64,000 nucleotides of DNA from contig CAWDVE010000021.1 in the NCBI GenBank assembly GCA_963805625.1, forward strand, positions 338,024 to 402,023, given 5' to 3'. Below are positions 1 through 64,000 of this stretch, one piece after another (the stretch's first letter is position 1; each line of letters starts with the position of its first letter). The notes beneath the pieces are model-generated. The model worked only from the letters and a program-made list of their open reading frames with translations. It was not told where the DNA came from and did no database searches. The DNA comes from an uncultured Candidatus Rokubacteria bacterium (GTDB lineage: Bacteria > Methylomirabilota > Methylomirabilia > Rokubacteriales > DASRDR01). The translations under genes were made by a program, and so were the position numbers.

Positions 1-711
1 GCCGAGCGCCGCGGCGGACCAGCGCGATCGGTCCAACCCGCGGTCCCCGCGAAGCGAGAGGCGTCGCGCGTACGGGTAGACGCGCCCGCGCAGGTCGAGC
101 ACGGCGTACTCGTCCGAGTAGTACGTCGCCCCCGCCCGGACCAGGTCTGCGACGAGCCTGCTCTTGCCGCTCATGCTGGGTCCGGGCAGGAGGATCGCCC
201 GCCCGCGCCAGCCCACAACGCCGGCATGCACGAAGACGCGCCGCGGCGCTCGCTCGGCGACGTAGAGTTGGAGGTCGGACTCGAGGCTGTCAAGGATGCC
301 TTCCAGGGTCCGGTCCCGGGTCACGGGCGCCGTGTCACCCCAGAGGCGATGCCACCCCTCGCGGCGCGGCACGACCAGCGAGTACAGGCGATCGACGATC
401 CGCGCGTCGGCCAGGCGCCAGCCGGGCGGTAGCCGGTCGCGCAGCGACGCCAAGACCGACAGTTCGTTCGCACGGACCCCGATCCGCAGCCCGTAGGCCG
501 TGATGGCGAAACCCAGCCGACACGCGGGCGGCCCCCAGCGTCCCGAACGTGGAGTCCCGGGCTTCGGGGCGACGCAGAGATCCTTGAGCCCGCGGCCGAT
601 ACGGGGAAGCTCCGCGGCCAGGCAGACGATCGAGGCGAACCCCCTGCCCTGGCGGACGGCAAGGCAGGGTCCGGAACACGATGCCGGCGCAGGCGCCGGC
701 TGACCCCTCAC
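1..711 (-). CDS. HPr kinase-related (HprK-like) P-loop kinase, 3' end off-window
   Basis: Not in ORF track. Manual translation is open from GTG 711 (GTGA overlap with the upstream stop): ...LESDLQLYVAERAPRRVFVHAGVVGWRGRAILLPGPSMSGKSRLVADLVRAGATYYSDEYAVLD... (HAG motif, Walker A GxSxSGKS, SDE motif). Confidence 0.8.
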   Translation of the reverse strand, partial: MRGQPAPAPASCSGPCLAVRQGRGFASIVCLAAELPRIGRGLKDLCVAPKPGTPRSGRWGPPACRLGFAITAYGLRIGVRANELSVLASLRDRLPPGWRLADARIVDRLYSLVVPRREGWHRLWGDTAPVTRDRTLEGILDSLESDLQLYVAERAPRRVFVHAGVVGWRGRAILLPGPSMSGKSRLVADLVRAGATYYSDEYAVLDLRGRVYPYARRLSLRGDRGLDRSRWSAAALG

Positions 712-2264
712 GTCCCTGGCGGGTGGGCCCGCGGGCTCTCGATGATCGGCGCGACGCCGGCCAGCGCGAGGACGTTCCGCGCCCCGATTCCGATCGTCGA
801 GGCGACCCGGCCCTCAGCGTCTATCAGCACGGCCGACGGCGTTGCGCGGGCCTCGAAGACCTTGCTCACCTTCAAGCCCTCGTCGAGGACGACGGTCGAG
901 CGGAAGCCCAGAGCGCGGTTTGCCTCGACCGATCCCGAGGAGACCACGAGCAGACGGGGGGCGCCGCGGGGGGGCTCGGCCTCCCACCGGTGAAGATCCT
1001 CGGCCATCCGCTGGCAATACGAGCAGTCCGGATGCCAGAAGACGAGAAGGGTGTCCCGTCCGCGGTAGTTGCGGAGGTCGATCATCCGGTTGTCGAGGTC
1101 GGGAAGCGTGAATGGCGGCGCGAGCTGGCCGGGGCGGGGCGGCCCTCCGGCCAGCACCGGCAGCGATCCGTGGCTCTCCCGGCCGTTCGTCCGCGCCGGG
1201 AACGGGGCACCAGGTGAGGCGACGGCGTGGGCAACAAGGGCGCGGATGGCAGCGTCCCCGAAGACGACCGGGCCTGCGATCCGCCCGGTTCGCCCGATGA
1301 GGACCGCGCCGGGAGTCCACTGGGCGCCGTAGGCGTCGGCAACTTCACTCCGCGCCTGGAGGAGCATGGCCTCGGACGACATCCCACCGAACTTTGTCCG
1401 GTTCTCGTCGGTACTCCCGGTCGTGACCAGCGCCAGCGTGAACGCCTCCGCGTGCTCGCGCTGCCAGCGGGCGATCTCGGGCGCGAGGGCAGTGCAGGGA
1501 TCACAGGCCGGCCCCACGAAGAGAAGCAGGACCGGCCGGCCAAGTCCAAGGAGGGTGCCGAGCGAGCGTGTCTCACCGTCGCCAGCGGGCAGGGAGAAGG
1601 CCGGCGCCAGCGCGCCCACCGGGAGGGCACCCACCGTGAGGCCCGTGTCGAGTTGTCTGCCCTCACTGGGCGCGCCGATTCCCTGTTCCACCCGTGCCTC
1701 GATCGCGTCGAGCCGGGTCAGGACCCGCGCCTGCTGGATGAGCAGGCGCAGCACCATCCCGACGACCGTGCCAAGAACCGCCAGCGCGGCGAGGCCCAGG
1801 ACGGCCAGGGTGCGCTCGGCGGGCGGCAGCGCACCGAGCCAGCCCACGACGCTCAGCCCGGAGTCGTTCCATCCGGCACCGACAACGAACACGGCCAGCG
1901 CGCCAAGAACAACGTTCCGGAGCAAGGTCGGCCAGCCCACTGGGGCCGAGCGCAGCTGGCCAAAGCAGCGGCACTCGGGCCGCTGGCCCCGCGCGAGACT
2001 CAGCGCAATGGCGATCGTGAACGCCACGAGAAGGCCGAGGGCCCCGAGCCCACCCCACCACGCGGAGGTGCGCGGAACAAGGGCGGTGGCGACAGACAGC
2101 TCTGCGGCCGGGAGAGCCACCGCGAGGGGTCCCACGAGCCAGGCGGGCAACCCGAATCCGGCAAGGCCCTCGCGGGCGCCGGTCCGGTCCAGGAGCTTGG
2201 TGACGCCGGCAACCGTGAACACGCCGGCGAGCGCGAGTCGGGCACTGAGGAGGACCGCGTCCAT
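708..2264 (-). CDS. MauE/DoxX membrane domain fused to two TlpA/MauD-like thioredoxin domains
   Basis: N-terminal TM helices with CRCFG (MauE-type); APAFSLP...LLFVGPACDPC and APPFTLPDL...FWHPDCSYC CxxC domains. Confidence 0.85.
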   Translation of the reverse strand: MDAVLLSARLALAGVFTVAGVTKLLDRTGAREGLAGFGLPAWLVGPLAVALPAAELSVATALVPRTSAWWGGLGALGLLVAFTIAIALSLARGQRPECRCFGQLRSAPVGWPTLLRNVVLGALAVFVVGAGWNDSGLSVVGWLGALPPAERTLAVLGLAALAVLGTVVGMVLRLLIQQARVLTRLDAIEARVEQGIGAPSEGRQLDTGLTVGALPVGALAPAFSLPAGDGETRSLGTLLGLGRPVLLLFVGPACDPCTALAPEIARWQREHAEAFTLALVTTGSTDENRTKFGGMSSEAMLLQARSEVADAYGAQWTPGAVLIGRTGRIAGPVVFGDAAIRALVAHAVASPGAPFPARTNGRESHGSLPVLAGGPPRPGQLAPPFTLPDLDNRMIDLRNYRGRDTLLVFWHPDCSYCQRMAEDLHRWEAEPPRGAPRLLVVSSGSVEANRALGFRSTVVLDEGLKVSKVFEARATPSAVLIDAEGRVASTIGIGARNVLALAGVAPIIESPRAHPPGT

Positions 2265-2412
2265 CTGGGACTCTACCTCACACCGATTCCGCTGGGCGCA
2301 AGACCGGGGACCTCTGGCGCGTGGGTGTGACGCAGGGCCTGCCGGGGGACCGGAGCCGCCGATCCCCCGGCCCCCTCAACCCGCTGCCGCTGACCGAACT
2401 CGAGCAGCGCTC

Positions 2413-3126
2413 CTAGCGGCTGCCGACCGTTGGCACTCCCGGCGCTGGCAGCGCGGAACCGGCGCCGCCGGGGCACGGTCCTACACACACACCGGCGGCA
2501 CCACAGCAGGTGTTCACGACGCAGGCCTGGCCGGATGGGCAGCCTGCACTCGCGGTGCACGCCGTGAGGCCTGCGCAGGGCGTCGCCCCGTCAACGCAGA
2601 ATCCCGACCCCTCGGAGGTCGTGGCGCACACGCAAGTTCCCCCGGGACCGCACGTCTGGAAGTTCGTGCAGGTTCTCCCTGCGCAGGCCGCCGTGGTCTG
2701 CGCCGCCGCGGGATGGGGCGCGACCACCGAGGTGACGGCGGGGAGGATCAGGGCTCCGGCGGCCACGCTCAGCCCCAACCGCGCTAGCACCTGCCGCCGG
2801 GACACCGCCCGCTGCATCGGCAGCCGCTCCTGGAGCAGCTGTGCCCGGTCCAGCTCGGCGAGGGCGAGCCACACGACCTCCTCGTTGGCCCCGGGCAGCT
2901 CCGGCTGGAGCCGACTCGTGAGCTCCTGGACGCTCGCCCGCCCGTCGCATTCCCGCCACACGAGGAGGGCAGGGCGATTTAGCGCGTGCGCCCGGTGCTG
3001 ATCGAGATCGTAGACCAGCACTTCGTCGGCCACGTCGCGGATGACCAACCCCTCATGTCGGGCCTGCGGTCGGAACGCCGCAGCCGACACCCACCCCCCT
3101 TGCGCCTCGGGTCTCCGTTGCTCCAT
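2413..3126 (-). CDS. PqqD/RRE domain fused to a Tat-like signal and a 14-Cys C-terminal peptide
   Basis: VIRDVADEVLVYDLDQHRAHALNRPALLVWRECDG...LAELDRAQLL (PqqD family); SRRQVL + hydrophobic stretch + AAA|Q; Cys/Thr-rich tail; GGAGG RBS before ATG 3126. Confidence 0.8.
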   Translation of the reverse strand: MEQRRPEAQGGWVSAAAFRPQARHEGLVIRDVADEVLVYDLDQHRAHALNRPALLVWRECDGRASVQELTSRLQPELPGANEEVVWLALAELDRAQLLQERLPMQRAVSRRQVLARLGLSVAAGALILPAVTSVVAPHPAAAQTTAACAGRTCTNFQTCGPGGTCVCATTSEGSGFCVDGATPCAGLTACTASAGCPSGQACVVNTCCGAAGVCVGPCPGGAGSALPAPGVPTVGSR

Positions 3127-3406
3127 CGTCGGCCCCTCCACTTTCGAGTCGGGTTGGCTAGTGGTCGACAAACGCTACCCTTCCTATCACGCGCTCAGGC
3201 CTCAGGTCAACATCTGAAACATCTCTCCGTTGGGCGCTGACGCGTCTGCCCGCGACCCCACGGCCTGCGGATCCGGAGTGTGGCCGTGCGGGAAGGTCGG
3301 GGAAGGGGGCGCGAGTGCTTGAACTTTCTTCTTGCTTTGAGTTCTTCCCTCCTTTTGGGCTCTGCTCTCATCTGAGCAGCTCACGCCAGACGGGCATGAG
3401 CTACTC

Positions 3407-3712
3407 GTCGCGGACCGGCTGAGCGAGGACGAGGTCGCCGAGCGTGCCGGCACCACGGTCGAACGGATCCGGGAGCACGTGTGCCTCGGGCTCCTCGCGC
3501 GCGAGGCCGGCGGGCTCGCCCGCCGTGACGTCATGCGCGCTCGCGTGGTCGCCGAGCTTGAGCGCAAGGGCATCGAGGTCGGCGCGCTCGCCGCTGCGAT
3601 CGCGACTGGCGAGCTCACGCTCGGGTACCTCGAGAGCGCCGGCCGGAGGACACCGCGCTCGGATCGCCCGTTCGAGCAGCTCGCGGCGGAGATGGGGATC
3701 GCGTTCGAAACC
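3407..3712 (+). pseudogene. Remnant of MerR-like N-terminal regulatory region of an adenylate/guanylate cyclase
   Basis: VADRLSEDEVAERAGTTVERIRE...RRDVMRARVVAELERKGI...FEQLAAEMGI; no good start and no catalytic domain follows. Confidence 0.45.
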
Positions 3713-3876
3713 CCGGCATCGAGGCGGTCGCCATCGCAGACCTCACTGGGTACAGTCCCTCGAAGGGTTGGTTGGAGAAATTGGCTTTCGTTAGTCCTTC
3801 TGGATTCCCAGGGGGCGGGTCCCGACGTGACCTGGAGACGGACGCCCAGCGCCGCGCTCAACCTTGGCCCGGCTGC

Positions 3877-5529
3877 TCAGGCGGCGACCTTCATGCGGCA
3901 GAAGCAGGAGGCCCTCACCGGCACCTCTGATCTTGCCAGCGCCAGGTCGAGGCGCTGCTTGATCAGGGCCGCCTCGACCGTCTCGCCGCGCCGGGTCAGG
4001 CATTCGTGCAGTCCGTGCAGGCTCCAGAGATTGTCCGGATGCTGGCAGGCCCGGCTGAGCTTGCCGTCGAGGCCGAGATCCGAGCGATAGATCGCCTCGG
4101 CCTCGGCGACCCGGCCCTGCTCCAGCAACAGCGCGCCGAGCGCGTGCCGGGTCGGTTGCATCCAGCCCCACGGCTCATCGTAGGGCAGCGCATCGTCGAG
4201 CTCGACCGAGCGGCGCAGGTGGCCGAAGGCCACCTCGTAGTTGCCGCGCCGGTACTCGATCTCGCCGTTGAGCATCGCCTCGGCCACCCCAAGCAGGTCC
4301 TGGACGGTGTTGTTGTGCACCCGCCGGCTCTCCGGCACCCGGAGCTTCGCCTCCATGAACGCCGCCTTGGCCGCTTCTGCCTCGGCGATGTGGCCGAGCG
4401 CGGAATGCGCCACCGCCTGGGCGTAGAGCATCATCGCGGTCGTCGAGCAGTAGAGCTCCCGGTCACGGGGCAGCTCCTGCGCGATGATCTCGTGCCACTT
4501 GCCGAAGCGCACCAGCACGTGCTGCTTCATCGGCAGGTAACCCTCGACGAAATCGGCCATCGGCGGCGAGGGGATGCGCAGGAGCTCCTCGGGCGTGGTG
4601 TCGATCAGCTCCTGCGCCGCCTCCATGGCCGGCCCGTACTGGCCGAGGAACATGGCTCCGTAGATGGCGAAGTGGTAGTCGTGGGTGCGGTAGAGCGCAT
4701 AGACGTTCAACGCTCCCTCGCGGGTCAGGAACTTGCGGTCGGCGGCGATCGCCTTCTGGTTGTAGACCAGCACGTCGCGGTAGTGGCCGCAGAGCACGTC
4801 GATGTGGGTGGGCATGTGGATCAGGTGCCCGGCATCCGGCACCAGATCGCGCAGCCGGTCGCCCGCCCGCAGCGCGCGCTGCGGGAAGGGCGACATCTCC
4901 ATCAGGTGGACGTAGAGATGCAGGAGCCCCGGGTGGTCCCACGAGGCGGGGATGTCGCGGAAGGCGCCCTCCAGCACGTCGACCGCCTCCGCCGTGCCGG
5001 CGCCCTCGGCGACACCCCCGGTCTTGAGGTCCCACATCTTCCAGGGCGTCAGGTTCAAGATCGCCTCGGCGAACACGGAGCGCACCTCGAGGTCGTGGCG
5101 GTGGGCGTGGAACACCCGGCGCATGGCGTCCGCATAGGCGGCGTCCCACGGCGACTGGTCCTCGAGGGTCTCGCGCTGCGGATAGCGCGCGGGCAGGGCG
5201 TGGATCAGCGCCTGCTCGACCGCGCTGGCGCCGCCGGCAAGAGCCAGGGCGCCCTGCATCGCGTCGTAGGCGGCGGCGAGCGCGGCCGCCTTGCCGGCCG
5301 GGTCGTAGAGGTGCCAGGGCAGGTTGTAGTTCGGCCCGGCCGCGTAGGAGATCCCCCAGTAGGCCATGGCGCAGGCGGAGTCGCGCTCCAGCGCCTTCCG
5401 GAAGCAGGCGATCGCCTCGGCGTGGTTGAAGCCGAAGAGCCAGTTGAGGCCCCGGTCGAACCAGAGCTGGGCCTCGGGCACGGCGGTGGTGACCTTGCGG
5501 GTGTACGAGCCAAGGTCGTAGTAGTCCAT
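3877..5529 (-). CDS. TPR-repeat protein (MDYYDLG family), function unknown
   Basis: AQLWFDRGLNWLFGFNHAEAIACF, HLYVHLME, GHLIHMPTHID, YDEPWGWMQPTRHALGALL, C-terminal ASCFC. Confidence 0.8.
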   Translation of the reverse strand: MDYYDLGSYTRKVTTAVPEAQLWFDRGLNWLFGFNHAEAIACFRKALERDSACAMAYWGISYAAGPNYNLPWHLYDPAGKAAALAAAYDAMQGALALAGGASAVEQALIHALPARYPQRETLEDQSPWDAAYADAMRRVFHAHRHDLEVRSVFAEAILNLTPWKMWDLKTGGVAEGAGTAEAVDVLEGAFRDIPASWDHPGLLHLYVHLMEMSPFPQRALRAGDRLRDLVPDAGHLIHMPTHIDVLCGHYRDVLVYNQKAIAADRKFLTREGALNVYALYRTHDYHFAIYGAMFLGQYGPAMEAAQELIDTTPEELLRIPSPPMADFVEGYLPMKQHVLVRFGKWHEIIAQELPRDRELYCSTTAMMLYAQAVAHSALGHIAEAEAAKAAFMEAKLRVPESRRVHNNTVQDLLGVAEAMLNGEIEYRRGNYEVAFGHLRRSVELDDALPYDEPWGWMQPTRHALGALLLEQGRVAEAEAIYRSDLGLDGKLSRACQHPDNLWSLHGLHECLTRRGETVEAALIKQRLDLALARSEVPVRASCFCRMKVAA

Positions 5530-5677
5530 GGATCCTCCACTGAGCGAGAGTGGCACCGACGATCCGGTTCCCTGGGGCGTCTGGGCCCGGCCGATTATGA
5601 CACGCGGACCGCGGCGGGCGCACGGGGCGGCCGCAGCTGGTGATGCGGACGTCGGGGAGGACGCCGCGAGGGCATTC

Positions 5678-6523
5678 CTACCCCTTCACGGCCCCGGCGG
5701 TGAGCCCGGACACGTAGTGCTTGACGAAGAACGAGTACAGGATGGCGATCGGGACCGCGCCGAGCACCGCGGAAGCCATCAGCGATCCCCAGAACAGGGT
5801 GTCCGCCTTGATCAGGTCGCTGACCGTCCCGACCGAAATGGTCTTCATCGAACCGGACGACATGAAGATGAGGGCGTAGAGGAATTCGTTCCAGGACAGG
5901 GTGAAGCAGAAGATGCCGGCCGAGAGGACCCCGGGGAGCGCGAGGGGCAGGATGATCCGGAACAGGGTCTGGAGCCGGGTGCAGCCGTCGGCCATCGCGC
6001 TCTCCTCGATCTCCTTCGGGATCGTGCGGAAGTAGCCCATGAGCAGCCACGAGGCGAACGGGATGAGCTGGGTCGGATAGGTGAGGATCAGCGCCCAGTA
6101 GGTATTGTAGAGCCCCAGGCTGGAAATCACCTGTGCCAGGGGCAGGAACAGGAGCGTCGGGGGAACGAGATAGGCGAGGAAGATCCCCACTCCGAGAAAA
6201 TTGCTCCCGGGGAAGCGCAACCGGGCCAGGGCGTAGCCGATCAGGACGCTGCAGACCAGCGAGATGATGGTGGACGCGATCGAGACGATCAGGGTGTTCT
6301 TCACCCAGGACGGGAAGTCGGTGTCGCGAAACAGGTAGAGGTAGTTCTCGAGCGTGAAGTGCTGGATCCAGAATGGATTGTACTTGAGCTCGAACAGGTC
6401 GTTGGTCGGCTTGAAAGAGACGATCGCCATCCAGTAGAAGGGGAACAGGAGGAACGCGACGTAGGCACTCAATGGGAGGTAGATGCTCAGGATGCGACGG
6501 CCGAGGCGATTGCTGCCGACCAA
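5678..6523 (-). CDS. Carbohydrate ABC transporter permease (MalG-like)
   Basis: EESAMADGCT EAA loop; GLTAGAVKG C-terminus. Confidence 0.9.
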   Translation of the reverse strand: MVGSNRLGRRILSIYLPLSAYVAFLLFPFYWMAIVSFKPTNDLFELKYNPFWIQHFTLENYLYLFRDTDFPSWVKNTLIVSIASTIISLVCSVLIGYALARLRFPGSNFLGVGIFLAYLVPPTLLFLPLAQVISSLGLYNTYWALILTYPTQLIPFASWLLMGYFRTIPKEIEESAMADGCTRLQTLFRIILPLALPGVLSAGIFCFTLSWNEFLYALIFMSSGSMKTISVGTVSDLIKADTLFWGSLMASAVLGAVPIAILYSFFVKHYVSGLTAGAVKG

Positions 6524-6524
6524 G

Positions 6525-7469
6525 CTAGTCCTCCTTCCGCAGGTACATCAGGAGCAGCGCGGCGAAGAACGCCAGGATCGGGAACATGTACAGGGCGATC
6601 GCCGCCCCGGTGCCGATCTCGGTTGCCGCCAGCCCGATCTGGTAGGCGTAGGTCCCGAAGATGTGAGTCTGGTTGGCCGGGCCACCCTTGGTCAGGATGT
6701 AGATGAGCTGGAAGTCGGCGAAGGTCCAGATGACTGACAAGAGGCTGGCGATCAGGATCACGCCCTTGATCGCTGGGATAGTGACGTGGCGGAATCGCTC
6801 CCAGGTGCTGGCGCCGTCGATGGCGGCGGCCTCGTGGAGCTCGTTCGGGACCGCCTGGAGACCGGCCAGAATGGTGATACCGAAGAAGGGGACCCCGCGC
6901 CAGATGTTGGCCAGGCAGATCGAGGAGATCGCGAGCAGCGGATCGCCGAGGAAGTTGATGTTCGACCCGATCAGGCCGAGGTGTCGCAGGAGCCAGGAGA
7001 TCGGGCTGAACACCGGGTCGAAGATCATGAACCAGCCGAGCGTGCTGAGCGCGGTCGGGACGATCCACGGCATCATCACCCCGGCTCGGATCACGTTGCT
7101 GAAGCGCATGCCCTGGTTGAGCACCAAGGCCAGCCCGAGGCCCAGGACCGCCTTGAACGGGACGGTAACCAGCGCGTAGACGAAGGTGTTCTTGGTGGTC
7201 TGCAGGAAGATGCTGTCGCCGAGCAGGTCGCCGAAGTTGCGGAGGCCGATGAACTTCCCCATGCGGCCAATCATGCTGTCGGTGAGGGAGAGCCAGATCC
7301 CGAGGAAGAACGGGTACGCCATGAAGACCATCAGGAGCAGCGCCCCGGGGATCATGAGCAGGACGCCGAGGCTCGCCTCGCGGTCCAGGAGGCGCCGGGC
7401 CCGCGACGGTAGACTCGGGCGCGCCCGCACCGCGTCCAGCATGGTCGGGATGTCTCCGGCTCTATTCAC
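6525..7469 (-). CDS. Carbohydrate ABC transporter permease (MalF-like)
   Basis: ELHEAAAIDGASTWERFRHVTIP; LTKGGPAN. Confidence 0.9.
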   Translation of the reverse strand: MNRAGDIPTMLDAVRARPSLPSRARRLLDREASLGVLLMIPGALLLMVFMAYPFFLGIWLSLTDSMIGRMGKFIGLRNFGDLLGDSIFLQTTKNTFVYALVTVPFKAVLGLGLALVLNQGMRFSNVIRAGVMMPWIVPTALSTLGWFMIFDPVFSPISWLLRHLGLIGSNINFLGDPLLAISSICLANIWRGVPFFGITILAGLQAVPNELHEAAAIDGASTWERFRHVTIPAIKGVILIASLLSVIWTFADFQLIYILTKGGPANQTHIFGTYAYQIGLAATEIGTGAAIALYMFPILAFFAALLLMYLRKED

Positions 7470-7481
7470 CTGGACCTCCGA

Positions 7482-7516
7482 GACGAGGGTGCCCGGTCGG
7501 GCCGGACACCCTCGTC
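7482..7516. other. Intercistronic stem-loop between SBP and permease genes
   Basis: GACGAGGGTG-CCCGG...CCGGA-CACCCTCGTC inverted repeat; typical position for an mRNA-stabilising or attenuating hairpin. Confidence 0.55.
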
Positions 7517-7571
7517 CCTCCGTCCCCCGCCGAGTTCGCGGGGGGCACGAGTTCCGCTACGGAGATGATGG

Positions 7572-8903
7572 TCAGCCGTAGATGCGCTGCAACTGATCGG
7601 CTCCCCACTTGATCGCCCCGGCGGCGTCGCTGCTCTGCACCGCGCGGGCGAAGGTATCGACCACGATGTACTTCGACCAGGCGAGCGACGCCTTCTCGTT
7701 CGAGGGGCCTGCGTAACCCTGGTCACGGCCGTACTTGGGCTGCTCCCTGAAGGGCGCCATCTTGACGTCCTTCTCCCACATCGGGTCGGTGTCGTACTTC
7801 ACGACGTGCGGCAGATGGTAGCCTTCCTGGAGCCGCCACCATTCGTCGTACTTCTCGGCGAACCACCACTTGAGGAACTCCTTCGCCGCCTCGACGTTCT
7901 TCGAGTTCTTGAGGATGGCGAAGGTGCGACTGCCGAGCAAGTAGAACCGCCCGGCGGTGCCCTTGGGGATCAGCATGTGGTGGGTGTCCTGGGCGATGTC
8001 CGGCTTGTCCTTCTTGGCCGCGAAGTAGATGCTCGAGCCGTTGTAGGTGCTGGAGATCTGGCCCGACAGATACGCGCGGTTGTTGTTGCTGTCGTCCCAG
8101 GAGGTGCCGGTCTCGTCGTAACCGTCCTTCCACGCCTGGATGAAGCGCTTCATGCCCTCGACGAACTCGGGCTTGTTGAACAGGATATTCTTCTGGTCTT
8201 TGTCCACCTCCATCGCGCCGGTGCTCCACATGTACGGGTAGCAGAATCCCGGCGGATCCCCGGTGCTGTGGCCGAGCGCCTGACCAAAAGGCTTGCCCTT
8301 GGTCTTCAGCGTCTTGGCCACCGCGAAGTACTGCTCCCAGGTCATGTCAATCTTGCGGCCATCATCCGCGTTGGCGACTCCGGCTTCCTTGAACATGCTG
8401 ATCCGGTAGGCCATGGACGCGTTGGACTGTCCGGACGGAATCCCGAGGTACCGGCCAGCGACCCTGGCCGAGTTCAGAACATAGGCCTGATAGCCGCCAC
8501 CGCGCTTGCCGACCTCCTCGGCGAGGTCGGTAACGTCCACCAGGTGGTCGCGATACAGCCAGTTCCACGATGGCCACAACTCGACGATGTCGACGCCGCC
8601 GGCCTGCACTGCCGCCGCGATCTTGGGCTGCAGGTCCGGCCAGTTGAGGAAGTCCGTGTTGATTGTCGCCCCGGCCGCCTGGGCGAACTCCTGGGCCTGA
8701 CGCTTGTAGAGGTCCTGGGCGGGAGCGATGAAATACGTACCCTGAAGGATAGCGAGCTTGGCGCCCCTGGCGCCCGTTGGCGCCTGCGCGCGGACCGGGC
8801 GGGGCCCGAGGCCCACGCTTGCCGCACCGAGCCCGGTCAGACCAGCGGTCTTGAGGAATCGCCGGCGATTCACGCGACGGTTCGTCCACCTGGTGTCCGA
8901 CAT
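7572..8903 (-). CDS. ABC solute-binding protein with Tat signal (carbohydrate class)
   Basis: NRRRFLK Tat motif, VRA|Q cleavage site, GQALGH and WDDSNNNRAYLSG motifs. Confidence 0.9.
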   Translation of the reverse strand: MSDTRWTNRRVNRRRFLKTAGLTGLGAASVGLGPRPVRAQAPTGARGAKLAILQGTYFIAPAQDLYKRQAQEFAQAAGATINTDFLNWPDLQPKIAAAVQAGGVDIVELWPSWNWLYRDHLVDVTDLAEEVGKRGGGYQAYVLNSARVAGRYLGIPSGQSNASMAYRISMFKEAGVANADDGRKIDMTWEQYFAVAKTLKTKGKPFGQALGHSTGDPPGFCYPYMWSTGAMEVDKDQKNILFNKPEFVEGMKRFIQAWKDGYDETGTSWDDSNNNRAYLSGQISSTYNGSSIYFAAKKDKPDIAQDTHHMLIPKGTAGRFYLLGSRTFAILKNSKNVEAAKEFLKWWFAEKYDEWWRLQEGYHLPHVVKYDTDPMWEKDVKMAPFREQPKYGRDQGYAGPSNEKASLAWSKYIVVDTFARAVQSSDAAGAIKWGADQLQRIYG

Positions 8904-9088
8904 TCAGCACCCTCCTCGATATCAGCTGCGAAACCGCCTTGCCGGCGTTCGGCACACGACGTACCACGTCATGAGGCTCGGGCACCTCCTCCCTCGGCTG
9001 CGGGTCAGCGAGCGGCCCCGCCGGCTTTCGGAGTCCTGCGTCGCTGGCAGCGGTACGGTTTAGAGGAAGACCTCCCGTTTCAAGGCCT

Positions 9089-9104
9089 ATCAAGTCGCGT
9101 GCCA
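9089..9104 (-). promoter_or_regulatory. Possible sigma-54 -24/-12 promoter for the ABC operon
   Basis: Minus strand TGGCAC-GCGAC-TTGAT vs consensus TGGCAC-N5-TTGC(A/T). Confidence 0.4.
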
Positions 9105-9564
9105 GGGAGGGAGCCCGGGAACTCCCGCGAGGTCCCTGGCGCTTGGGCATGGCTGGTCGCCGTCGCTGGGACAGTGGTGGGACAGCGAGGCGCCGACGCC
9201 ACACCAGGAGGGTGCCCTCTGCCGATCGCCACCGTGATGACTGCGGCCCACCGAGCCGCATCAGCCAGGACGACTCCGCGGCCTAGATGTCAGGAGGTTG
9301 TTCACGAGCCTCGCCCGGGAGGCTGGTAGTTCCCCGTATCGGTGGCAAGTCCAGCAACGGATCACGGTTCTGGGAACGTGGAGGACCACGGCATGGCGGC
9401 GGCGGGTCGCCACCGCGGGGTTAGCGCGAAGACTGTTCGGCGCCGGCGGGACCGCTGGCAGGCCGGCGGGGTGCCCGGCCTCGTGCCCCGCGCGGAGCTA
9501 GCGCGGCGTCAGACCCAGAATGGTAAGCGCAACTCGGCGGTGAACCCCGAGGAGTAGGTGGGAG

Positions 9565-9755
9565 CGAGGCGGTCGCCTGGCGGGTATCGACCGAGACCTC
9601 CTGGCGACGCCCGGTGCGCAATTCCCACAGATCGGAGACGGCGAGGCCGATTACCGCGAGCGCCGCGGCACTGGTCTCGCCGATGCGGAACGGCGTCGGC
9701 GTCGGCAATATTGGATCGGTGCCACCAGTGATCCCGACCGTGCGGGCGCGGGCGG
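9565..9755 (-). pseudogene. N-terminal remnant of CaiB/BaiF family III CoA-transferase
   Basis: ITGGTDPILPTPTPFRIGETSAAALAVIGLAVSDLWELRTGRRQEVSVDTRQATASL, then similarity ends abruptly. Confidence 0.6.
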
Positions 9756-9987
9756 GGGAGGGGCTCCTCGAGGATCCGCACGACGTTGCCGCTCAGAACG
9801 GTCATCCCGCCTGCCATGAGCCTCTCGAAGCTCCGCACGTGGCGGAGGCGTGATGTCCAGCCGAGCGCATCGAGGGGGCAGCCGCACGCACGCTCGTCCA
9901 GCCGGAGGTCGCGGAAGAGCCGCGCGGGTACGCCGGTCGCCCGGGGTGGGCCCGCTGCTGGAGGCCTGATCGATGGACGTGCCACCC

Positions 9988-10902
9988 TCAGGGTGTTTTC
10001 GCGGTCTCCGGAGGACTAGCGGCGCGAAGCGTGAATGATTCCATCGACACCGTGATCTCTCCCGTCGCCGCATTGTGACGGAGGCAGGAGGCAGTCGGAT
10101 AGAATCCGCTGATCGCCACTGCCTTCGGTGACTTTATGGGGAAACACGACTGGGGCTTGCTCAGCAAGACCGCCCGACTCACCATCTCCTCGTAGAAGAT
10201 AACCCTGCCCCCGTAGACCCCGAAGATCCAGCTTCGTGTGAAGGGCTGCTTGTTGAACTCCGGACCGGTGACATCGATGAGATGGTTGCCCATCGCGGGG
10301 ACGACGGCGTCGACATCGCGAAAGTCGGGAGGCAGGTAGTTCGAGGGCACCGGCTGTTTCGCGACCTCGAACTGGTCGCAGCGGACGAATTCCGGCCCGC
10401 AAGGGCCCGACTCGAGCGCGAAGACGTTGGCGATCGGCTCGATGTAGAAGTGAACGTCGAAGTGCGGGACGTCATAGATACCGGGCGGAATATGCCCCGC
10501 CGGATTCCAGTTCAAGAGCACCCACTTGAACGGGACGTCCCCTCGCCTGGCCACCGCGTCCGGCAGGGGGATGACGTGTTCGTAGGTGGCGATGCACTCG
10601 GTCGCGTGATCGACCGTCCCGTCCTTGTTGCGGTCGAAGCAGTGATGGAGGTCCGAGCCGTCCGTGGGCAACCCGTCCAATGCGGCGGGCCCGAACACCA
10701 CGCCGATCGCCGTGGGCTCACCCTGGCGATTCAGCTCGGCATAGCTCGTCACGGTCCCCTTGCCGAGCTCCATCTGCCCTCCCAAGTGGCGGGCTGCAGG
10801 CGCGTCAGAGCCCCGGCCGAGGAGCGCGCACCCGATCAGGATCATCGTGACCAGTGGGACAACTGACAGAGACGTCCACCGTGCCATGCGGTCCTCCTCC
10901 AT
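9988..10902 (-). CDS. DUF5602-like lipoprotein
   Basis: Lipobox-like LIGC; WNPAGH, YDVPHFDVHFY, VPAMGNH, FYEEMVS motifs. Confidence 0.65.
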   Translation of the reverse strand: MEEDRMARWTSLSVVPLVTMILIGCALLGRGSDAPAARHLGGQMELGKGTVTSYAELNRQGEPTAIGVVFGPAALDGLPTDGSDLHHCFDRNKDGTVDHATECIATYEHVIPLPDAVARRGDVPFKWVLLNWNPAGHIPPGIYDVPHFDVHFYIEPIANVFALESGPCGPEFVRCDQFEVAKQPVPSNYLPPDFRDVDAVVPAMGNHLIDVTGPEFNKQPFTRSWIFGVYGGRVIFYEEMVSRAVLLSKPQSCFPIKSPKAVAISGFYPTASCLRHNAATGEITVSMESFTLRAASPPETAKTP

Positions 10903-11009
10903 GTGTCAGGCGAATCGGGGCCAAGGCGCCCCGGAGGCTATCGATAAGAACGAGATAGCAGGCTCCTGAGACTAGTGTCGAGGCTCGACCCGGTTCAGGG
11001 TGATGTTCC

Positions 11010-11085
11010 TAGGCGCGGCCCCAGTGCCGCCTCCGCCTTCTTCAGCCAGAAGGTCATGCCCATCCCGCGGTACGTCGCCGTTATC
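11010..11085 (-). pseudogene. C-terminal scrap of an adenylate cyclase/AAA-TPR type protein
   Basis: ITATYRGMGMTFWLKKAEAAL resembles the 'YREMGMTFWLEQAEAEL' C-terminus of such proteins. Confidence 0.4.
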
Positions 11086-11791
11086 GATGGCCGCGATTCA
11101 TTCCGTCTCCTGCGTGCCGACGGCCTTGTGGATGATATGTCTTGTTCCCAGAGCCCGTGATCCGCCGAGGATTCGCGAGCGCCTTCACCAGGGTGTCCGA
11201 CAGCCAGGCTTGGTACTGGTCCGGCATCCAGCCGCCCTCGCGCACTAGCATCCGATAGACGTCGCGGCTCGTATACATCCACAGGAGGCGCCGGGCTTCG
11301 TCGAGTCCGAGGCGTTTTGCCTCCATCCCCTGGGCGAAGAGGAGTCTCACGCGCTCCTCCTGCATCTCGTAGCGCACTTTCTCGAACTCCTGCTCCAGCT
11401 TCCGGAGCGCAGGCGAGAAGGCCGAGGCGCCGCGGATGAGGCCGAGCTCAGCGGCTTCGCTCTCATAGATGGCTCGCGCCACGTGCGCCGACAGCGCGAC
11501 GAGCCGGACCGGGTCGGTCACTCCCTCGAGCTTCTCCCTCGCGGCCCGGAAGCGCCGGCCGAAGAGAGACGACCGCATCAGCGCGCGCAGGACGCCCTCC
11601 TTGGACTTGTAGAGGGCATAGACCGTGGACCCCGAGACCTCCGCCTTGTCCGCGATCTGCGCGATCGTGACCCGGTCGATGCCATGACGCACGAAGAGCG
11701 CCTTGGCGGCCTTGAGCACCCGATCCTTGGTGGCGTCGGCTGCCCGGCTTCGCCGCTTCGAGACGTATGCTCGCTTGGATCCTCTTGACAT
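11081..11791 (-). CDS. TetR/AcrR family regulator (C-terminus probably extended by loss of the native stop)
   Basis: VLKAAKALFVRHGIDRVTIAQIADKAEVSGSTVYALYKSKEG HTH. Confidence 0.88.
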   Translation of the reverse strand: MSRGSKRAYVSKRRSRAADATKDRVLKAAKALFVRHGIDRVTIAQIADKAEVSGSTVYALYKSKEGVLRALMRSSLFGRRFRAAREKLEGVTDPVRLVALSAHVARAIYESEAAELGLIRGASAFSPALRKLEQEFEKVRYEMQEERVRLLFAQGMEAKRLGLDEARRLLWMYTSRDVYRMLVREGGWMPDQYQAWLSDTLVKALANPRRITGSGNKTYHPQGRRHAGDGMNRGHR

Positions 11792-11811
11792 ATTGGATAT
11801 AGTCTACCACA

Positions 11812-11829
11812 TGCAATACAGATACTGCA
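11812..11829. promoter_or_regulatory. Putative TetR operator in divergent tetR/DUF4287 spacer
   Basis: Imperfect palindrome TGCAaTAcagaTAcTGCA in an AT-rich 50-bp spacer. Confidence 0.4.
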
Positions 11830-11842
11830 GGAGGGTCACCGC

Positions 11843-12105
11843 ATGAGCTTCCAAGCGTACCTCGACAGCATTCGGAAGAGGACGGGGAAGACCCCGCACG
11901 ACTTCTTCGCCCTGGCCAAGAAGAAGGGCCTGGTTGGCCCCGACCTCACCGCCGGACGCCTCGTCGCCGGCTCAAGGACGCCTTCGGCCTCGGCCACGGC
12001 CACGCCATGGCGATCTGGGCAGTCTTCAAGTCGGAAGGCTGGGTCGCCCCCTCGGCCAAACGTGCCCGGGCTGCCGGGCTTGCCAGACCCGCGAGGGTGA
12101 GATGA
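11843..12105 (+). pseudogene. DUF4287 protein with 1-nt frameshift near 11968
   Basis: MSFQAYLDSIRKRTGKTP...LVA/(W)LKDAFGLGHGHAMAIW; the repaired frame ends in an ATGA overlap with the next gene. Confidence 0.7.
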
Positions 12106-12782
12106 CCACGGCCGTCTCGTCTCGATCGACGGTGCTCGAGGACCGGACGGGATGGGCGCCACGCTTCGCGGCCGCGGGAGCCATCGCCGTCGCCCTGATC
12201 ATCTTGGCCTTGCACGCGATCAAGCCCGAATTCGAGCCATCCTGGCGTTTCATCAGTGAGTACGCGATCGGCCGCCATGGCTGGACCATGAGACTCGCCT
12301 TCCTGATCTGGGCCGCCGGTTGCGCGGCGCTGGCGCTCGGCCTGCGGCCGGAGATCAGGGGGCGTCGCGGCAGGACTGGCATCGTCATTCTGCGGACGAC
12401 CGCCATCGCCCTCGTTGCCGCCGGCCTGTTCCTCCAAGACCCGGTCACGGCAACGCCGGAGGAAGCCTCGACGAGCGGCATGCTTCACGCAATCGCGTCG
12501 CTGGTCGGCATCCCGGGCATCCCGTTGGCCGCGATGCTTCTCAGCTCCAGCCTGTGGCGATCGAGCCCGAAATGGGCGCGCCATCGCCTTGCCCTCATGG
12601 GACTCGCCCATGCCACCTGGATCAGTCTCGCGCTGATGGCGGTCTATCTCGCGTGGGCCGTGCCGCGGGCCGGAGGCTTCACGCCCGACGTCTGGGCCGG
12701 CTGGATGAACCGGCTCGTGGTAGCCACCTATCTGGCCTGGCAGCTGGGGATCGCCTATCGCCTCATCGCTCGAGATCGGTGA
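12102..12782 (+). CDS. DUF998 membrane protein
   Basis: FISEYAIGRHGW, GLFLQDP, LHAIAS, GWMNRL motifs; several TM segments. Confidence 0.8.
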   Translation: MTTAVSSRSTVLEDRTGWAPRFAAAGAIAVALIILALHAIKPEFEPSWRFISEYAIGRHGWTMRLAFLIWAAGCAALALGLRPEIRGRRGRTGIVILRTTAIALVAAGLFLQDPVTATPEEASTSGMLHAIASLVGIPGIPLAAMLLSSSLWRSSPKWARHRLALMGLAHATWISLALMAVYLAWAVPRAGGFTPDVWAGWMNRLVVATYLAWQLGIAYRLIARDR

Positions 12783-12850
12783 GGCAGCGGGCGGGGCCAT
12801 GATTCCGTTTCTCGTCGGAGTGGAAGCGATGGAATCGTGGCAAGGAGCCA

Positions 12851-13020
12851 CTAGTGTCCGGAGTCCGAGATCCGATGACAAGAGCGAGCGACACTCGCTA
12901 GGATCTCGTCGGGCTCGCTGAGGAATTCGTCGCGTGCTTCCGGGACCAGGCGGCGCGCAAGCCGCAGAGCCCGGCGGCGAAACTCGTCGGCCGAGGCTTC
13001 GCCGCCAGAGTCGCCGTCAA
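12851..13020. mobile_element. IS630-like end / MITE-like remnant
   Basis: CTAGTGTCCGGAGTCCGAGAT (minus strand reads RISDSGH*, a typical IS630 transposase tail in the terminal IR) followed by GC hairpins; no transposase. Confidence 0.35.
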
Positions 13021-13179
13021 CCCACTGGACCGCTGACGATGTTCGGAGACCGCTGGCGCGGCTGCCCATCGGCTGTAGTGTCGCCGCGCCCGGGTGAAGC
13101 GGACTATGGCCGAGCCGACCGATGGTCTATCCAGCGCCAGGTCTCACCGGGCGCGTTCGTTACTTCGTGGGGCGTTCGC

Positions 13180-13869
13180 TCACCGCAAGCCTGGCGTAGC
13201 GGGATGGGGCGGCGGGGAGAGACCTTCCTCCGGCAGGATCACCACATCGTCACCCTCGAGGCGGAGGGCCCCCTCCACGAAGTAGCGCCGCCGCCAGCCG
13301 ACCCGGCGGTAACCGACGACGCCCAGGTGAAACCAACCCACGGCGGCGGCCCACGCGACGCTCGTGCGGTTCCACGACGCGATGAGGCCGACCAGTCGCC
13401 GCGCGCCGTGACCGCGCACGCTGTCGAGCTTGGCTTGCAGGAGCATCGTTCCGGCGCCTGCGCGCCGGTGGCCCGGGAGCGTCCGGGCCTCGATTGTGAT
13501 GACGTCGCCGGGAGCGCCGCGGAATCGGCGCCCGAGATACGGCAGGTACGCCGCTCCGGCCGCGTCCCACCGGTACGCCGCGACCTCTGGTCCGATCCAG
13601 CACACGAGGCACACCTGCTGCTCGCGCCATCGTCGCCGCACCCCCCGTATTGACATCGCCGGGCAGGCTTGCACGAACGCGATCAGGTCCTTCTCCTGCA
13701 GGACGTCGTAGCGCGCCGCCGGAAGCGCCGCGACGTCTAGGCGCGCATCAATCGCACCGGCGACGACGTGGAACTCCCGCGCGAGGAGCCAGCGGGGCGC
13801 CATCCGCAGACTCCGGCGCAGGCCGAGGTCCCGGACAATGTCGCGAGTGTGGGTCAGACCGGCCCGCAA
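13180..13869 (-). CDS. GNAT-fold hypothetical protein
   Basis: TLPGHRRAGAG (motif A-like), WNRTS (motif B-like). Confidence 0.55.
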   Translation of the reverse strand: MRAGLTHTRDIVRDLGLRRSLRMAPRWLLAREFHVVAGAIDARLDVAALPAARYDVLQEKDLIAFVQACPAMSIRGVRRRWREQQVCLVCWIGPEVAAYRWDAAGAAYLPYLGRRFRGAPGDVITIEARTLPGHRRAGAGTMLLQAKLDSVRGHGARRLVGLIASWNRTSVAWAAAVGWFHLGVVGYRRVGWRRRYFVEGALRLEGDDVVILPEEGLSPPPHPATPGLR

Positions 13870-14040
13870 GAACAGTCCCGCCAGCTACGGATCTGGACGG
13901 CCACGCCTCGCCGCAGACGCTCTACCCGGACACAGACCGACTTCAACGAGCTTGCCCTCGTCGCAAGGCCTTGCTCCTGCGAGTCTGCTGCGCCGGGGCG
14001 GTTGGCGCCGACATGTGCCAGCATGTGAACGACTCGGCGC

Positions 14041-14205
14041 TCAGCGGAGATCGGCGATGAACCCGAGCAGCAGGCGGTTGACCTCGTCGGGCCGCTCCTG
14101 CTGGGTCCAGTGGGAGCAGCGCCGGATGTTCTCGATGCGGAGACCGGGGATCCACTTCGGCATCGACTCGGCCAGGGCCGGCCGGAGGATGGGATCGTTC
14201 TCCGC
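14041..14205 (-). pseudogene. C-terminal remnant of an alpha/beta hydrolase (epoxide hydrolase-like)
   Basis: AENDPIL...CSHWTQQERPDEVNRLLLGF; N-terminal part absent. Confidence 0.7.
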
Positions 14206-14209
14206 GCTC

Positions 14210-14510
14210 CGCGCCATGGCCGCTCCCAACGAGCGCCAGGTACGCGCCGAAGTAGGCAAGCTTGCCCGTCCCGCCCGCGAGGAGGACGGGCCCCCGCGCC
14301 GCCGGGCGGCCAGGATGTACCCGAGCCCCCAGGCGATGAGTTGATCCAGATGGCGCGAAAGAAGAACGCCTGGAGCGGGGCGGCGAGGGACAGGGCGGCG
14401 CCGTAGAGCTGGGCGAAGTGGCGCGGGGTCGGCGAACGCGCTCGCCCCGCCGACAACGTTCCAGGCGCCCGCGACGTACAGTACTCGCCGCCGCCACGTC
14501 TCACAGTCAT
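14210..14510 (-). pseudogene. Multiply frameshifted small membrane protein
   Basis: Hydrophobic pieces in different frames (AFFFRAIWIN / LIAWGLGYILAAR / PVLLAGGTGKLAYF). Confidence 0.35.
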
Positions 14511-14529
14511 GTCCCCATGCCCCCGCGCG

Positions 14530-14988
14530 TCATGGGTCGAGGTACACGATCTCGCCCCGCACGCCCGAGCCGCGGATGGTCAGGAACCCCATCGCAATCG
14601 GCAGCGTGAAGCGCCGGGGGCCAATGCTGCCGGGATTCATGAACAGGATGCCTCCCTGCTTCACGAGCGACGGCTTGTGGGAGTGCCCGGCGATGACGGC
14701 GTCGATGGCCGCCGCCTGCGGGTCGACCGCGAGGGACTTGACGTCGTGGAGGATGTGGAGCCGGACCTTCCCGGCCACCAAGACCGCCGTCTCGGGCAGC
14801 GCGAGCGCCCACGGACCCCGGTCGTTGTTCCCGCGCACGGCCGTGACGGGCGCCACCGCCGCGAGGGCGCGGAGTACGTCCGGACTGCCGATGTCGCCCG
14901 CGTGCACGATCCGATCGACGCCGCGAAGTCGCCGGAGGGCCTCGGGACGGAGGAGCCCATGCGTGTCGGCGACGACCCCGATCCGCAT
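14530..14988 (-). CDS. YfcE-type metallophosphoesterase
   Basis: DTH, HAGD, VRGNND, GHSH, NPGS motifs. Confidence 0.9.
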   Translation of the reverse strand: MRIGVVADTHGLLRPEALRRLRGVDRIVHAGDIGSPDVLRALAAVAPVTAVRGNNDRGPWALALPETAVLVAGKVRLHILHDVKSLAVDPQAAAIDAVIAGHSHKPSLVKQGGILFMNPGSIGPRRFTLPIAMGFLTIRGSGVRGEIVYLDP

Positions 14989-15033
14989 CTGGGTTGGCAT
15001 CGACCGAGCCTGAGCCCGGGCCAACGCCGCCGC

Positions 15034-15385
15034 TCAGCGGTCCGGGGCGAGGTCGGCTTCGAGGGCGCGGCGCTGCTCGGGCGTCAAGGCCGTCTCGGCG
15101 GCGATCGCCGGGAGGTCGATCCCGAGCGCGACGGGGACGCGGCTCCCGACGGCGAACTTCAGGTACTGCACCGAGGAGACTCGCTCCGTCCCGACTTGCG
15201 GGGGTCGAACGTGGGCCGGACGCGCGTGCCGTCCTCGAGGCGAGCGTAGACGTGGTGCGGGAGATCCAGCCACTCGCGGAGCTTCATGGCCCGCACCGCC
15301 GGGTCGTCGATCTCGATGAGGAGGGTGGCGCCGAGCTCGCCCGGGCCGCCCAGGAGCTCGTTGTGCGTCTCAACCTCGTGGAGGT
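15034..15385 (-). pseudogene. 5'-truncated, frameshifted DUF3501 protein
   Basis: HEVETHNELLGGPGELGATLLIEIDD...PTFDP / QVGTERVSSVQYLKF...LTPEQRRALEADL; frameshift near 15200. Confidence 0.7.
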
Positions 15386-15468
15386 CTCAGCCTCGACGTG
15401 GTCCGGGATGACCCGATGCCACATCGAGGCTGTTCGGTTACGAGACCCCTAGGGCCTATCCTCCGGGA

Positions 15469-17634
<2,166 letters not shown>

Positions 17635-18207
17635 CTATTCTCTCCTTTCGTCCTGCACCCGCCTGGGTGCGACTCCTTCTCCTGAGGGGCCCGGGCGGGG
17701 CCGCGTGGCGTGGGTTCGGGTCCATTCCGAGGCGGGGCGCGCGGCCGGCGGACACGTCTCGCACCGGCCGACGATGCGAACATCGACGTCCTCGACGACG
17801 AAGCGCGGCCGTACCTGGGCGGCCACGCGACCGACCTCCACCGTGGGCGCGTGGACGTCGGTCATGCGGCCGCAGACGCGGCAGATCAGGTGCTGGTGGG
17901 GCGTCAGGTTCGCGTCGAACCGCCCCGCACCCCCTGTGGTGCTCACTCGTCGGAGCAGGCCGTCCTGGACGAGCGACTCGAGGACGCGGTACACGGTGCC
18001 CGGCGAGAGCGACGGCATCGCCCCCCGGAGCCGCCGGTAGATCGCGTCCGCTGTCGGATGGCTCGGGTCCTCGGCCAGCGCCCGGTAGACGGCCAGCCGC
18101 TGGGCCGTGACCCGCACCCCCTGCTCCCGGCACCGGCGCGCGAACGAGAGAGACAGCGGGTCGGCGCCGGACGCCGAGACTGATTCTCTCCTGCGAGTGG
18201 TTCTCAT
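17635..18207 (-). CDS. Fur/PerR family regulator
   Basis: [33 protein letters not shown]...CETC; stop abuts the katG ATG. Confidence 0.9.
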
Positions 18208-18245
18208 CTGTGAGTCATTCTCACCGAGACCGGGCGGGCTGTCAA
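18192..18245 (-). promoter_or_regulatory. Sigma-70 promoter overlapped by tandem Fur/Per-box-like sites
   Basis: TTGACA(18245-18240)-17-GAGAAT(18222-18217); TGAGAAT-G-ACTCACA and TGAGAAC-C-ACTCGCA 7-1-7-like boxes. Confidence 0.55.
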
Positions 18246-18308
18246 GCAAGGGGCCGCCGGCGCCCACCCGGGCGCTCCCGGCGAGCGCCCAGGTGAGAGG
18301 CGCGGGAG

Positions 18309-18824
18309 CTAGCCGCGGCGGGCGGCCGCCAGGGCGGCGTCGTAGTCCGGGTGCTCGGTCACCTCCGGCACGTACTGGACGTGCTTCAGGTGCCCGTCCC
18401 CGCCCACGACGAAGAGTGCCCGCGCCTCGAGCCGAAGCGGCTCGATCAGCGTGCCGTAGGCGCGGCCGAAGCCGGCGTCGCGGTGATCGGAGGCGGCCTG
18501 AACCCGGTCGATGCCCTTGTCGCCACAGAAGCGCGCCTGGGCGAACGGCAGATCCATGCTCACCGTGAGGACAGCCACGTTTGCCGGCAGCCGGGCGGCC
18601 TCCTCGTTGAAGCGCTTCGTCTGCGCCTCGCACACCGGTGTGTCGAGCGACGGCACCACGCTCAGCACGAGCGTCTTGCCGGCGAAATCGCGCAGACTGA
18701 CGTCACGGAGGCCCTCGGGCCCGCGCTGGTGCAGCTTGAAGTCGGGGGCGCGGTCGCCGGCCCGGAGCTCCGGGCCCAAGACGGGCAGCGGGTTGCCACG
18801 CATCTTCACCGTTCGTGCGGACAT
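18309..18824 (-). CDS. tpx: Thiol peroxidase
   Basis: VVPSLDTPVC, SMDLPFAQARFC, EVTEHPDYD. Confidence 0.95.
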   Translation of the reverse strand: MSARTVKMRGNPLPVLGPELRAGDRAPDFKLHQRGPEGLRDVSLRDFAGKTLVLSVVPSLDTPVCEAQTKRFNEEAARLPANVAVLTVSMDLPFAQARFCGDKGIDRVQAASDHRDAGFGRAYGTLIEPLRLEARALFVVGGDGHLKHVQYVPEVTEHPDYDAALAAARRG

Positions 18825-18931
18825 GGGCGTCTCCTCCCTGAGGGGAACCATGGGGATCGGACCGCAGGCCGGCACCGACGGTGCCGCGCGATGCGATCCA
18901 GATTCATCCTACCACCCGCAGCCGGTAGGGG

Positions 18932-19234
18932 TCAGGCGGGTTCAGTCCGGCGGGGCCCCTGGAGATAGCGGTCGCGGAGGGCGTCAAATCCGGTCTCGAG
19001 CGCGCGCGCCCGGGCCTCGGCCACGGAAGTGGCCGCGCCGGCGGCGTCCTCCGGGGGCCCCACGTGCCACTCGGCGAGGTACGCGTCCTCGCCCCCCAGC
19101 CCGTCCTGCATGGCGATCCGGTCGACGAGGTCCTGGAATGCCGGCCCGAGCGGCACGCTGACCTCGTCGCCGCCGTCCCGGGCCGTCACCAGCATCGGGA
19201 TGTCGCGCCAGTAGGTGATCCGGACCGTTGTCAT
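18932..19234 (-). CDS. 'Virulence factor' family small protein
   Basis: ITYWRDIP...FQDLVDRIAM...YLAEW motif pattern. Confidence 0.7.
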   Translation of the reverse strand: MTTVRITYWRDIPMLVTARDGGDEVSVPLGPAFQDLVDRIAMQDGLGGEDAYLAEWHVGPPEDAAGAATSVAEARARALETGFDALRDRYLQGPRRTEPA

Positions 19235-19281
19235 GGCTCCTCGCTCGGCGTCTGGCCCGGGCCCTAGCGACGGCTCCGGCG

Positions 19282-19310
19282 TTGACACCCGGTAACCGTC
19301 CAGCTAGAGT
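19282..19310 (+). promoter_or_regulatory. Sigma-70 promoter of the DGQHR gene
   Basis: TTGACA-17 nt-TAGAGT, ATG 11 nt downstream. Confidence 0.65.
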
Positions 19311-19321
19311 CGGGCTCGTCG

Positions 19322-20449
19322 ATGATCAGCGTCGCCGCCCACCGCATCAAGCAGTACGGCATCGAATTCTACCAGGCCTCCTTCTCGGCCCGCGAGATCG
19401 ACCGACTCGTCAAGTTCGAGGTCCTGGGCTACAGCGGGCTCCCCGAGGACAAGTCCAAGCGCCGCGTTGCCCGGACGCGGGTAAACTGGGAGATCCTCGA
19501 GAGCCGGATCGGTGAGACCTCGGATGCCTACCAGCGCCCCGTGATCCGCCGCAAGATCGAGGAGCTGGTCGCCTACTTCCGGGACTGCCGGGAGGCCGGG
19601 AAGCTCCCCGCCATCCCCGGCGCCGTCATCATCACTTCCGACAAGCGCCTCAGTTTTCGGCCCGTGCCCCACCACCCGGACCTCGGCTTTCTCGAGATCC
19701 CCGAGGAGGCGGGCGTGCTCCGCGTCCTGGACGGCCAGCACCGGCTGCTCGCCCTCCACGCGCTCGCGGCCGAGGGCGACCTCCGGGGGCTCGACGTGCC
19801 TGCCGTCCTCTTCGACACGCTCGACGCCCAGCAGATCGTGGAGCTATTCGTCACGATCAACGCCAAGCACACGCGGCTCAACCCGTCGCACCTCGTGAGC
19901 CTGGCCGGGCGGAAGCTCTATCCGGACGAGACCCAGGCGCTCGCGCACGACATCATCCGGGGGCTCAACGAGGACGAGACCTCTCCCCTCCAGGGCGAGA
20001 TCAAGATGCTCGGGATCGGCCGCGGCCGCGTCGCGCAGGCGCCGCTCGCCGAGGAGATCGTGGACCTGGTCGAGAGCGTCGAGAAGATGGGCGGGCGCGG
20101 CCGGGCGAAGGAGCTCCGCGAGGCGGGGCGTCGCTTCTTCCTGAACTACGTGAAGGCGCTCGCCCAAACCTTCCCGCACGCGTGGGCCGGCCGCAAGTAC
20201 TCGATCAAGACCGGGACGGCGCTCCGCGCCTTCATCCGCGTCGTCCCGGACGTGATGGCGCAGGCGCGCGAGCTCCGGGGCGACCCGTACGAGCTGCGCG
20301 CCATCCGGGAGGCCCTCCGCCCCTGGGCCGAGCGGCTCGGCGACCGGCGCTTTCTGACCGAGGGCGAGTGGCGACAGAAGCTCGCCGGCGGCACGCGAGG
20401 GACCGTCGAGACCCTCGCCCGCGAGCTCCGCGACGCCCTCCGGGTCTAG
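19322..20449 (+). CDS. DGQHR domain protein (DndB-like, ParB/Srx-like fold)
   Basis: YQRP...IPGAVII...VLDGQHRL...LFVTINAKHTRL. Confidence 0.85.
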   Translation: MISVAAHRIKQYGIEFYQASFSAREIDRLVKFEVLGYSGLPEDKSKRRVARTRVNWEILESRIGETSDAYQRPVIRRKIEELVAYFRDCREAGKLPAIPGAVIITSDKRLSFRPVPHHPDLGFLEIPEEAGVLRVLDGQHRLLALHALAAEGDLRGLDVPAVLFDTLDAQQIVELFVTINAKHTRLNPSHLVSLAGRKLYPDETQALAHDIIRGLNEDETSPLQGEIKMLGIGRGRVAQAPLAEEIVDLVESVEKMGGRGRAKELREAGRRFFLNYVKALAQTFPHAWAGRKYSIKTGTALRAFIRVVPDVMAQARELRGDPYELRAIREALRPWAERLGDRRFLTEGEWRQKLAGGTRGTVETLARELRDALRV

Positions 20450-20539
20450 TCCCGCTCCCGCTTCCTCGGACGACGCAGGCGCCGCATCGGGCGGAGCGTC
20501 AGCCCGCGCCGCGCGGCCCGGCCTCGTGGCGCGCGCCCG

Positions 20540-21031
20540 CTAGCTGCCCGCGCCGGCGGCCGGCCAGGGGAAGTTCGCCGCCACGATCTCGAGCTCGCGC
20601 GCCCCGCCGGGCGCCTGCACCTTCACCTCGTCGCCCACCTCTTTGCCGATCAGCGTCCGGGCGATGGGCGAGAGGATCGAGATGCGCCCGAGCGCGGGGT
20701 CGGCCTCGTCGGAGCCGACGATCTGGTAGCGCATCTCCTTGCCGTCGGGGGCGCGCAGCCTGACCGTCGACCCGAAGGTGATGCGCGTGCCGTCCTTCGG
20801 CGGCTCGATGACCTCGGCCCCGCTCAGCTTGGCCTCGAGCTCCCGGATCCGCCCCTCGATGAATCCCTGCCGCTCCTTGGCGGCATGATACTCGGCGTTC
20901 TCGGAGAGGTCGCCGTGCGCCCGCGCCTCGGCGATGGCCTTGATGATGCTGTGGCGCTCGACGCGCTTGAGCTGGTCGAGCTCCTGCTGGAGGCGGGTGT
21001 GCCCTGCTCGGGTCATCGGGGTCCGTGGCAT
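20540..21031 (-). CDS. greA: Transcription elongation factor GreA
   Basis: ARAHGDLSENAEYHAAKE; ISILSPIARTLIGK. Confidence 0.97.
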   Translation of the reverse strand: MPRTPMTRAGHTRLQQELDQLKRVERHSIIKAIAEARAHGDLSENAEYHAAKERQGFIEGRIRELEAKLSGAEVIEPPKDGTRITFGSTVRLRAPDGKEMRYQIVGSDEADPALGRISILSPIARTLIGKEVGDEVKVQAPGGARELEIVAANFPWPAAGAGS

Positions 21032-21088
21032 GGGTCGTTCCCTCGCGCGCGGAGCGTCGGCAGCGCCGGCGGGCGCCGCCCGAGCGGC

Positions 21089-21114
21089 CATTGTACTACC
21101 CCCCTGGTACAATG
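21089..21114. promoter_or_regulatory. Inverted repeat forming back-to-back -10 boxes (greA / RND adaptor)
   Basis: CATTGTAC-N10-GTACAATG gives TACAAT on both strands. Confidence 0.5.
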
Positions 21115-21124
21115 AACGCCTCCC

Positions 21125-22513
21125 GTGGCGCCCACACCCAGGCCCCCCCGCTACTCCGCCTCCCGCGCGCCCATCGCCGCCGTCCTGTTCTTCGGACTCG
21201 GGGGGCTCCTGCTTCCGTGCGGCGCGGGGGCGCAGCCGCGCGCGCCCGGGCCGGCGAAGGGCGGCGCCACCCCGGCCGAGCCCGCGCCTCTCCGCGTCAC
21301 GACTGCCCTCGTCGAGGGCCGCACGGTCCAGCGGAGCATCGATACGGTCGGGAGCCTCCTCGCGTGGGAGGAAGCCGTCGCCCGCTCGCAGCTCTCGGGC
21401 ACGGTCGTCCGGCTCCACGTGGACCTCGGGGACGCCGTTCGGGAAGGCCAGCCGCTCGCGGATCTGGACCGTCGCGAGGCGGACCTCACGATCGACCAGC
21501 TCCAGGCGGATCTGAGCGCGGCCCGCGAGAACTTCGCGCGGGCGCGGTCGGCGGCGGACGCGAGCCGTGCCAACCTCGAGCGGGTGCGGGACAGTCGCCG
21601 GGCCCTCGCGGCCGACGTCGAGCGGGCCCGCGCCGACGCCGAGTGGAAGCGCCGCGAGCTCGAGCGGAACCAGGAGCTTCTGGCCAAGGAGCTGATCGCG
21701 GCGCGCGATGTCGACCAGGCGCGCGCGCAGTCCCAGGCCGCCGAGGCCGTCGTCCAGATGGCCGAGACCTCGCTCGGCCAGCACGCAGATCAGGTGCGGA
21801 CCGCCGAGTCTCAGCTCGAGGCGGATCTCGGCGCCATCAAGGCCGCCGAGGCGCTGGTCCGCCAGCGGGAGGCGGCCGTCGAGCTCGGGCGGAAGCGCCT
21901 CACCGACACGGTCGTCCCGGCCCCGCTCACGGGGGTCGTGGCCAAGCGCCACGTCTCCGTGGGCGAGTTCGTCAAGGACAACACCCCGCTCTTCACGGTG
22001 GTCGCTACCGACCCGTTGAAGTACACGGGCACCGTCGCGGAGCGCGCCGCGCCCGAGATCCGCGCCGGCCAGGAGGTGCGCCTCACGGTCGACGCCTTCG
22101 GCGCCCGCGCCTTCCCCGGGCAGGTGACGCGCGTCGCCCCCGTGGTGGACGTGCCCACGCGCACGCTCGCCCTCGAGGCGCGCGTGCCGAACGGCCAGGG
22201 TCTCCTGCGGCCCGGATTCTTCGCGCGGGGCGCCGTCCACGTCCGCCGCGAGAGCCGGGTGCCGTTCGTCCCCGCCGAGGCCCTCGCCTACACCGTCGGG
22301 ATCAGCAAGGTGTTCGTGGTGGCGAACGGCCGGGCGCAGGAGCGCCTGGTCAAGGCCGGCCTCCGCGAGGCCGGCTGGGTCGAGATCCTGGACGGGGTCA
22401 AGCCCGGCGAGACGGTTGCCACCTCCGGGCTCGGCCAGCTCTACGACGGCGCGCCGGTCGCGCCCGCGGTCCCCGCCTCCGGACCGGCCGCGGGGCGGGC
22501 CGCGAAGCCGTAG
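21125..22513 (+). CDS. RND efflux periplasmic adaptor (MFP)
   Basis: Lipoyl half-motifs VDLGDAVREGQPLA / APLTGVV...VSVGEFV, long coiled coil, LRPGFFA. Confidence 0.9.
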   Translation: MAPTPRPPRYSASRAPIAAVLFFGLGGLLLPCGAGAQPRAPGPAKGGATPAEPAPLRVTTALVEGRTVQRSIDTVGSLLAWEEAVARSQLSGTVVRLHVDLGDAVREGQPLADLDRREADLTIDQLQADLSAARENFARARSAADASRANLERVRDSRRALAADVERARADAEWKRRELERNQELLAKELIAARDVDQARAQSQAAEAVVQMAETSLGQHADQVRTAESQLEADLGAIKAAEALVRQREAAVELGRKRLTDTVVPAPLTGVVAKRHVSVGEFVKDNTPLFTVVATDPLKYTGTVAERAAPEIRAGQEVRLTVDAFGARAFPGQVTRVAPVVDVPTRTLALEARVPNGQGLLRPGFFARGAVHVRRESRVPFVPAEALAYTVGISKVFVVANGRAQERLVKAGLREAGWVEILDGVKPGETVATSGLGQLYDGAPVAPAVPASGPAAGRAAKP

Positions 22514-22517
22514 CGCC

Positions 22518-22652
22518 GTGTCGCTCGTCGATCTCTGCCTCCGCCGGTCCGTCTTCGCGACGATGCTCGTCGTCGCCCTCGTGGTGCTGGGGCTCGCCTC
22601 CTACCGAGACCTCGGCCTCGAGGCGGGATTGAACGGCCAGCGGGAGACATGA
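22518..22652 (+). pseudogene. Truncated AcrB/CusA-type RND permease (first TM only)
   Basis: MSLVDLCLRRSVFATMLVVALVVLGLASYRDLGL, then stop after about 44 codons. Confidence 0.75.
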
Positions 22653-23254
22653 CGCCCCCGAGCCGGCGCGAGGCGCTCGCCGCGCTCGCCGCCCTCACCC
22701 TCGGGCTCCGGCCCACGCGGCCGAGCTGGGCCCAGCCGGTCCCGCCACCCCCGACGCAGCCCAAGCCCCCCCGGTCGCCGGCCGCCCCCAGCCCTTCCGC
22801 GGCCCCCGCTCAACCCGCTGCGCCCGCTCAGCCCAGAGTGCCCGCTCTGCCGGCAACGCCGACGGCGGACCCGCGCCCCGGCACCCCAGCTCCGCCGGCC
22901 GTGGTCGAGGAAATCCGCGCCACGCTCGCCCGCGCCGTGGAGCGCTTCGAGGCGCGAGACGCGGAGGGCGTTCTCGCAAACGTGTCCGAGGAGTACTGGA
23001 CCGGCCCCCTGGGGAAGCCCGCCGTCCGGGCCCAGCTCCTCACGATCCTCCAGGTCCACCAGCAGGTGCGCGCGCGCGTCCAGCTCGACGAGGTGCGGCT
23101 GGTCGGCGCGCATGCCTGGGTCTGGACGACCGGTGACATGAGCGGCCAGCTCGCGCTCGTCGGGCAGTGGATGCGGCTCTTCGTCTGGGAGCGGGAGCTC
23201 GAGGTCGCGCGGCGCGAGCAGGGCGTCTGGCGCCTCTACGGCTACCAGCAATAG
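22649..23254 (+). CDS. Tat-like secreted NTF2/SnoaL-like protein with Pro/Ala linker
   Basis: SRREALAAL signal; IRATLARAVERFEARDAEGVLA...GVWRL. Confidence 0.6.
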   Translation: MTPPSRREALAALAALTLGLRPTRPSWAQPVPPPPTQPKPPRSPAAPSPSAAPAQPAAPAQPRVPALPATPTADPRPGTPAPPAVVEEIRATLARAVERFEARDAEGVLANVSEEYWTGPLGKPAVRAQLLTILQVHQQVRARVQLDEVRLVGAHAWVWTTGDMSGQLALVGQWMRLFVWERELEVARREQGVWRLYGYQQ

Positions 23255-23300
23255 GAGGCGATCCAGCGCGAGGCGCGGCGGCGCGCCGCGGGGCCGCCGG

Positions 23301-23708
23301 CTAGTCGAAGCCCCAGGCGTAGATGCGCCGGGGCGTGATCTCGACCACGACCGAATCCCGGTCGCCCAGCGTCGCCTCGCGGGCGTACTGCGGGTACTTC
23401 GCGTAGAGCCGCCGGCGGATCCGGCGGAACGTCGGGTTCCGCGCGTGCACCGCGGCGGAGCCCTGCACCACAACACCCCGGAGACCCTTCCAGGCCTCGG
23501 TGTAGTCGTCCGCGCTCACGGCGATCTGTGGGTTCGTCCGGAGATTCTCGAGCTTCCGCCCGGTCTTCCCGGACGCGAAGTAGAGCCGGCCCCGCTCCAC
23601 GACCAGGCACACGGGCACGACGTGCGGGCCGCCGCGCGAATCGGCGGTCGCCACGTGGGCCACGCGCTGGAGCGCGAGGAAGTCGGCGTAGGCGCGGCGG
23701 AGCCGCAT
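23301..23708 (-). CDS. Pyridoxamine 5'-phosphate oxidase-like (FMN/F420-binding) protein
   Basis: VATADSRGGPHVVPV; KLENLRTNPQIAV; YAWG. Confidence 0.85.
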   Translation of the reverse strand: MRLRRAYADFLALQRVAHVATADSRGGPHVVPVCLVVERGRLYFASGKTGRKLENLRTNPQIAVSADDYTEAWKGLRGVVVQGSAAVHARNPTFRRIRRRLYAKYPQYAREATLGDRDSVVVEITPRRIYAWGFD

Positions 23709-23724
23709 TGTCGGCGGCCCGGGC

Positions 23725-25635
23725 CTAACTGTCGGAGAGGAGGCCGCGGTTGACCTCGATCTTCGCGCCCGCGCGGGCCGCGGCCAGCCACGCCTGCCAG
23801 AGCCGCGCCCGCTTCTCGCGAAGAAGCCGCGTCTCGAGGGCGGCCCGCGCCGGCTCGAAGCCCGCCGGATCCGGCCGTTCGCGCGCGAGGAGCTTCACCA
23901 CGTAGAAGCCGCCCGGGCCCTCGACCGGCCCGCCGATGCCGCCCTCGCCGAGGGTGAGCGCGACGGGGCTCAGAACCTGCCCCAGCGCCCGGTCGCCGAG
24001 GGGCTCGGCCCGGGAAAGCGGCCCCACCTCGCTGTAGGTGACGTTCCCCTGGCGCGCGAGCGCCCGCGGGTCCTCGCCCTTTCGGGCCGCCTCCGCGAGC
24101 TTCTCGGCCCGCCCCTTCGCCTCGTCGAGCGCCTTCTGGCGGCGAACCGCGCGCAGCACGTCCTGGCGCGCCTCGTCGAGCGGCAGGAGCCGCGCGGGCT
24201 CGATGCCGACGAGCCGGAAGATGACGAGCCCCTCCGGGACGCGGACGGGACTGCTCACGCCGTCGGGAGGCAAGGCGAAGATGGCGTCGCTCGCCTCGGC
24301 CACGCGGCCGACGCCCTCGACCGGGTCCCCCCGGCGGAGCGGTCCCGCTTCCCGGACCGTGAGGCCGAGCCGGCGCGCCTCCGTCGCGAAATCGGGCGCG
24401 ACTAGGAGCGCCCGCTGGGCCTCCTGCGCCCGGTCCCGGTGAGCCTTCAACTGCCCCTCGGCGGCGAGCGTCGCTCGGAGGGTCGGGGCCACCTCCTTCA
24501 GCTCCTTCCGCGAGCCCGGCACGACCTCGAACACCTTGAGGATGTGGTAGCCAAAGGGGCTCCGGACTGGCCCGCCGAGTTCGCCGGACTTCAGGCTCTG
24601 GATCGCCTTGTCGACCTCGGGCACGAGCTCGCCCGCGCCGATTAGGCCCAGGTCGCCGCCGCGGCTGGCCGTCGACGGGTCCTCTGACGTCTCCTTCGCC
24701 ACCTGGGCGAAATCGGCGCCGCCGCGGATCCTGGCGAGCGTCGTCTCGGCCCGGGCCTTGGCCTGGTCCTCGGCCGCGCTGCCGCCGACCGCGGGCACCT
24801 TGATGAGGATGTGCGAGACCTTCGTGCGGGCCGGCTGCTCGAACTGGCTGCGGCGGGCCTTGTACGCTGCCTCGACGTCGGCATCGGTGACGGCCGGCGC
24901 CGGCACGCTCGCGGCCGGCAGGATCGCTGCCAGGGCGCGCCGGCGCTCCGGCTGGGTGAACTCCGCGGGGTGCGCCTTGTAGTAGGCGTCAAGCTCGGCG
25001 TCGGTCGCCGAGAGCCCCTCGCCGCCGCCGACCGCGACCAGGACGTAGCCCGCGCGCACGCGGCTCCGGTCGGCCTCCCAGGCCTGGCGCGCCTCGGTCT
25101 CGGAGATTTTGGCGCCCTCGGCGATGAGGGTCTGCAGGCGCTGCCGCACCAGTTCCGCCCGGAGTTCGGTCTCGAAATCGCCGGGGGTCATCGGGGGCTG
25201 GGTCATCGCGAGGAGCCGCACGTAACGGTCGCGGGAGAAGCGCCCGCCCTCCTGGAACGCGCTGATGCGCGTGATCTGCTCGACGAGCTCGGCGTCGGAG
25301 ACCGTGATGCCCTCGCGGGCCGCCCCCTGGGCGACGAGCCGCTCGTCGATCAGGCGCTCGACCACCTGCTCGCGGAGGCGCAGCATCCGGGGCAGATCCT
25401 CCGTCCAGCGGTCGCCCGCCCTCTGCCGGGTCTGCTCCACCGCCGCGCGGTACGCGCGGTCAAAGGTCACGGCGGAGACCGTCTCCCCGTCCACCGTCAC
25501 GACCGCGGCCCCGCCGCCGCCCCCGCCGCCCGAGTCCCGCTGGGTCCCGAAGTACGCGAGGCTCACGACGAACGCGATCAGCACCGCGGCGAGCAGATAC
25601 GGCGCGACTCGCCGCATCCAGGTCATCATGGCCAT
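23725..25635 (-). CDS. ppiD: Periplasmic folding chaperone / parvulin PPIase
   Basis: N-terminal TM + SurA_N domain; SHILIK...FAQVAKETSED...GGDLG...SPFGYHILKV. Confidence 0.85.
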   Translation of the reverse strand: MAMMTWMRRVAPYLLAAVLIAFVVSLAYFGTQRDSGGGGGGGAAVVTVDGETVSAVTFDRAYRAAVEQTRQRAGDRWTEDLPRMLRLREQVVERLIDERLVAQGAAREGITVSDAELVEQITRISAFQEGGRFSRDRYVRLLAMTQPPMTPGDFETELRAELVRQRLQTLIAEGAKISETEARQAWEADRSRVRAGYVLVAVGGGEGLSATDAELDAYYKAHPAEFTQPERRRALAAILPAASVPAPAVTDADVEAAYKARRSQFEQPARTKVSHILIKVPAVGGSAAEDQAKARAETTLARIRGGADFAQVAKETSEDPSTASRGGDLGLIGAGELVPEVDKAIQSLKSGELGGPVRSPFGYHILKVFEVVPGSRKELKEVAPTLRATLAAEGQLKAHRDRAQEAQRALLVAPDFATEARRLGLTVREAGPLRRGDPVEGVGRVAEASDAIFALPPDGVSSPVRVPEGLVIFRLVGIEPARLLPLDEARQDVLRAVRRQKALDEAKGRAEKLAEAARKGEDPRALARQGNVTYSEVGPLSRAEPLGDRALGQVLSPVALTLGEGGIGGPVEGPGGFYVVKLLARERPDPAGFEPARAALETRLLREKRARLWQAWLAAARAGAKIEVNRGLLSDS

Positions 25636-25699
25636 AGGGGGATTAGCCTACCACACGGCTCCAGCCGGGCCGGCGCATCGCCCCGGGGCCGAGCGGAGC

Positions 25700-27058
25700 C
25701 TAGTGGAGCCCGAAGTACAGCAGGAACGCGGCGGCCGCGACGTACAGGAGCGGGTGGACGGCGCGCGCCCGCCCCCGGACGAGCTTGATGACGACGTAGC
25801 TCACGAAGCCCGCGCCGATCCCGTTCGTGATCGAGTACGAGAACGGCATGATCGTCATGGTGAGGAGCGCCGGAAAGCCCTCCTCCAGGTCCGAGAACGG
25901 AATCTCCCGGACGAGCGCGCACATGAGGTAGCCCACCACGATGAGCGCCGGCGCCGTGGCCTCCGGGGGCACGATCCCCGCCAGCGGCGCGACGAAGAGC
26001 GCGAGCGCGAAGCAGCCGGCCACGACGACCGAGGTGAGCCCGGTCCGGCCGCCCGCCGCCACGCCCGCCGCGGACTCGATGTAGGTGGTCGCGGAGGACG
26101 CGCTCGCCGCCCCGCCGGCGGCGGCGGCCAGAGAGTCGACCAGCAGCACTCGATTCATGCGTGGCAGGCGTCCCGCCTTGTCGAGCCACCGCGCCTCGGC
26201 CCCGATCCCGATCACGGTGCCCATCGTGTCGAAGAAATCCGACAGCATGATCGAGAAGATCGCCAGACAGGCAGCGAGGACGCCCAGCCGGGCAAAGACC
26301 TCGAAGTTGATGCCTGCGCCGAGCGTCGAGAAGTCCGGCCAGGCCACGACCGAGGTCGGCACCACGGCCACCCCCGGGATCGTCCACACGCCCCCCCCGT
26401 GGAGCGTGTTGACGAAGGTCGCCAGGATGGTCGTGCCGAGGATCCCGAGGATCAGCGCCGCGCGAACACCGCGCGCCAGGAAGAGCAGGGTCAGGAACAG
26501 GCCCGCCACGGCGACCAGGACCTTCGGACTCGTCAGGGCCCCGAGCGTCACCGGGATGCCCTGGCCGGGCCGGACGAGGCCGCCGTTCACCAGGCCGATG
26601 AAGAGGATGAAGAGGCCGATCCCGACCGAAATGGCTCGCTTCAGCGCGAGGGGGATGGCGTTCACCACCGCCTCCCGCACACCGACCAGCACGAGGACGG
26701 TGATGGCGACGCCTTCGAGGAAGATCACGCCCATCGCGGCCGGCCACGGGAGCTTCTGGGCGGCGATCAGCTGGAAGGCCACCACGGCGTTCAGCCCCAT
26801 CCCGGACGCGACGGCCAGCGGGTAGTTCGTGACGAGCCCCATCGCCGCCGTGGCGAGGGCGGCAACCAGGCACGTGGCCGCGAGGGTGGGCGCGAACGGG
26901 ACGCCCTGGGCCTGGAGCGGCGGGATGCCGGCAAAGGACAGGATCGCCGGGTTCACGAAGATGATGTAGGCCATGACCATGAACGTCGTGAGGCCCGCTA
27001 CGACCTCGGTGCCGACGGTCGTGCCGTGCTCCTGCAGCCTGAAGTAGCTCTCGAGCAT
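25700..27058 (-). CDS. NCS2/AzgA purine permease
   Basis: EVVAGLTTFMVMAYIIFVNP; SGMGLNA; DFFDTMGT; YIESAAGVAAGGRTG. Confidence 0.93.
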   Translation of the reverse strand: MLESYFRLQEHGTTVGTEVVAGLTTFMVMAYIIFVNPAILSFAGIPPLQAQGVPFAPTLAATCLVAALATAAMGLVTNYPLAVASGMGLNAVVAFQLIAAQKLPWPAAMGVIFLEGVAITVLVLVGVREAVVNAIPLALKRAISVGIGLFILFIGLVNGGLVRPGQGIPVTLGALTSPKVLVAVAGLFLTLLFLARGVRAALILGILGTTILATFVNTLHGGGVWTIPGVAVVPTSVVAWPDFSTLGAGINFEVFARLGVLAACLAIFSIMLSDFFDTMGTVIGIGAEARWLDKAGRLPRMNRVLLVDSLAAAAGGAASASSATTYIESAAGVAAGGRTGLTSVVVAGCFALALFVAPLAGIVPPEATAPALIVVGYLMCALVREIPFSDLEEGFPALLTMTIMPFSYSITNGIGAGFVSYVVIKLVRGRARAVHPLLYVAAAAFLLYFGLH

Positions 27059-27930
27059 CACGCCCCCTCCAGGTCGGAGCGCTCTGCCTGGTCGGCGTCG
27101 GCGGGCGCGCCGGGCGGGGGCGGCCCCGAGCTGCCGCCGGCGTCCGGCTGGACCCGGCGGGCCAGGGTGAGAAAGCCGGTGTGCGCGACCATGCGGTGGG
27201 CCGGCCGGACGGAGGGGCCGGCGATGTTCCAGGGTCGGAGAAGAGTCTCGAACGTCTCGGCGAGCGCGAACGCCGGGTGCGCGACGAGCGCCTCGTGGAC
27301 GCGCTGGGACTGGGGGATAGTGGGGACGTAGGCGCAGAAGATGCCGCCCGGGCGGACGGCCACGGCCGCCGACTCCACCAGCCGCCACGGCTCGGGCAGG
27401 TCCAGCACGAGCCGGTCCACCTCGCGCTCCTCGATCCCGAGGTAGATGTCCTGCGGCCGGACCGTCAGGGGGACGGCCGGGCCCAGCCGCGCCTCGATGT
27501 TCCGCTGGGCGCGGCGGGCGAACTCCTCGCGCATCTCGTAGGAGATGACGCGGCCCGTGGGGCCCACCAGCCGCAGGAGGACGAGCGTCAGCGCCCCCGA
27601 GCCCAGGCCGGCCTCGACGACCGTCTGGCCGGGGCCGATGTCCGCGAAGAGCGCGATCATCGCGAGGTCCTTCGGGTAGATGATCTGGGCGCCCCGCGGC
27701 ATCTCGAGCACGTACTCGGCGAGCGTCGGGCGCAGCGCGAGATACCGGGCCCCGCGGGTCGTCACGGCCACCACGCCCTCGGGCAGGCCCACCAGGGTGT
27801 GGTGCGAGATGAAGCCGCGGTCGGAGTGGAACGCCTGGCCCAGGCGGAGGGTCACCAGGTGACGCTTGCCGCGACGGAGGTCGACGAGAAGGACCACCTC
27901 CCCCGCGCGGAGCAGCGTCTCGTCGCCCAT
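27058..27930 (-). CDS. trmI: tRNA (adenine58-N1)-methyltransferase
   Basis: MPRGAQIIYPKD; VEAGLGSGALT; LDLPEPW; MVAHTGFL. Confidence 0.93.
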   Translation of the reverse strand: MGDETLLRAGEVVLLVDLRRGKRHLVTLRLGQAFHSDRGFISHHTLVGLPEGVVAVTTRGARYLALRPTLAEYVLEMPRGAQIIYPKDLAMIALFADIGPGQTVVEAGLGSGALTLVLLRLVGPTGRVISYEMREEFARRAQRNIEARLGPAVPLTVRPQDIYLGIEEREVDRLVLDLPEPWRLVESAAVAVRPGGIFCAYVPTIPQSQRVHEALVAHPAFALAETFETLLRPWNIAGPSVRPAHRMVAHTGFLTLARRVQPDAGGSSGPPPPGAPADADQAERSDLEGA

Positions 27931-27938
27931 GGTGCCGC

Positions 27939-29108
27939 TCAGGCGAAGGCGTCCAGCCCCGTCAGGTCCCGCCCGATGATCAGCGTGTGGACGTCGTGGG
28001 TGCCCTCGTAGGTGATCACCGTCTCGAGGTTCAGGAGGTGCCGGATGATCGGGTGCTCGTCGACGATCCCCGCCGCGCCCAGGATGTCGCGGGCCATCCG
28101 CGCCGTCTCGAGCGCCATCGACACGTTGTTCATCTTGGCCATCGACACCTGCTGGGGCCGGGCGCCGGCGCCGTCCTTGAGGCGCCCGAGCTGAAGGCAC
28201 AGTAGCTGCGCCTTCGTGATCTCCGTGACCATCCACACGAGCTTCCGCTGGACGAGCTGGAACCCGGCGATGGGCTTGCCGAACTGGACGCGCGTCTTCC
28301 CGTACTGGAGCGCCCAGTCGTAGCAGGCCTGGGCGGCGCCGACGGCGCCCCAGGCGATCCCGTAGCGGGCCTGGGACAGGCAGGCGAGCGGCGCCCCGAG
28401 GCCCTTGGCGCCGGGGAGCCGGTTCGCGAGCGGGATGCGGCAGTCCTGGAAGGAGAGCTCCGAGGTGATCGAGGCCCGCATCGAGAACTTGCCGTGGATG
28501 TCGAGGGCGCCGAAGCCCGGGGTGCCGCGCTCGACCAGGTAGCCGCCGATCTCGCCCGACTCGTCCTTGGCCCACACGACGGCGACGTCGGCGATCGAGC
28601 CGTTCGTGATCCAGAGCTTGGTGCCGTTGAGGACGTAGTGGTCCCCCCGCCGGACGGCGCGGGTCGCCATCCCGCTCGGGTCGGACCCGTGGTCGGGCTC
28701 GGTCAGCCCGAAGCAGCCGATCGCCCCGCCCCGCTGGAGCTCCGGCAGCCACCGGTCCTTCTGCGCGTCGGACCCGAAGCGATGGATGGGGTACATGACG
28801 AGCCCGCTCTGCACCGAGGCGAAGGAGCGGAGTCCCGAGTCCCCGCGCTCGAGCTCCTGCATGATCAGCCCGTAGGCCACATTCGACAGGCCCGCGCACC
28901 CGTAGCCCTTGAGGCTCGCGCCGAAGATGCCGAGCTCGCCCAGCTGCGGCACGACCGTCACGGGGAAGGTGCCGGCCCGGTGATGCTCGGTAACGAGCGG
29001 CAGGAACTCGGCCTCGACCCAGTCCCGAATGGCGTCGCGCACCATCCGCTCCTCGTCCGAGAGCAGGGCCTCGACGCCATAGTAGTCCACGCCGCGGAAC
29101 TTCTCCAT
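27939..29108 (-). CDS. gcdH: Glutaryl-CoA dehydrogenase-type acyl-CoA dehydrogenase
   Basis: ELERGDSGLRSFASVQSGLVMYPI; GCFGLTEPDHGSDP; TYEGTHDVH. Confidence 0.85.
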   Translation of the reverse strand: MEKFRGVDYYGVEALLSDEERMVRDAIRDWVEAEFLPLVTEHHRAGTFPVTVVPQLGELGIFGASLKGYGCAGLSNVAYGLIMQELERGDSGLRSFASVQSGLVMYPIHRFGSDAQKDRWLPELQRGGAIGCFGLTEPDHGSDPSGMATRAVRRGDHYVLNGTKLWITNGSIADVAVVWAKDESGEIGGYLVERGTPGFGALDIHGKFSMRASITSELSFQDCRIPLANRLPGAKGLGAPLACLSQARYGIAWGAVGAAQACYDWALQYGKTRVQFGKPIAGFQLVQRKLVWMVTEITKAQLLCLQLGRLKDGAGARPQQVSMAKMNNVSMALETARMARDILGAAGIVDEHPIIRHLLNLETVITYEGTHDVHTLIIGRDLTGLDAFA

Positions 29109-29169
29109 TCCGTCCTCTCCTTGGCGTCCGTCCGGCGGCCGCTGGGGCCGCCCCTCCGGAGTCTCGGCT

Positions 29170-29664
29170 CTAGCCGCCGGTCAGCAGGGTGAACATCCGC
29201 CGCAGCAGGGCCTCGTGCTCCTCGACGTTCTGGCGGAAGATCCGGAGCTCGTCGTGGGCATGGAGATCCAGCGCCGTGACGGCGCTGCCCGTCGCCCAGG
29301 GCCCGAGATCCACGACCTGAAAGCACGACCGCCCCGCTTCGGGATGGTCGGTGACGAAGACGAACACCAGGGCCGGCCAGTGCCGCTTGGCGACCGTGAA
29401 CAGGGAGTGCGGGCCGCGCTGGGATTCGATGAGCAGGTACTGGGCCACCTGGGGTCGATAGCGCACCTCGACGACGCACGGGGCGGGGACGTGGCCCCCG
29501 CCCGCGGCCGGGAGGGTCGCCTGGAAGTCGGGAATGAGGTCCTCTCGCCCCAGGCGCTGCGACGTCTCGACGGCGACGGGAGGGGAGAGGGTGAAGCCGG
29601 CCCGACGGAAGATCGATTCCACCAGGGCCACCGCGATGCGCCCCTTGATCTCGAGGAGGTCCAC
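29170..29664 (-). CDS. Hypothetical protein, possibly PD-(D/E)xK-like fold
   Basis: E...PDF...VEVRYR pattern; GTG start 3 nt after the HD gene stop. Confidence 0.55.
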   Translation of the reverse strand: MDLLEIKGRIAVALVESIFRRAGFTLSPPVAVETSQRLGREDLIPDFQATLPAAGGGHVPAPCVVEVRYRPQVAQYLLIESQRGPHSLFTVAKRHWPALVFVFVTDHPEAGRSCFQVVDLGPWATGSAVTALDLHAHDELRIFRQNVEEHEALLRRMFTLLTGG

Positions 29665-29667
29665 GGG

Positions 29668-31065
29668 TCAGCTCGTCGCCCGGGGGAGGCGGTCTACGCA
29701 CAGCACGCGGCGGAACGCCTCGGTGAGCTCGCCGTCGTGGCGATGGTCGCGCGCGAAGATCCGGCACTGGGCCACCTTGCCCGGAAGGTACTTGAAGAGC
29801 GCCGCCAGCGCCTCCCGGGACACGCGGCCGGTCACCCCATCGTAGACGTAGATCTGCCGATCCCCCATCGCGAGGGGATTCTCCGGGCGCGGGTCCTGGA
29901 ACGCGAGGTCGACCTGGAACTCGAGCCCCTGGAGCGCCCGCGGGAGCGCGGCCCGCACCTCGGTCGCGACGGAATCGGGGCGCATGCCCGCCCAGCCGGG
30001 GATCTCCGCGTCGTCGAGGACCTCCTCGTGGACCATGCGCCATCGGATCCGCCGGTCGAGCACCTGCCGCCACTCCCGCCCGAGCGCGCGCCGCTCCGGG
30101 TCATCCGCGTCGTGCCAGCGGCCGACCTCCTCGAGCAGCGTCCACTCCGTGAGATGGAGGTAGGGGTGGAGGTCCTTCCGGAGGTCCCACGGGAAGACGA
30201 TGCGCATCGTCGGGCGGAAGATCTCCTTGAGGTGGAGATCGATGGCGCGTGTCGTCCGATGGTAGTAGACGTTCGTGTACATGTAAAAGCGCGCGGTCAG
30301 GAACATGATGAGCGCCTGGGTCCCGCTCCGGTCGAGCGTCAGACCCTCCGGCGTGAAGAAGCTGTAGTAGATGATCCGGTCGAGGTCCGCCCCCACCGCG
30401 ACGCCGCACATGTGGGCATCCCGGAGCACGTAGTCGAGGTTGTCCGCGGTGTAGATCCCGGAGAGCACGGGCTTCAGGAACGCGAGCCAGCGCGGATCGC
30501 CCGGGGCCGGCTGCGTGTAGGCCTTCCCCATGAGGTAGCAGATCCACTCGGGCTCGATCGCCTCGCCGGGGGCGAACACGCCATGGGGGCTCCGCCGGAG
30601 CCCGCGGATCGCGTCCCCGAGCTCTTCCCGGATGATCCGCTGGCCGACCAGCTCGTGGGTGAGGTCGATGTCGGCCAGGAAGTTGTCGTCGAAGAAGTGC
30701 CCGAACGGTCCGTGACCCACGTCGTGGAGGAGCCCGGCGACGCGGAGGAGCTCCTCCACGAGCGGGGCCGAGGGGGCGTCGGGAAAGACGGCCCGGAGCG
30801 ACGGCCAGAGCTGCTGCGCGAAGCGGCCGGCGACGTGCATCGCGCCGAGGGCGTGCGGAAAGCGGCTGTGTTCGGCAGTGGGGAACACCCAGCGCGCCGA
30901 CTGGAGCTGCGGGATCCGCCGGAGGCGCTGCACCCACGGCGTGTCGATCAGGTCCTGCTCGGTCGCCTCGCCGGCGATGAGGCCGTCGGCCCGCGTGTAG
31001 AGGAGGTACCCGTGGATCGGGTCGACGATGAGGCCCTTGCCGCGGTAGGTCTCGGCACCCGTCAT
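29668..31065 (-). CDS. HD-domain phosphohydrolase (dNTP triphosphohydrolase/YwfO-like)
   Basis: DPIHG; QRLRRIPQL; HSRFPH; LLHDVGHGPFGH; DNLDYVLRD; VYYH. Confidence 0.9.
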   Translation of the reverse strand: MTGAETYRGKGLIVDPIHGYLLYTRADGLIAGEATEQDLIDTPWVQRLRRIPQLQSARWVFPTAEHSRFPHALGAMHVAGRFAQQLWPSLRAVFPDAPSAPLVEELLRVAGLLHDVGHGPFGHFFDDNFLADIDLTHELVGQRIIREELGDAIRGLRRSPHGVFAPGEAIEPEWICYLMGKAYTQPAPGDPRWLAFLKPVLSGIYTADNLDYVLRDAHMCGVAVGADLDRIIYYSFFTPEGLTLDRSGTQALIMFLTARFYMYTNVYYHRTTRAIDLHLKEIFRPTMRIVFPWDLRKDLHPYLHLTEWTLLEEVGRWHDADDPERRALGREWRQVLDRRIRWRMVHEEVLDDAEIPGWAGMRPDSVATEVRAALPRALQGLEFQVDLAFQDPRPENPLAMGDRQIYVYDGVTGRVSREALAALFKYLPGKVAQCRIFARDHRHDGELTEAFRRVLCVDRLPRATS

Positions 31066-31070
31066 GTCCG

Positions 31071-32132
31071 CTACACGAGCCCGACCTGGCTCCGGTCCCC
31101 CAGCATGAGGTTGTAGGCGCGGGGCTTCGTGGCCGCGCGGTAGACGCGGACGCCCCGGCCGAGGAGGCTCGACTCGATCCGCGCGCCCACGTCGGTCACC
31201 GACGAGCCCTCGAGGATGATCGAGTGCTCGATCTCGCTCCCGCGGATCGTCACGCCGTCCCCGAGGGCCGTGAAGGGCCCCACGTAGGCGTTCTCGATCA
31301 CGGCGCCCCGGCCGATGATGGCCGGGCCGCGCACGACGCTCCGCACGACGCGCGCCTCCGCCTCGATCACCACCCGGCCGGTGACCTCGGAGTCCTCGAC
31401 GAGGCCGTCGACGCGCCGGTCCAGCGTGTCGAGCACGATCCGGTTGGCCTCGAGGAGATCCTCGAGCTTCCCGGTGTCCTTCCACCACCCCTCGATCACG
31501 TGGGGGCGGACGGCCAGGCCGTGGTCGATGAGGTACTGGATGGCGTCGGTGATCTCGAGCTCGCCCCGCCCGGACGGCCGGATGCCCCGGGCCGCGTCGA
31601 AGATGTGGTCGTCGAACATGTACACGCCCACGAGCGCAAGATCGGACGGCGGCACGGGCGGCTTCTCGACGAGCCGCACGACGCGGCCGCCCTCCAGGAT
31701 GGCGACCCCGAACTCCTGGGGGTTCGGCACCTTCGCGAGCAGGATCTGGGCGGCGGGCGCCTCGGCCTGGAACCGCGCGACGAGCGGAGCCAGCGGCTCG
31801 CGTATCAGGTTGTCGCCGAGGTACATCACGAACGGCTGGCCCCGGAGGAATGGCTCGGCCGTCAGCACGGCGTGCGCCAGTCCAAGCGGGGCCTCCTGCG
31901 GGATGTAGGTGACCCGCACGCCCCAGCGGCTCCCGTCACCCACGGCGTCGCGGATCTCCTGGTGAGTATCGCCGACGACGATCCCGACCTCCTCGAGGCC
32001 TGACGCGGCGAGCGCCTCGAGCCCGTAGAACAGGATGGGCTTGTTGGCGACCGGCACGAGCTGCTTGGCCGACGTGTAGGTGATCGGCCGGAGACGGGTG
32101 CCGCGCCCTCCCGAGAGGATCAGCCCGCGCAT
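31071..32132 (-). CDS. rmlA: Glucose-1-phosphate thymidylyltransferase (long form)
   Basis: LSGGRGTRLRPITYTSAKQLVPVANKP; RGELEITDA; hexapeptide tail. Confidence 0.92.
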   Translation of the reverse strand: MRGLILSGGRGTRLRPITYTSAKQLVPVANKPILFYGLEALAASGLEEVGIVVGDTHQEIRDAVGDGSRWGVRVTYIPQEAPLGLAHAVLTAEPFLRGQPFVMYLGDNLIREPLAPLVARFQAEAPAAQILLAKVPNPQEFGVAILEGGRVVRLVEKPPVPPSDLALVGVYMFDDHIFDAARGIRPSGRGELEITDAIQYLIDHGLAVRPHVIEGWWKDTGKLEDLLEANRIVLDTLDRRVDGLVEDSEVTGRVVIEAEARVVRSVVRGPAIIGRGAVIENAYVGPFTALGDGVTIRGSEIEHSIILEGSSVTDVGARIESSLLGRGVRVYRAATKPRAYNLMLGDRSQVGLV

Positions 32133-32148
32133 GCCCATCGCCCCCACA

Positions 32149-33549
32149 TCACCCGAGATGGCGGTGCTGCCACGCGCGGTAGAGCGTGAGGATCATGATC
32201 TTCAGGTCGAGCGCCAGCGACCAGTTCTGGATGTAGTAGAGATCGTACTCGATGCGCTTCTCAAGGGAGGTGTCCCCCCGAAGCCCGTTGACCTGTGCCC
32301 ACCCCGTCAGCCCGGCCTTGACCTTGTGGCGCAGCATGTACTGCGGGATCCGCGTTTTGAACTGGTGGACGAAGAACGGGCGCTCCGGCCGGGGCCCGAC
32401 GAGGCTCATGTCCCCGGTGAGGACGTTCCAGAGCTGGGGCAGCTCGTCGATCGAGAAGCGCCGGAGCATCCGCCCGAACCGGGTCGCCCGGCGGTCGCCG
32501 CGGCGCGCCCACACGGGTCCCGACCCGCCCTCGGTGCCCTCGGGCATCGTGCGGAACTTGACGATGTCGAACGAGCGCCCGTCGAGCCCCGTACGCTCCT
32601 GCCGGTAGAAGACGGACCCCGGCGACGTCAACCGGATCGTGAGGGCGATCGCGCCGAGGACCGGGGCCAGCAGGACCAGCCCGAGCGTCGCCAGCAAGAG
32701 GTCCATGCCTCGCTTGAGGAGGCGCGCCCAGCCGATGATGGGCGACTGCGCGAGGCTGATCACGGGTAAGCCCTCGAGCTCCTCGACGGCCGCTCGAAGC
32801 GTGACGAACTGGAGCACGTCCGGAACCATCTTGACGTCGACCAGCTCGCCCTCGATGGCGTTCAGGACCTTCAGCACCTCGTGGTGCGCCTCGAGCGGCA
32901 GCGCCAGGAAGATCTGGTCCACGCGGTAGTCGGCGAGGACGCGCGTGACCGCCTCACACCCCCCGAGGACTTCCTTGCCCTCGATCCGCTCGCCGACGGG
33001 GATGCGGTCGTCGAGATAGCCCACCACGCGCACACCGAACTCCGGGTGGCCCCGGAGCCGGCGGGTGACCTCCTGGCCGAGATCCCCAGCCCCGACGACG
33101 AGCGCGCGACGGACGAAGCGCCCGTGGCGCCGGAGCGCGCGGACCACGTCGCGGATCGCGAGCCGGACGCCAAAGACCGCGACGACGTCGAACGCCCAAA
33201 ACACCAGCATGAACCAGCGCGAATAGGAGAAGCTCCGGAGGAAGAACGTCCCCGCCACCAGGAGGAGCGTGGCCAGCGTGACGCCCTGGAGCACGACGAA
33301 GGCCTCGTCGGCCTTGGTCCGCTCGTGGCGGTACTCGTAGAGACCCACCGCACGGAGCGACAGGGCGTGGAGCGGCAGGAGCAGCGCCAGGAGCAACAGA
33401 TAGGGCTCCATCGGGGGGATCCCGAGCGGCGCCGGGATCATGTCGGCCCGGAAGCGGACGAAGTAGGCCGCGATGAGGGCGACGGCCCCCGCGAGGGCAT
33501 CCCCCGCCGCGAGGGCAAGGACCAGCCAGAGCCGGCGTTCCTTCAGCAC
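32149..33549 (-). CDS. wcaJ: Undecaprenyl-phosphate glucose phosphotransferase
   Basis: N-terminal TMs; KFRTM; SIDELPQLWNV; SLVGPRPE; GLTGWAQVNG. Confidence 0.9.
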   Translation of the reverse strand: MLKERRLWLVLALAAGDALAGAVALIAAYFVRFRADMIPAPLGIPPMEPYLLLLALLLPLHALSLRAVGLYEYRHERTKADEAFVVLQGVTLATLLLVAGTFFLRSFSYSRWFMLVFWAFDVVAVFGVRLAIRDVVRALRRHGRFVRRALVVGAGDLGQEVTRRLRGHPEFGVRVVGYLDDRIPVGERIEGKEVLGGCEAVTRVLADYRVDQIFLALPLEAHHEVLKVLNAIEGELVDVKMVPDVLQFVTLRAAVEELEGLPVISLAQSPIIGWARLLKRGMDLLLATLGLVLLAPVLGAIALTIRLTSPGSVFYRQERTGLDGRSFDIVKFRTMPEGTEGGSGPVWARRGDRRATRFGRMLRRFSIDELPQLWNVLTGDMSLVGPRPERPFFVHQFKTRIPQYMLRHKVKAGLTGWAQVNGLRGDTSLEKRIEYDLYYIQNWSLALDLKIMILTLYRAWQHRHLG

Positions 33550-34655
33550 GCGGCGCGCGACTCCTGGCCCGCGCCGAGCGCGGCCTCGACGAGCGCGGTC
33601 ATCTCCGCCCGGAACCCCTCCTCGCCGAAGCGGAGCGCGTGCGCCCGAATCTTCTCGGCGCTCCAGCCCGTCACCTCGCCCTGCCCGAGCGCGTCAATCA
33701 GCGCCGCCGCCGTCTGCTCCCGGAAGAAAAGCCCGGTCACACCCTCCACCACCGTCTCGGTGAGGGCGCCCCGCCAGTAGGCGATGACCGGCCGCCCGGC
33801 CGCCGTCGCCTCGAGCGGCGCGATTCCGAACTCCTCCTCCCCGGGAAAGAGGAACGCGCGGCAGCGGGCGACCGCCAGGCGCACCGCCTCGTCGGGCTGC
33901 CATCCGAGGAAGCGCACCGTGGGGCCGGCGCGCCGGCGGAGCCGCGGAAGCTCGGGGCCCGTGCCGATGACGTCGAGCCGGCGCCCGAGCCGGGTGCACG
34001 CGTCCACCGCGAGGTCCACGCGCTTGTACGGCGTCAGCGCGGACACGCACAGGTATGCGTCGCCGACTGCGCCGGGCGCGACCGGCCGGAAGAACGCCGT
34101 CCGCACCGGGGGGTAGACGACACGCGCCTCCCGCTCCCAGACCCGCCGGATGCGGGCAGCCACGTGCCGCGAGATGCACCCGAGGCGGCCAGCGCGCCGG
34201 CCGGCCGCGCGGTCCCACCGGCGGAGCGCGGCCAGGGCCACCCGGAGCGGCCCGCGTGCGAGCGGCGGCACCCGCCCCACGTAGGCACCTTCGAACGTCC
34301 ACGCATAGCGCATCGGGGTGAAGCAGTAGACGACGTGCGCCGCGCCGGCGGGCGGCCGGGCCCCGACCGCGACGCAGTGGCTCGTCGCCAGGACGAGATC
34401 GTAGCCCCGGAGGTCGAAGCGGCGCACCGCGAGCGGGAACAGTGGTAGGTACTGGCGGAATCGACGCGGCGCGCCGGGCAGCCGCTGGATGAAGGACGTC
34501 CGGATGGGCCGCGCCTCGATGGCCGGCACGACGCTGCCGGGGACGTGGACGAGCGTGAAGATGTCCGCCGCGGGAAAGAGGCCGACCAGGGCCTCGAGGA
34601 CGCGCTCCCCTCCCCGCATGCCGGTCAGCCAGTCATGGACCAGCGCGACCCGCAT
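33543..34655 (-). CDS. Glycosyltransferase family 4
   Basis: VHDWLTGMRGGERVL; EEFGIAPLEA. Confidence 0.9.
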   Translation of the reverse strand: MRVALVHDWLTGMRGGERVLEALVGLFPAADIFTLVHVPGSVVPAIEARPIRTSFIQRLPGAPRRFRQYLPLFPLAVRRFDLRGYDLVLATSHCVAVGARPPAGAAHVVYCFTPMRYAWTFEGAYVGRVPPLARGPLRVALAALRRWDRAAGRRAGRLGCISRHVAARIRRVWEREARVVYPPVRTAFFRPVAPGAVGDAYLCVSALTPYKRVDLAVDACTRLGRRLDVIGTGPELPRLRRRAGPTVRFLGWQPDEAVRLAVARCRAFLFPGEEEFGIAPLEATAAGRPVIAYWRGALTETVVEGVTGLFFREQTAAALIDALGQGEVTGWSAEKIRAHALRFGEEGFRAEMTALVEAALGAGQESRAAC

Positions 34656-34671
34656 CAGTCACCCACGTTCC

Positions 34672-35784
34672 TCAGGCCCCCAGCGCCTCACGGTAGACGG
34701 CGACCGTGGCTTCGGCGACGTGCCGCCACGAGAATGCGCGCGCGCGGGCCAGTCCACGGGCCCGGAGCGCGGCGCGGAGAGGTTCTTGACCGGCCAGAGT
34801 ATACATAGCCTCACGCAGAGCGTCAACGTCGGTGGGGTTAACGAGCAGACCCGCATCGCCCACGACCTCGGGCAGACCGCCTCGGTTCCCGGCGACGACG
34901 GGCGCGCCGCACGCCATCGCCTCGAGCGCCGCGAGCCCGAACCCTTCCCAGAGCGACGGGCACACCACGACGGTGGCGCTCTGGTAGAGACGCGCCAGGA
35001 CGGGCGCCGGCACCGCGGCCAGCACGCGCACGCGACCCCCGAGGCCGGGCCTGGCACAGAGACCGTCGACCCAGGCGCGCGCGGCCGGCGGAATCCCCAC
35101 CAGCACGAGCCGGCCCAGGACCGGGGGGAGCCCGGCGAAGGCGTCGAGGAGCCGGGTGACGTTCTTGTGCGGGAGCGGGTTGCCCACGAAGAGGAAATAC
35201 GGCCGCGACACGCCGAGCTCGTCGAGCGTCGGGGCCGCGGTCCCGGAGGAATCGGCGGGCCCGAACGGCGCGCCCACGCCGTTCGGGATCACACGGATCC
35301 GCTCCGGCCGGGCGCCGAGCCGCTCGACGAGGTCCCGGCGCGTGGACTCGGAGACGGTGATCAGCCGACGCGCCCGTCGCACCGCCAGGCGGAGCATCAG
35401 GCGCGCGTAGAGCGGCGCCAGGAGATGGCGATGGCGCACCGGGAAGCGAAGATGGATCAGGTCGTGCACGGTCACGACCGCCGGACACGGGAGCCACGGC
35501 GGGCAGACGTAGTGCGGCGCGTGATAGAGATCGACCCGGTCTCGGCGCGCGGCGAGCGCGAGCTGCCAGAGCTCGGACACGGAGTAGGGGCCCGCCGCCA
35601 CCGGACGCCAGAGGGCACGCGCACCCCACGCCGCGGCAGCGGGCGCCGACGGCGGCCGGCCCGGCGGGAGATAGGCCACCAGCCCCTCGGGCTGGCCCAC
35701 CCCCGGAAGCGCCTCGAGGAGTCCCTGGATGTACGTGCCGATGCCGAAGTCGTCGATCTTGCGCGCGTCGACCGCGACCTTCAT
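34672..35784 (-). CDS. Glycosyltransferase family 4
   Basis: MKVAVDAR; VTVHDL; EGFGLAALEAMACG. Confidence 0.9.
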   Translation of the reverse strand: MKVAVDARKIDDFGIGTYIQGLLEALPGVGQPEGLVAYLPPGRPPSAPAAAAWGARALWRPVAAGPYSVSELWQLALAARRDRVDLYHAPHYVCPPWLPCPAVVTVHDLIHLRFPVRHRHLLAPLYARLMLRLAVRRARRLITVSESTRRDLVERLGARPERIRVIPNGVGAPFGPADSSGTAAPTLDELGVSRPYFLFVGNPLPHKNVTRLLDAFAGLPPVLGRLVLVGIPPAARAWVDGLCARPGLGGRVRVLAAVPAPVLARLYQSATVVVCPSLWEGFGLAALEAMACGAPVVAGNRGGLPEVVGDAGLLVNPTDVDALREAMYTLAGQEPLRAALRARGLARARAFSWRHVAEATVAVYREALGA

Positions 35785-36932
35785 CGGTGGCTTCGCCGGC
35801 CGTGCACGGCCTCGTACACCGCCAGCGTCTGGCGGGCGACCGTGTTCCACTCGAACCGCGCCGCGCGCGCGTGCCCGCGTGCGATCAGGCGCTCCCGGAG
35901 CTCTCCGTCGGTGAGCACGGCCTCGATCGCCGTCGCGAGCTCGCCCGGCACGCGGGCGTCGACGAGGAGGGCCGCGTCGCCCGCCACCTCGGGGATCGAG
36001 CCCGCGCGGGCCGCGACCACCGGCGCGCCCGCGGCCATTGCCTCCAGCACCGGCAGCCCAAAGCCTTCGTAGAGGGACGGAAAGACGAAGCACGTCGCGC
36101 CCGCATAGAGCGCCGGCAGGTCCGCGATCGGCACGTAGTCGGTGAACGCGACGGCGGTCCCGAGGCCGTGCTCCTCGACGGCGCGAAAAATCCCGGCATG
36201 GAGCCAGGCTCGCGTCCCGGCGAGGACGAGCTGTGCCGAGCGGCCCGCGGTCCCGAGGCGCCGCCGCACCTCCGCGAACGCCTCGATCAGCCCCGGTAGG
36301 TTCTTGCGCGGCTCGAGGTTCCCGACGAAGAGGCAGTAGGGGCGCTGGAGCCCGTAGCGGCGGACCACGGCGTCGACCGCCTCGGGGGACAGGGGCCGGG
36401 CGAACTCCGGCCCGACCGCCTCGTGGATCACGACGATCTTGGACGGGGGCACGCGGAGGATCTCCACGAGATCGGCCTTCGTGGCCTCGGACACAGCGAT
36501 GATCCGATCCGCGGACCTCACGGCGAGCCGCGTCATGAGGCGCATGTAGAGGCTGTACTTCCGCGGCACGGTCTCGGGGAACAGGAACGAGACCAGGTCG
36601 TGGATCGTGACGACGGTGCGGTAGCCGAGCTTCACGTGCGGCAGGAAGACGGCCGGGCCGTGGTAGACGTCCGTCCGGAGGGTGCGAAGCCGGAGCGGCA
36701 GGTAGCCGAGGAGCCAGAGATCCCCCCGGAGATGGTCCTCGAAGGACACGCGGGTCGGCAACGCCGCGACGTTGGCCTGGCGGACCGGCAGCCCCGGGCC
36801 ATCGGCCGCCACGAGGCACGTGTAGCGGTTGTCGTGATCGATCGTCGCGAGCCCAGTGAGGAGGCGCTGGGCATACGCGCCCACGCCCGACTGGCGCCGC
36901 GCGATGTACCGGGCGTCGAGGACGACGTGCAT
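35781..36932 (-). CDS. Glycosyltransferase family 4
   Basis: MHVVLDAR; GNLEPRKN; EGFGLPVLEAMAAG. Confidence 0.9.
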   Translation of the reverse strand: MHVVLDARYIARRQSGVGAYAQRLLTGLATIDHDNRYTCLVAADGPGLPVRQANVAALPTRVSFEDHLRGDLWLLGYLPLRLRTLRTDVYHGPAVFLPHVKLGYRTVVTIHDLVSFLFPETVPRKYSLYMRLMTRLAVRSADRIIAVSEATKADLVEILRVPPSKIVVIHEAVGPEFARPLSPEAVDAVVRRYGLQRPYCLFVGNLEPRKNLPGLIEAFAEVRRRLGTAGRSAQLVLAGTRAWLHAGIFRAVEEHGLGTAVAFTDYVPIADLPALYAGATCFVFPSLYEGFGLPVLEAMAAGAPVVAARAGSIPEVAGDAALLVDARVPGELATAIEAVLTDGELRERLIARGHARAARFEWNTVARQTLAVYEAVHGRRSHR

Positions 36933-38386
36933 CACCCCACCCCCGCCGCGGAGGTCGGGCCGGAGCGGCCGAGGGCGCCGCGCAGGAGCCGCAGGCAGAC
37001 CGAGCGCGGGATGGGCCGCAGCACGATGAGCGCCACCGCGTACGCGAGGAGAGCGCCGGCGAGCCGGCCGGCGCCCGCCGGCAGGAGATTCGCGACAGCC
37101 AGGCCGGCCGCGGCGGCGGCCAGGCCCTTGGCCGCCCCGCGCCCGAGCGGCCAGCCGGCAAGCCGACGGACGCCCACGAGACTCGCGGCCAGGGTCACGC
37201 CCTCCACGACCAGGACGCCGACGGCCGCGCCCAGGGCTCCGCCTGCCGCCACGAGGCCCGGGATGGCGGCGAGCCCCGTCACGAACGCCAGCGTCGCGAC
37301 CGCGCGCAGCCGACGGGGCCGATCGAGCGCCAGCAACACGACCCCGAGAAGGTGTCCCAGCATCGCGCAGGCGACGGCGGCGCCCAGGACCGCCAGGACC
37401 GGGCCCGTGGGACCGTACCCGACCCCGTAGATCCGCGGCGTCAGCCAGGACGCGCCCACGCCGAGCCCAAGGGCGATCGGCAAGGCGACGAGCAGTAAGG
37501 CCTCGAACGCCTGGGTCGTGAGCGCCCGGAAACGCGGGAGCGCGGGCGGCGTCCGCGCCAGCACCGGGAAGACGGCCGCCTCCAGGCTCGCGAGCACGAC
37601 CCACGCGACGTCGTAGACGCGGAACGCCGCCCCGAAGTGCCCCGCGGCCTGGTCGCCCGTGAGGAGCACGAGGGCGACGGGCGCCAGGCGCGAGGTGGCG
37701 ACGCCGAGGAACTGCGCCTGAGCGACCGGGGCCAGCTCCCGGGCCAGGCTCCGCGCCCCCGCGGGGCGCCACCACCGGTCGAGCGGGGCGACCCGGCGAT
37801 GGATGCGCCCGATCGCGAAGACGAGCGACACGGCCGGGGCCAGGACGAACGCCGCCGCGATCCCGAGGAGCCCGGCACCGAGCCCGAGGGCGGCGAAGCC
37901 GACCGTCACGAGCACGCCCTTCTCCAGGAGGCGCATCTGAAATTCCTGCTCGAGCCGCTGGACCGCCGTGAAGATGGACACCCCGTTCTCGAGGAACGCC
38001 TGGAGCGTGATGGCCAGGCCGAGGAGCCACACGGCCGCCGTCGTGTCCCACGGGCGATGCAGGAGGAGGGGCACGGCGAGATAGACGGGCCCGACCAGGC
38101 CCAGCAGGAGGAGCTTCAAGGTCGACGCCGTCCCCCATCGCTCGGCGGTCGCGCCCGGGTCCCGCGCCACCGCCCGCGTGAGCACGACCGAGATGCCGAA
38201 GTCGAGCGCGATCCCCAGGACCGTCGCCAGGGCGTACGCGAAAGTGAACTTGCCGAACTCGGCGGGGCCGATGACCCGCGCGGTGACGATGATGAGGACG
38301 AGGGATCCGAACCGGGTCGCCTGGCCCAGGACCTTGAGGGCCGCGCTTCGCGCGACGCGCTCGGCGCTGCCTGGTGCCGCGATCAT
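36932..38386 (-). CDS. Oligosaccharide flippase (Wzx-like)
   Basis: IGPAEFGKFTFA...DFGIS; many TM segments; located inside the GT cluster. Confidence 0.85.
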   Translation of the reverse strand: MIAAPGSAERVARSAALKVLGQATRFGSLVLIIVTARVIGPAEFGKFTFAYALATVLGIALDFGISVVLTRAVARDPGATAERWGTASTLKLLLLGLVGPVYLAVPLLLHRPWDTTAAVWLLGLAITLQAFLENGVSIFTAVQRLEQEFQMRLLEKGVLVTVGFAALGLGAGLLGIAAAFVLAPAVSLVFAIGRIHRRVAPLDRWWRPAGARSLARELAPVAQAQFLGVATSRLAPVALVLLTGDQAAGHFGAAFRVYDVAWVVLASLEAAVFPVLARTPPALPRFRALTTQAFEALLLVALPIALGLGVGASWLTPRIYGVGYGPTGPVLAVLGAAVACAMLGHLLGVVLLALDRPRRLRAVATLAFVTGLAAIPGLVAAGGALGAAVGVLVVEGVTLAASLVGVRRLAGWPLGRGAAKGLAAAAAGLAVANLLPAGAGRLAGALLAYAVALIVLRPIPRSVCLRLLRGALGRSGPTSAAGVG

Positions 38387-39480
38387 GCCGCCGCCGCCCG
38401 GTAGACTGCCAGGGTCTCGCGCGCCGTGCGCGCCCAGGAGAACTCGGCCGCGCGCGCGAGGCCGGCCGAGCGTAGCCGCTCCCGCAAGGCCGGCTCGGCA
38501 AGGAGCCGCGCGAGGGCGTCGGCCAGCGGCTCGGGCGCGGGGTCGACCAGTAGCGCCCCGCCCGCTGTCACCTCGGGCAACGCCCCTCGGTTGGAGGCAA
38601 CGACGGGCGCGCCGGTCGCCATCGCCTCGAGGGCCGGCAGTCCGAACCCCTCCCACAGCGACGGAAACGCGAACGCGAGCGCCCCGCCGTAGAGGGCCGG
38701 CAGGTCGGCGTCCGGCGCCGCGCCAACGAAGCGAACCGCACCGTCAATCCCGAGCGCGTGAGCACGCCGGGCTGGGTCCGGGCCCCAGCCGGGCGCCCCC
38801 ACGACCACGAGCTCGGTCTCGCCCCACACGCGGGCGCGACGCAGCCGGGCCACGGCGTCGAGGAGGACGTCCAGGTTCTTCTTCGGCTCGAGGAAGCCAA
38901 CGAACAGGACGTACGGGCGGATGAGCCCGTAGCGGGCGCGCGCCGCGGCGAGCGCCGCCGGACCGGGGGGCACGAAGTGAGGCGCGGCGGCCTCGGGCAC
39001 GACCACGACGCGCGCGGGCGGCAGACGATAGCGGGCCAGGATTTCTCCCCGCGTCGTCTCCGAGACTGCGATGACGCGGGAGGCCCGGCGCAGCGCCCCG
39101 CCCAGGAGACACCGGACGGCCCACCGATGCCGGGCAGGCACGAGGCCCGGCAAGCGAAACGGCACCAGGTCGTGGACCGTGGTCACAAGCGCCCACGGCC
39201 CGCGGCCCGGTAGCTCGAATCCTGTCACGCCGTGGAAGACGTCGACGGGGCGCCGCCGAAGGTCCCGGGGGGCGTGCCAGAGAGACCAGAGGAGCCGCTG
39301 GGGCCATGGCAGGCACCGCACCTCCGCCCCGCCGAGGGTCGGCCCGGGAGCGCGATCGACATAGAGGATCCACTGCTCCTCCGGGGCAAGCTGGAGGAGG
39401 TGCTCCATCAGAGAGCGGGTGTATCGACCGATCCCGCTCCGGGGCTCCGCCCAAAGCCTCGCGTCGATCGCGATGCGCAT
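38383..39480 (-). CDS. Glycosyltransferase family 4
   Basis: MRIAIDAR...SGIGRY; EGFGLPALEAMATG. Confidence 0.9.
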   Translation of the reverse strand: MRIAIDARLWAEPRSGIGRYTRSLMEHLLQLAPEEQWILYVDRAPGPTLGGAEVRCLPWPQRLLWSLWHAPRDLRRRPVDVFHGVTGFELPGRGPWALVTTVHDLVPFRLPGLVPARHRWAVRCLLGGALRRASRVIAVSETTRGEILARYRLPPARVVVVPEAAAPHFVPPGPAALAAARARYGLIRPYVLFVGFLEPKKNLDVLLDAVARLRRARVWGETELVVVGAPGWGPDPARRAHALGIDGAVRFVGAAPDADLPALYGGALAFAFPSLWEGFGLPALEAMATGAPVVASNRGALPEVTAGGALLVDPAPEPLADALARLLAEPALRERLRSAGLARAAEFSWARTARETLAVYRAAAA

Positions 39481-39667
39481 CTATCAGCCAACATTAGCCA
39501 ATTTTTGATTCTTACCCGGGCGACTCAGTCTAGCCCGCCCCAGAGGATGGCTCAAGGAAGAAATATCCACCTGGACCCGATCGGGATATGTGGTAATGTC
39601 TCCATTCGGGCGGGCCGAGGGGGGCTCGGCCCTGGCTCGATCACCCGCGCGCCTGAGGAGTTACCTG

Positions 39668-40861
39668 ATGAAGACGTATCGCGATCTCGTCGCCGAGGCC
39701 AAGCGCGCCATCCCCGAGGTCACCGTGGAGAACGTGCACGCCCGTCTCGCCCGGGGCGAGACCCTGGCCCTCATCGACGTCCGGGATCCGGACGAGTACC
39801 GGGAGGGGGCCGTCGCCGGCGCCGTGCCGATCAGTCGCGGCTTCCTCGAGTTCAAGGTCCCGGAGGCCTTCCCCGACCCTGAGACCCCGCTGGTGCTCTA
39901 CTGCCTGTCTGGGCTCCGCTCGCTGCTCGCGGGCAAGGTGCTCCACGACCTCGGGTACACCAACGTGACCTCGATGGCGGGGGGCATCCGGCGCTGGAAG
40001 GAGCTGAAGCTCCCGCTCGTCAAGGACCAGCCGCTCACGTCGGACCAGATGGAGCGCTACAGCCGCCACTTCATGCTGGCGCAGGTGGGTGAGCCGGGGC
40101 AGAAGCAGCTCCTCCGGTCGAAGGCCCTCCTGATCGGCGCGGGGGGGCTCGGCTCGCCGGCCGCATTCTACCTCGCCGCCGTCGGCGTGGGCACGCTCGG
40201 CATCGTCGACGATGACGTCGTCGACCTGTCGAACCTCCAGCGTCAGATTCTCCACCGGACGTCGGACATCGGCCGGCCGAAGGTCGAGTCCGCCCGGGAC
40301 TCGATCACGGCGCTCAATCCCGACGTAACAGTAATCCCGTACGCCGAGCGACTGACCGTGGACAATATCGAGCGGATCATCAAGGACTACGACGTCATCG
40401 TGGACGGGTCGGACAACTTCGCGACCCGGTACCTCGTCAACGACGCCTGCTACCTTGCCGGCAAGCCGAACGTCCACGGCTCGATCTTCCAGTTCGAGGG
40501 CATGGTCACGGTGCTGGCGCCCGACCGCGGGCCCTGCTACCGCTGTCTCTACCCCGTCCCGCCTCCCGCCGGGCTCGTCCCGTCCTGAAACGAAGCCGGC
40601 GTCCTGGGCGTGCTCCCGGGACTCATCGGAGTGGTGCAGGCGACCGAAACCGTCAAGTTGCTCCTCGGTAAGGGGGAGTCGCTGATCGGCCGGCTCCTGA
40701 CGTACGACGCGCTCGGGATGCGCTTCCGCGAAGTGCGGCTTCGCCGGGACCCGAAGTGCCCGCTCTGCGGCGAGGCGCCGGTGATCCGCGACCTGTCGAT
40801 CCACGCGGCGGGCGACGAAGCGTGCGCGGAGCCGTCTCCGGCGACGCCGGTGGCCCGCTAA
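39668..40861 (+). CDS. moeB: Rhodanese-MoeB (MoeZ-like) adenylyltransferase, probable selenoprotein (UGA at 40586-40588 = Sec307)
   Basis: Rhodanese (DVR...YCLSGLRS) + RYSRH, GAGGLG, SNLQRQ, CYRC...PPAGLVPS*NEAGVLGVLPG...CPLC in one frame across TGA. Confidence 0.85.
40601..40622 (+). promoter_or_regulatory. Putative bacterial SECIS hairpin
   Basis: GTCCTGGG-CGTGCT-CCCGGGAC starting 12 nt after UGA; G near the start of the loop. Confidence 0.55.
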
Positions 40862-40877
40862 CCGTCCGGCGCGGCGG

Positions 40878-41975
40878 TCAGCGCGGCGGGCGCGGCGGGC
40901 GCGGCGGCGCGGCCTCGTCCGGGAAGCGGCCGACCGTCACGGTCAGCTCCTGGGCCTGACCGTCCCGCCAGAGCGAGACCCGCACCGGCGTCCCCACCGG
41001 CGTGATCGAGATGACCCGCTGGAGCTCCCGCGGGCTGGCGATGACCCGGCCGTCCACCTCCAGGATCACGTCCTTGGCCCGGATCCCCGCCTGGGCCGCC
41101 GGCTGTCCCGGCAGGACGCCCTCGATGCCGACGCCGCGCGGTGCCTCGAGCCCGTAGTCCCGGACGTTGTCCTCGGTGATCTCGTCGATGCGCACGCCGA
41201 GCCATCCCCACTCGACCGTGCCCTTGGCGAGGAGCTGCGGGAGGAGCGTCTTGATCAGGTTGATCGGGATGGCGAACCCGATCGAACCGTTGCGCGCGGC
41301 CATGGTGTTGACGCCGACGACCTGCCCACCCATATCGACCAGCGGGCCGCCGGAGTTGCCGGGATTCACGGCCGCGTCGGTCTGGATGAAGTCGAACCCC
41401 GGGGCCGCCGCCTGGAGCGGCGCGCCCTTCCGGCTCACGATCCCGAGCGACACGGTCTGCTCGAGCCCGAACGGGTGCCCGAGCGCGAGCACGAGCTCCC
41501 CGACCGCGAGCCGCTCGGAGTCGCCGAGCGGGAGTACGGGTAGCGCCTCCGACGCGTCCACCTTCACCAGGGCCAGGTCCACGCGCCGGTCCCGCCCGAT
41601 GACGGTCCCTGCAAGGCGCCGCCCCGCGGCCAGCCGCACCTGGACCGATGTCGAGCCCTCGACGACGTGGGCGTTGGTGACGACGTACCCGTCGGGGTGA
41701 ATGACGAACCCCGAGCCGAGCGCCCGTCGTGGGCCCTCTTCGGGGTCCGGCTCCTCGGTTGGCCGCTGGACGCGGATCTGGACCAGCGCCGGCTTCAGCC
41801 GCTCCGCGAGGCGGGTCAGCGCCGTGTTGAGCCGGACGAGCTCCGGCTCCGGCGAGACGCCTGGCCCCTCGCGCCAGAGTTGCGCCGGGGGCGCCCCCGC
41901 CGGCTGAGCCGCGACCGGGCCCGCGAGCGCGAGGCCCGCAACGACGCCGAGGATCCACCGCCCAACCGCCCTCAT
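40878..41975 (-). CDS. HtrA/DegQ serine protease with one PDZ domain
   Basis: GSGFVI...TNAHVV; DLAL; QTDAAVNPGNSGGPL. Confidence 0.93.
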   Translation of the reverse strand: MRAVGRWILGVVAGLALAGPVAAQPAGAPPAQLWREGPGVSPEPELVRLNTALTRLAERLKPALVQIRVQRPTEEPDPEEGPRRALGSGFVIHPDGYVVTNAHVVEGSTSVQVRLAAGRRLAGTVIGRDRRVDLALVKVDASEALPVLPLGDSERLAVGELVLALGHPFGLEQTVSLGIVSRKGAPLQAAAPGFDFIQTDAAVNPGNSGGPLVDMGGQVVGVNTMAARNGSIGFAIPINLIKTLLPQLLAKGTVEWGWLGVRIDEITEDNVRDYGLEAPRGVGIEGVLPGQPAAQAGIRAKDVILEVDGRVIASPRELQRVISITPVGTPVRVSLWRDGQAQELTVTVGRFPDEAAPPRPPRPPR

Positions 41976-42048
41976 GCTCCCCTCCCCGGCTCGCCGCCCT
42001 CCGGCCCGAGCCTCATCACTCTATCCGAGATCGCCGGCGGCGGCACGG

Positions 42049-42591
42049 CTATCGGCCGAGGAGGCCGGCGATGTGCGAGAGCTCGGGCAGGATCAGCCGC
42101 TCGACCGCGAGCCGGCACGCGGCCGGCGAGCCGGGCAAGGAAAAGACCACCCGACCCGCCCGCACCCCCGCCTGGGCGCGGGAGAGCATCGCGGCCGATC
42201 CGATCTCCTGATAGGAGAGCAGCCGGAACAGCTCGCCAAACCCGGGCAGACGCTTCTCCAGCAAGGTGTCGATCGCCTCGAAGGTCTGGTCGCGGGGCGC
42301 GATACCCGTGCCGCCCGTGAAGATCACGGCCTGGACTCCGGGATGGGAGCACGCCTGGTGGATGACCGCGTGCACCTGGCTCGGCTCGTCGCGCACGAGG
42401 TGGTAGCCCACTACCTCGTGGCCGGCGCCGGCGAGGAGCTCGCGAATGAGGCGGCCGCTCGTATCGGTCTCGAGGGTCTTCGAGTCCGAGACCGTGCACA
42501 CCACGCAGCGGACCCGCGTCGGGGCGTGGGCCTTGTGCTCGTCGACGGGCGACCGCCCGGGGGCTCCGGCCGGCGCGCCGGGCTCCGTCAC
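42049..42591 (-). CDS. moaB: Molybdopterin adenylyltransferase MoaB/MogA
   Basis: TVSD; TGGTGIAPRD; LPGFGELFR; LPGSP. Confidence 0.9.
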   Translation of the reverse strand: MTEPGAPAGAPGRSPVDEHKAHAPTRVRCVVCTVSDSKTLETDTSGRLIRELLAGAGHEVVGYHLVRDEPSQVHAVIHQACSHPGVQAVIFTGGTGIAPRDQTFEAIDTLLEKRLPGFGELFRLLSYQEIGSAAMLSRAQAGVRAGRVVFSLPGSPAACRLAVERLILPELSHIAGLLGR

Positions 42592-43943
42592 GGCGGCGAG
42601 CGCTCCGCCGCCGCATACGCCCGGTCCAGGACCTCGACGACGTGGAGCACCTCCACGTCTCGCCCGCGCGCGCGGAGGCCGGCGGCCAGCTGCAGGATGC
42701 AGCCCGGGTTCGCCGTCACCACGGTCGCGGCGCCCGTGGCCTCAACGTGAGCCATCTTGCGATCGAGCAGCCGCTGCGCCATCACGGGCTCGGTCAGATT
42801 GTAGATCCCCGCCGAGCCGCAGCACATCTCGGCCTCGCCGAGCTCGACCAGCTCGAGTCCGGGCACGGCCCGCAAGAGCGCGCGGGGCGCGCTCCGGACC
42901 TGCTGCCCGTGCGCCAGGTGACACGGGTCGTGATACGTCGCGCGGAGCGGGAGCGGCCCGAGCGGCTCCGCCAGCGGCGCGCGCGCGAGGAACTCGGTGA
43001 CGTCCACGACCTTCCGGGCGAAGGCCGCCGCGCGCCCGGCCCATGCCGGATCCCCTCGGAGCAGATGCCCGTAGGCTTTCATGTGTGCCCCGCACCCGGC
43101 GGCGTTGACCACGACGGCCTCGAGCTCCGCGGGCTCGAACGCGGTGATGGTGGCGCGGGCCAGGGCGCGGGCGCGCTCGGGCTCGCCCGCGTGAGCGTGG
43201 AGCGCGCCACAGCAGCCCTGGGCGCGCGGGACCCGCACCTCCACGCTCTGGCGCACGAGGCACCGGATAGTCGCCTCGTTGTGCGGGCGGAACACCGCGT
43301 CCTGCACGCACCCGTGAAGGAGCCCCACCCGCCCCCGCGGCGCCCCGCGCGCCGGGATCGTCTCGGGCAGGGCTCCGCTCCGCCCCGCCGGTGGAAGCGG
43401 CGGCAGAAGCGCCTCTGACGCCGCGAGGGTCGCCGGAAACAGGCGCAGGAGGCCGCTCGCCCGGACGAGGCGCTGGAGCCCGCTCCGCTGGTAGACGCGG
43501 AGCGCGCCCGCGACGAGGCGCAGGAGGGCCGGTCGGGGCAGGAGACCGTCGAACGCAGCGCGCCGCACCAGGCGCCGCGCCGGAGCGCCCGGGCGCCTCG
43601 CCTCGAGCTCGGCGCGGGCCGCCTCGATCAGGTGACCGTAGGGCACCCCCGAGGGACACGCGCTCTCGCACGCCCGGCATCCAAGGCAGAGCGAGAGATG
43701 CTCGGCCGCGGAATCGCCGAGCGCGATCCGGCCGTCGGCGAGCGCCTTGATGAGGTAGATGCGGCCGCGCGGCGAGTCCGGCTCCTGCCCGAGCTCGGCG
43801 TACGTGGGGCAGCTCGGCAGACACAAGCCACAGTGGACGCACTGGAGGAGCTGCCCGTACTCGAGCTCGGCGAGGACGCCCGGCCGCCGGGCCGCGGGCG
43901 GCGGCCCGCCCGGCGGGGTGGAGGTGGTCGTCGCCGTTGTCAT
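42588..43943 (-). CDS. glcF: Glycolate oxidase Fe-S subunit
   Basis: CVHCGLCLPSCP; CLGCRACESACP; two CCG domains. Confidence 0.9.
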   Translation of the reverse strand: MTTATTTSTPPGGPPPAARRPGVLAELEYGQLLQCVHCGLCLPSCPTYAELGQEPDSPRGRIYLIKALADGRIALGDSAAEHLSLCLGCRACESACPSGVPYGHLIEAARAELEARRPGAPARRLVRRAAFDGLLPRPALLRLVAGALRVYQRSGLQRLVRASGLLRLFPATLAASEALLPPLPPAGRSGALPETIPARGAPRGRVGLLHGCVQDAVFRPHNEATIRCLVRQSVEVRVPRAQGCCGALHAHAGEPERARALARATITAFEPAELEAVVVNAAGCGAHMKAYGHLLRGDPAWAGRAAAFARKVVDVTEFLARAPLAEPLGPLPLRATYHDPCHLAHGQQVRSAPRALLRAVPGLELVELGEAEMCCGSAGIYNLTEPVMAQRLLDRKMAHVEATGAATVVTANPGCILQLAAGLRARGRDVEVLHVVEVLDRAYAAAERSPP

Positions 43944-43962
43944 GCGCCGCGCGCCCGGCCCA

Positions 43963-45306
43963 TCAGATCCCGCCCACGAAGCGGCCGGGATTCAGGACGC
44001 CCTGCGGGTCGAGCCGCGCCTTCAGCCCCCGCATGAGATCCACGCCCGGCCCCGGAGGATCCCACACCGGGCACGCCTCGCGCACGCCGAGCGGCGCCCA
44101 CTCGACGGCAAGATGCCCGCCGCGCGCCCGCGCGGCATCGCGCCACGCGGCCAGCACCACGGCCGTGGCGGCGGCTGGGCGGGGGGCGCCGCCAGGGGCG
44201 AGGACGAGCGTCACAAGCCCGTGGCCCGCGTGCGCGACCGTGGCGAGCTCGAACCCTCCCGCCTGGGCGGTCGTCTGGGCCGCCCCGAGGTAGGCCCCGA
44301 CCTCCGCCGGGACCACGCCCACGGTGGCGATCGCCACCGGGCTTGCGAGAAGACGTCGCGTCTCGCGCACGGCCCCGAGCGCGCGCGCCGTCCCGCCGGC
44401 GTCGAGCGCCTCGACGGCGCGCGCCCCGGCCCCACGAAGACGCCGCGCCGCCTCCTCCCTCTCCCACGCGACGGCGCGGGCGAGGCCGTCGAACGCGACC
44501 AGGACGGCGGGGGCGGCGGCGGCCGGGAGGCCGACCACCGGCGCGCAGGCGTCGGCCGCCCGCGCGTCCAGCAGCGTGAGCGCCACCGGTCCGAGCTCCG
44601 AGCCCGCGAGGACCCCCGCCGCGCCCGCCGCCGCGTCGAGGCTGGCGAACGTCGCCCAGCAGGCGCCCTCCGCCTCCGGCCGGGGGCGGAGCTTGAGCGT
44701 CGCGTCCACGATGATGCCGAGCGTGCCGAGGGATCCAATGTAGAGCTTCACGAGATCGTAGCCGGCCACGTTCTTCACGACCTTCCCACCCGCCCGGATC
44801 AGCTGGCCATCGGCCGCCACGACGCGCATCCCGATGACGAGGTCCCGCGCGGTGCCGTACCCGTGCCGCCGGGGCCCGGCGGCGTTGGCCGCCAGGACGC
44901 CCCCGAGCGTTGCCGTTCCGGGCGCCGGGGGATCGAGCGGGAGCCACTGGCCGCCCGTCCCCAGCGCAGCCTGGAGCGCGTCAAGCGTGATCCCGGCCTC
45001 GGCCGTGGCGGTGAGGTCGCCCGGCTCATGCTCGAGGACGCGCCCGAGGCGCCGGAGGCCGACGACGAGCGCGCCGTCCCGCGGCGGGGTGCCCCGGGAC
45101 ATCTGGGTCCCCCCGCCCCACGGGACCACCGGCACCCCCACCGCCGCGGCGGCCCGCACCACCCGCGCCACCTCGTCGGCCGAGCCCGGCAGCACGACCC
45201 CGCACGGGGTGCGCCCGTCCACGACGTACGGCGCGCGATCGGCGCCGCCCAGGCAGTGGGCGGGGCCGACGATCTCGGCGAGACTCCGGAGCAGGGTAGC
45301 GGTCAT
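43963..45306 (-). CDS. glcE: Glycolate oxidase FAD subunit
   Basis: GGKVVKNVAGYDL; GSLGTLG; LNPGR. Confidence 0.88.
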   Translation of the reverse strand: MTATLLRSLAEIVGPAHCLGGADRAPYVVDGRTPCGVVLPGSADEVARVVRAAAAVGVPVVPWGGGTQMSRGTPPRDGALVVGLRRLGRVLEHEPGDLTATAEAGITLDALQAALGTGGQWLPLDPPAPGTATLGGVLAANAAGPRRHGYGTARDLVIGMRVVAADGQLIRAGGKVVKNVAGYDLVKLYIGSLGTLGIIVDATLKLRPRPEAEGACWATFASLDAAAGAAGVLAGSELGPVALTLLDARAADACAPVVGLPAAAAPAVLVAFDGLARAVAWEREEAARRLRGAGARAVEALDAGGTARALGAVRETRRLLASPVAIATVGVVPAEVGAYLGAAQTTAQAGGFELATVAHAGHGLVTLVLAPGGAPRPAAATAVVLAAWRDAARARGGHLAVEWAPLGVREACPVWDPPGPGVDLMRGLKARLDPQGVLNPGRFVGGI

Positions 45307-45332
45307 GCGAGCCGGCGCACCCGGGGCGCGCC

Positions 45333-46805
45333 CTACAGGCGCTGGATCAGCCCGCTCGCCTCGAGCGGATGCGGCTGGTAGGCGATCTCCCCGGGGGCGC
45401 AGGACTTGCGCGTCGGGAAGACCTTGCCGGGGTTGCACCGCCCGGTGGGATTGAACACGGCCTTGATCGCGGCCATCGTGGCGAGATCGGCCTCGGAGAA
45501 GATCCACGGCATGAAGTCGCGCTTCTCGAGGCCGATGCCGTGCTCGCCCGAGATCGTGCCCCCCACGTCCACACAGGCCCGCATGATCTCGGCGCCCGCG
45601 GCCAGCACCCGCGCCTCCTCGCCCGGCTTCTGCGGGTCGTAGAGGATGTTCGGGTGGAGGTTACCGTCGCCCGCGTGAAAGACGTTCCCGACCCGGAGCG
45701 CGTGAGCCGTGACGATCCGCTCGATGTGGCGCAGGACCTCGGGGAGCCGCGTCCGCGGGATCACGCCGTCCATCACCATGTACGCGGGCGCGATCCGCCC
45801 GTAGGCGCCGAAGGCGTGCTTGCGCCCCTTCCACAGAAGCTGACGCTCGGATTCGTTCTGGGCGAGCCGAACCTCCCGCGCGCCGCTCTCGCGGCAGGCG
45901 GCGGCCACGCGCGCGGCCTCCTCGTCGAGCCCGGCGTCGAGCCCGTCCAGTTCGATGAGGAGCGCCGCCGCCGCATCGCGGGGGTAGCCGGCACCGAACG
46001 CGTCCTCGACGGCCTGGATGGTGAGCTGGTCGATCATCTCGATCGCGGCAGGGGTGAGCCCGCGCGCGGTGATCGCCGCCACGGTCTGCGACGCCTGGTC
46101 GAGCTGGTCGAACACCGCGAGCAGCGTGCGGACCGCGGGGGGGCGGCGCACGATCCGCACGACGACCTTCGTGACGATCCCGAACGTCCCCTCCGAGCCC
46201 ACGAAGAGGCCGACGAGATCGTAACCCTGGGGGTCCCGGACCTTGCCCCCGAGCCAGACGACCTCGCCGTCGGGCAGCACGACCTCGAGCCCGAGCACGT
46301 GGTTCGTCGTGACCCCGTACTTGAGCGTGTGCGGGCCGCCCGAGTTGTTGGCGACGTTGCCGCCGATCGTGCAGGCGAGCTGGCTCGAGGGGTCCGGCGC
46401 GTAGTAGAACCCCCGGGGCGCGAGCGCCTGCGACAGGTGGAGGTTCACCAGGCCCGGCTCCACGACGGCGAGCTGGTTCGCGTAGTCGACCTCGAGGATC
46501 CGCGCCATGCGGGTGAGCGCGATCACGAGGCCGCCCTCGCTCGGCAGGCACCCGCCGGCGAGGCCGGTCCCCGCTCCGCGCGCGACGAACGGCAGGCCCT
46601 CCGCGTTCGCGAGCCGGACGCAGGCGGCGACCTCCGCGGTGGAGCGCGGGAAGACGACGGCGTCGGCGGTGGCGCGGAAGATCGTGAGCCCGTCCGACTC
46701 GTAGACGAGCAGCTCCTCGGGCTCCGTCAGGACGCCATCGGGGCCGGCGATGGCCTGGAGCGCCGAGCGCAGCCGCGCCCGGTCGAGCCCGGGGCGTGAC
46801 GACAT
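45333..46805 (-). CDS. glcD: Glycolate oxidase subunit
   Basis: RGAGTGLAGG; PDPSS; HAGDGNLHP; SGEHGIG. Confidence 0.9.
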   Translation of the reverse strand: MSSRPGLDRARLRSALQAIAGPDGVLTEPEELLVYESDGLTIFRATADAVVFPRSTAEVAACVRLANAEGLPFVARGAGTGLAGGCLPSEGGLVIALTRMARILEVDYANQLAVVEPGLVNLHLSQALAPRGFYYAPDPSSQLACTIGGNVANNSGGPHTLKYGVTTNHVLGLEVVLPDGEVVWLGGKVRDPQGYDLVGLFVGSEGTFGIVTKVVVRIVRRPPAVRTLLAVFDQLDQASQTVAAITARGLTPAAIEMIDQLTIQAVEDAFGAGYPRDAAAALLIELDGLDAGLDEEAARVAAACRESGAREVRLAQNESERQLLWKGRKHAFGAYGRIAPAYMVMDGVIPRTRLPEVLRHIERIVTAHALRVGNVFHAGDGNLHPNILYDPQKPGEEARVLAAGAEIMRACVDVGGTISGEHGIGLEKRDFMPWIFSEADLATMAAIKAVFNPTGRCNPGKVFPTRKSCAPGEIAYQPHPLEASGLIQRL

Positions 46806-46891
46806 CGACACCTCCTCGCGAGGGACTCCCTGCGGTGGGTCGGAGTATAGCACGCGGGGCCCGGGGCGCGGCGAGGACGCCGTCCCCGCGC

Positions 46892-47347
46892 TCAGATGAG
46901 CTTCATGACGGTCTGCCCCTCGAGGACGGTCTCGCCGCGCTGGTTCGACGTGCGCGCCCGGAACACGAGCTCCCGCCGCTCGGGCCGCGTCTCGGCGAGC
47001 GTGAGGGCCGTGGTCACCGTGTCCCCGATCCGGACGGGGGCGACGAACTTCACCTCGTAGCGCGAGGAGACGCCGCCCGGCGGCGGCAGGAGCGCGGTCA
47101 TCCGGGCCATCACCGTGGAGACGAAGCCCACGAGTAGCGCGCCGTGGGCGATGCGCCCACCAAACCGCGTGCCCTTGCAGAACTCCTCGTCGACGTGCAC
47201 CCCCGAGAAGTCGCCGGTGATCCCGGCGAACAGGTAGACATCGGACTCGCCCACGGTCTTGCGGACGGACTCCGTGTGCCCGAGCGGAATCGCCTGGAGG
47301 GCGGGGCCCCAGTCGCGCGGGGCTGTTTCACCAGTCGCGGTCGCCAA
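46892..47347 (-). CDS. MaoC-family dehydratase
   Basis: FAGITGDFSGVHVD...RIAHG; FVAPVRIGD. Confidence 0.85.
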   Translation of the reverse strand: MATATGETAPRDWGPALQAIPLGHTESVRKTVGESDVYLFAGITGDFSGVHVDEEFCKGTRFGGRIAHGALLVGFVSTVMARMTALLPPPGGVSSRYEVKFVAPVRIGDTVTTALTLAETRPERRELVFRARTSNQRGETVLEGQTVMKLI

Positions 47348-48110
47348 CGCCCCACCCGCCGTCGATGTAGATGGTCTGCCCGGTGATGTATGCCGCCAGG
47401 TCCGACGCGAGGAAGGCGACCGCGCCCGCCATATCGTCCGGCCGGCCCAGCCGCCCGAGCGGGATCTTGCGGGTCATCGTCTCCTCCTTCCCAGGGTTGG
47501 CGTCGAGGAAGGGCCGCACGAGCGGCGTCACCGTGATCCCGGGCCCGACGGCGTTCACGGTAATCCCGTGCGGGCCCCACTCGAGCGCGAGACACCGTGT
47601 GAGCTGCGCCACCGCGCCCTTCGTCGCGCAGTAGGCGGCCCGGTTGACGAGCCCGAACTCGGCCCCGATGGAGGTGATGTTGACGATGCGGCCGCGCCCG
47701 GCCCGCCGCATGACGGGCGCCACCGCGCGGCAGGCCCACGCGGTGCCCTTCAAGTTCAACTCGATCATGTACTCCCAGTCGGCCTCCGCCTGCTCGAGGG
47801 CCGGGGCGCGCTTCGCCGTGCCCGCGCAGTTGACCAGGATGTCGACGGTCCCGTGGCGCGCGACGACCGTCTCGATCATCCGGTCGACCTCGGCCTTCTT
47901 CGCGACGTCCGCCGCGAGGGTCGTGACCTCGCCGTCCCGGGCCGGCCCCGCCGGGCTTGCGGACGCGGATCGGCTGACGGCGACGACGCGGGCGCCGGCG
48001 GCGGCGAGGTGACGCACGATCGCCTCGCCGATGCCCTTGGTGCCGCCCGTGACGACAGCGACGCGGCCGGAGAGATCGAGCAGGTTCTTCGTGGGGGTCA
48101 GTGCGCTCAC
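47328..48110 (-). CDS. SDR oxidoreductase
   Basis: TGGTKGIG; NCAG; YCATK. Confidence 0.9.
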   Translation of the reverse strand: MSALTPTKNLLDLSGRVAVVTGGTKGIGEAIVRHLAAAGARVVAVSRSASASPAGPARDGEVTTLAADVAKKAEVDRMIETVVARHGTVDILVNCAGTAKRAPALEQAEADWEYMIELNLKGTAWACRAVAPVMRRAGRGRIVNITSIGAEFGLVNRAAYCATKGAVAQLTRCLALEWGPHGITVNAVGPGITVTPLVRPFLDANPGKEETMTRKIPLGRLGRPDDMAGAVAFLASDLAAYITGQTIYIDGGWGVGDRDW

Positions 48111-48170
48111 TGGACTGTCCTCGCTTTCACGGTCTTCGGCTGTGCCGGCTGATGGCGCCCGAGGGGCCGG

Positions 48171-49310
48171 TCACTTCAAGAGCTGGCGGCTGATCACGAC
48201 GCGCTGGATCTGGCTCGTGCCCTCCCAGATCTGGTACACGCGGACGTCTCGGTAGAGGCGTTCGAGCGGGAACTCGGTCGAGTAGCCCGCGGCGCCGTGG
48301 ATCTGAAGCGCGTCGGTCACGACCCGCTGGGCGACCTCGGAGGCGACCAGCTTGGCCTCCGCCGCCTCGCGGATGATGGGCCGCCCCTGGTCCTTCAGGA
48401 AGGCGGCCTTACGGAGGAGGAGCCGCGCGCCCTCGATGGCCGCCGACATGTCGGCCAGCAGGAACTGGATCGCCTGGAAGCCTGCGAGCGGCTGGCCGAA
48501 GGCCGAGCGCTCCTTCGCGTAGCGGAGGGCCGCCTCCATGGCCGCCTGGGCGATGCCGAGCGCCTGGGCGCCAATCCCGATGCGTCCGGCGTCGAGGGAG
48601 ATCATCGCGCGCCGAAAGCCGGCGCCCGGCGGGACCAGGAGGGCGCTCGCCGGCACCCGACAGTCGTCGAAGACGAGTTCGCCCGTTGCGAGGCCGCGCA
48701 TCCCGAGGAGGTGCTCCTTGCCCCCGCGCGAGAAACCGGGCGCGCCCATCTCCACGAGGAACAGCGCAATCGCCTCCCGCCCCTTCGTCCGATCGGTCGT
48801 GGCGACTACCACGGCCAGATCGCACAGGAGGGCCTCCGTGATGAAGCGCTTCGTGCCGTTCAGCACCCAGCCGCCGTCGGCGGTCCGCGTGGCCGTCGTC
48901 TGCACCCCCGCGACGTCGGAGCCGGTGCCGGGCTCGGTCTGGGCAATGCAGCAGATCTTCTCGCCCCGCACCATCGCCGGAAGGTGGCGGCGCTTCTGCT
49001 CCTCCGACGCGTTGTTCAGGAGCATGTCGCACATGAGCTTGCAGAGGAGCTGCGCGTCCGCCACGACGGCCGATCCGCGGGCGAGCTCTTCCTGGGCGAC
49101 GCACCAGCTGACGACGTCGGCGCCCGAGCCGCCGTACTCCAGCGGCACCGTCATCCCGAGGAGGTCGAGCTCGGCCATGCGCTTGTAGAGATCCCAGGGA
49201 AACTCGTCCGTGCGGTCGATCTCGACCGCACGGGGACGGATCTCGCGCGCGACGAAGTCGCGGCACAGGTCGCGGATCTGGCGCTGGGGCTCGCTGAGGT
49301 CGAAGTTCAT
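48171..49310 (-). CDS. Acyl-CoA dehydrogenase
   Basis: TEPGTGSD; LNGTKRFIT; FQAIQF; IWEGTSQIQ. Confidence 0.92.
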   Translation of the reverse strand: MNFDLSEPQRQIRDLCRDFVAREIRPRAVEIDRTDEFPWDLYKRMAELDLLGMTVPLEYGGSGADVVSWCVAQEELARGSAVVADAQLLCKLMCDMLLNNASEEQKRRHLPAMVRGEKICCIAQTEPGTGSDVAGVQTTATRTADGGWVLNGTKRFITEALLCDLAVVVATTDRTKGREAIALFLVEMGAPGFSRGGKEHLLGMRGLATGELVFDDCRVPASALLVPPGAGFRRAMISLDAGRIGIGAQALGIAQAAMEAALRYAKERSAFGQPLAGFQAIQFLLADMSAAIEGARLLLRKAAFLKDQGRPIIREAAEAKLVASEVAQRVVTDALQIHGAAGYSTEFPLERLYRDVRVYQIWEGTSQIQRVVISRQLLK

Positions 49311-49326
49311 GGCACCGTCCAGGGGC

Positions 49327-50904
49327 TCAGGTTGAGGCGCGGCCGCGCCGGAGCGGGCGCCCGGCGAGCACGCCAGTGTGGCGCCCCTGGTCCACGACGA
49401 CCCGCCCGTTCACGATCACCTGCTCGATGCCGATCGGGAACTGCTTCGGCTCGCGCCGCGTGGCCGGCGCCTTCACGGTCTGGGCGTCGAAGACGACGAC
49501 GTCGGCCTTGAACCCGTCCCGGAGGAGCCCGCGGTCGGGCAGGCCCAGGCGCTGCGCGGGGAACGACGTCATCTTGCGGATGGCGTCCGGCAATCCGAGC
49601 CAGCGCTCCTCGCGGACGAATTCGGCCAGGATCACCGGGAAGGCGCCGTACGTCCGCGGGCTCGGATAGTCCCCGATCAGGACCGCGTCGCTGCCGACCA
49701 TGTAGAGCGGGTGGCTCACGAAGCGCGGCATGGTCGCCATGTTCGCCCCGGCGGACACGAAGGAGACTTGCTGGTCCTCCAGCAGGAGCAGCTCGCAGAT
49801 CGCGTCCACGACGTCGAGTCCCATGAGCTCCGCGACCTCGGCGAGGGAGCGCCCCTCGAAGCGGTGGTGCTCCGGGCGCTTGAAGTGCGTCACCCACATG
49901 TCGTGCCACGACGCCGCCCGCGGCCCCATCTCCTTCTTCATCCGGGCGCGCGCCGCGGGGTCGCCGAGATTCCGCCGCAGCGCGGCCAGGCCGCCGTCGA
50001 ACGCCCACTGCGGGATCACTATGTTCAGCCGCGTCGAGCTGTAGGCGTAGGGATAGCCGTCGAAGGTGACGTCAAGCCCCCCCTCACGCGCGTCCTCCAC
50101 CAGGGCCAGCATCCGCGCCGCGCCGCCGGGCGCCGTCGTCCGCTGGTAGAAGTGCGTGATGTGCGCGGGGATGCGGCCCCGGCGGCCGATCTCGAGCGCC
50201 TCCCGGAAGGGGTCGAGGAAGCGATCGCCTAGGCTGTAGCGGACGTGCGTGTGATAGATGCCGCCGAGCCGGCTCGCCTCCTCGGAAAGCCCGACGAGCT
50301 CGTCGGTGTCGGCATAGCTCCCGGGCGGGTAGTCGAGCCCGGTCGACATGCCCCAGGCTCCTTCCTCCATCGCCGTCCGGAGGAGCGCGCGCTGGTTCGA
50401 GAGCTCGGCCGGCCGCGCGGCGCGATCCGCCCAGCCGACGGCGCCGATCCGGAGCGGGGAGTTCCCGACCAGGTAGACGATGTTGACCGCTACCCGGTTG
50501 GTGAAGAGGTCGAGGTACTGCTCGACCGTCGCCCACCGGCCGGGCAAGGGCGGGCAGCCGTCGAGCCCCGCGTTGATCTCGATGAACGCCTCGAGGTCGG
50601 CGTGGGAATGGAACGGCGCGTAGGAGCAGCCGTCGATGCCGATGACCTCGGTCGTGACGCCCTGCCGGACCTTGGGCTCGTGCCGCGGCTCGGCGAGGAT
50701 GACCAGGCCGGAATGGGCGTGCATGTCGATGAAGCCGGGGCAGACGACCCGCCCCGTCGCGTCGAGCGTGCGGTGGGCCTGGACGCCGTCGCGGGCGCCC
50801 CGGAACAGCCGCACCCGCTCTCCTTCGATCCCGACCGCGCCGTAGTAGCCCGGGTTGCCGGAACCGTCGATGACGAGACCGCCCGCGATCAGGATGTCGA
50901 GCAT
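49327..50904 (-). CDS. D-aminoacylase family amidohydrolase
   Basis: PGFIDMHAHS; QGVTT; STGLDYPPG; GSD; PRTYGAFP. Confidence 0.9.
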   Translation of the reverse strand: MLDILIAGGLVIDGSGNPGYYGAVGIEGERVRLFRGARDGVQAHRTLDATGRVVCPGFIDMHAHSGLVILAEPRHEPKVRQGVTTEVIGIDGCSYAPFHSHADLEAFIEINAGLDGCPPLPGRWATVEQYLDLFTNRVAVNIVYLVGNSPLRIGAVGWADRAARPAELSNQRALLRTAMEEGAWGMSTGLDYPPGSYADTDELVGLSEEASRLGGIYHTHVRYSLGDRFLDPFREALEIGRRGRIPAHITHFYQRTTAPGGAARMLALVEDAREGGLDVTFDGYPYAYSSTRLNIVIPQWAFDGGLAALRRNLGDPAARARMKKEMGPRAASWHDMWVTHFKRPEHHRFEGRSLAEVAELMGLDVVDAICELLLLEDQQVSFVSAGANMATMPRFVSHPLYMVGSDAVLIGDYPSPRTYGAFPVILAEFVREERWLGLPDAIRKMTSFPAQRLGLPDRGLLRDGFKADVVVFDAQTVKAPATRREPKQFPIGIEQVIVNGRVVVDQGRHTGVLAGRPLRRGRAST

Positions 50905-50929
50905 GCTGGGCCGTCCGGCCGGCAGTCTA

Positions 50930-51250
50930 TCACGGGGTCCCGGAGGGCGGCGGCGGCGCGTGCCGCGGACCCCGGCCTTTCCACCGGCGCCTGAGCCACA
51001 CCCACCCGCGCCGGCCCGCCAGGTAGAGCCCGGTGCTGAACACGGCCCACGACAGGCCCGCGGCCACGAGCGTGAGCTCGACCCGAGCGCGCTCGGTCAC
51101 CGGCCAGAGCACGAGGATGGGGTACGCCGGGTAGACGAGGAAGCTCCCGGCCATCAGCAGCACGCCGGTCATGAATCCGCGACGCCCCCGGTGCGCCAGC
51201 ACCGGCTCGCCGTGACCGTGGTGGCGGTGGTGCGCGCGCTCCGTGCTCAC
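50930..51250 (-). CDS. Small two-TM membrane protein with His-rich N-terminus
   Basis: HHRHHGHG followed by two hydrophobic helices; start uncertain. Confidence 0.5.
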   Translation of the reverse strand: MSTERAHHRHHGHGEPVLAHRGRRGFMTGVLLMAGSFLVYPAYPILVLWPVTERARVELTLVAAGLSWAVFSTGLYLAGRRGWVWLRRRWKGRGPRHAPPPPSGTP

Positions 51251-51453
51251 GGAGCGCCCCGGACCGCACGGGGACTCAGGAGACGGGCGGGGCCGCCGGG
51301 CTGGCGCGGCCCTCGCCGCCAGGGCGCCGGCCCGGCGGAGGCGGGGGACCCCGCGCCCGAGACGCCGCCGCCGAGCCCCCGCGCGTGGTCCACCGAGGCG
51401 GCATGGTAGCATGCGCCCGCACAGCCCACGCCGGCGGAAAGCGAGGCCCCTCG

Positions 51454-52020
51454 ATGGAGAAAACCGCGCTCCTCGTCATCGACGCCCAGCAGGAATACTT
51501 CGCGCCGATCGGGAAGGTCGTCCTCCCCGACGCCCCCCGCGCCGTCGAGCGCATCGCGCATCTCCTCGCCTGGGCTCGCGGCGCGGGCGTGCCGGTAGTG
51601 CACGTGGTGCACGAGAGCCGCCGGCCGAATCCCACGACGTTCGTGCCCGGCAGCCCGGCGCTCGAGATCCACCCGGCGGCCCGGCCGGCGGCCGGTGAGC
51701 CCGTCGTCACGAAGCACCTGCCCGGCTCGTTCACCAACACGGGCCTCGAGGAGCACCTTCGCCGTCACGGCATCGAGCAGATCATCGTCTCGGGCTTCAT
51801 GACCCAGATGTGCTGTGACACCACCGCGCGCGAGGCGGCGCATCGCGGGTTCAAGGTCCTCATGGCGGCCGACGCCATGGCCGCGATGCCCGTCAAGGGT
51901 CCCGACGGTGTCCTCGTCCCTCACGATCAGGTGCACCGGACGCACCTCGGGAGCCTGAACGGCTTCCTCGCGACCGTGACGACCTCGCCCGCCCTCACGG
52001 GCGGCGCGCCCGCCCGCTGA
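51454..52020 (+). CDS. Isochorismatase/cysteine hydrolase
   Basis: ALLVIDAQQEYF; K..PGSF; GFMTQMCCDTTAR. Confidence 0.9.
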   Translation: MEKTALLVIDAQQEYFAPIGKVVLPDAPRAVERIAHLLAWARGAGVPVVHVVHESRRPNPTTFVPGSPALEIHPAARPAAGEPVVTKHLPGSFTNTGLEEHLRRHGIEQIIVSGFMTQMCCDTTAREAAHRGFKVLMAADAMAAMPVKGPDGVLVPHDQVHRTHLGSLNGFLATVTTSPALTGGAPAR

Positions 52021-52036
52021 GACTCGCCGCGGCCCC

Positions 52037-52072
52037 AAAACGCCGAAAGCCGCCGGCGTTGCCGCCGACGGC
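52037..52072 (-). terminator. Intrinsic terminator downstream of tRNA-Asn
   Basis: GCCGTCGGCG-GCAA-CGCCGGCGGC followed by TTTCGGCGTTTT. Confidence 0.55.
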
Positions 52073-52083
52073 CCTCGCGCGAT

Positions 52084-52420
52084 TGGCTCCCCGGGCAGGA
52101 CTCGAACCTGCAACCTCGTGGTTACAAGGGCCCCCGCGTTTCCACGGGGCTTGGACTATCTCATCCCCGTAGGCGCCCGGCGGGCGCCCGTAGGGGGCGG
52201 GCACTTCCCCCGGCGCTCGACGGTCGAGCCCCGGAGTACGACCTCGCGGTCTAGTCTCTGCACGGTCCCCCAGGCTGCTCCCGCCCGAGGGCTTCGCTCA
52301 GGGTTCCCCTATCCTCCCGGACGTAGGGTTCCCTGAATTCGCCCGCTTTTCCATCCCGCCTTTCGGCCGGGACGCTGCCGACTCGACAGCCACTTGCTCT
52401 ACCGGTTGAGCTACCGGGGA
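52084..52420 (-). tRNA. tRNA-Asn(GTT) split by an intron: 5' exon 52420-52386 (35 nt), 3' exon 52124-52084 (41 nt)
   Basis: Joined exons give TCCCCGGTAGCTCAACCGGTAGAGCAAGTGGCTGT^TAACCACGAGGTTGCAGGTTCGAGTCCTGCCCGGGGAGCCA, a 76-nt cloverleaf with CCA. Confidence 0.93.
52125..52385 (-). ncRNA. Group I self-splicing intron (261 nt, IC3-like)
   Basis: 5' exon ends in U with a U.G pair in P1 (GCTGT^CG AGT CGGCAGC); P/Q AATTCAGGGAA...GGAACCCTGAGC; R CAGAGACTA; S GAGATAGTCC; GAAA loops; terminal G. Confidence 0.9.
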
Positions 52421-52467
52421 ATGCGCGCATTGTACCTCAGCCCCGCCAGCGGCGGAACTTCGGCCGC

Positions 52468-52755
52468 TCAGACGGGGACCAGCATCCAGAGCCCGGCGGA
52501 CGCGAGGAGGAGCCCCAGCCCGAGGAGGAGACTGCCCCACCCTGACTGGAGGCCCAGCGCTCCCCACGCGTACGCCATGCCGAGGACGCCGAGGCCGAGC
52601 AGCAGCGAGCCCAGGACGTTCCAGGCGCGCCACACGAACTGGGCCGTGTGTCGCCGGGCGAGGAGCCAGCCGAGAACGTGTGCCAGGGCGCCGATCAGGA
52701 CGACCCCGCCCAGGATGAACACGAGGGTCTCCGCGAACTCGACCACCACTCTCAT
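52468..52755 (-). CDS. Small membrane protein
   Basis: Three hydrophobic helices. Confidence 0.55.
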   Translation of the reverse strand: MRVVVEFAETLVFILGGVVLIGALAHVLGWLLARRHTAQFVWRAWNVLGSLLLGLGVLGMAYAWGALGLQSGWGSLLLGLGLLLASAGLWMLVPV

Positions 52756-52941
52756 CGTCCCGGATCCTCGCGCCTCGCTTCCTGGGCTGACCGCGCCGGC
52801 ACGTGCCGCGCCGCGCGAGTGTAGGCAGCACGCGCCGAGGGTGTCAACGCGGCAGGGTCCGCGGCGGAGCGCAGGAGGGCCGGGCCTCGCAGCGATGCTA
52901 CGATGAGCGTGTTGACGACGATCCGCGTAGGGGGTGACTCC

Positions 52942-53298
52942 ATGCTGAGACTGACGCATCGCTCACCGGGGGGGCACCTGGCGCTCCGCCTCGCGCTGGC
53001 CTCGTCCCTCGTCGCCGGCCTGACGGGGGGCGCCGCCGCCCAGGCGTCCAAGGGCACGGACCAGGTGGTGGAGGGCGCCAAGAAGGTGGGCAAGGGCGTC
53101 GAGGAGACCGCCAAGGGGATCGGCAAGACGGTCACCGAGGGCGCGAAGGAGGTGGGGCAGCGGGCGACGGCGGCCGGCAAGGAGGCCAAGCCCGCGGTCG
53201 ATCGGATGCACGACAGCGCCAAAGGCTTCGGGGAATCGCTCTGGGACGGGATGAAGTCCGCCGGCCGCTCCATCCAGCGCTTCTTCACCGGCAAGTAG
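52942..53298 (+). CDS. Secreted amphipathic-helix repeat protein
   Basis: Signal peptide AAA|Q; repeated EGAKKVG/ETAKGIG/EGAKEVG. Confidence 0.6.
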   Translation: MLRLTHRSPGGHLALRLALASSLVAGLTGGAAAQASKGTDQVVEGAKKVGKGVEETAKGIGKTVTEGAKEVGQRATAAGKEAKPAVDRMHDSAKGFGESLWDGMKSAGRSIQRFFTGK

Positions 53299-53319
53299 CA
53301 ACCGCCCGCCCGCGCCCCC

Positions 53320-53919
53320 TCACATGTCGCGGCGCCCTTCGAGGGCCCGCGAGAGGGTGACCTCGTCCGCGTACTCGAGGTCGCCCCCGACCGGCAGTCC
53401 GCGCGCGATGCGCGTGACGTGAACGCCGAGCGGTCTCAGCAGCTTCGCGAGATAGAGCGCGGTCGCGTCGCCCTCGACGTTCGGGTTCGTCGCCAGGATG
53501 ACCTCGCGAACGTGGTTCGTCTCGAGCCGGGCGAGGAGCTCCCGCACCTTGATCTCGTCCGGGCCGATGCCGTCGAGCGGGGAGAGCGCCCCGAGGAGCA
53601 CGTGGTAGCGCCCCCGGTACTCGCCCGTCCGCTCCATCGCCACCAGGTCGTTCGGCTCCTCCACGACGCAGAGCAGGCCCGCGTCCCGGGCGGGGTCATC
53701 GCAGATCCCGCACGGATCCTGGTCCGTCACGTTGAAGCAGCGTGAGCAGTGAACCACCCGCGCCTTCATGTCGACCAGCGAGTCCGCCAGGTCGTGAACG
53801 GTGGCGGCCGACTGCTTCAGCAGATGGAAGGCCAGGCGCTGGGCCGTCTTGGGGCCAATGCCGGGCAGGCGCTGGAGCGCCTCGATGAGCCGGGCCACGG
53901 CGGGAGGGTGTGCGGCCAC
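53320..53919 (-). CDS. recR: Recombination mediator RecR
   Basis: [13 protein letters not shown]; C4 zinc finger; [16 protein letters not shown]. Confidence 0.97.
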
Positions 53920-53927
53920 GCGCCCGC

Positions 53928-54245
53928 TTACATGAGCCCGGGCAGCTTCCCGCCCAGTCCCCCGGTCACCCGAGCCATCTCGCTCGCCACCAGCTCGCGG
54001 GCCTTCCGGAGCGCCTCGTTCGCTGCGGCGAGAACCAGGTCCTCCAGCATCTGCGGATCGTCCGGCGTCACCACCTCGCGGTCGATCCGGATCGACACTA
54101 GCTCCTGGTTGCCGTTGGCCTCGACGACCACCATGCCCCCGCCCGCCGACGCCTCCACCTTCTTCTTGCCCACCTCTACCTTGAGGGCTTCCAGCTGAGC
54201 CTGGAGCTTCTGGGCTTCCTTGACGAGATTCCCGAATCCCTTCAT
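53928..54245 (-). CDS. ybaB: YbaB/EbfC nucleoid-associated protein
   Basis: ASAGGGMV; [12 protein letters not shown]. Confidence 0.95.
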
Positions 54246-56008
54246 GGGGCCTCCCCGCCGCCGGTCGCTGGCTCCACGGGCGCGCTCGCGCGCGGCCCGG
54301 GGGCGGCACGGACCTGGGTGATCTCTCCCTCGAACAACTCCATCGCCGCCTTGACCACGGGATGCGTGCCGGCGGGCACGCCACCCGGCGCGCCCCCGGC
54401 GGTGAACGCGACGTCCCGGAGCCCTGGCTGGAGCCGCCGGGCCGTTTCGAGCACGAGCTCCCTGTTCTCCGGCTTCTTGAGCTGATCATGCGCGAACGCG
54501 CTGCCGTTGGGCACCGAGACGGTGAGGCGCCCATCTTCATCCCCGACGACCACCCCTTCGGACAGGAGGTGTCCGAGCGTCGGCCGGACCCGGATGACCT
54601 CGGCGACGATGGCCGACCAGGTTTCCGCGGCACTCCGGGGCGCGGGCTGGCCCGGCGCACGCGCCAGGACCGGGGTGTCGCGGACCGGCGGCGCGGGCTC
54701 GCGGCTCACCCCGCCGCGCGGGGGTGGCGCCGGGGCGCGCTCGCCACCGCGCGGCACCGCAACCGGTCGGGAGAGCGCCGGCTCGGGCGGGGCGTCGAGG
54801 AGGTCCGACTGGACCGGGCCCGCGGGAACGGTGGGGCCGCCGTAGCCTCGGAGCCGGGCCTCGGCCCGCTCGAGCCGCTCGAGCACCGTCTCGATCAGCT
54901 CCGCACGGGGGCGGTGACACAGCCGCACGACGGCGATCTCGAGATCGACGCGCGGGTGCGGCGAGCGGCGCATCTCGGTATCGGCATCGAGGAGGCCACG
55001 CAGGAGCAGGAGGAGATCCGGCTCACCGGCGCCCGCCTCGGGCCCGAGCGCCCCGAGCCGGGCCGTCTCGTCCTGCGTCGCGTCCGGCCCCGGGGTTCCG
55101 GTCACCGCGACCAGGAGCGCCCGGCGCAGGACCTCCATCGTCTCCTCGCACAGGAGCGCCAGGTCGAGCCCCCCCGCCGCGGCATCGGCGATCCGCTGGA
55201 GCGCCTCCGGAGCCGCACGCCGGACGAGGGCACTGGCCAGGGCCCAGGCCGCCTCGGCACCGCCGCTGCCGAGAAGCTCCTCCACGGTCCGCGCGCCGAC
55301 ACGCCCCTCGCCGTACGCGAGCGCCGTGTCGAGGAGCGACAGGGCATCCCGGAGACTCCCGTCGGCCGCCCGCGCGAGGAGCCGGAGGGCATCGGGCTCC
55401 ACGGCATCGGCCGGCACCTTCTCCTCCTCGAGGATCCGCCGGAGCGCCTCACTGATCTCGGCGCCCGCGATCGGCCGGAAATCGAAGCGCTGGCAGCGCG
55501 AGAGGATCGTCGCGGGCAGGCGCCGCGCCTCCGTAGTGGCGAGCACGAAGACGACGTGGGCCGGGGGCTCCTCCAGGGTCTTCAGCAGCGCGTTGAAGGC
55601 CGGCTCCGTCAGCATGTGGACTTCGTCGATGATGTAGACCTTGCGCCGCCCGCGCGCCGGTGCGTAGCGCGCGTTGTCACGGAGCGTCCGCACCTCATCG
55701 ATGCCGCGATTCGAGGCGCCGTCGATCTCGAGCACGTCGAGCGCCCGGCCCGCGGCCACCTCACGGCAGGGCTCGCACGCGGCGCAGGGCACGGCGCCGC
55801 CGGTCCGCGGCCCCTCGCAGTTCAGGCCCATCGCGAGGAGGCGGGCCGTGGTCGTCTTGCCCACCCCCCGCGGGCCGGCGAACAGGTACGCGTGGGCGAT
55901 GCGCTCCTGCGCGAGCGCGTTCCGGAGCGTCCGGACGATCGGCGCCTGGCCGACGACCGCTTCGAAGGTGAGCGGGCGCCAGCGCCGCGCGAGGACCTGG
56001 TAGGTCAT
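54242..56008 (-). CDS. dnaX: DNA polymerase III subunit gamma/tau
   Basis: [10 protein letters not shown]; GPRGVGKTT; IIDEVHML; SRCQ. Confidence 0.97.
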
Positions 56009-56052
56009 CGCGCGCCGGGCTCGGGAGACCCGGGCCCCCGGTTCAAAGAAAA

Positions 56053-56326
56053 GTGGCCGTGCACCCGCCGTCGATGACCGGCGTCCTGCGATCTCCCCGA
56101 AGAGACAGCTCCAGCCAGGGAATCCCACGGCACACGAGAGGGTCTGCGGACCGTTGCTCCCTTCCGGGCCTGGCGGGGTTGGCAGATTCTCGTCGCGTGG
56201 GGCCCAGCCTTCATCACCACTCCTCGGGGCTCAATTCAACACGCCGGCACCTTGGGCGGGGATTCAGCCTCGCTGGAGCGGATTGCGAGTACAGGGCACC
56301 GCTACCTCCCCGCCTAGCACGGCCAC
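56053..56326 (-). ncRNA. ffs: Large bacterial SRP RNA
   Basis: GCCGTGCTAGGCGGGGAGGTAGCGGTGCCCTGT 5' Alu region; CAGGCCCGGAAGGGAGCAAC helix 8; paired termini; upstream of dnaX. Confidence 0.92.
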
Positions 56327-56395
56327 ACTCGATCATGCTCGGCCCCACCGCGGCCCGGTGGGCGTCCCGCCCGCCATAGGGCGCCTGCCCAAGGA

Positions 56396-56489
<94 letters not shown>

Positions 56490-56535
56490 ATGGCCTTGGA
56501 TGTCGCGCGCTCAGCCACGCCCCGTGGCGAAAAAA

Positions 56536-56629
56536 TGGCGGAGGGGGTGGGATTCGAACCCACGTGGGGGCTCATCACCCCCAACTCGATTTCGAGTCGA
56601 GCCCGGTGCGACCACTTCGGTACCCCTCC
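56536..56629 (-). tRNA. tRNA-Ser(CGA)
   Basis: CTCGA-CTCGAAA-TCGAG anticodon arm, long variable arm, CCA. Confidence 0.95.
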
Positions 56630-57057
56630 GCACGTCGCGTCCGAAAGAACGTCTGCATCAGCTCGGCCGCCTCGGCGGCGAGCACGCCGCCGGTGACGCG
56701 CACCCGGTGGTTCCACGCGGGCTCGTCGAGGATCCTGCCACGGCTGACGATCGCTCCGGCCTTGTCGTCCGGCGCGCCGAAGACCAGCTCCGCGATCCGC
56801 GCGTGAAGGCACGCGCCCGCGCACATTACGCACGGCTCGACGGTGACGTAGAGCATCGCGCCCATCAGCCGGTAGTTTCCGACGTGACGGCCGGCGGCAC
56901 GCAGCGCCTCGACTTCGGCGTGCGCCGTCGGATCCGACGTGGCCACAGGGCGGTTGTGCCCCCGCCCGACCACTGCGCCGTCGACGACCACCACCGCGCC
57001 CACCGGCACCTCCCCGGCCGCAGCGGCCCACCGTGCCTCCTCGAGCGCGACCTGCAT
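56575..57057 (-). CDS. tadA: tRNA adenosine(34) deaminase (alternative start 57159)
   Basis: GEVPVGA; DPTAHAE; EPCVMC; FFRTRR. Confidence 0.93.
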
Positions 57058-57212
57058 GAACGGCTCGTGGACACCCTGGGCCGCGCCCGAGGGGGGCGGC
57101 TGACTCAGCGGGACGGGACCCGGCAACCCGTGCTCTCTGAGTGTATCGCCGCAGGACATGGTGGCCAAGTATACTCGCGGTCGTGGGCCCTCGGGTGTGA
57201 GCGCGTCAGGGG

Positions 57213-57289
57213 TGGTGCGCCCAGCAGGATTCGAACCTGCGACCTTCGGATTCGTAGTCCGACGCTCTATCCAACTGAGCTATGGGCGC
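57213..57289 (-). tRNA. tRNA-Arg(ACG)
   Basis: TCGGA-CTACGAA-TCCGA anticodon arm, CCA. Confidence 0.96.
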
Positions 57290-57308
57290 GCCCAACCGCT
57301 CGGAGGAA

Positions 57309-57402
57309 TGGCGGAGAGGCCGGGATTCGAACCCGGGACCAGGCTCAACACCCGGTAACCGCTTAGCAGGCGGTTGCCATCGGCCGACTCGGCCACCTCT
57401 CC
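57309..57402 (-). tRNA. tRNA-Ser(GCT)
   Basis: ACCGC-CTGCTAA-GCGGT anticodon arm, long variable arm, CCA. Confidence 0.95.
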
Positions 57403-57469
57403 GTGCGCAGCGCTTCATCTTCCCGGTGGGCCGAACCTTTGTCAACTCAGCGGGCTGCCATGGGACGAA

Positions 57470-57558
57470 TGGCGGAGGGGGAGGGATTCGAACCCCCGAG
57501 GGCTTGCGCCCATACCGGTTTTCAAGACCGGCGCCTTCAACCGCTCGGCCACCCCTCC
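57470..57558 (-). tRNA. tRNA-Ser(TGA)
   Basis: CCGGT-CTTGAAA-ACCGG anticodon arm, long variable arm, CCA. Confidence 0.95.
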
Positions 57559-57943
57559 GGTGTCGGGATTCCGCGTACTTCCCTGAGGCCGCGCTTCGAG
57601 TATAGCGTCATGTGCCCTTGGCCGCAGCGGTGGGGGTAAAGGTCAAGCCGTCGAGTCGAGCGACGGCCCCCCGGAGGTGGGTCGGAGACAGGTGGGCGTA
57701 GCGGAGGGTCATGGTCAGAGTGGTAGGCGGCCGTGGACGCGCAGACCCAGGGCGTGTGCCGCCGTGGCTTGGGCACCCGGCCTGCCACGATCCCCAAGCA
57801 CTTCGACGGCAGCTCCCCCACGCCGGGCGACGAGAACCTCACCGCGGCCGCGGCGCGAGCCCTGACGATTGACGGCCGGCCGCACTGGCCTCTGCAGCCT
57901 GTCGGGAGCTACTCCTGTTCTTGGAAGAGACCGCCCCGCCGCG

Positions 57944-58192
57944 TTACCGCTTGACCCCGACTCGTCGCTTCAACTGCTCAAGAGAGCGCGTGGGTTGGCG
58001 TCGCCGCGCGCGGATGAGCCTCCAGAACTTCGGGTCTGTTTGGACCACGACCGCGTCCCAATCCTCGCCCTGGACGCCGACCAGCACGGCCGCCGGCTTA
58101 CCGTGGCGCGTGACGATCACGCGGTCTCGCTGGGCGTCGTCCACACATGCCTTCACCCGCTTCTGGAGGTCGCGCACGGTCACCGTCTTCAC
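57944..58192 (-). CDS. Phd/YefM family antitoxin
   Basis: MKTVTVRDLQ...VIVTRHGKPAAVLV. Confidence 0.85.
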   Translation of the reverse strand: MKTVTVRDLQKRVKACVDDAQRDRVIVTRHGKPAAVLVGVQGEDWDAVVVQTDPKFWRLIRARRRQPTRSLEQLKRRVGVKR

Positions 58193-58302
58193 AGGATGTC
58201 CTCCGTCCTCTTCCCCGCGCGCTTGAGCCGGATCGCGCGGACGTAGACGACGCCTTCCTCGGGAGCGACGTCGTAGAACACCCGATGGGCTCCGACTCTC
58301 AG
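58189..58302 (-). pseudogene. C-terminal half of a RelE/ParE toxin
   Basis: LRVGAHRVFYDVAPEEGVVYVRAIRLK...EDIL*; GTGA overlap with the antitoxin; no start. Confidence 0.75.
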
Positions 58303-58303
58303 T

Positions 58304-58405
58304 TTAGAAGACGAGCACGACCGGCTTCTTGCCACGGTAGTCGGCCAGCGCGACCGCTCGGCCGGCGGCGGATACAGGTGCGCCGACCGTATGCTGCGCG
58401 GGCAT
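58304..58405 (-). pseudogene. N-terminal remnant of an AhpC/TSA redoxin
   Basis: GRAVALADYRGKKPVVLVF*; stops just before the expected active-site motif. Confidence 0.55.
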
Positions 58406-58470
58406 GGCCGTCAAGCCGTGCGAGCCCAGCCGTACGAGCCCGGCCGCGCTCGGTCGGCGCCGGCGCGCGC

Positions 58471-59752
<1,282 letters not shown>

Positions 59753-59760
<8 letters not shown>

Positions 59761-62182
59761 CGTTGCCCCGCTCGCCCTCCACCCGCGCCAGGCTCACGAC
59801 GCGATCGTCCGCCTCGACGTCGATCACGCGGACGCCCCAGGTGTTGCGTCCCTGGGAGGACACGTCCTGGGCGGCGAAGCGGATCAGCTTCCCCTTGGTC
59901 GTCACGATCAGGATGTCGTCGCCTTCGCGCACCTGGATGAGGCCGATCACGAGCCCGTTGCGGCCGCCCGTCTTGATGTCGATGATTCCCTTGCCGCTCC
60001 GCCCCTGGAGCCGGTACTCCTCGAGCGGGGTCTGCTTGCCGTAGCCCCGATCGGTCACTGTGAGGATGGCGGCCCCCGCCAGCACCACCTCGGCCGCGAT
60101 GACGGTGTCCTCCGCGTCGACGTCGATGCCCTTGACGCCAGCGGCGGCGCGGCCCATCGGACGCACCTCCTCCTCGCTGAACCGGATGGCCATCCCCTGC
60201 CGGGTCGCCAGCAAGACCTCGCGCTGGCCGTCCGTCAGCCGCACGGCCATGACCTCGTCTCCCTCGTCGAGCGTGATCGCGCGGATCCCGCCCCGCTGGG
60301 GCCGCGAATACGCGGCCAGCTCGGTCTTCTTCACCCGGCCCTGGCGCGTCGCGAAGAACACGTAGCCGCCGGTCGTGAAGTCCCGCACGGCCACCGTGGC
60401 GGCCACCCGCTCCCGCTCTGCGAGGTGCAGCAGATTGACGAGCGCCTTGCCGCGCGCGTCGCGCTTCGCCTCCGGGATCTCATGCACCTTCAGCCAGTGG
60501 ACCTTGCCGTCGTTCGTGAAGAACAGGAGATAGGCGTGCGTCGAGGCGATGTAGACGTCCTCGACGACGTCCTCCTCCTTGGTCTCCATGCCCGTCACGC
60601 CCTTGCCGCCCCGGCGCTGGCTCCGGTACGCCTCGATCGCGGTCCGCTTGATGTAGCCCGAGCGGGTGACCGTGACCACCATCTCCTCGTCGGCGATGAG
60701 GTCCTCGAGCGTGAGCTCGACCGTCTCCTCGACGATCTCGGTCCGGCGCTCGTCGGCGTACTCCGTCCGGAGGGCGACCAGCTCCTCCTTGATGATCTGC
60801 CGCACGAGGGCGTCGGAGCCGAGGATCGCCCGCAGCCGCTCGATGAGCTGGAGCACCTCGGTGTGCTCCTGGACCACCTTCTCGCGCTCGAGCTGCGTCA
60901 GGCGCTGGAGCCGCATGTCCAGGATGGCCTTCGCCTGGATCTCGCTCAGCTCGAGCTGGCTCATCAACGCCTGTCGGGCGGCGTCGACGCTCTCCGCGCC
61001 CCGGATGAGGCGGATCACCAGGTCGAGGTGCTCGAGCGCCTTCCGGAGGCCTTCCAGGATGTGCGCACGCTCCTCGGCGCGCGCGAGGTCGTAGCGGGTG
61101 CGCCGGACCACGACCTCCCGCCGGAAGTCGATGAAGTGGTCGAGCATCTCCCGGAGCGTGACCACCTGCGGCCGCCGCCCGATGAGGGCCAGCATGTTGA
61201 CCCCGAACGTCGACTGCATCGCGGTGTGCTTGTAGAGCTGGTTGAGGACGATCTGCGCGATCTCCCCCTTCCCGAGCTCCAGCACCATACGGATGCCGTG
61301 CCGGTCCGACTCGTCGCGGATCTCGGAGAGGCCGTCGAGCTTCCCCTCGCGCGAGAGCTCGGCGATCTTGGTCATCAGCGAGGCCTTGTTGACCTGATAC
61401 GGGAGCTCGGTCACCACGATGGCTTCGCGCCCGCCGCGGAGCTTCTCGGTGTGCGCCCGGGCCCGCATCGTGATGATGCCGCGCCCGGTCGTGAACGCAT
61501 CCCGGATGCCCGCGGTGCCGTAGATGTACCCGCGGGTCGGAAAGTCCGGGCCCTTGACGGCCTGGAGCAGCTCCTCGACCGTCGCCGCCGGGTTTTCGAG
61601 CACGAGGACGAGCCCGTCGACGATCTCGCCAAGGTTGTGCGGAGGGATGTTCGTCGCCATGCCGACCGCGATACCGGACGAGCCGTTGACCAGAAGGTTT
61701 GGCAGGCGCGCCGGCAGGACCACGGGCTCCTGCTGCGTCTCGTCGTAGTTCGGGACGAAGTCGACGGTGTCCCGGTCGATGTCCGCCAGCATCTCCTGCG
61801 CGATCTTCGCGAGCCGCACCTCGGTGTAGCGGATCGCCGCCGGCGGGTCCCCGTCGATCGAGCCGAAGTTCCCCTGGCCGTCGACGAGCGGGTACCGCAG
61901 GGAGAACTCCTGCGCCATCCGCACGAGGGCCTCGTAGACGGGCGCCTCGCCGTGGGGATGGAACTTGCCGAGCGTGTCGCCGACGACGCGGGCCGACTTC
62001 CGATACCCGCGGTTCCACGCCAGGCCCATCTCGTGCATCGCGTAGAGCACGCGGCGATGCACCGGCTTGAGGCCGTCGCGAATGTCGGGGAGGGCCCGCC
62101 CGATGATGACGGACATGGCGTAGTCGAGATACGACCGCCGCATCTCGTCTTCAATCGGGATCGCCAGCTGGCGTTCAGGCAT
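59753..62182 (-). CDS. gyrA: DNA gyrase subunit A
   Basis: [10 protein letters not shown]; FHPHG; AAIRYTE; GyrA-box QRRGGKG. Confidence 0.98.
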
Positions 62183-62234
62183 CAGGCACTCCTGCAAGGC
62201 CCCCGCGCGCGGCCCGGGCCGGGCCGCACGGGGA

Positions 62235-64000
<1,766 letters not shown>

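Follow-up and report, generated by a model that had tools for sequence, protein, structure and literature searches.

We know of no substrate for the HPr-rel-A cassette, and MauE and MauD mature the methylamine dehydrogenase small subunit MauA. The closest known system to the locus described here, unnamed in the first-pass annotation of this DNA, is LPP (linear polyphosphorylated peptides; LppA/K/B/S/D/N; PMC13381572, cited here and below as far as its accessible part goes). The LPP phosphoserine (S3) is located at Pro+15 in the motif YxxPxVLxHQxIxFETxxS, and the kinase LppK is Ser-specific, as an S3T variant is not phosphorylated (PMC13381572). Other RRE fusions are reported in the accessible part of the RRE-Finder paper (PMC7470986). 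Our literature search, which extended to papers other than subscription articles and bioRxiv supplements, returned none on an RRE-fused twin-arginine precursor, and the accessible LPP supplements (PMC13381572) contain no match for MauE, twin-arginine or Pyrinomonad.

The window, a 64,000-nucleotide stretch of a Candidatus Rokubacteria contig, was analysed together with the longer sequence around it (L001; window position = L001 position minus 16000). It encodes an RRE-fused precursor, a MauE-Trx-Trx fusion and the larger part of an HprK-related kinase, co-directional as the first-pass annotation had it and all on the minus strand (Table 1). The GTGA overlap described as coupling the MauE-Trx-Trx gene to the kinase gene is present in the sequence at 711-708, and end-to-start coupling of this type also occurs in loci L037 and L099. 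An assembly artefact is ruled out, among other things by the contig of an independent strain that spans this junction gap-free (run X2, L001 16079-17027). The precursor ATG is preceded by GGAGG, and no ATG, GTG or TTG start other than GTG 711 precedes the conserved kinase region. One 785-base RNA contig from a related strain (run X16) spans the precursor gene at window 2337-3120, and the remaining genes of the locus are covered by short pieces only; strand, level and ends are not readable from these contigs, which stem from one study, and no inference on expression is drawn from them. The hairpin 3' of the precursor (51 nt folded, z -1.76, equalled by 7 of 200 shuffles) might conceivably act as a transcript-stabilising element. 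Over its full length the spacer shows no folding advantage over shuffled sequence (z -0.16), and a promoter and terminator scan for the three-gene unit found no site.

Table 1. Features of the locus, in window coordinates unless L001 is given.
Feature	Position	Strand	Remarks
PF14907 nucleotidyltransferase	L001 about 14587-15663	+	outside window; ATG 14458 also possible as start
HprK-related kinase, first 237 of 329 aa	1..711	-	leaves window leftward; whole gene, intact, L001 16711-15722
MauE - MauD-like thioredoxin - thioredoxin fusion, 518 aa	708..2264	-	accessory gene
GC hairpin, 13 bp	2341..2371	-	after precursor stop, no U-tract
Precursor gene, 237 aa: RRE, twin-arginine leader, 14-Cys core	2413..3126	-	ATG 3126, stop 2413
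Core, 95 aa, 14 Cys	2416..2700	-	predicted start after A142
Thr144, predicted phospho-acceptor	2695..2697	-	leader Pro+15, predicted core position +2
Internal leader, residues 109-142	2701..2802	-	SRR, hydrophobic stretch, P129-x-V-x-S133-x-x-x-P137
RRE/PqqD domain, residues 18-100	2827..3075	-	pLDDT >90, fold matches

The HPr-kinase-like gene that had been seen to run off the window edge is complete in L001 and contains the HAG, Walker A and SDE motifs; its match to TIGR04352 (E 1.8e-14, 53.5-54.6 bits) lies below the 200-bit cut-off. Of the further genes suggested as possible to the left of base 1, a nucleotidyltransferase is indeed encoded there (PF14907, 82.7 bits, E 4e-23; KG..R..DxD motif intact), on the opposite strand and convergent with the kinase rather than co-directional, an orientation that counts against our best reading. 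No dedicated peptidase or transporter, likewise suggested, was found at the locus or among related loci. The same genome has further kinase/PF14907 pairs.

Among 75 related GTDB loci, the kinase is present at 59 and the nucleotidyltransferase at 63 (both at 53, either at 69), nearly always less than 700 bp from the precursor. The conserved unit is thus kinase, RRE-precursor and nucleotidyltransferase, and the previously suggested link between kinase and precursor is upheld; that the kinase acts on the precursor is inferred. The trio of precursor, MauE-Trx and kinase, formerly read as one pathway, is not conserved as a unit, and MauE-Trx, found at 5 of the 75 loci, is ruled out as a core gene of the cassette. 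Orphan precursors accompanied by neither enzyme (6/75 GTDB loci and 5/13 loci from relatives) count against the best reading.

In agreement with the first description of the precursor as an RRE fused to a 14-Cys peptide, it matches Pfam PqqD (PF05402, 23.5 bits; cut-off 23.4) and carries 14 Cys after the leader. Its assignment to the PqqD-type RRE fold was confirmed by fold searches with the structure model, in which a three-strand sheet and three helices form a wHTH fold as in lasso-peptide B1 proteins and PqqD. The best match is the lasso-peptide B1 protein TfuB1 (6jx3_B; Z 8.7, rmsd 2.4, 82 aligned), and comparison with TbiB1 gave a TM-score of 0.72-0.73 normalised by target length. Sequence searches against solved structures returned only weak PqqD and HprK matches, and none for the nucleotidyltransferase. 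TIGR04353 (HPr-rel-A PqqD) does not match the precursor and matches 51 of 101 family members weakly. RRE and core lie in one reading frame, so that the fused form has no discrete RRE. A modelled leader strand (residues 131-135) is retained when the core is removed from the model, with the RRE sheet as its sole possible partner there; its pLDDT of about 57-66 in the full-length and core-free models counts against the best reading. Both models align to the NisB-NisA entry 4wd9_A as far as chain residue 1020; NisB ends at 993, and the residues beyond it would correspond to the bound NisA leader. Mean-field covariation between RRE and leader, at an effective depth of 73, gave an unclear contact pattern and was treated as noise. 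Complex prediction of precursor residues 15-155 with the kinase and the nucleotidyltransferase returned no answer and weighs neither way.

From gene content, fold, motif conservation and co-occurrence, which are all that is directly seen, we consider it fairly probable that the locus produces an LPP-like RiPP that receives its phosphate in the cytoplasm, leaves through Tat, is cleaved by a housekeeping signal peptidase and then acquires disulfides. The RRE may recognise [VIL]xxPx[VI] in the leader of the same chain, which would join the RRE sheet as an added strand, a step for which the models give low confidence, and the HprK-like kinase would, by analogy with LPP, (poly)phosphorylate Thr144 two residues into the core. 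The nucleotidyltransferase could then activate or extend the phosphate to a nucleotidyl or sugar-phosphate link; in LPP, LppN has no visible effect (PMC13381572), which counts against this reading. The modified core is predicted to leave by Tat and to be cut after A142 by housekeeping signal peptidase I, with RRE and leader remaining on the cytoplasmic side, and MauE-Trx-Trx, recruited where cores are large, would form and sort the seven disulfides. Borrowing of Tat and signal peptidase I would explain why neither a peptidase nor an ABC transporter accompanies the cassette.

Motif conservation was counted on two sets of relatives (n=97 and n=144). Ser or Thr at leader Pro+15 occurs in 72/97 and 131/144 (Ser 78 and Thr 53 in the larger set), and the likely phospho-site by analogy with LPP is one conserved Ser/Thr at the core start, here Thr144. 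This narrows the earlier proposal, in which general Thr/Ser richness (19 Ser/Thr in 95 core residues) marked the core as a modification target. The Thr at the predicted site of the window counts against the best reading, given that LppK refuses S3T. A second Ser/Thr at Pro+4 (S133), mostly Ser, is better conserved than Pro+15 (94/97 and 136/144), which also counts against the best reading. Together with an invariant Ser in the split family described below and the Ser specificity of LppK (PMC13381572), it would suit an alternative in which the kinase targets leader Ser133, the modification serves as a checkpoint for export or cleavage, and the core is secreted free of phosphate. We judge this improbable, as Pro+4 falls within the modelled RRE-bound strand, where packing could account for its conservation, and as the conserved core-side Ser/Thr would be left without explanation. 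Furthermore, a phosphate amid these hydrophobic residues would be expected to prevent export.

Near the cassette, genes for glycosyltransferase, epimerase, Wzc, Wza and Wzy_C turn up repeatedly (each at between 7 and 31 of 89 loci), and polysaccharide-type genes are also located near the split version. Kinase and nucleotidyltransferase might accordingly supply surface-polysaccharide synthesis with an activated sugar or a small molecule, the RRE protein being an unmodified exported disulfide protein that happens to be encoded beside them, a reading to which the other kinase/PF14907 pairs in the genome would also be suited. This is quite improbable, as peptides are the substrates of the most closely related characterised pairs (accessible parts of PMC8498205 and PMC13381572), the precursor is usually the gene adjoining both enzymes, and no polysaccharide genes were found among the genes in L001 that flank the window's own locus.

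The family includes a split version with RRE-less precursors, in which the leader (RR and WxxPxI, with an invariant Ser after AAA in 32/32) is N-terminal, in contrast to its internal position in the fused form. Of 36 split-form loci, 9 encode a separate RRE, 13 a kinase match and 7 a nucleotidyltransferase. Split precursor P0170 has the same 14-Cys core as the window (49% identity). No kinase was found on the contigs of split loci with this core type (L146-L154), and most of the split loci that carry every component are near-identical (kinases 62-95% alike), both of which count against the best reading. Clustered at 50% identity, the family runs to no fewer than 2,350 clusters at E up to 1e-30 (6,179 up to 1e-10), and the fused form occurs predominantly in Acidobacteriota and in Methylomirabilota, the phylum of the window. 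A metagenome scan with a single precursor as query gave no match.

The export that had been proposed is supported by the leader motif counts, which point to a Tat-type signal, export itself being predicted. R110, R111 and P137 are invariant in 101/101 family sequences, and the window leader displays the features of a Tat substrate (S-R-R-x-hydrophobic-hydrophobic, an uncharged stretch and a cleavage motif). What we take to be a TatFind-type pattern is matched by 87/97 and 132/144 relatives, and TatC is encoded in the same genome and in 5/5 other genomes. Cleavage of the signal-peptidase type is predicted at A-x-A, after A142. Several observations count against the best reading: the strict A-x-A pattern is present in only 76/97 and 93/144 relatives, the RR motif of the fused form is internal, ~110 residues from the precursor N-terminus, TIGR01409, with E allowed to reach 0.05, matches only 14/101 members, the window's precursor not among them, and the residue at Pro-3 in the fused family is V/I/L/A, lacking the Y/W of YxxP. 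Of 125 loci, a single one showed a signal-peptidase motif near the precursor, and the gene there is a housekeeping LepB; the motif test can miss divergent enzymes. One PF10502 (signal-peptidase family) gene is located elsewhere in the genome. A crude ABC ATPase motif was detected at 3 of 75 related loci, and the genes flanking the window's locus include no ABC exporter.

The Cys count is even in 92/94 relatives and in 140/141 of a diverse set, in support of the disulfide logic first suggested for the core. Its last six Cys have knottin-like spacing (C-C-CC-C-C), as do 46/97 and 64/144 relatives (~45%), and non-Cys identity in the core is 0.18 versus 0.54 in the RRE. An Atlas search with residues 144-225 gave no usable match, and full-length fold searches were filled by RRE matches and scarcely probed the core. 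Pfam UPF0506/Conotoxin_I2 showed weak, below-cut-off matches in two relatives, and UPF0506 was found on 19% of one Atlas cluster.

The reported MauE/thioredoxin fusion was verified by domain matches (PF07291, 93.5 bits versus a cut-off of 27, and two thioredoxin-like domains); the gene is intact, contains CRC, CDPC and CSYC motifs and is predicted to encode a membrane disulfide catalyst. MauE-Trx is present in 6/15 loci with at least 10 core Cys and in 0/67 with fewer, a correlation that on a quick tree represents ~3 lineages and possibly a single origin, which counts against the best reading. Two RRE-less RR proteins, with 26 and 16 Cys, also have MauE-Trx or Trx-Trx encoded immediately upstream, and a broken MauE-Trx copy adjoins a second precursor in the same genome. 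MauE-Trx is thus best regarded as a separate add-on module, here merged with the cassette. The core lacks Trp, therefore TTQ formation is impossible and a methylamine dehydrogenase client is ruled out; a PF02975 search of the genome carries no weight, as the control was also unmatched.

If the twin-arginine segment served only to anchor the protein in the membrane or as a RiPP leader, the core would stay cytoplasmic or on the membrane and its Cys would bind metal. The internal signal behind a folded domain, the weak TAT HMM matches and the lack of an exporter in the cassette fit this view, which near-perfect even Cys parity, knottin-like spacing, the MauE-Trx link and the N-terminal position of the same leader in the RRE-less family render very improbable. 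A Tat lipoprotein with a lipidated first core Cys is scarcely credible: this Cys directly follows A-A-S/T in about half of the family (Pro+16 in 46/97), but lipidation would leave an odd Cys number in nearly all members, and in the window the first Cys, at Pro+19 after TAA, has no canonical lipobox.

Returning to the phosphorylated, Tat-exported RiPP, its enzymes are of a known kind (LPP, phospho-lasso) and its architecture appears undescribed: an RRE fused in cis with its own precursor, a twin-arginine signal that would double as RRE-binding leader, and a disulfide-rich core. The same precursor layout is found in thousands of unstudied proteins. If correct, this reading would name a substrate for orphan HPr-rel-type kinase/PqqD/PF14907 cassettes, offer a three-gene test system for the PF14907 reaction, which the accessible LPP literature leaves unsettled, open a large bacterial source of knottin-like scaffolds, and couple RiPP tailoring to Tat and signal peptidase I in place of dedicated exporters. 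The locus also illustrates how a second module, MauE-Trx with Tat-type Cys-rich clients, merges into a cassette. A bolder and rather unlikely version sees a cassette that secretes and displays bacterial cystine-knot miniproteins from one gene, in which the RRE would mask the Tat signal until the kinase marks core +2 (an export checkpoint) and a nucleotidyltransferase-made phosphodiester would then tether thousands of hypervariable miniproteins to soil-bacterial capsule or exopolysaccharide.

Compared with inhibitor cystine knots, the likeness is in Cys spacing and in the Pfam matches noted above, and the product here is bacterial, RRE-fused and predicted to be phosphorylated. The Mau system shares a MauE domain above cut-off, a MauD-like thioredoxin and a disulfide-rich client of (here predicted) Tat type, and differs in that the locus encodes a single MauE-Trx-Trx fusion (TIGR02661, 53.8 versus 188.6 bits). 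With HPr-rel-A the locus shares a PqqD-family partner and TIGR04352, which matches 60/60 kinases and is the most widely matched NCBIfam model, but the kinase scores far under the cut-off and the PqqD part is fused to leader and core. Phospho(glyco) lasso peptides of the paeninodin/pseudomycoidin type (accessible part of PMC8498205) have a similar kinase and nucleotidyltransferase pair, and their B1-type RREs (6jx3, 5v1u) gave the best fold matches; in contrast, neither a macrolactam cyclase nor a B2 protease is present among recurrent neighbours or in L001, and a C-terminal Ser occurs in only 2/101 members. LPP (PMC13381572) shares the RRE, HprK-like kinase and NTP transferase, a conserved leader with a variable core, signal-peptidase-type cleavage (predicted here), a Pro-x-V/I motif with the acceptor 15 residues past Pro, and a frequent polysaccharide-locus context. 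However, its RRE is discrete and its YxxPxV motif differs from the fused form, which has no Y/W; its MsbA-like exporter and dedicated SpI-like peptidase LppS are absent from the cluster here, where the leader is twin-arginine. The Cys-rich core with an even Cys count and optional MauE-Trx is likewise found here and not in LPP, which is restricted to Bacillota according to PMC13381572, whereas the fused family is distributed mainly elsewhere.

The three genes at the left edge of the window, described in the first-pass annotation as co-directional, with a GTGA overlap and a kinase crossing the edge, were confirmed, all on the minus strand, and the HprK-like kinase was recovered in full in a stretch extending 16 kb further left (L001). 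Pfam matched PqqD at cut-off, MauE well above cut-off and two redoxin domains; the top NCBIfam match of the kinase, TIGR04352, lies below cut-off. Contigs of two public DNA runs, the best of which may be the source sample, cover the locus piecewise, and a contig of a different strain from a public DNA run spans the thioredoxin-kinase junction gap-free. Upstream of the precursor, a MerR/HTH-like frame that is truncated and has weak Pfam matches only is probably a gene remnant. Left of the window lie two FG-GAP repeat proteins that look secreted, one of them bearing a subtilase S8 domain, and further left a DUF2846 fragment together with a Toprim/AAA_25 primase-helicase, all of which suggest a mobile region; it is not conserved alongside the cassette.

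Features of the cassette and of related loci (window positions unless a contig (C) of the source genome G000 or a locus (L) is named; the window spans C21:338024-402023; window position = L001 position minus 16000)
Feature	Position	Strand	Basis or remark
Precursor, 237 aa	3126-2413	-	sequence
MauE-thioredoxin-thioredoxin fusion, 518 aa	2264-708	-	sequence
Kinase, 329 aa	GTG start 711, in GTGA overlap with fusion gene; runs past window left edge	-	sequence
PF14907 nucleotidyltransferase	left of base 1	+	convergent with kinase; KG..R..DxD motif intact
MerR/HTH-like frame	3397-3794	+	
FG-GAP repeat proteins	L001 8742-13431		
Second RRE-precursor, 8 Cys	C2:12931-13453 (L142 815-1337)	-	sequence
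MauE-Trx remnant, frameshifted and internally deleted	C2:13605-14090	+	divergent, upstream of second precursor
Separate RiPP-like cluster	C12:71538-77560		PF14907 gene, RRE match, kinase match
Short YxxP-type precursor in C12 cluster	~73320-73463		
Further kinase and/or PF14907 cassettes	C13:238-241 kb; C17:258-263 kb; C24:97-100 kb		
Extra genes of MauE-bearing cassettes	L037 8642-10445, 12852-14258; L068 8713-9612; L099 8414-9784; L048 5738-7051		

The N-terminal domain of the precursor has the PqqD/RRE fold proposed earlier. Residues 21-100 were modelled at pLDDT >90 (AlphaFold2, 101-row alignment), and the closest structural matches are lasso-peptide RREs, namely TbiB1 in Foldseek (best E 3.2e-3, TM 0.72 by target length; no row at E 0.001) and TfuB1 (6jx3) in VIA-align (Z 8.7, rmsd 2.4, 82 residues). 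The RRE is followed by SRR, a hydrophobic stretch, P-x-V-x-S-x-x-x-P and A-x-A, with R110, R111 and P137 invariant in the alignment, and the 95-residue core lacks Trp but contains 14 Cys along with 19 Ser/Thr. Leader binding by the RRE is modelled: residues 131-135 form a predicted strand that persists in a model lacking the core (pLDDT ~57) and so would have to pair with the RRE sheet. Both precursor models align to the NisB-NisA structure 4wd9_A as far as chain residue 1020, beyond the 993 residues of NisB given in PMC7667030, which suggests that the aligned segment is the bound NisA leader; if so, the strand would occupy the canonical leader-binding groove.

The best-supported reading, reasonably probable as a whole, combines phosphorylation, nucleotidyltransferase modification, Tat export, signal peptidase I cleavage and disulfide formation. 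We infer catalytic and export steps in which the kinase would phosphorylate core position +2 in the cytoplasm, the nucleotidyltransferase would modify the precursor further, Tat would export it, a housekeeping signal peptidase I would cleave it and disulfides would then form, MauE-Trx assisting for large cores. Counted from the leader Pro (P129), Ser or Thr occupies Pro+15 in 72/97 genomic precursors and 131/144 cluster representatives (T144 in the window; ~10% have it at Pro+14). A second Ser/Thr at Pro+4 is conserved even better, and beside it stands the alternative of a checkpoint at the leader Ser, which we judge unlikely.

A profile search of 1.84 billion representatives yielded 2,350 clusters at E <=1e-30 and 6,179 at E <=1e-10, the weaker threshold possibly taking in stand-alone RREs. 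The best 80 of 144 confirmed stretches of a GTDB scan gave 75 loci, almost exclusively from Acidobacteriota, with a kinase in 59, a nucleotidyltransferase in 63, both in 53, neither in 6 and a MauE fusion in 5; both enzymes occur in 29 of the 41 loci with full flanks. This co-occurrence, like the genes, fold and motifs, is directly observed, and the trio proposed earlier holds for kinase and precursor and fails for MauE-Trx. The common order is kinase, precursor, nucleotidyltransferase. Polysaccharide genes frequently adjoin, which favours an alternative role of the enzymes in polysaccharide synthesis that we consider rather unlikely. In the window's own phylum, 25/201 genomes match the precursor, including G000 itself, G080 and some RRE-only matches. 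Pairwise identity averages 0.54 across the RRE and 0.49 across the leader, against 0.18 for core positions other than Cys. RRE-leader proteins of the same genus (L026, L028, L029, L030) carry short cores with 0-1 Cys next to a kinase match, so the leader design is not bound to disulfide cores; P0005, with a total length of 323 aa, bears a larger passenger.

Among cores that contain Cys, the number is even in 92/94 genomic precursors and 140/141 cluster representatives; unparsed sequences (4/101 and 6/150) are omitted, as are one over-long frame and two cores free of Cys per set. Six is the commonest number, and spacing is knottin-like in 46/97 and 64/144, respectively. A metal-binding, non-exported core is a distinctly improbable alternative to the exported, disulfide-bonded product. 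In L046, L062, L069, L075 and L080 the 12-Cys core of the precursor consists of two knottin-like units in tandem; these loci have no MauE-Trx in the vicinity, and in four of them kinase and precursor lie on opposite strands.

MauE-Trx-Trx retains CxCFG and two CxxC motifs in 6/6 cassette loci. MauE-Trx occurs in 6/15 loci with cores of >=10 Cys versus 0/67 others (7 RRE-only, Cys-poor or over-long loci omitted), an association overstated by its nominal Fisher p of 1e-5 because the label shows three changes on a quick tree and one origin is possible. The fusion was matched in 4/201 own-phylum genomes. Apart from the window's genome, two of the remaining three have it directly upstream of an RRE-less twin-arginine-type protein with 26 or 16 Cys, with no kinase match beside these proteins and, in one case, with the MauE part missing; in the third it stands next to a different neighbour on a contig of 2 kb. 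Because MauE-Trx adjoins such proteins elsewhere and a broken copy lies beside the second G000 precursor, we read the window locus as a merger of two modules, the kinase/precursor cassette and MauE-Trx with Cys-rich clients. MauA provides a precedent for MauE/MauD-type maturation. A transposase-like fragment lies downstream of the second precursor. Extra genes in MauE-bearing cassettes, including a sulfotransferase assigned by Pfam, a weakly matched FliB-like Cys-cluster protein and oxygenase- or cupin-looking genes with no Pfam match, possibly perform further tailoring.

Tat can tolerate long N-terminal extensions, and TatC is present in the own genome and 5/5 others tested. Further genes had been suggested as possible left of base 1: the nucleotidyltransferase was found there, though on the opposite strand, and neither a peptidase nor a transporter emerged, with crude tests detecting a signal-peptidase motif in 1/125 loci and an ABC ATPase motif in 3/75 (from the best 80 of 144 stretches). 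One signal peptidase I gene of the own genome lies away from the cassette. Lipobox and TatFind-type patterns were applied; a lipoprotein product is very improbable.

A core-only query retrieved P0170, a precursor with no RRE and an N-terminal twin-arginine leader with WxxPxI, which shares the window's 14-Cys core type at 49% identity. In its family (32 members, one labelled Acidimicrobiales), RR, W, P, I and S are invariant, as is a Ser right after an A-A-A-x stretch. The presence of the canonical W here and its loss in the fused form would fit a leader for which, once tethered, lower affinity is enough. Among 36 metagenome split loci, mostly close kin and many only 1-3 kb, we found a kinase match in 13, a separate RRE in 9 and a nucleotidyltransferase in 7 (Pfam confirms PqqD and PF14907 in L156); no kinase showed up on the contigs with the 14-Cys core type. 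In L146-L154, precursors that lack an RRE and have window-type cores of 14-18 Cys stand alone, some in phage-like or IS-rich surroundings, which suggests mobile precursors modified in trans.

Elsewhere in G000, the short precursor of the C12 cluster has a Cys/Trp-rich tail at its end, and several similar genes there look ferritin-like (their family is a guess). Two of the C13, C17 and C24 cassettes have a discrete RRE, and no precursor turned up in any of the three.

In the literature readable without subscription, our searches brought up no account of a twin-arginine precursor with its own RRE fused to it. Membership tests rejected a lasso peptide, HPr-rel-A and a methylamine dehydrogenase system. 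The closest characterised system is that of linear polyphosphorylated peptides (LPP; PMC13381572), which combines an HprK-like kinase and an NTP transferase with a discrete RRE and also includes an SpI-like peptidase and an MsbA-like exporter. Leaders of LPP follow the consensus YxxPxVLxHQxIxFETxxS, the final Ser of which (Pro+15) is polyphosphorylated by LppK, and the conserved Ser/Thr of our family shares this spacing. The case for an LPP-like site is weakened because LppK does not accept an S3T variant and no activity was seen for LppN, and because Pro+4 is better conserved. In contrast to LPP, the window system has no discrete RRE or YxxP motif, and neither a dedicated peptidase nor an exporter was detected in its cluster; it would work in an LPP-like manner, yet stands outside LPP membership.

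Follow-up and report, generated by a model that had tools for sequence, protein, structure and literature searches.

A split tRNA-Asn gene lies at positions 52084-52420 on the minus strand of the 64-kb window, by which we mean the whole stretch of DNA analyzed. When its exons are joined, ARAGORN recognizes a 76-nt tRNA-Asn(gtt) with a cloverleaf, a GUU anticodon, a U1-A72 pair, G73 and CCA; features such as G73 and U1-A72 we take to be identity elements of bacterial tRNA-Asn(GUU). The intervening sequence consists of 71% G+C (Table 1). The host, which the original prediction had placed outside the Patescibacteria, is likely a member of the Methylomirabilota, possibly of the order Rokubacteriales judging by size and base composition, and has a genome of 7.3 Mb with about 70% G+C. 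Taken together, the data presented below make us confident that a group I intron, likely a self-splicing one, interrupts a tRNA-Asn(GUU) gene here, with U35 and U36 on either side.

Table 1. Features of the split tRNA-Asn locus in the window, and same-site introns in records with archaeal titles (positions within those records)
Feature	Position	Strand	Remarks
Possible -35 hexamer	52452-52457	-	spacing of 17 nt to the -10 box; matches weakly, varies in relatives
-10 box TACAAT	52429-52434	-	8 nt before the tRNA
Exon 1 of tRNA-Asn, 35 nt	52386-52420	-	tRNA positions 1-35, last base U35; from ARAGORN on joined exons and intron-less orthologs
Group I intron, 261 nt	52125-52385	-	terminal G at 52125; IA-like; no homing-endonuclease ORF
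P1	52374-52390	-	internal guide (52374-52379) pairs with exon bases 31-35 and intron base 1; 5' splice site at the U35.G wobble
P2 with GAAA loop	52353-52373	-	
P3-P7 pseudoknot core	52153-52346	-	P3, 52340-52346 with 52197-52203; P7, 52252-52258 with 52153-52158
P4-P5-P6-P6a domain	52262-52336	-	receptor-like motif in P5
P7.1 and P7.2	52208-52251	-	P7.1, 52240-52251; P7.2, 52208-52236; inserted between P7 and P3'
P8	52165-52196	-	receptor-like motif
P9.0 and P9 hairpin with GAAA loop	52126-52152	-	P9.0, 52150-52152 with 52126-52128; places the terminal G
Exon 2 of tRNA-Asn, 41 nt	52084-52124	-	tRNA positions 36-76; G73; encoded CCA
Terminator-like G+C hairpin	52037-52081	-	weak T-run
Intron in L050 (Pacearchaeota)	642-974		
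Intron in L061 (Pacearchaeota)	476-974		
Intron in L154 (Woesearchaeota)			locus cut off

The junction is defined by comparison. Eight intron-less orthologs from the same order (L024-L031) read GUU and run uninterrupted across the predicted junction, and because these empty alleles cross it directly, both splice sites are fixed without any structural model. The rejoining of the two exons into a 76-nt tRNA, the 35/36 insertion point and the Asn(GUU) identity, all read by the original prediction from the sequence alone, are thereby corroborated. Its warning that tRNA scanners may overlook the gene was also justified, as this gene is not among the five tRNAs that default ARAGORN reports in the window.

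Every helix of a group I intron can be drawn in the insert with standard base pairs. P7 contains the G-binding G-C pair and the bulged A, and P5 and P8 each contain a receptor-like motif. The covariance model search proposed by the original prediction matched RF00028 (52132-52396, model positions 1-253, E 4.7e-7) at this locus and nowhere else in the genome, but the score of 37.4 bits stays below the gathering score of 50. When the model was applied to nine homologs, eight exceeded the gathering score (73.5-101.3 bits), with L061 giving no match. A profile HMM built from 65 introns that occupy this site in other lineages likewise matched this single place in the genome (E 1.8e-24), and the nearest copy outside the phylum shows up to 74% core identity. 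The shared site and the homologous core place the intron in the family of tRNA-Asn 35/36 introns. The region also folds better than each of 200 shuffled versions (z -4.5).

Comparative data support this fold. Across 22 relatives, 94.7% of the alignment cells are paired, in comparison to 36-49% in slid controls, and compensatory changes occur in 26 of 84 pairs (shuffle mean 7.9; none of 500 shuffles as high). Related sequences can beat shuffle controls without any structure and kinship inflates such tests, and they were therefore repeated on 69 same-site introns from many phyla from which close kin had been removed. In this set, the first intron base forms a Watson-Crick pair with the base preceding the guide G in 53 introns (shuffle mean 22.9, maximum 36 in 10,000 shuffles), and Watson-Crick pairing is seen in 58 and 64 introns at the two positions of P9.0 (shuffle means 42.1 and 31.3, maxima 55 and 44). 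Paired cells also exceed the shuffled values in P3 (447/469 vs. 375), P4 (398/402 vs. 289), P6 (197/204 vs. 161), P8 (255/268 vs. 215) and P9 (426/477 vs. 282). Invariance of the P7 strands, the guide motif and the terminal G is not counted as evidence in this wide set, for which these elements served as search anchors; four of 83 introns (L061, L084, L087 and L107) were missed by the anchors and are absent from both alignment and tree. No excess over shuffles was detected in the wide alignment for P5, nor for P6a at a register that was off by one; in the right register, six of the nine P6a pairs covary among the 22 relatives. A P10 pairing with the 3' exon, which is optional in group I introns, is not supported in the one register tested (11-35 of 69 introns per pair). 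Within the family, core pairs are conserved to 98.6%, junctions to 99.4% and loops to 60.7%, and such a conserved core amid drifting loops is expected of a working ribozyme. The group I assignment, which had been proposed from the P1 U.G pair, the core motifs, the GAAA tetraloops and the terminal G, thus extends to a full fold with compensatory changes.

The IC3 and IA subgroups differ in the segment between P7 and P3', which contains no helices in IC3 introns and harbors P7.1 and P7.2 in IA (IA2-like) introns. In the window intron, this segment comprises 48 nt that fold as two hairpins, corresponding to P7.1 and P7.2; approximately 90% of their cells are paired in the 22 relatives, with little covariation. 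By these definitions, the modeled architecture is IA-like, and an assignment to IC3 was rejected due to the inserted helices. The IC3 models that the original prediction had named as a test are therefore probably not the right ones. At the same tRNA site, the introns of L050, L115 and L153 lack the insertion and have a spacer of 2 nt, in comparison to 31-74 nt in most others, and thus IC3-like and IA-like architectures both occur at one site. The classical IC3 tRNA introns of tRNA-Leu(UAA), fMet, Ile(CAU) and Arg(CCU), exemplified by the 205-nt intron of Azoarcus pre-tRNA-Ile (PMC13168695), resemble the window intron in their anticodon-loop location, compact size, helices P2 to P9, P9.0 and exon-guide pairing in P1, but the latter resides in a different tRNA and at a different position, and has two helices between P7 and P3'. 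The established subgroups fit bacterial introns poorly, according to a further study (PMC11878797).

The tRNA-Asn gene is a solitary gene of the core chromosome, with recR, ybaB, dnaX, the SRP RNA gene and serS lying a few kb away, and is followed downstream by a convergent gene for a cysteine-hydrolase-like protein. Of 22 intron-bearing loci, 21 retain the TACAAT box described in the original prediction, as TACAAT or TAGAAT, 7-10 nt ahead of the tRNA. The downstream terminator is a putative one: a hairpin of -27 to -43 kcal/mol is likewise found in 21 of these 22 loci, but its T-run is weak. The gene would be transcribed alone and from its own promoter. In the same neighborhood, a large bacterial SRP RNA of the Alu-domain type is encoded at 56057-56322 on the minus strand, just upstream of dnaX (183 bits).

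The split gene appears to be the sole source of tRNA-Asn in this organism. The 63 intron-less tRNAs called by ARAGORN in the genome cover the 19 other amino acids and include none for Asn, and neither BLAST with the exons nor a scan of the genome for the anticodon-loop motif detected a further copy. Under relaxed settings, ARAGORN gave 1044 low-threshold calls, among them six Asn(gtt) and two ambiguous candidates, which were rejected as they lack tRNA consensus features. The assembly is 99.91% complete with 6.26% contamination and consists of 28 contigs, such that a further copy may lie outside the assembly. The single-copy status considered by the original prediction, and the count of tRNA-Asn genes that it recommended, are in agreement with these data, and because the genome yielded no further credible tRNA-Asn, splicing is probably essential for Asn decoding. 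TGT and GatB are present in the genome, and no AsnRS was found over its cut-off. Considering the presence of GatB, the lack of an AsnRS match over the cut-off and the U1-A72 pair, Asn-tRNA would be made by the indirect route, i.e., by transamidation, and queuosine would be introduced by TGT only after splicing, because U33-G34-U35 are buried in P1 beforehand; both steps follow established knowledge on these enzymes. Elsewhere in the window, a tRNA cluster consisting of Arg(ACG), Ser(GCT) and Ser(TGA) at 57213-57558 recurs at the start of contig C15 (2-348), reflecting either duplication or contamination.

A search for the split gene in 61 genomes, including the unpublished G038 and G055, revealed the intron at the same point in 13 of 14 genomes of the genus and in five of six other genomes of the family, i.e., in 18 of 20 family members. 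In the remaining two family genomes, G013 and G019, neither the intron-bearing nor the intron-less form was seen. Weak matches in G013, in G051, on contig C37 of G021 and on contig C243 of G010 were rejected as not being tRNA-Asn loci. L076 (92% identity over 1023 bases including flank) and L128 (92% over 422 bases), the closest records that bear a name, have the titles Candidatus Methylomirabilia and Methylomirabilota and fall inside the intron clade of the family with a support of 100/99, from which the likely phylum of the host was derived. In other families of the order, represented by 40 genomes of which 11 were inspected, eight tRNA-Asn genes are uninterrupted, and three (G024, G045 and G025) are interrupted at the same point by a divergent intron. 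The intron cores of G024 and G045 are 93-94% identical to a Nitrospiraceae copy and 68-70% identical to the window intron, while a comparison of their exons over 65 positions gives 0 and 2 differences from the window and 11-12 from the Nitrospiraceae gene. This contrast between introns and exons would fit with homing into a resident tRNA gene. The tree and the identity values suggest separate gains within the order, but one common clade for the order was not rejected by an AU test (p 0.113). A second, divergent intron-bearing tRNA-Asn is present in G002 on a 4.4-kb contig (C188; L032:1452-1784); its exons differ from those of the window at 12 of 65 positions and it possibly represents a contaminant.

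Beyond the order, a pattern scan of GTDB genomes, in which the pattern was restrictive, provided 120 loci from three of 64 parts and an estimated total of about 2,600 stretches. From this sample, 89 loci are tRNA-Asn 35/36 introns, comprising 71 full genes and 18 cut-off copies with a profile match; the 31 loci that were dropped are 23 intron-less tRNA-Thr genes, one tRNA-Lys intron and seven loci without a profile match. According to the record titles, the 89 copies belong to Patescibacteria (33), Cyanobacteriota (9), Acidobacteriota (8), Nitrospirota (4), Bacillota (4), Pseudomonadota (4), Omnitrophota (3), Elusimicrobiota, Methylomirabilota, Planctomycetota, Ignavibacteriota, Aminicenantes and delta proteobacteria (2 each), Binatota, Margulisiibacteriota and Chloroflexota (1 each) and archaea (3), with six titles naming no taxon. 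Some titles look wrong, because three copies titled Gammaproteobacteria group with Patescibacteria and three titled Eubacteriales group with Aminicenantes. The original prediction had considered a host outside the Patescibacteria remarkable, but 56 of the 89 sampled introns come from records not titled Patescibacteria, and this view cannot be upheld.

Several individual loci of this sample deserve mention. Filamentous cyanobacteria (Microcoleus, Tychonema, Phormidium, Floridaenema and Hormoscilla) contribute nine tRNA-Asn introns (L039, L049, L051, L055, L073, L079, L082, L105 and L140), which come in addition to the classical cyanobacterial Leu and fMet introns; the seven included in the tree form one clade. 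The tRNA-Lys(UUU) gene of a Rhodobacterales record (L151) contains a 213-nt group I-like intron at 35/36, and a Saccharicenans record without a profile match (L131) shows an altered P7 3' strand before exon 2, possibly indicating a decayed or partial intron.

An ORF for an HNH-type protein is found in 15 of the 71 full copies (L041, L057, L061, L064, L069, L080, L086, L087, L088, L097, L109, L110, L114, L115 and L116; ORF-bearing introns of 423-590 nt). It starts in the P1 loop, comprises approximately 90-175 codons and in many cases extends into the ribozyme core; the ORF of L061 is truncated, and the one scanned against PF01844 matched over the cut-off. Within the same order, G025 has an HNH-bearing copy that is split over two contigs (L033/L034). 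The window intron contains no HNH-type ORF, its longest stop-free frames being 69 and 64 amino acids long and on the opposite strand, and tblastn with five HNH queries gave no match in the genome. In line with the original prediction, which had noted no ORF in the insert, the homing endonuclease that marks a mobile group I intron is absent from it.

Three same-site introns occur in records with DPANN titles. The exons of L050 and L061 have a G1-C72 pair, which they alone share among the 71 full copies, and encode no CCA; the gene upstream of both has its best match, below the cut-off, to the archaeal KH-domain protein arCOG04150. L154 scores 97 bits and, like L061, contains an HNH-like sequence. 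Spanning about 1.9 kb or less per locus, this local context favors the view that these would be real archaeal genes. Group I introns have been reported in Pacearchaeota and Woesearchaeota before, and all 39 of that study reside in rRNA genes, with LAGLIDADG proteins as the intron-encoded nucleases (Nawrocki et al. 2018; PMC6125680). The three introns described here share the archaeal lineages but interrupt tRNA-Asn, and L061 and L154 contain HNH-like sequences instead. A single Pacearchaeota tRNA case was ascribed to mis-binning in Williams 2020 (bioRxiv 10.1101/2020.01.27.920355), while the Pacearchaeota loci in our sample adjoin an archaeal gene and have archaeal-type exons. On balance, we somewhat favor a scenario in which one HNH-driven intron family invaded position 35/36 of tRNA-Asn in roughly 1% of prokaryote species from more than 10 phyla, entered this order more than once and crossed into DPANN archaea.

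For the window intron, the splicing steps can be proposed from established group I chemistry. Exon bases 31-35 would pair with the internal guide to form P1, and a free guanosine held in P7 would attack after the U.G pair. With P9.0 holding it in place, the terminal G would then occupy the G site, and exon 1 would be ligated to exon 2, such that the anticodon loop would exist only once this two-step, guanosine-dependent self-splicing is completed. The intron probably originated as a selfish element whose spread relied on an HNH homing nuclease with its reading frame in the P1 loop, and the copy of this family would have lost the nuclease and been inherited vertically. It would be kept intact because any loss short of an exact deletion would ruin the sole Asn decoder.

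Other explanations were weighed against this model. ARAGORN -i, whose use the original prediction had advised, calls the locus tRNA-Asp(gtc) with a 252-nt intron at position 38, and the gene could accordingly be a tRNA-Asp(GUC) with a different splice site; the insert could also have been created during assembly. The Asp reading was rejected since the intron-less orthologs have a GUU anticodon, and since the base following U35 differs among homologs and covaries with the guide, which identifies it as intron sequence; moreover, an ordinary tRNA-Asp is already present on contig C16. The insert is found again, in diverged form, in 18 other genomes of the family, which argues against an artefact, and both explanations are hardly credible. 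Very improbable is also that the locus represents a dead tRNA gene, with the working tRNA-Asn missing from the assembly. The draft state of the genome and the six Asn(gtt) candidates among the relaxed calls would be in line with this idea, but those candidates do not resemble genuine tRNAs, the exons are within a few bases of the intron-less orthologs, the core is preserved while the loops drift, and no intron-less tRNA-Asn is present in any of the 20 family genomes.

A true intron that requires a host protein, or one whose splicing rate regulates Asn decoding, e.g., in response to GTP or Mg2+ levels, is an unlikely option, although less so than the other two. The high G+C content and the long stable peripheral helices could trap misfolded states, and 18 of the 20 genomes of the family keep the intron although it encodes no nuclease. 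Nevertheless, the intron has its full set of catalytic elements as well as two GAAA loops and two receptor-like motifs, arguing against the need for a protein, and the intron-less orthologs within the order indicate that the intron is dispensable to the lineage. Its persistence is also possible without any benefit, since only exact deletion removes it. Unassisted self-splicing remains the preferred explanation.

The 35/36 site in tRNA-Asn and tRNA-Asp has reportedly been described in a Patescibacteria preprint by Nakagawa et al., with introns that are said to be missed by standard tools, to self-splice in vitro and to belong mostly to IA; outside Patescibacteria, the site is reportedly called rare. 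The 33 sampled copies with Patescibacteria titles share site, guide and core with the window intron, which differs by its host, a likely Methylomirabilota member whose genome comprises 7.3 Mb with about 70% G+C. The reported rarity contrasts with the majority of sampled copies carrying other titles, and the HNH ORFs set part of the sample apart as well. By its title, the preprint deals with a new tRNA site of group I introns in Patescibacteria (Nakagawa, Amikura, Omae and Suzuki; bioRxiv 10.1101/2025.07.03.662931; cited in PMC12641178). The original prediction had listed four classic interrupted bacterial tRNAs, namely Leu(UAA), fMet, Ile(CAU) and Arg(CCU), but this list is outdated, as 21 types of intron-split bacterial tRNAs, 17 of them new, are given in Williams 2020 (bioRxiv 10.1101/2020.01.27.920355). 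Those introns resemble the present one in being group I introns with U(-1) and a terminal G, in occupying several anticodon-loop positions and in being miscalled by ARAGORN. The literature search, which did not extend to Williams's table or the text of the Patescibacteria preprint, both of which may bear on this point, retrieved no paper that describes such an intron in Methylomirabilota, nor one in which a group I intron of an archaeal tRNA is accepted. Thus, the kind of element, a group I intron at tRNA position 35/36, is already known from other bacteria, while its breadth across phyla looks new.

It is this breadth, together with the HNH gene and the archaeal copies, that adds interest beyond the single locus. 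Applying the fraction of 89/120 to the estimated 2,600 stretches gives approximately 1,900 loci of this kind in 185,579 species genomes, a rough value that counts stretches rather than species. Because such loci are estimated to be widespread, many reports of a missing tRNA-Asn may be artefacts. If the broader scenario is true, authentic archaeal tRNAs would be matured by a ribozyme and not by the splicing endonuclease. Both the archaeal tRNA introns and a small HNH nuclease with the anticodon region of tRNA-Asn as its putative target are directly testable, and the very G+C-rich, compact, IA-like ribozyme is easily tested in vitro. For the bacterial family itself, an essential single-copy tRNA is likely dependent on a ribozyme in the entire family, and standard annotation drops this tRNA or labels it as Asp.
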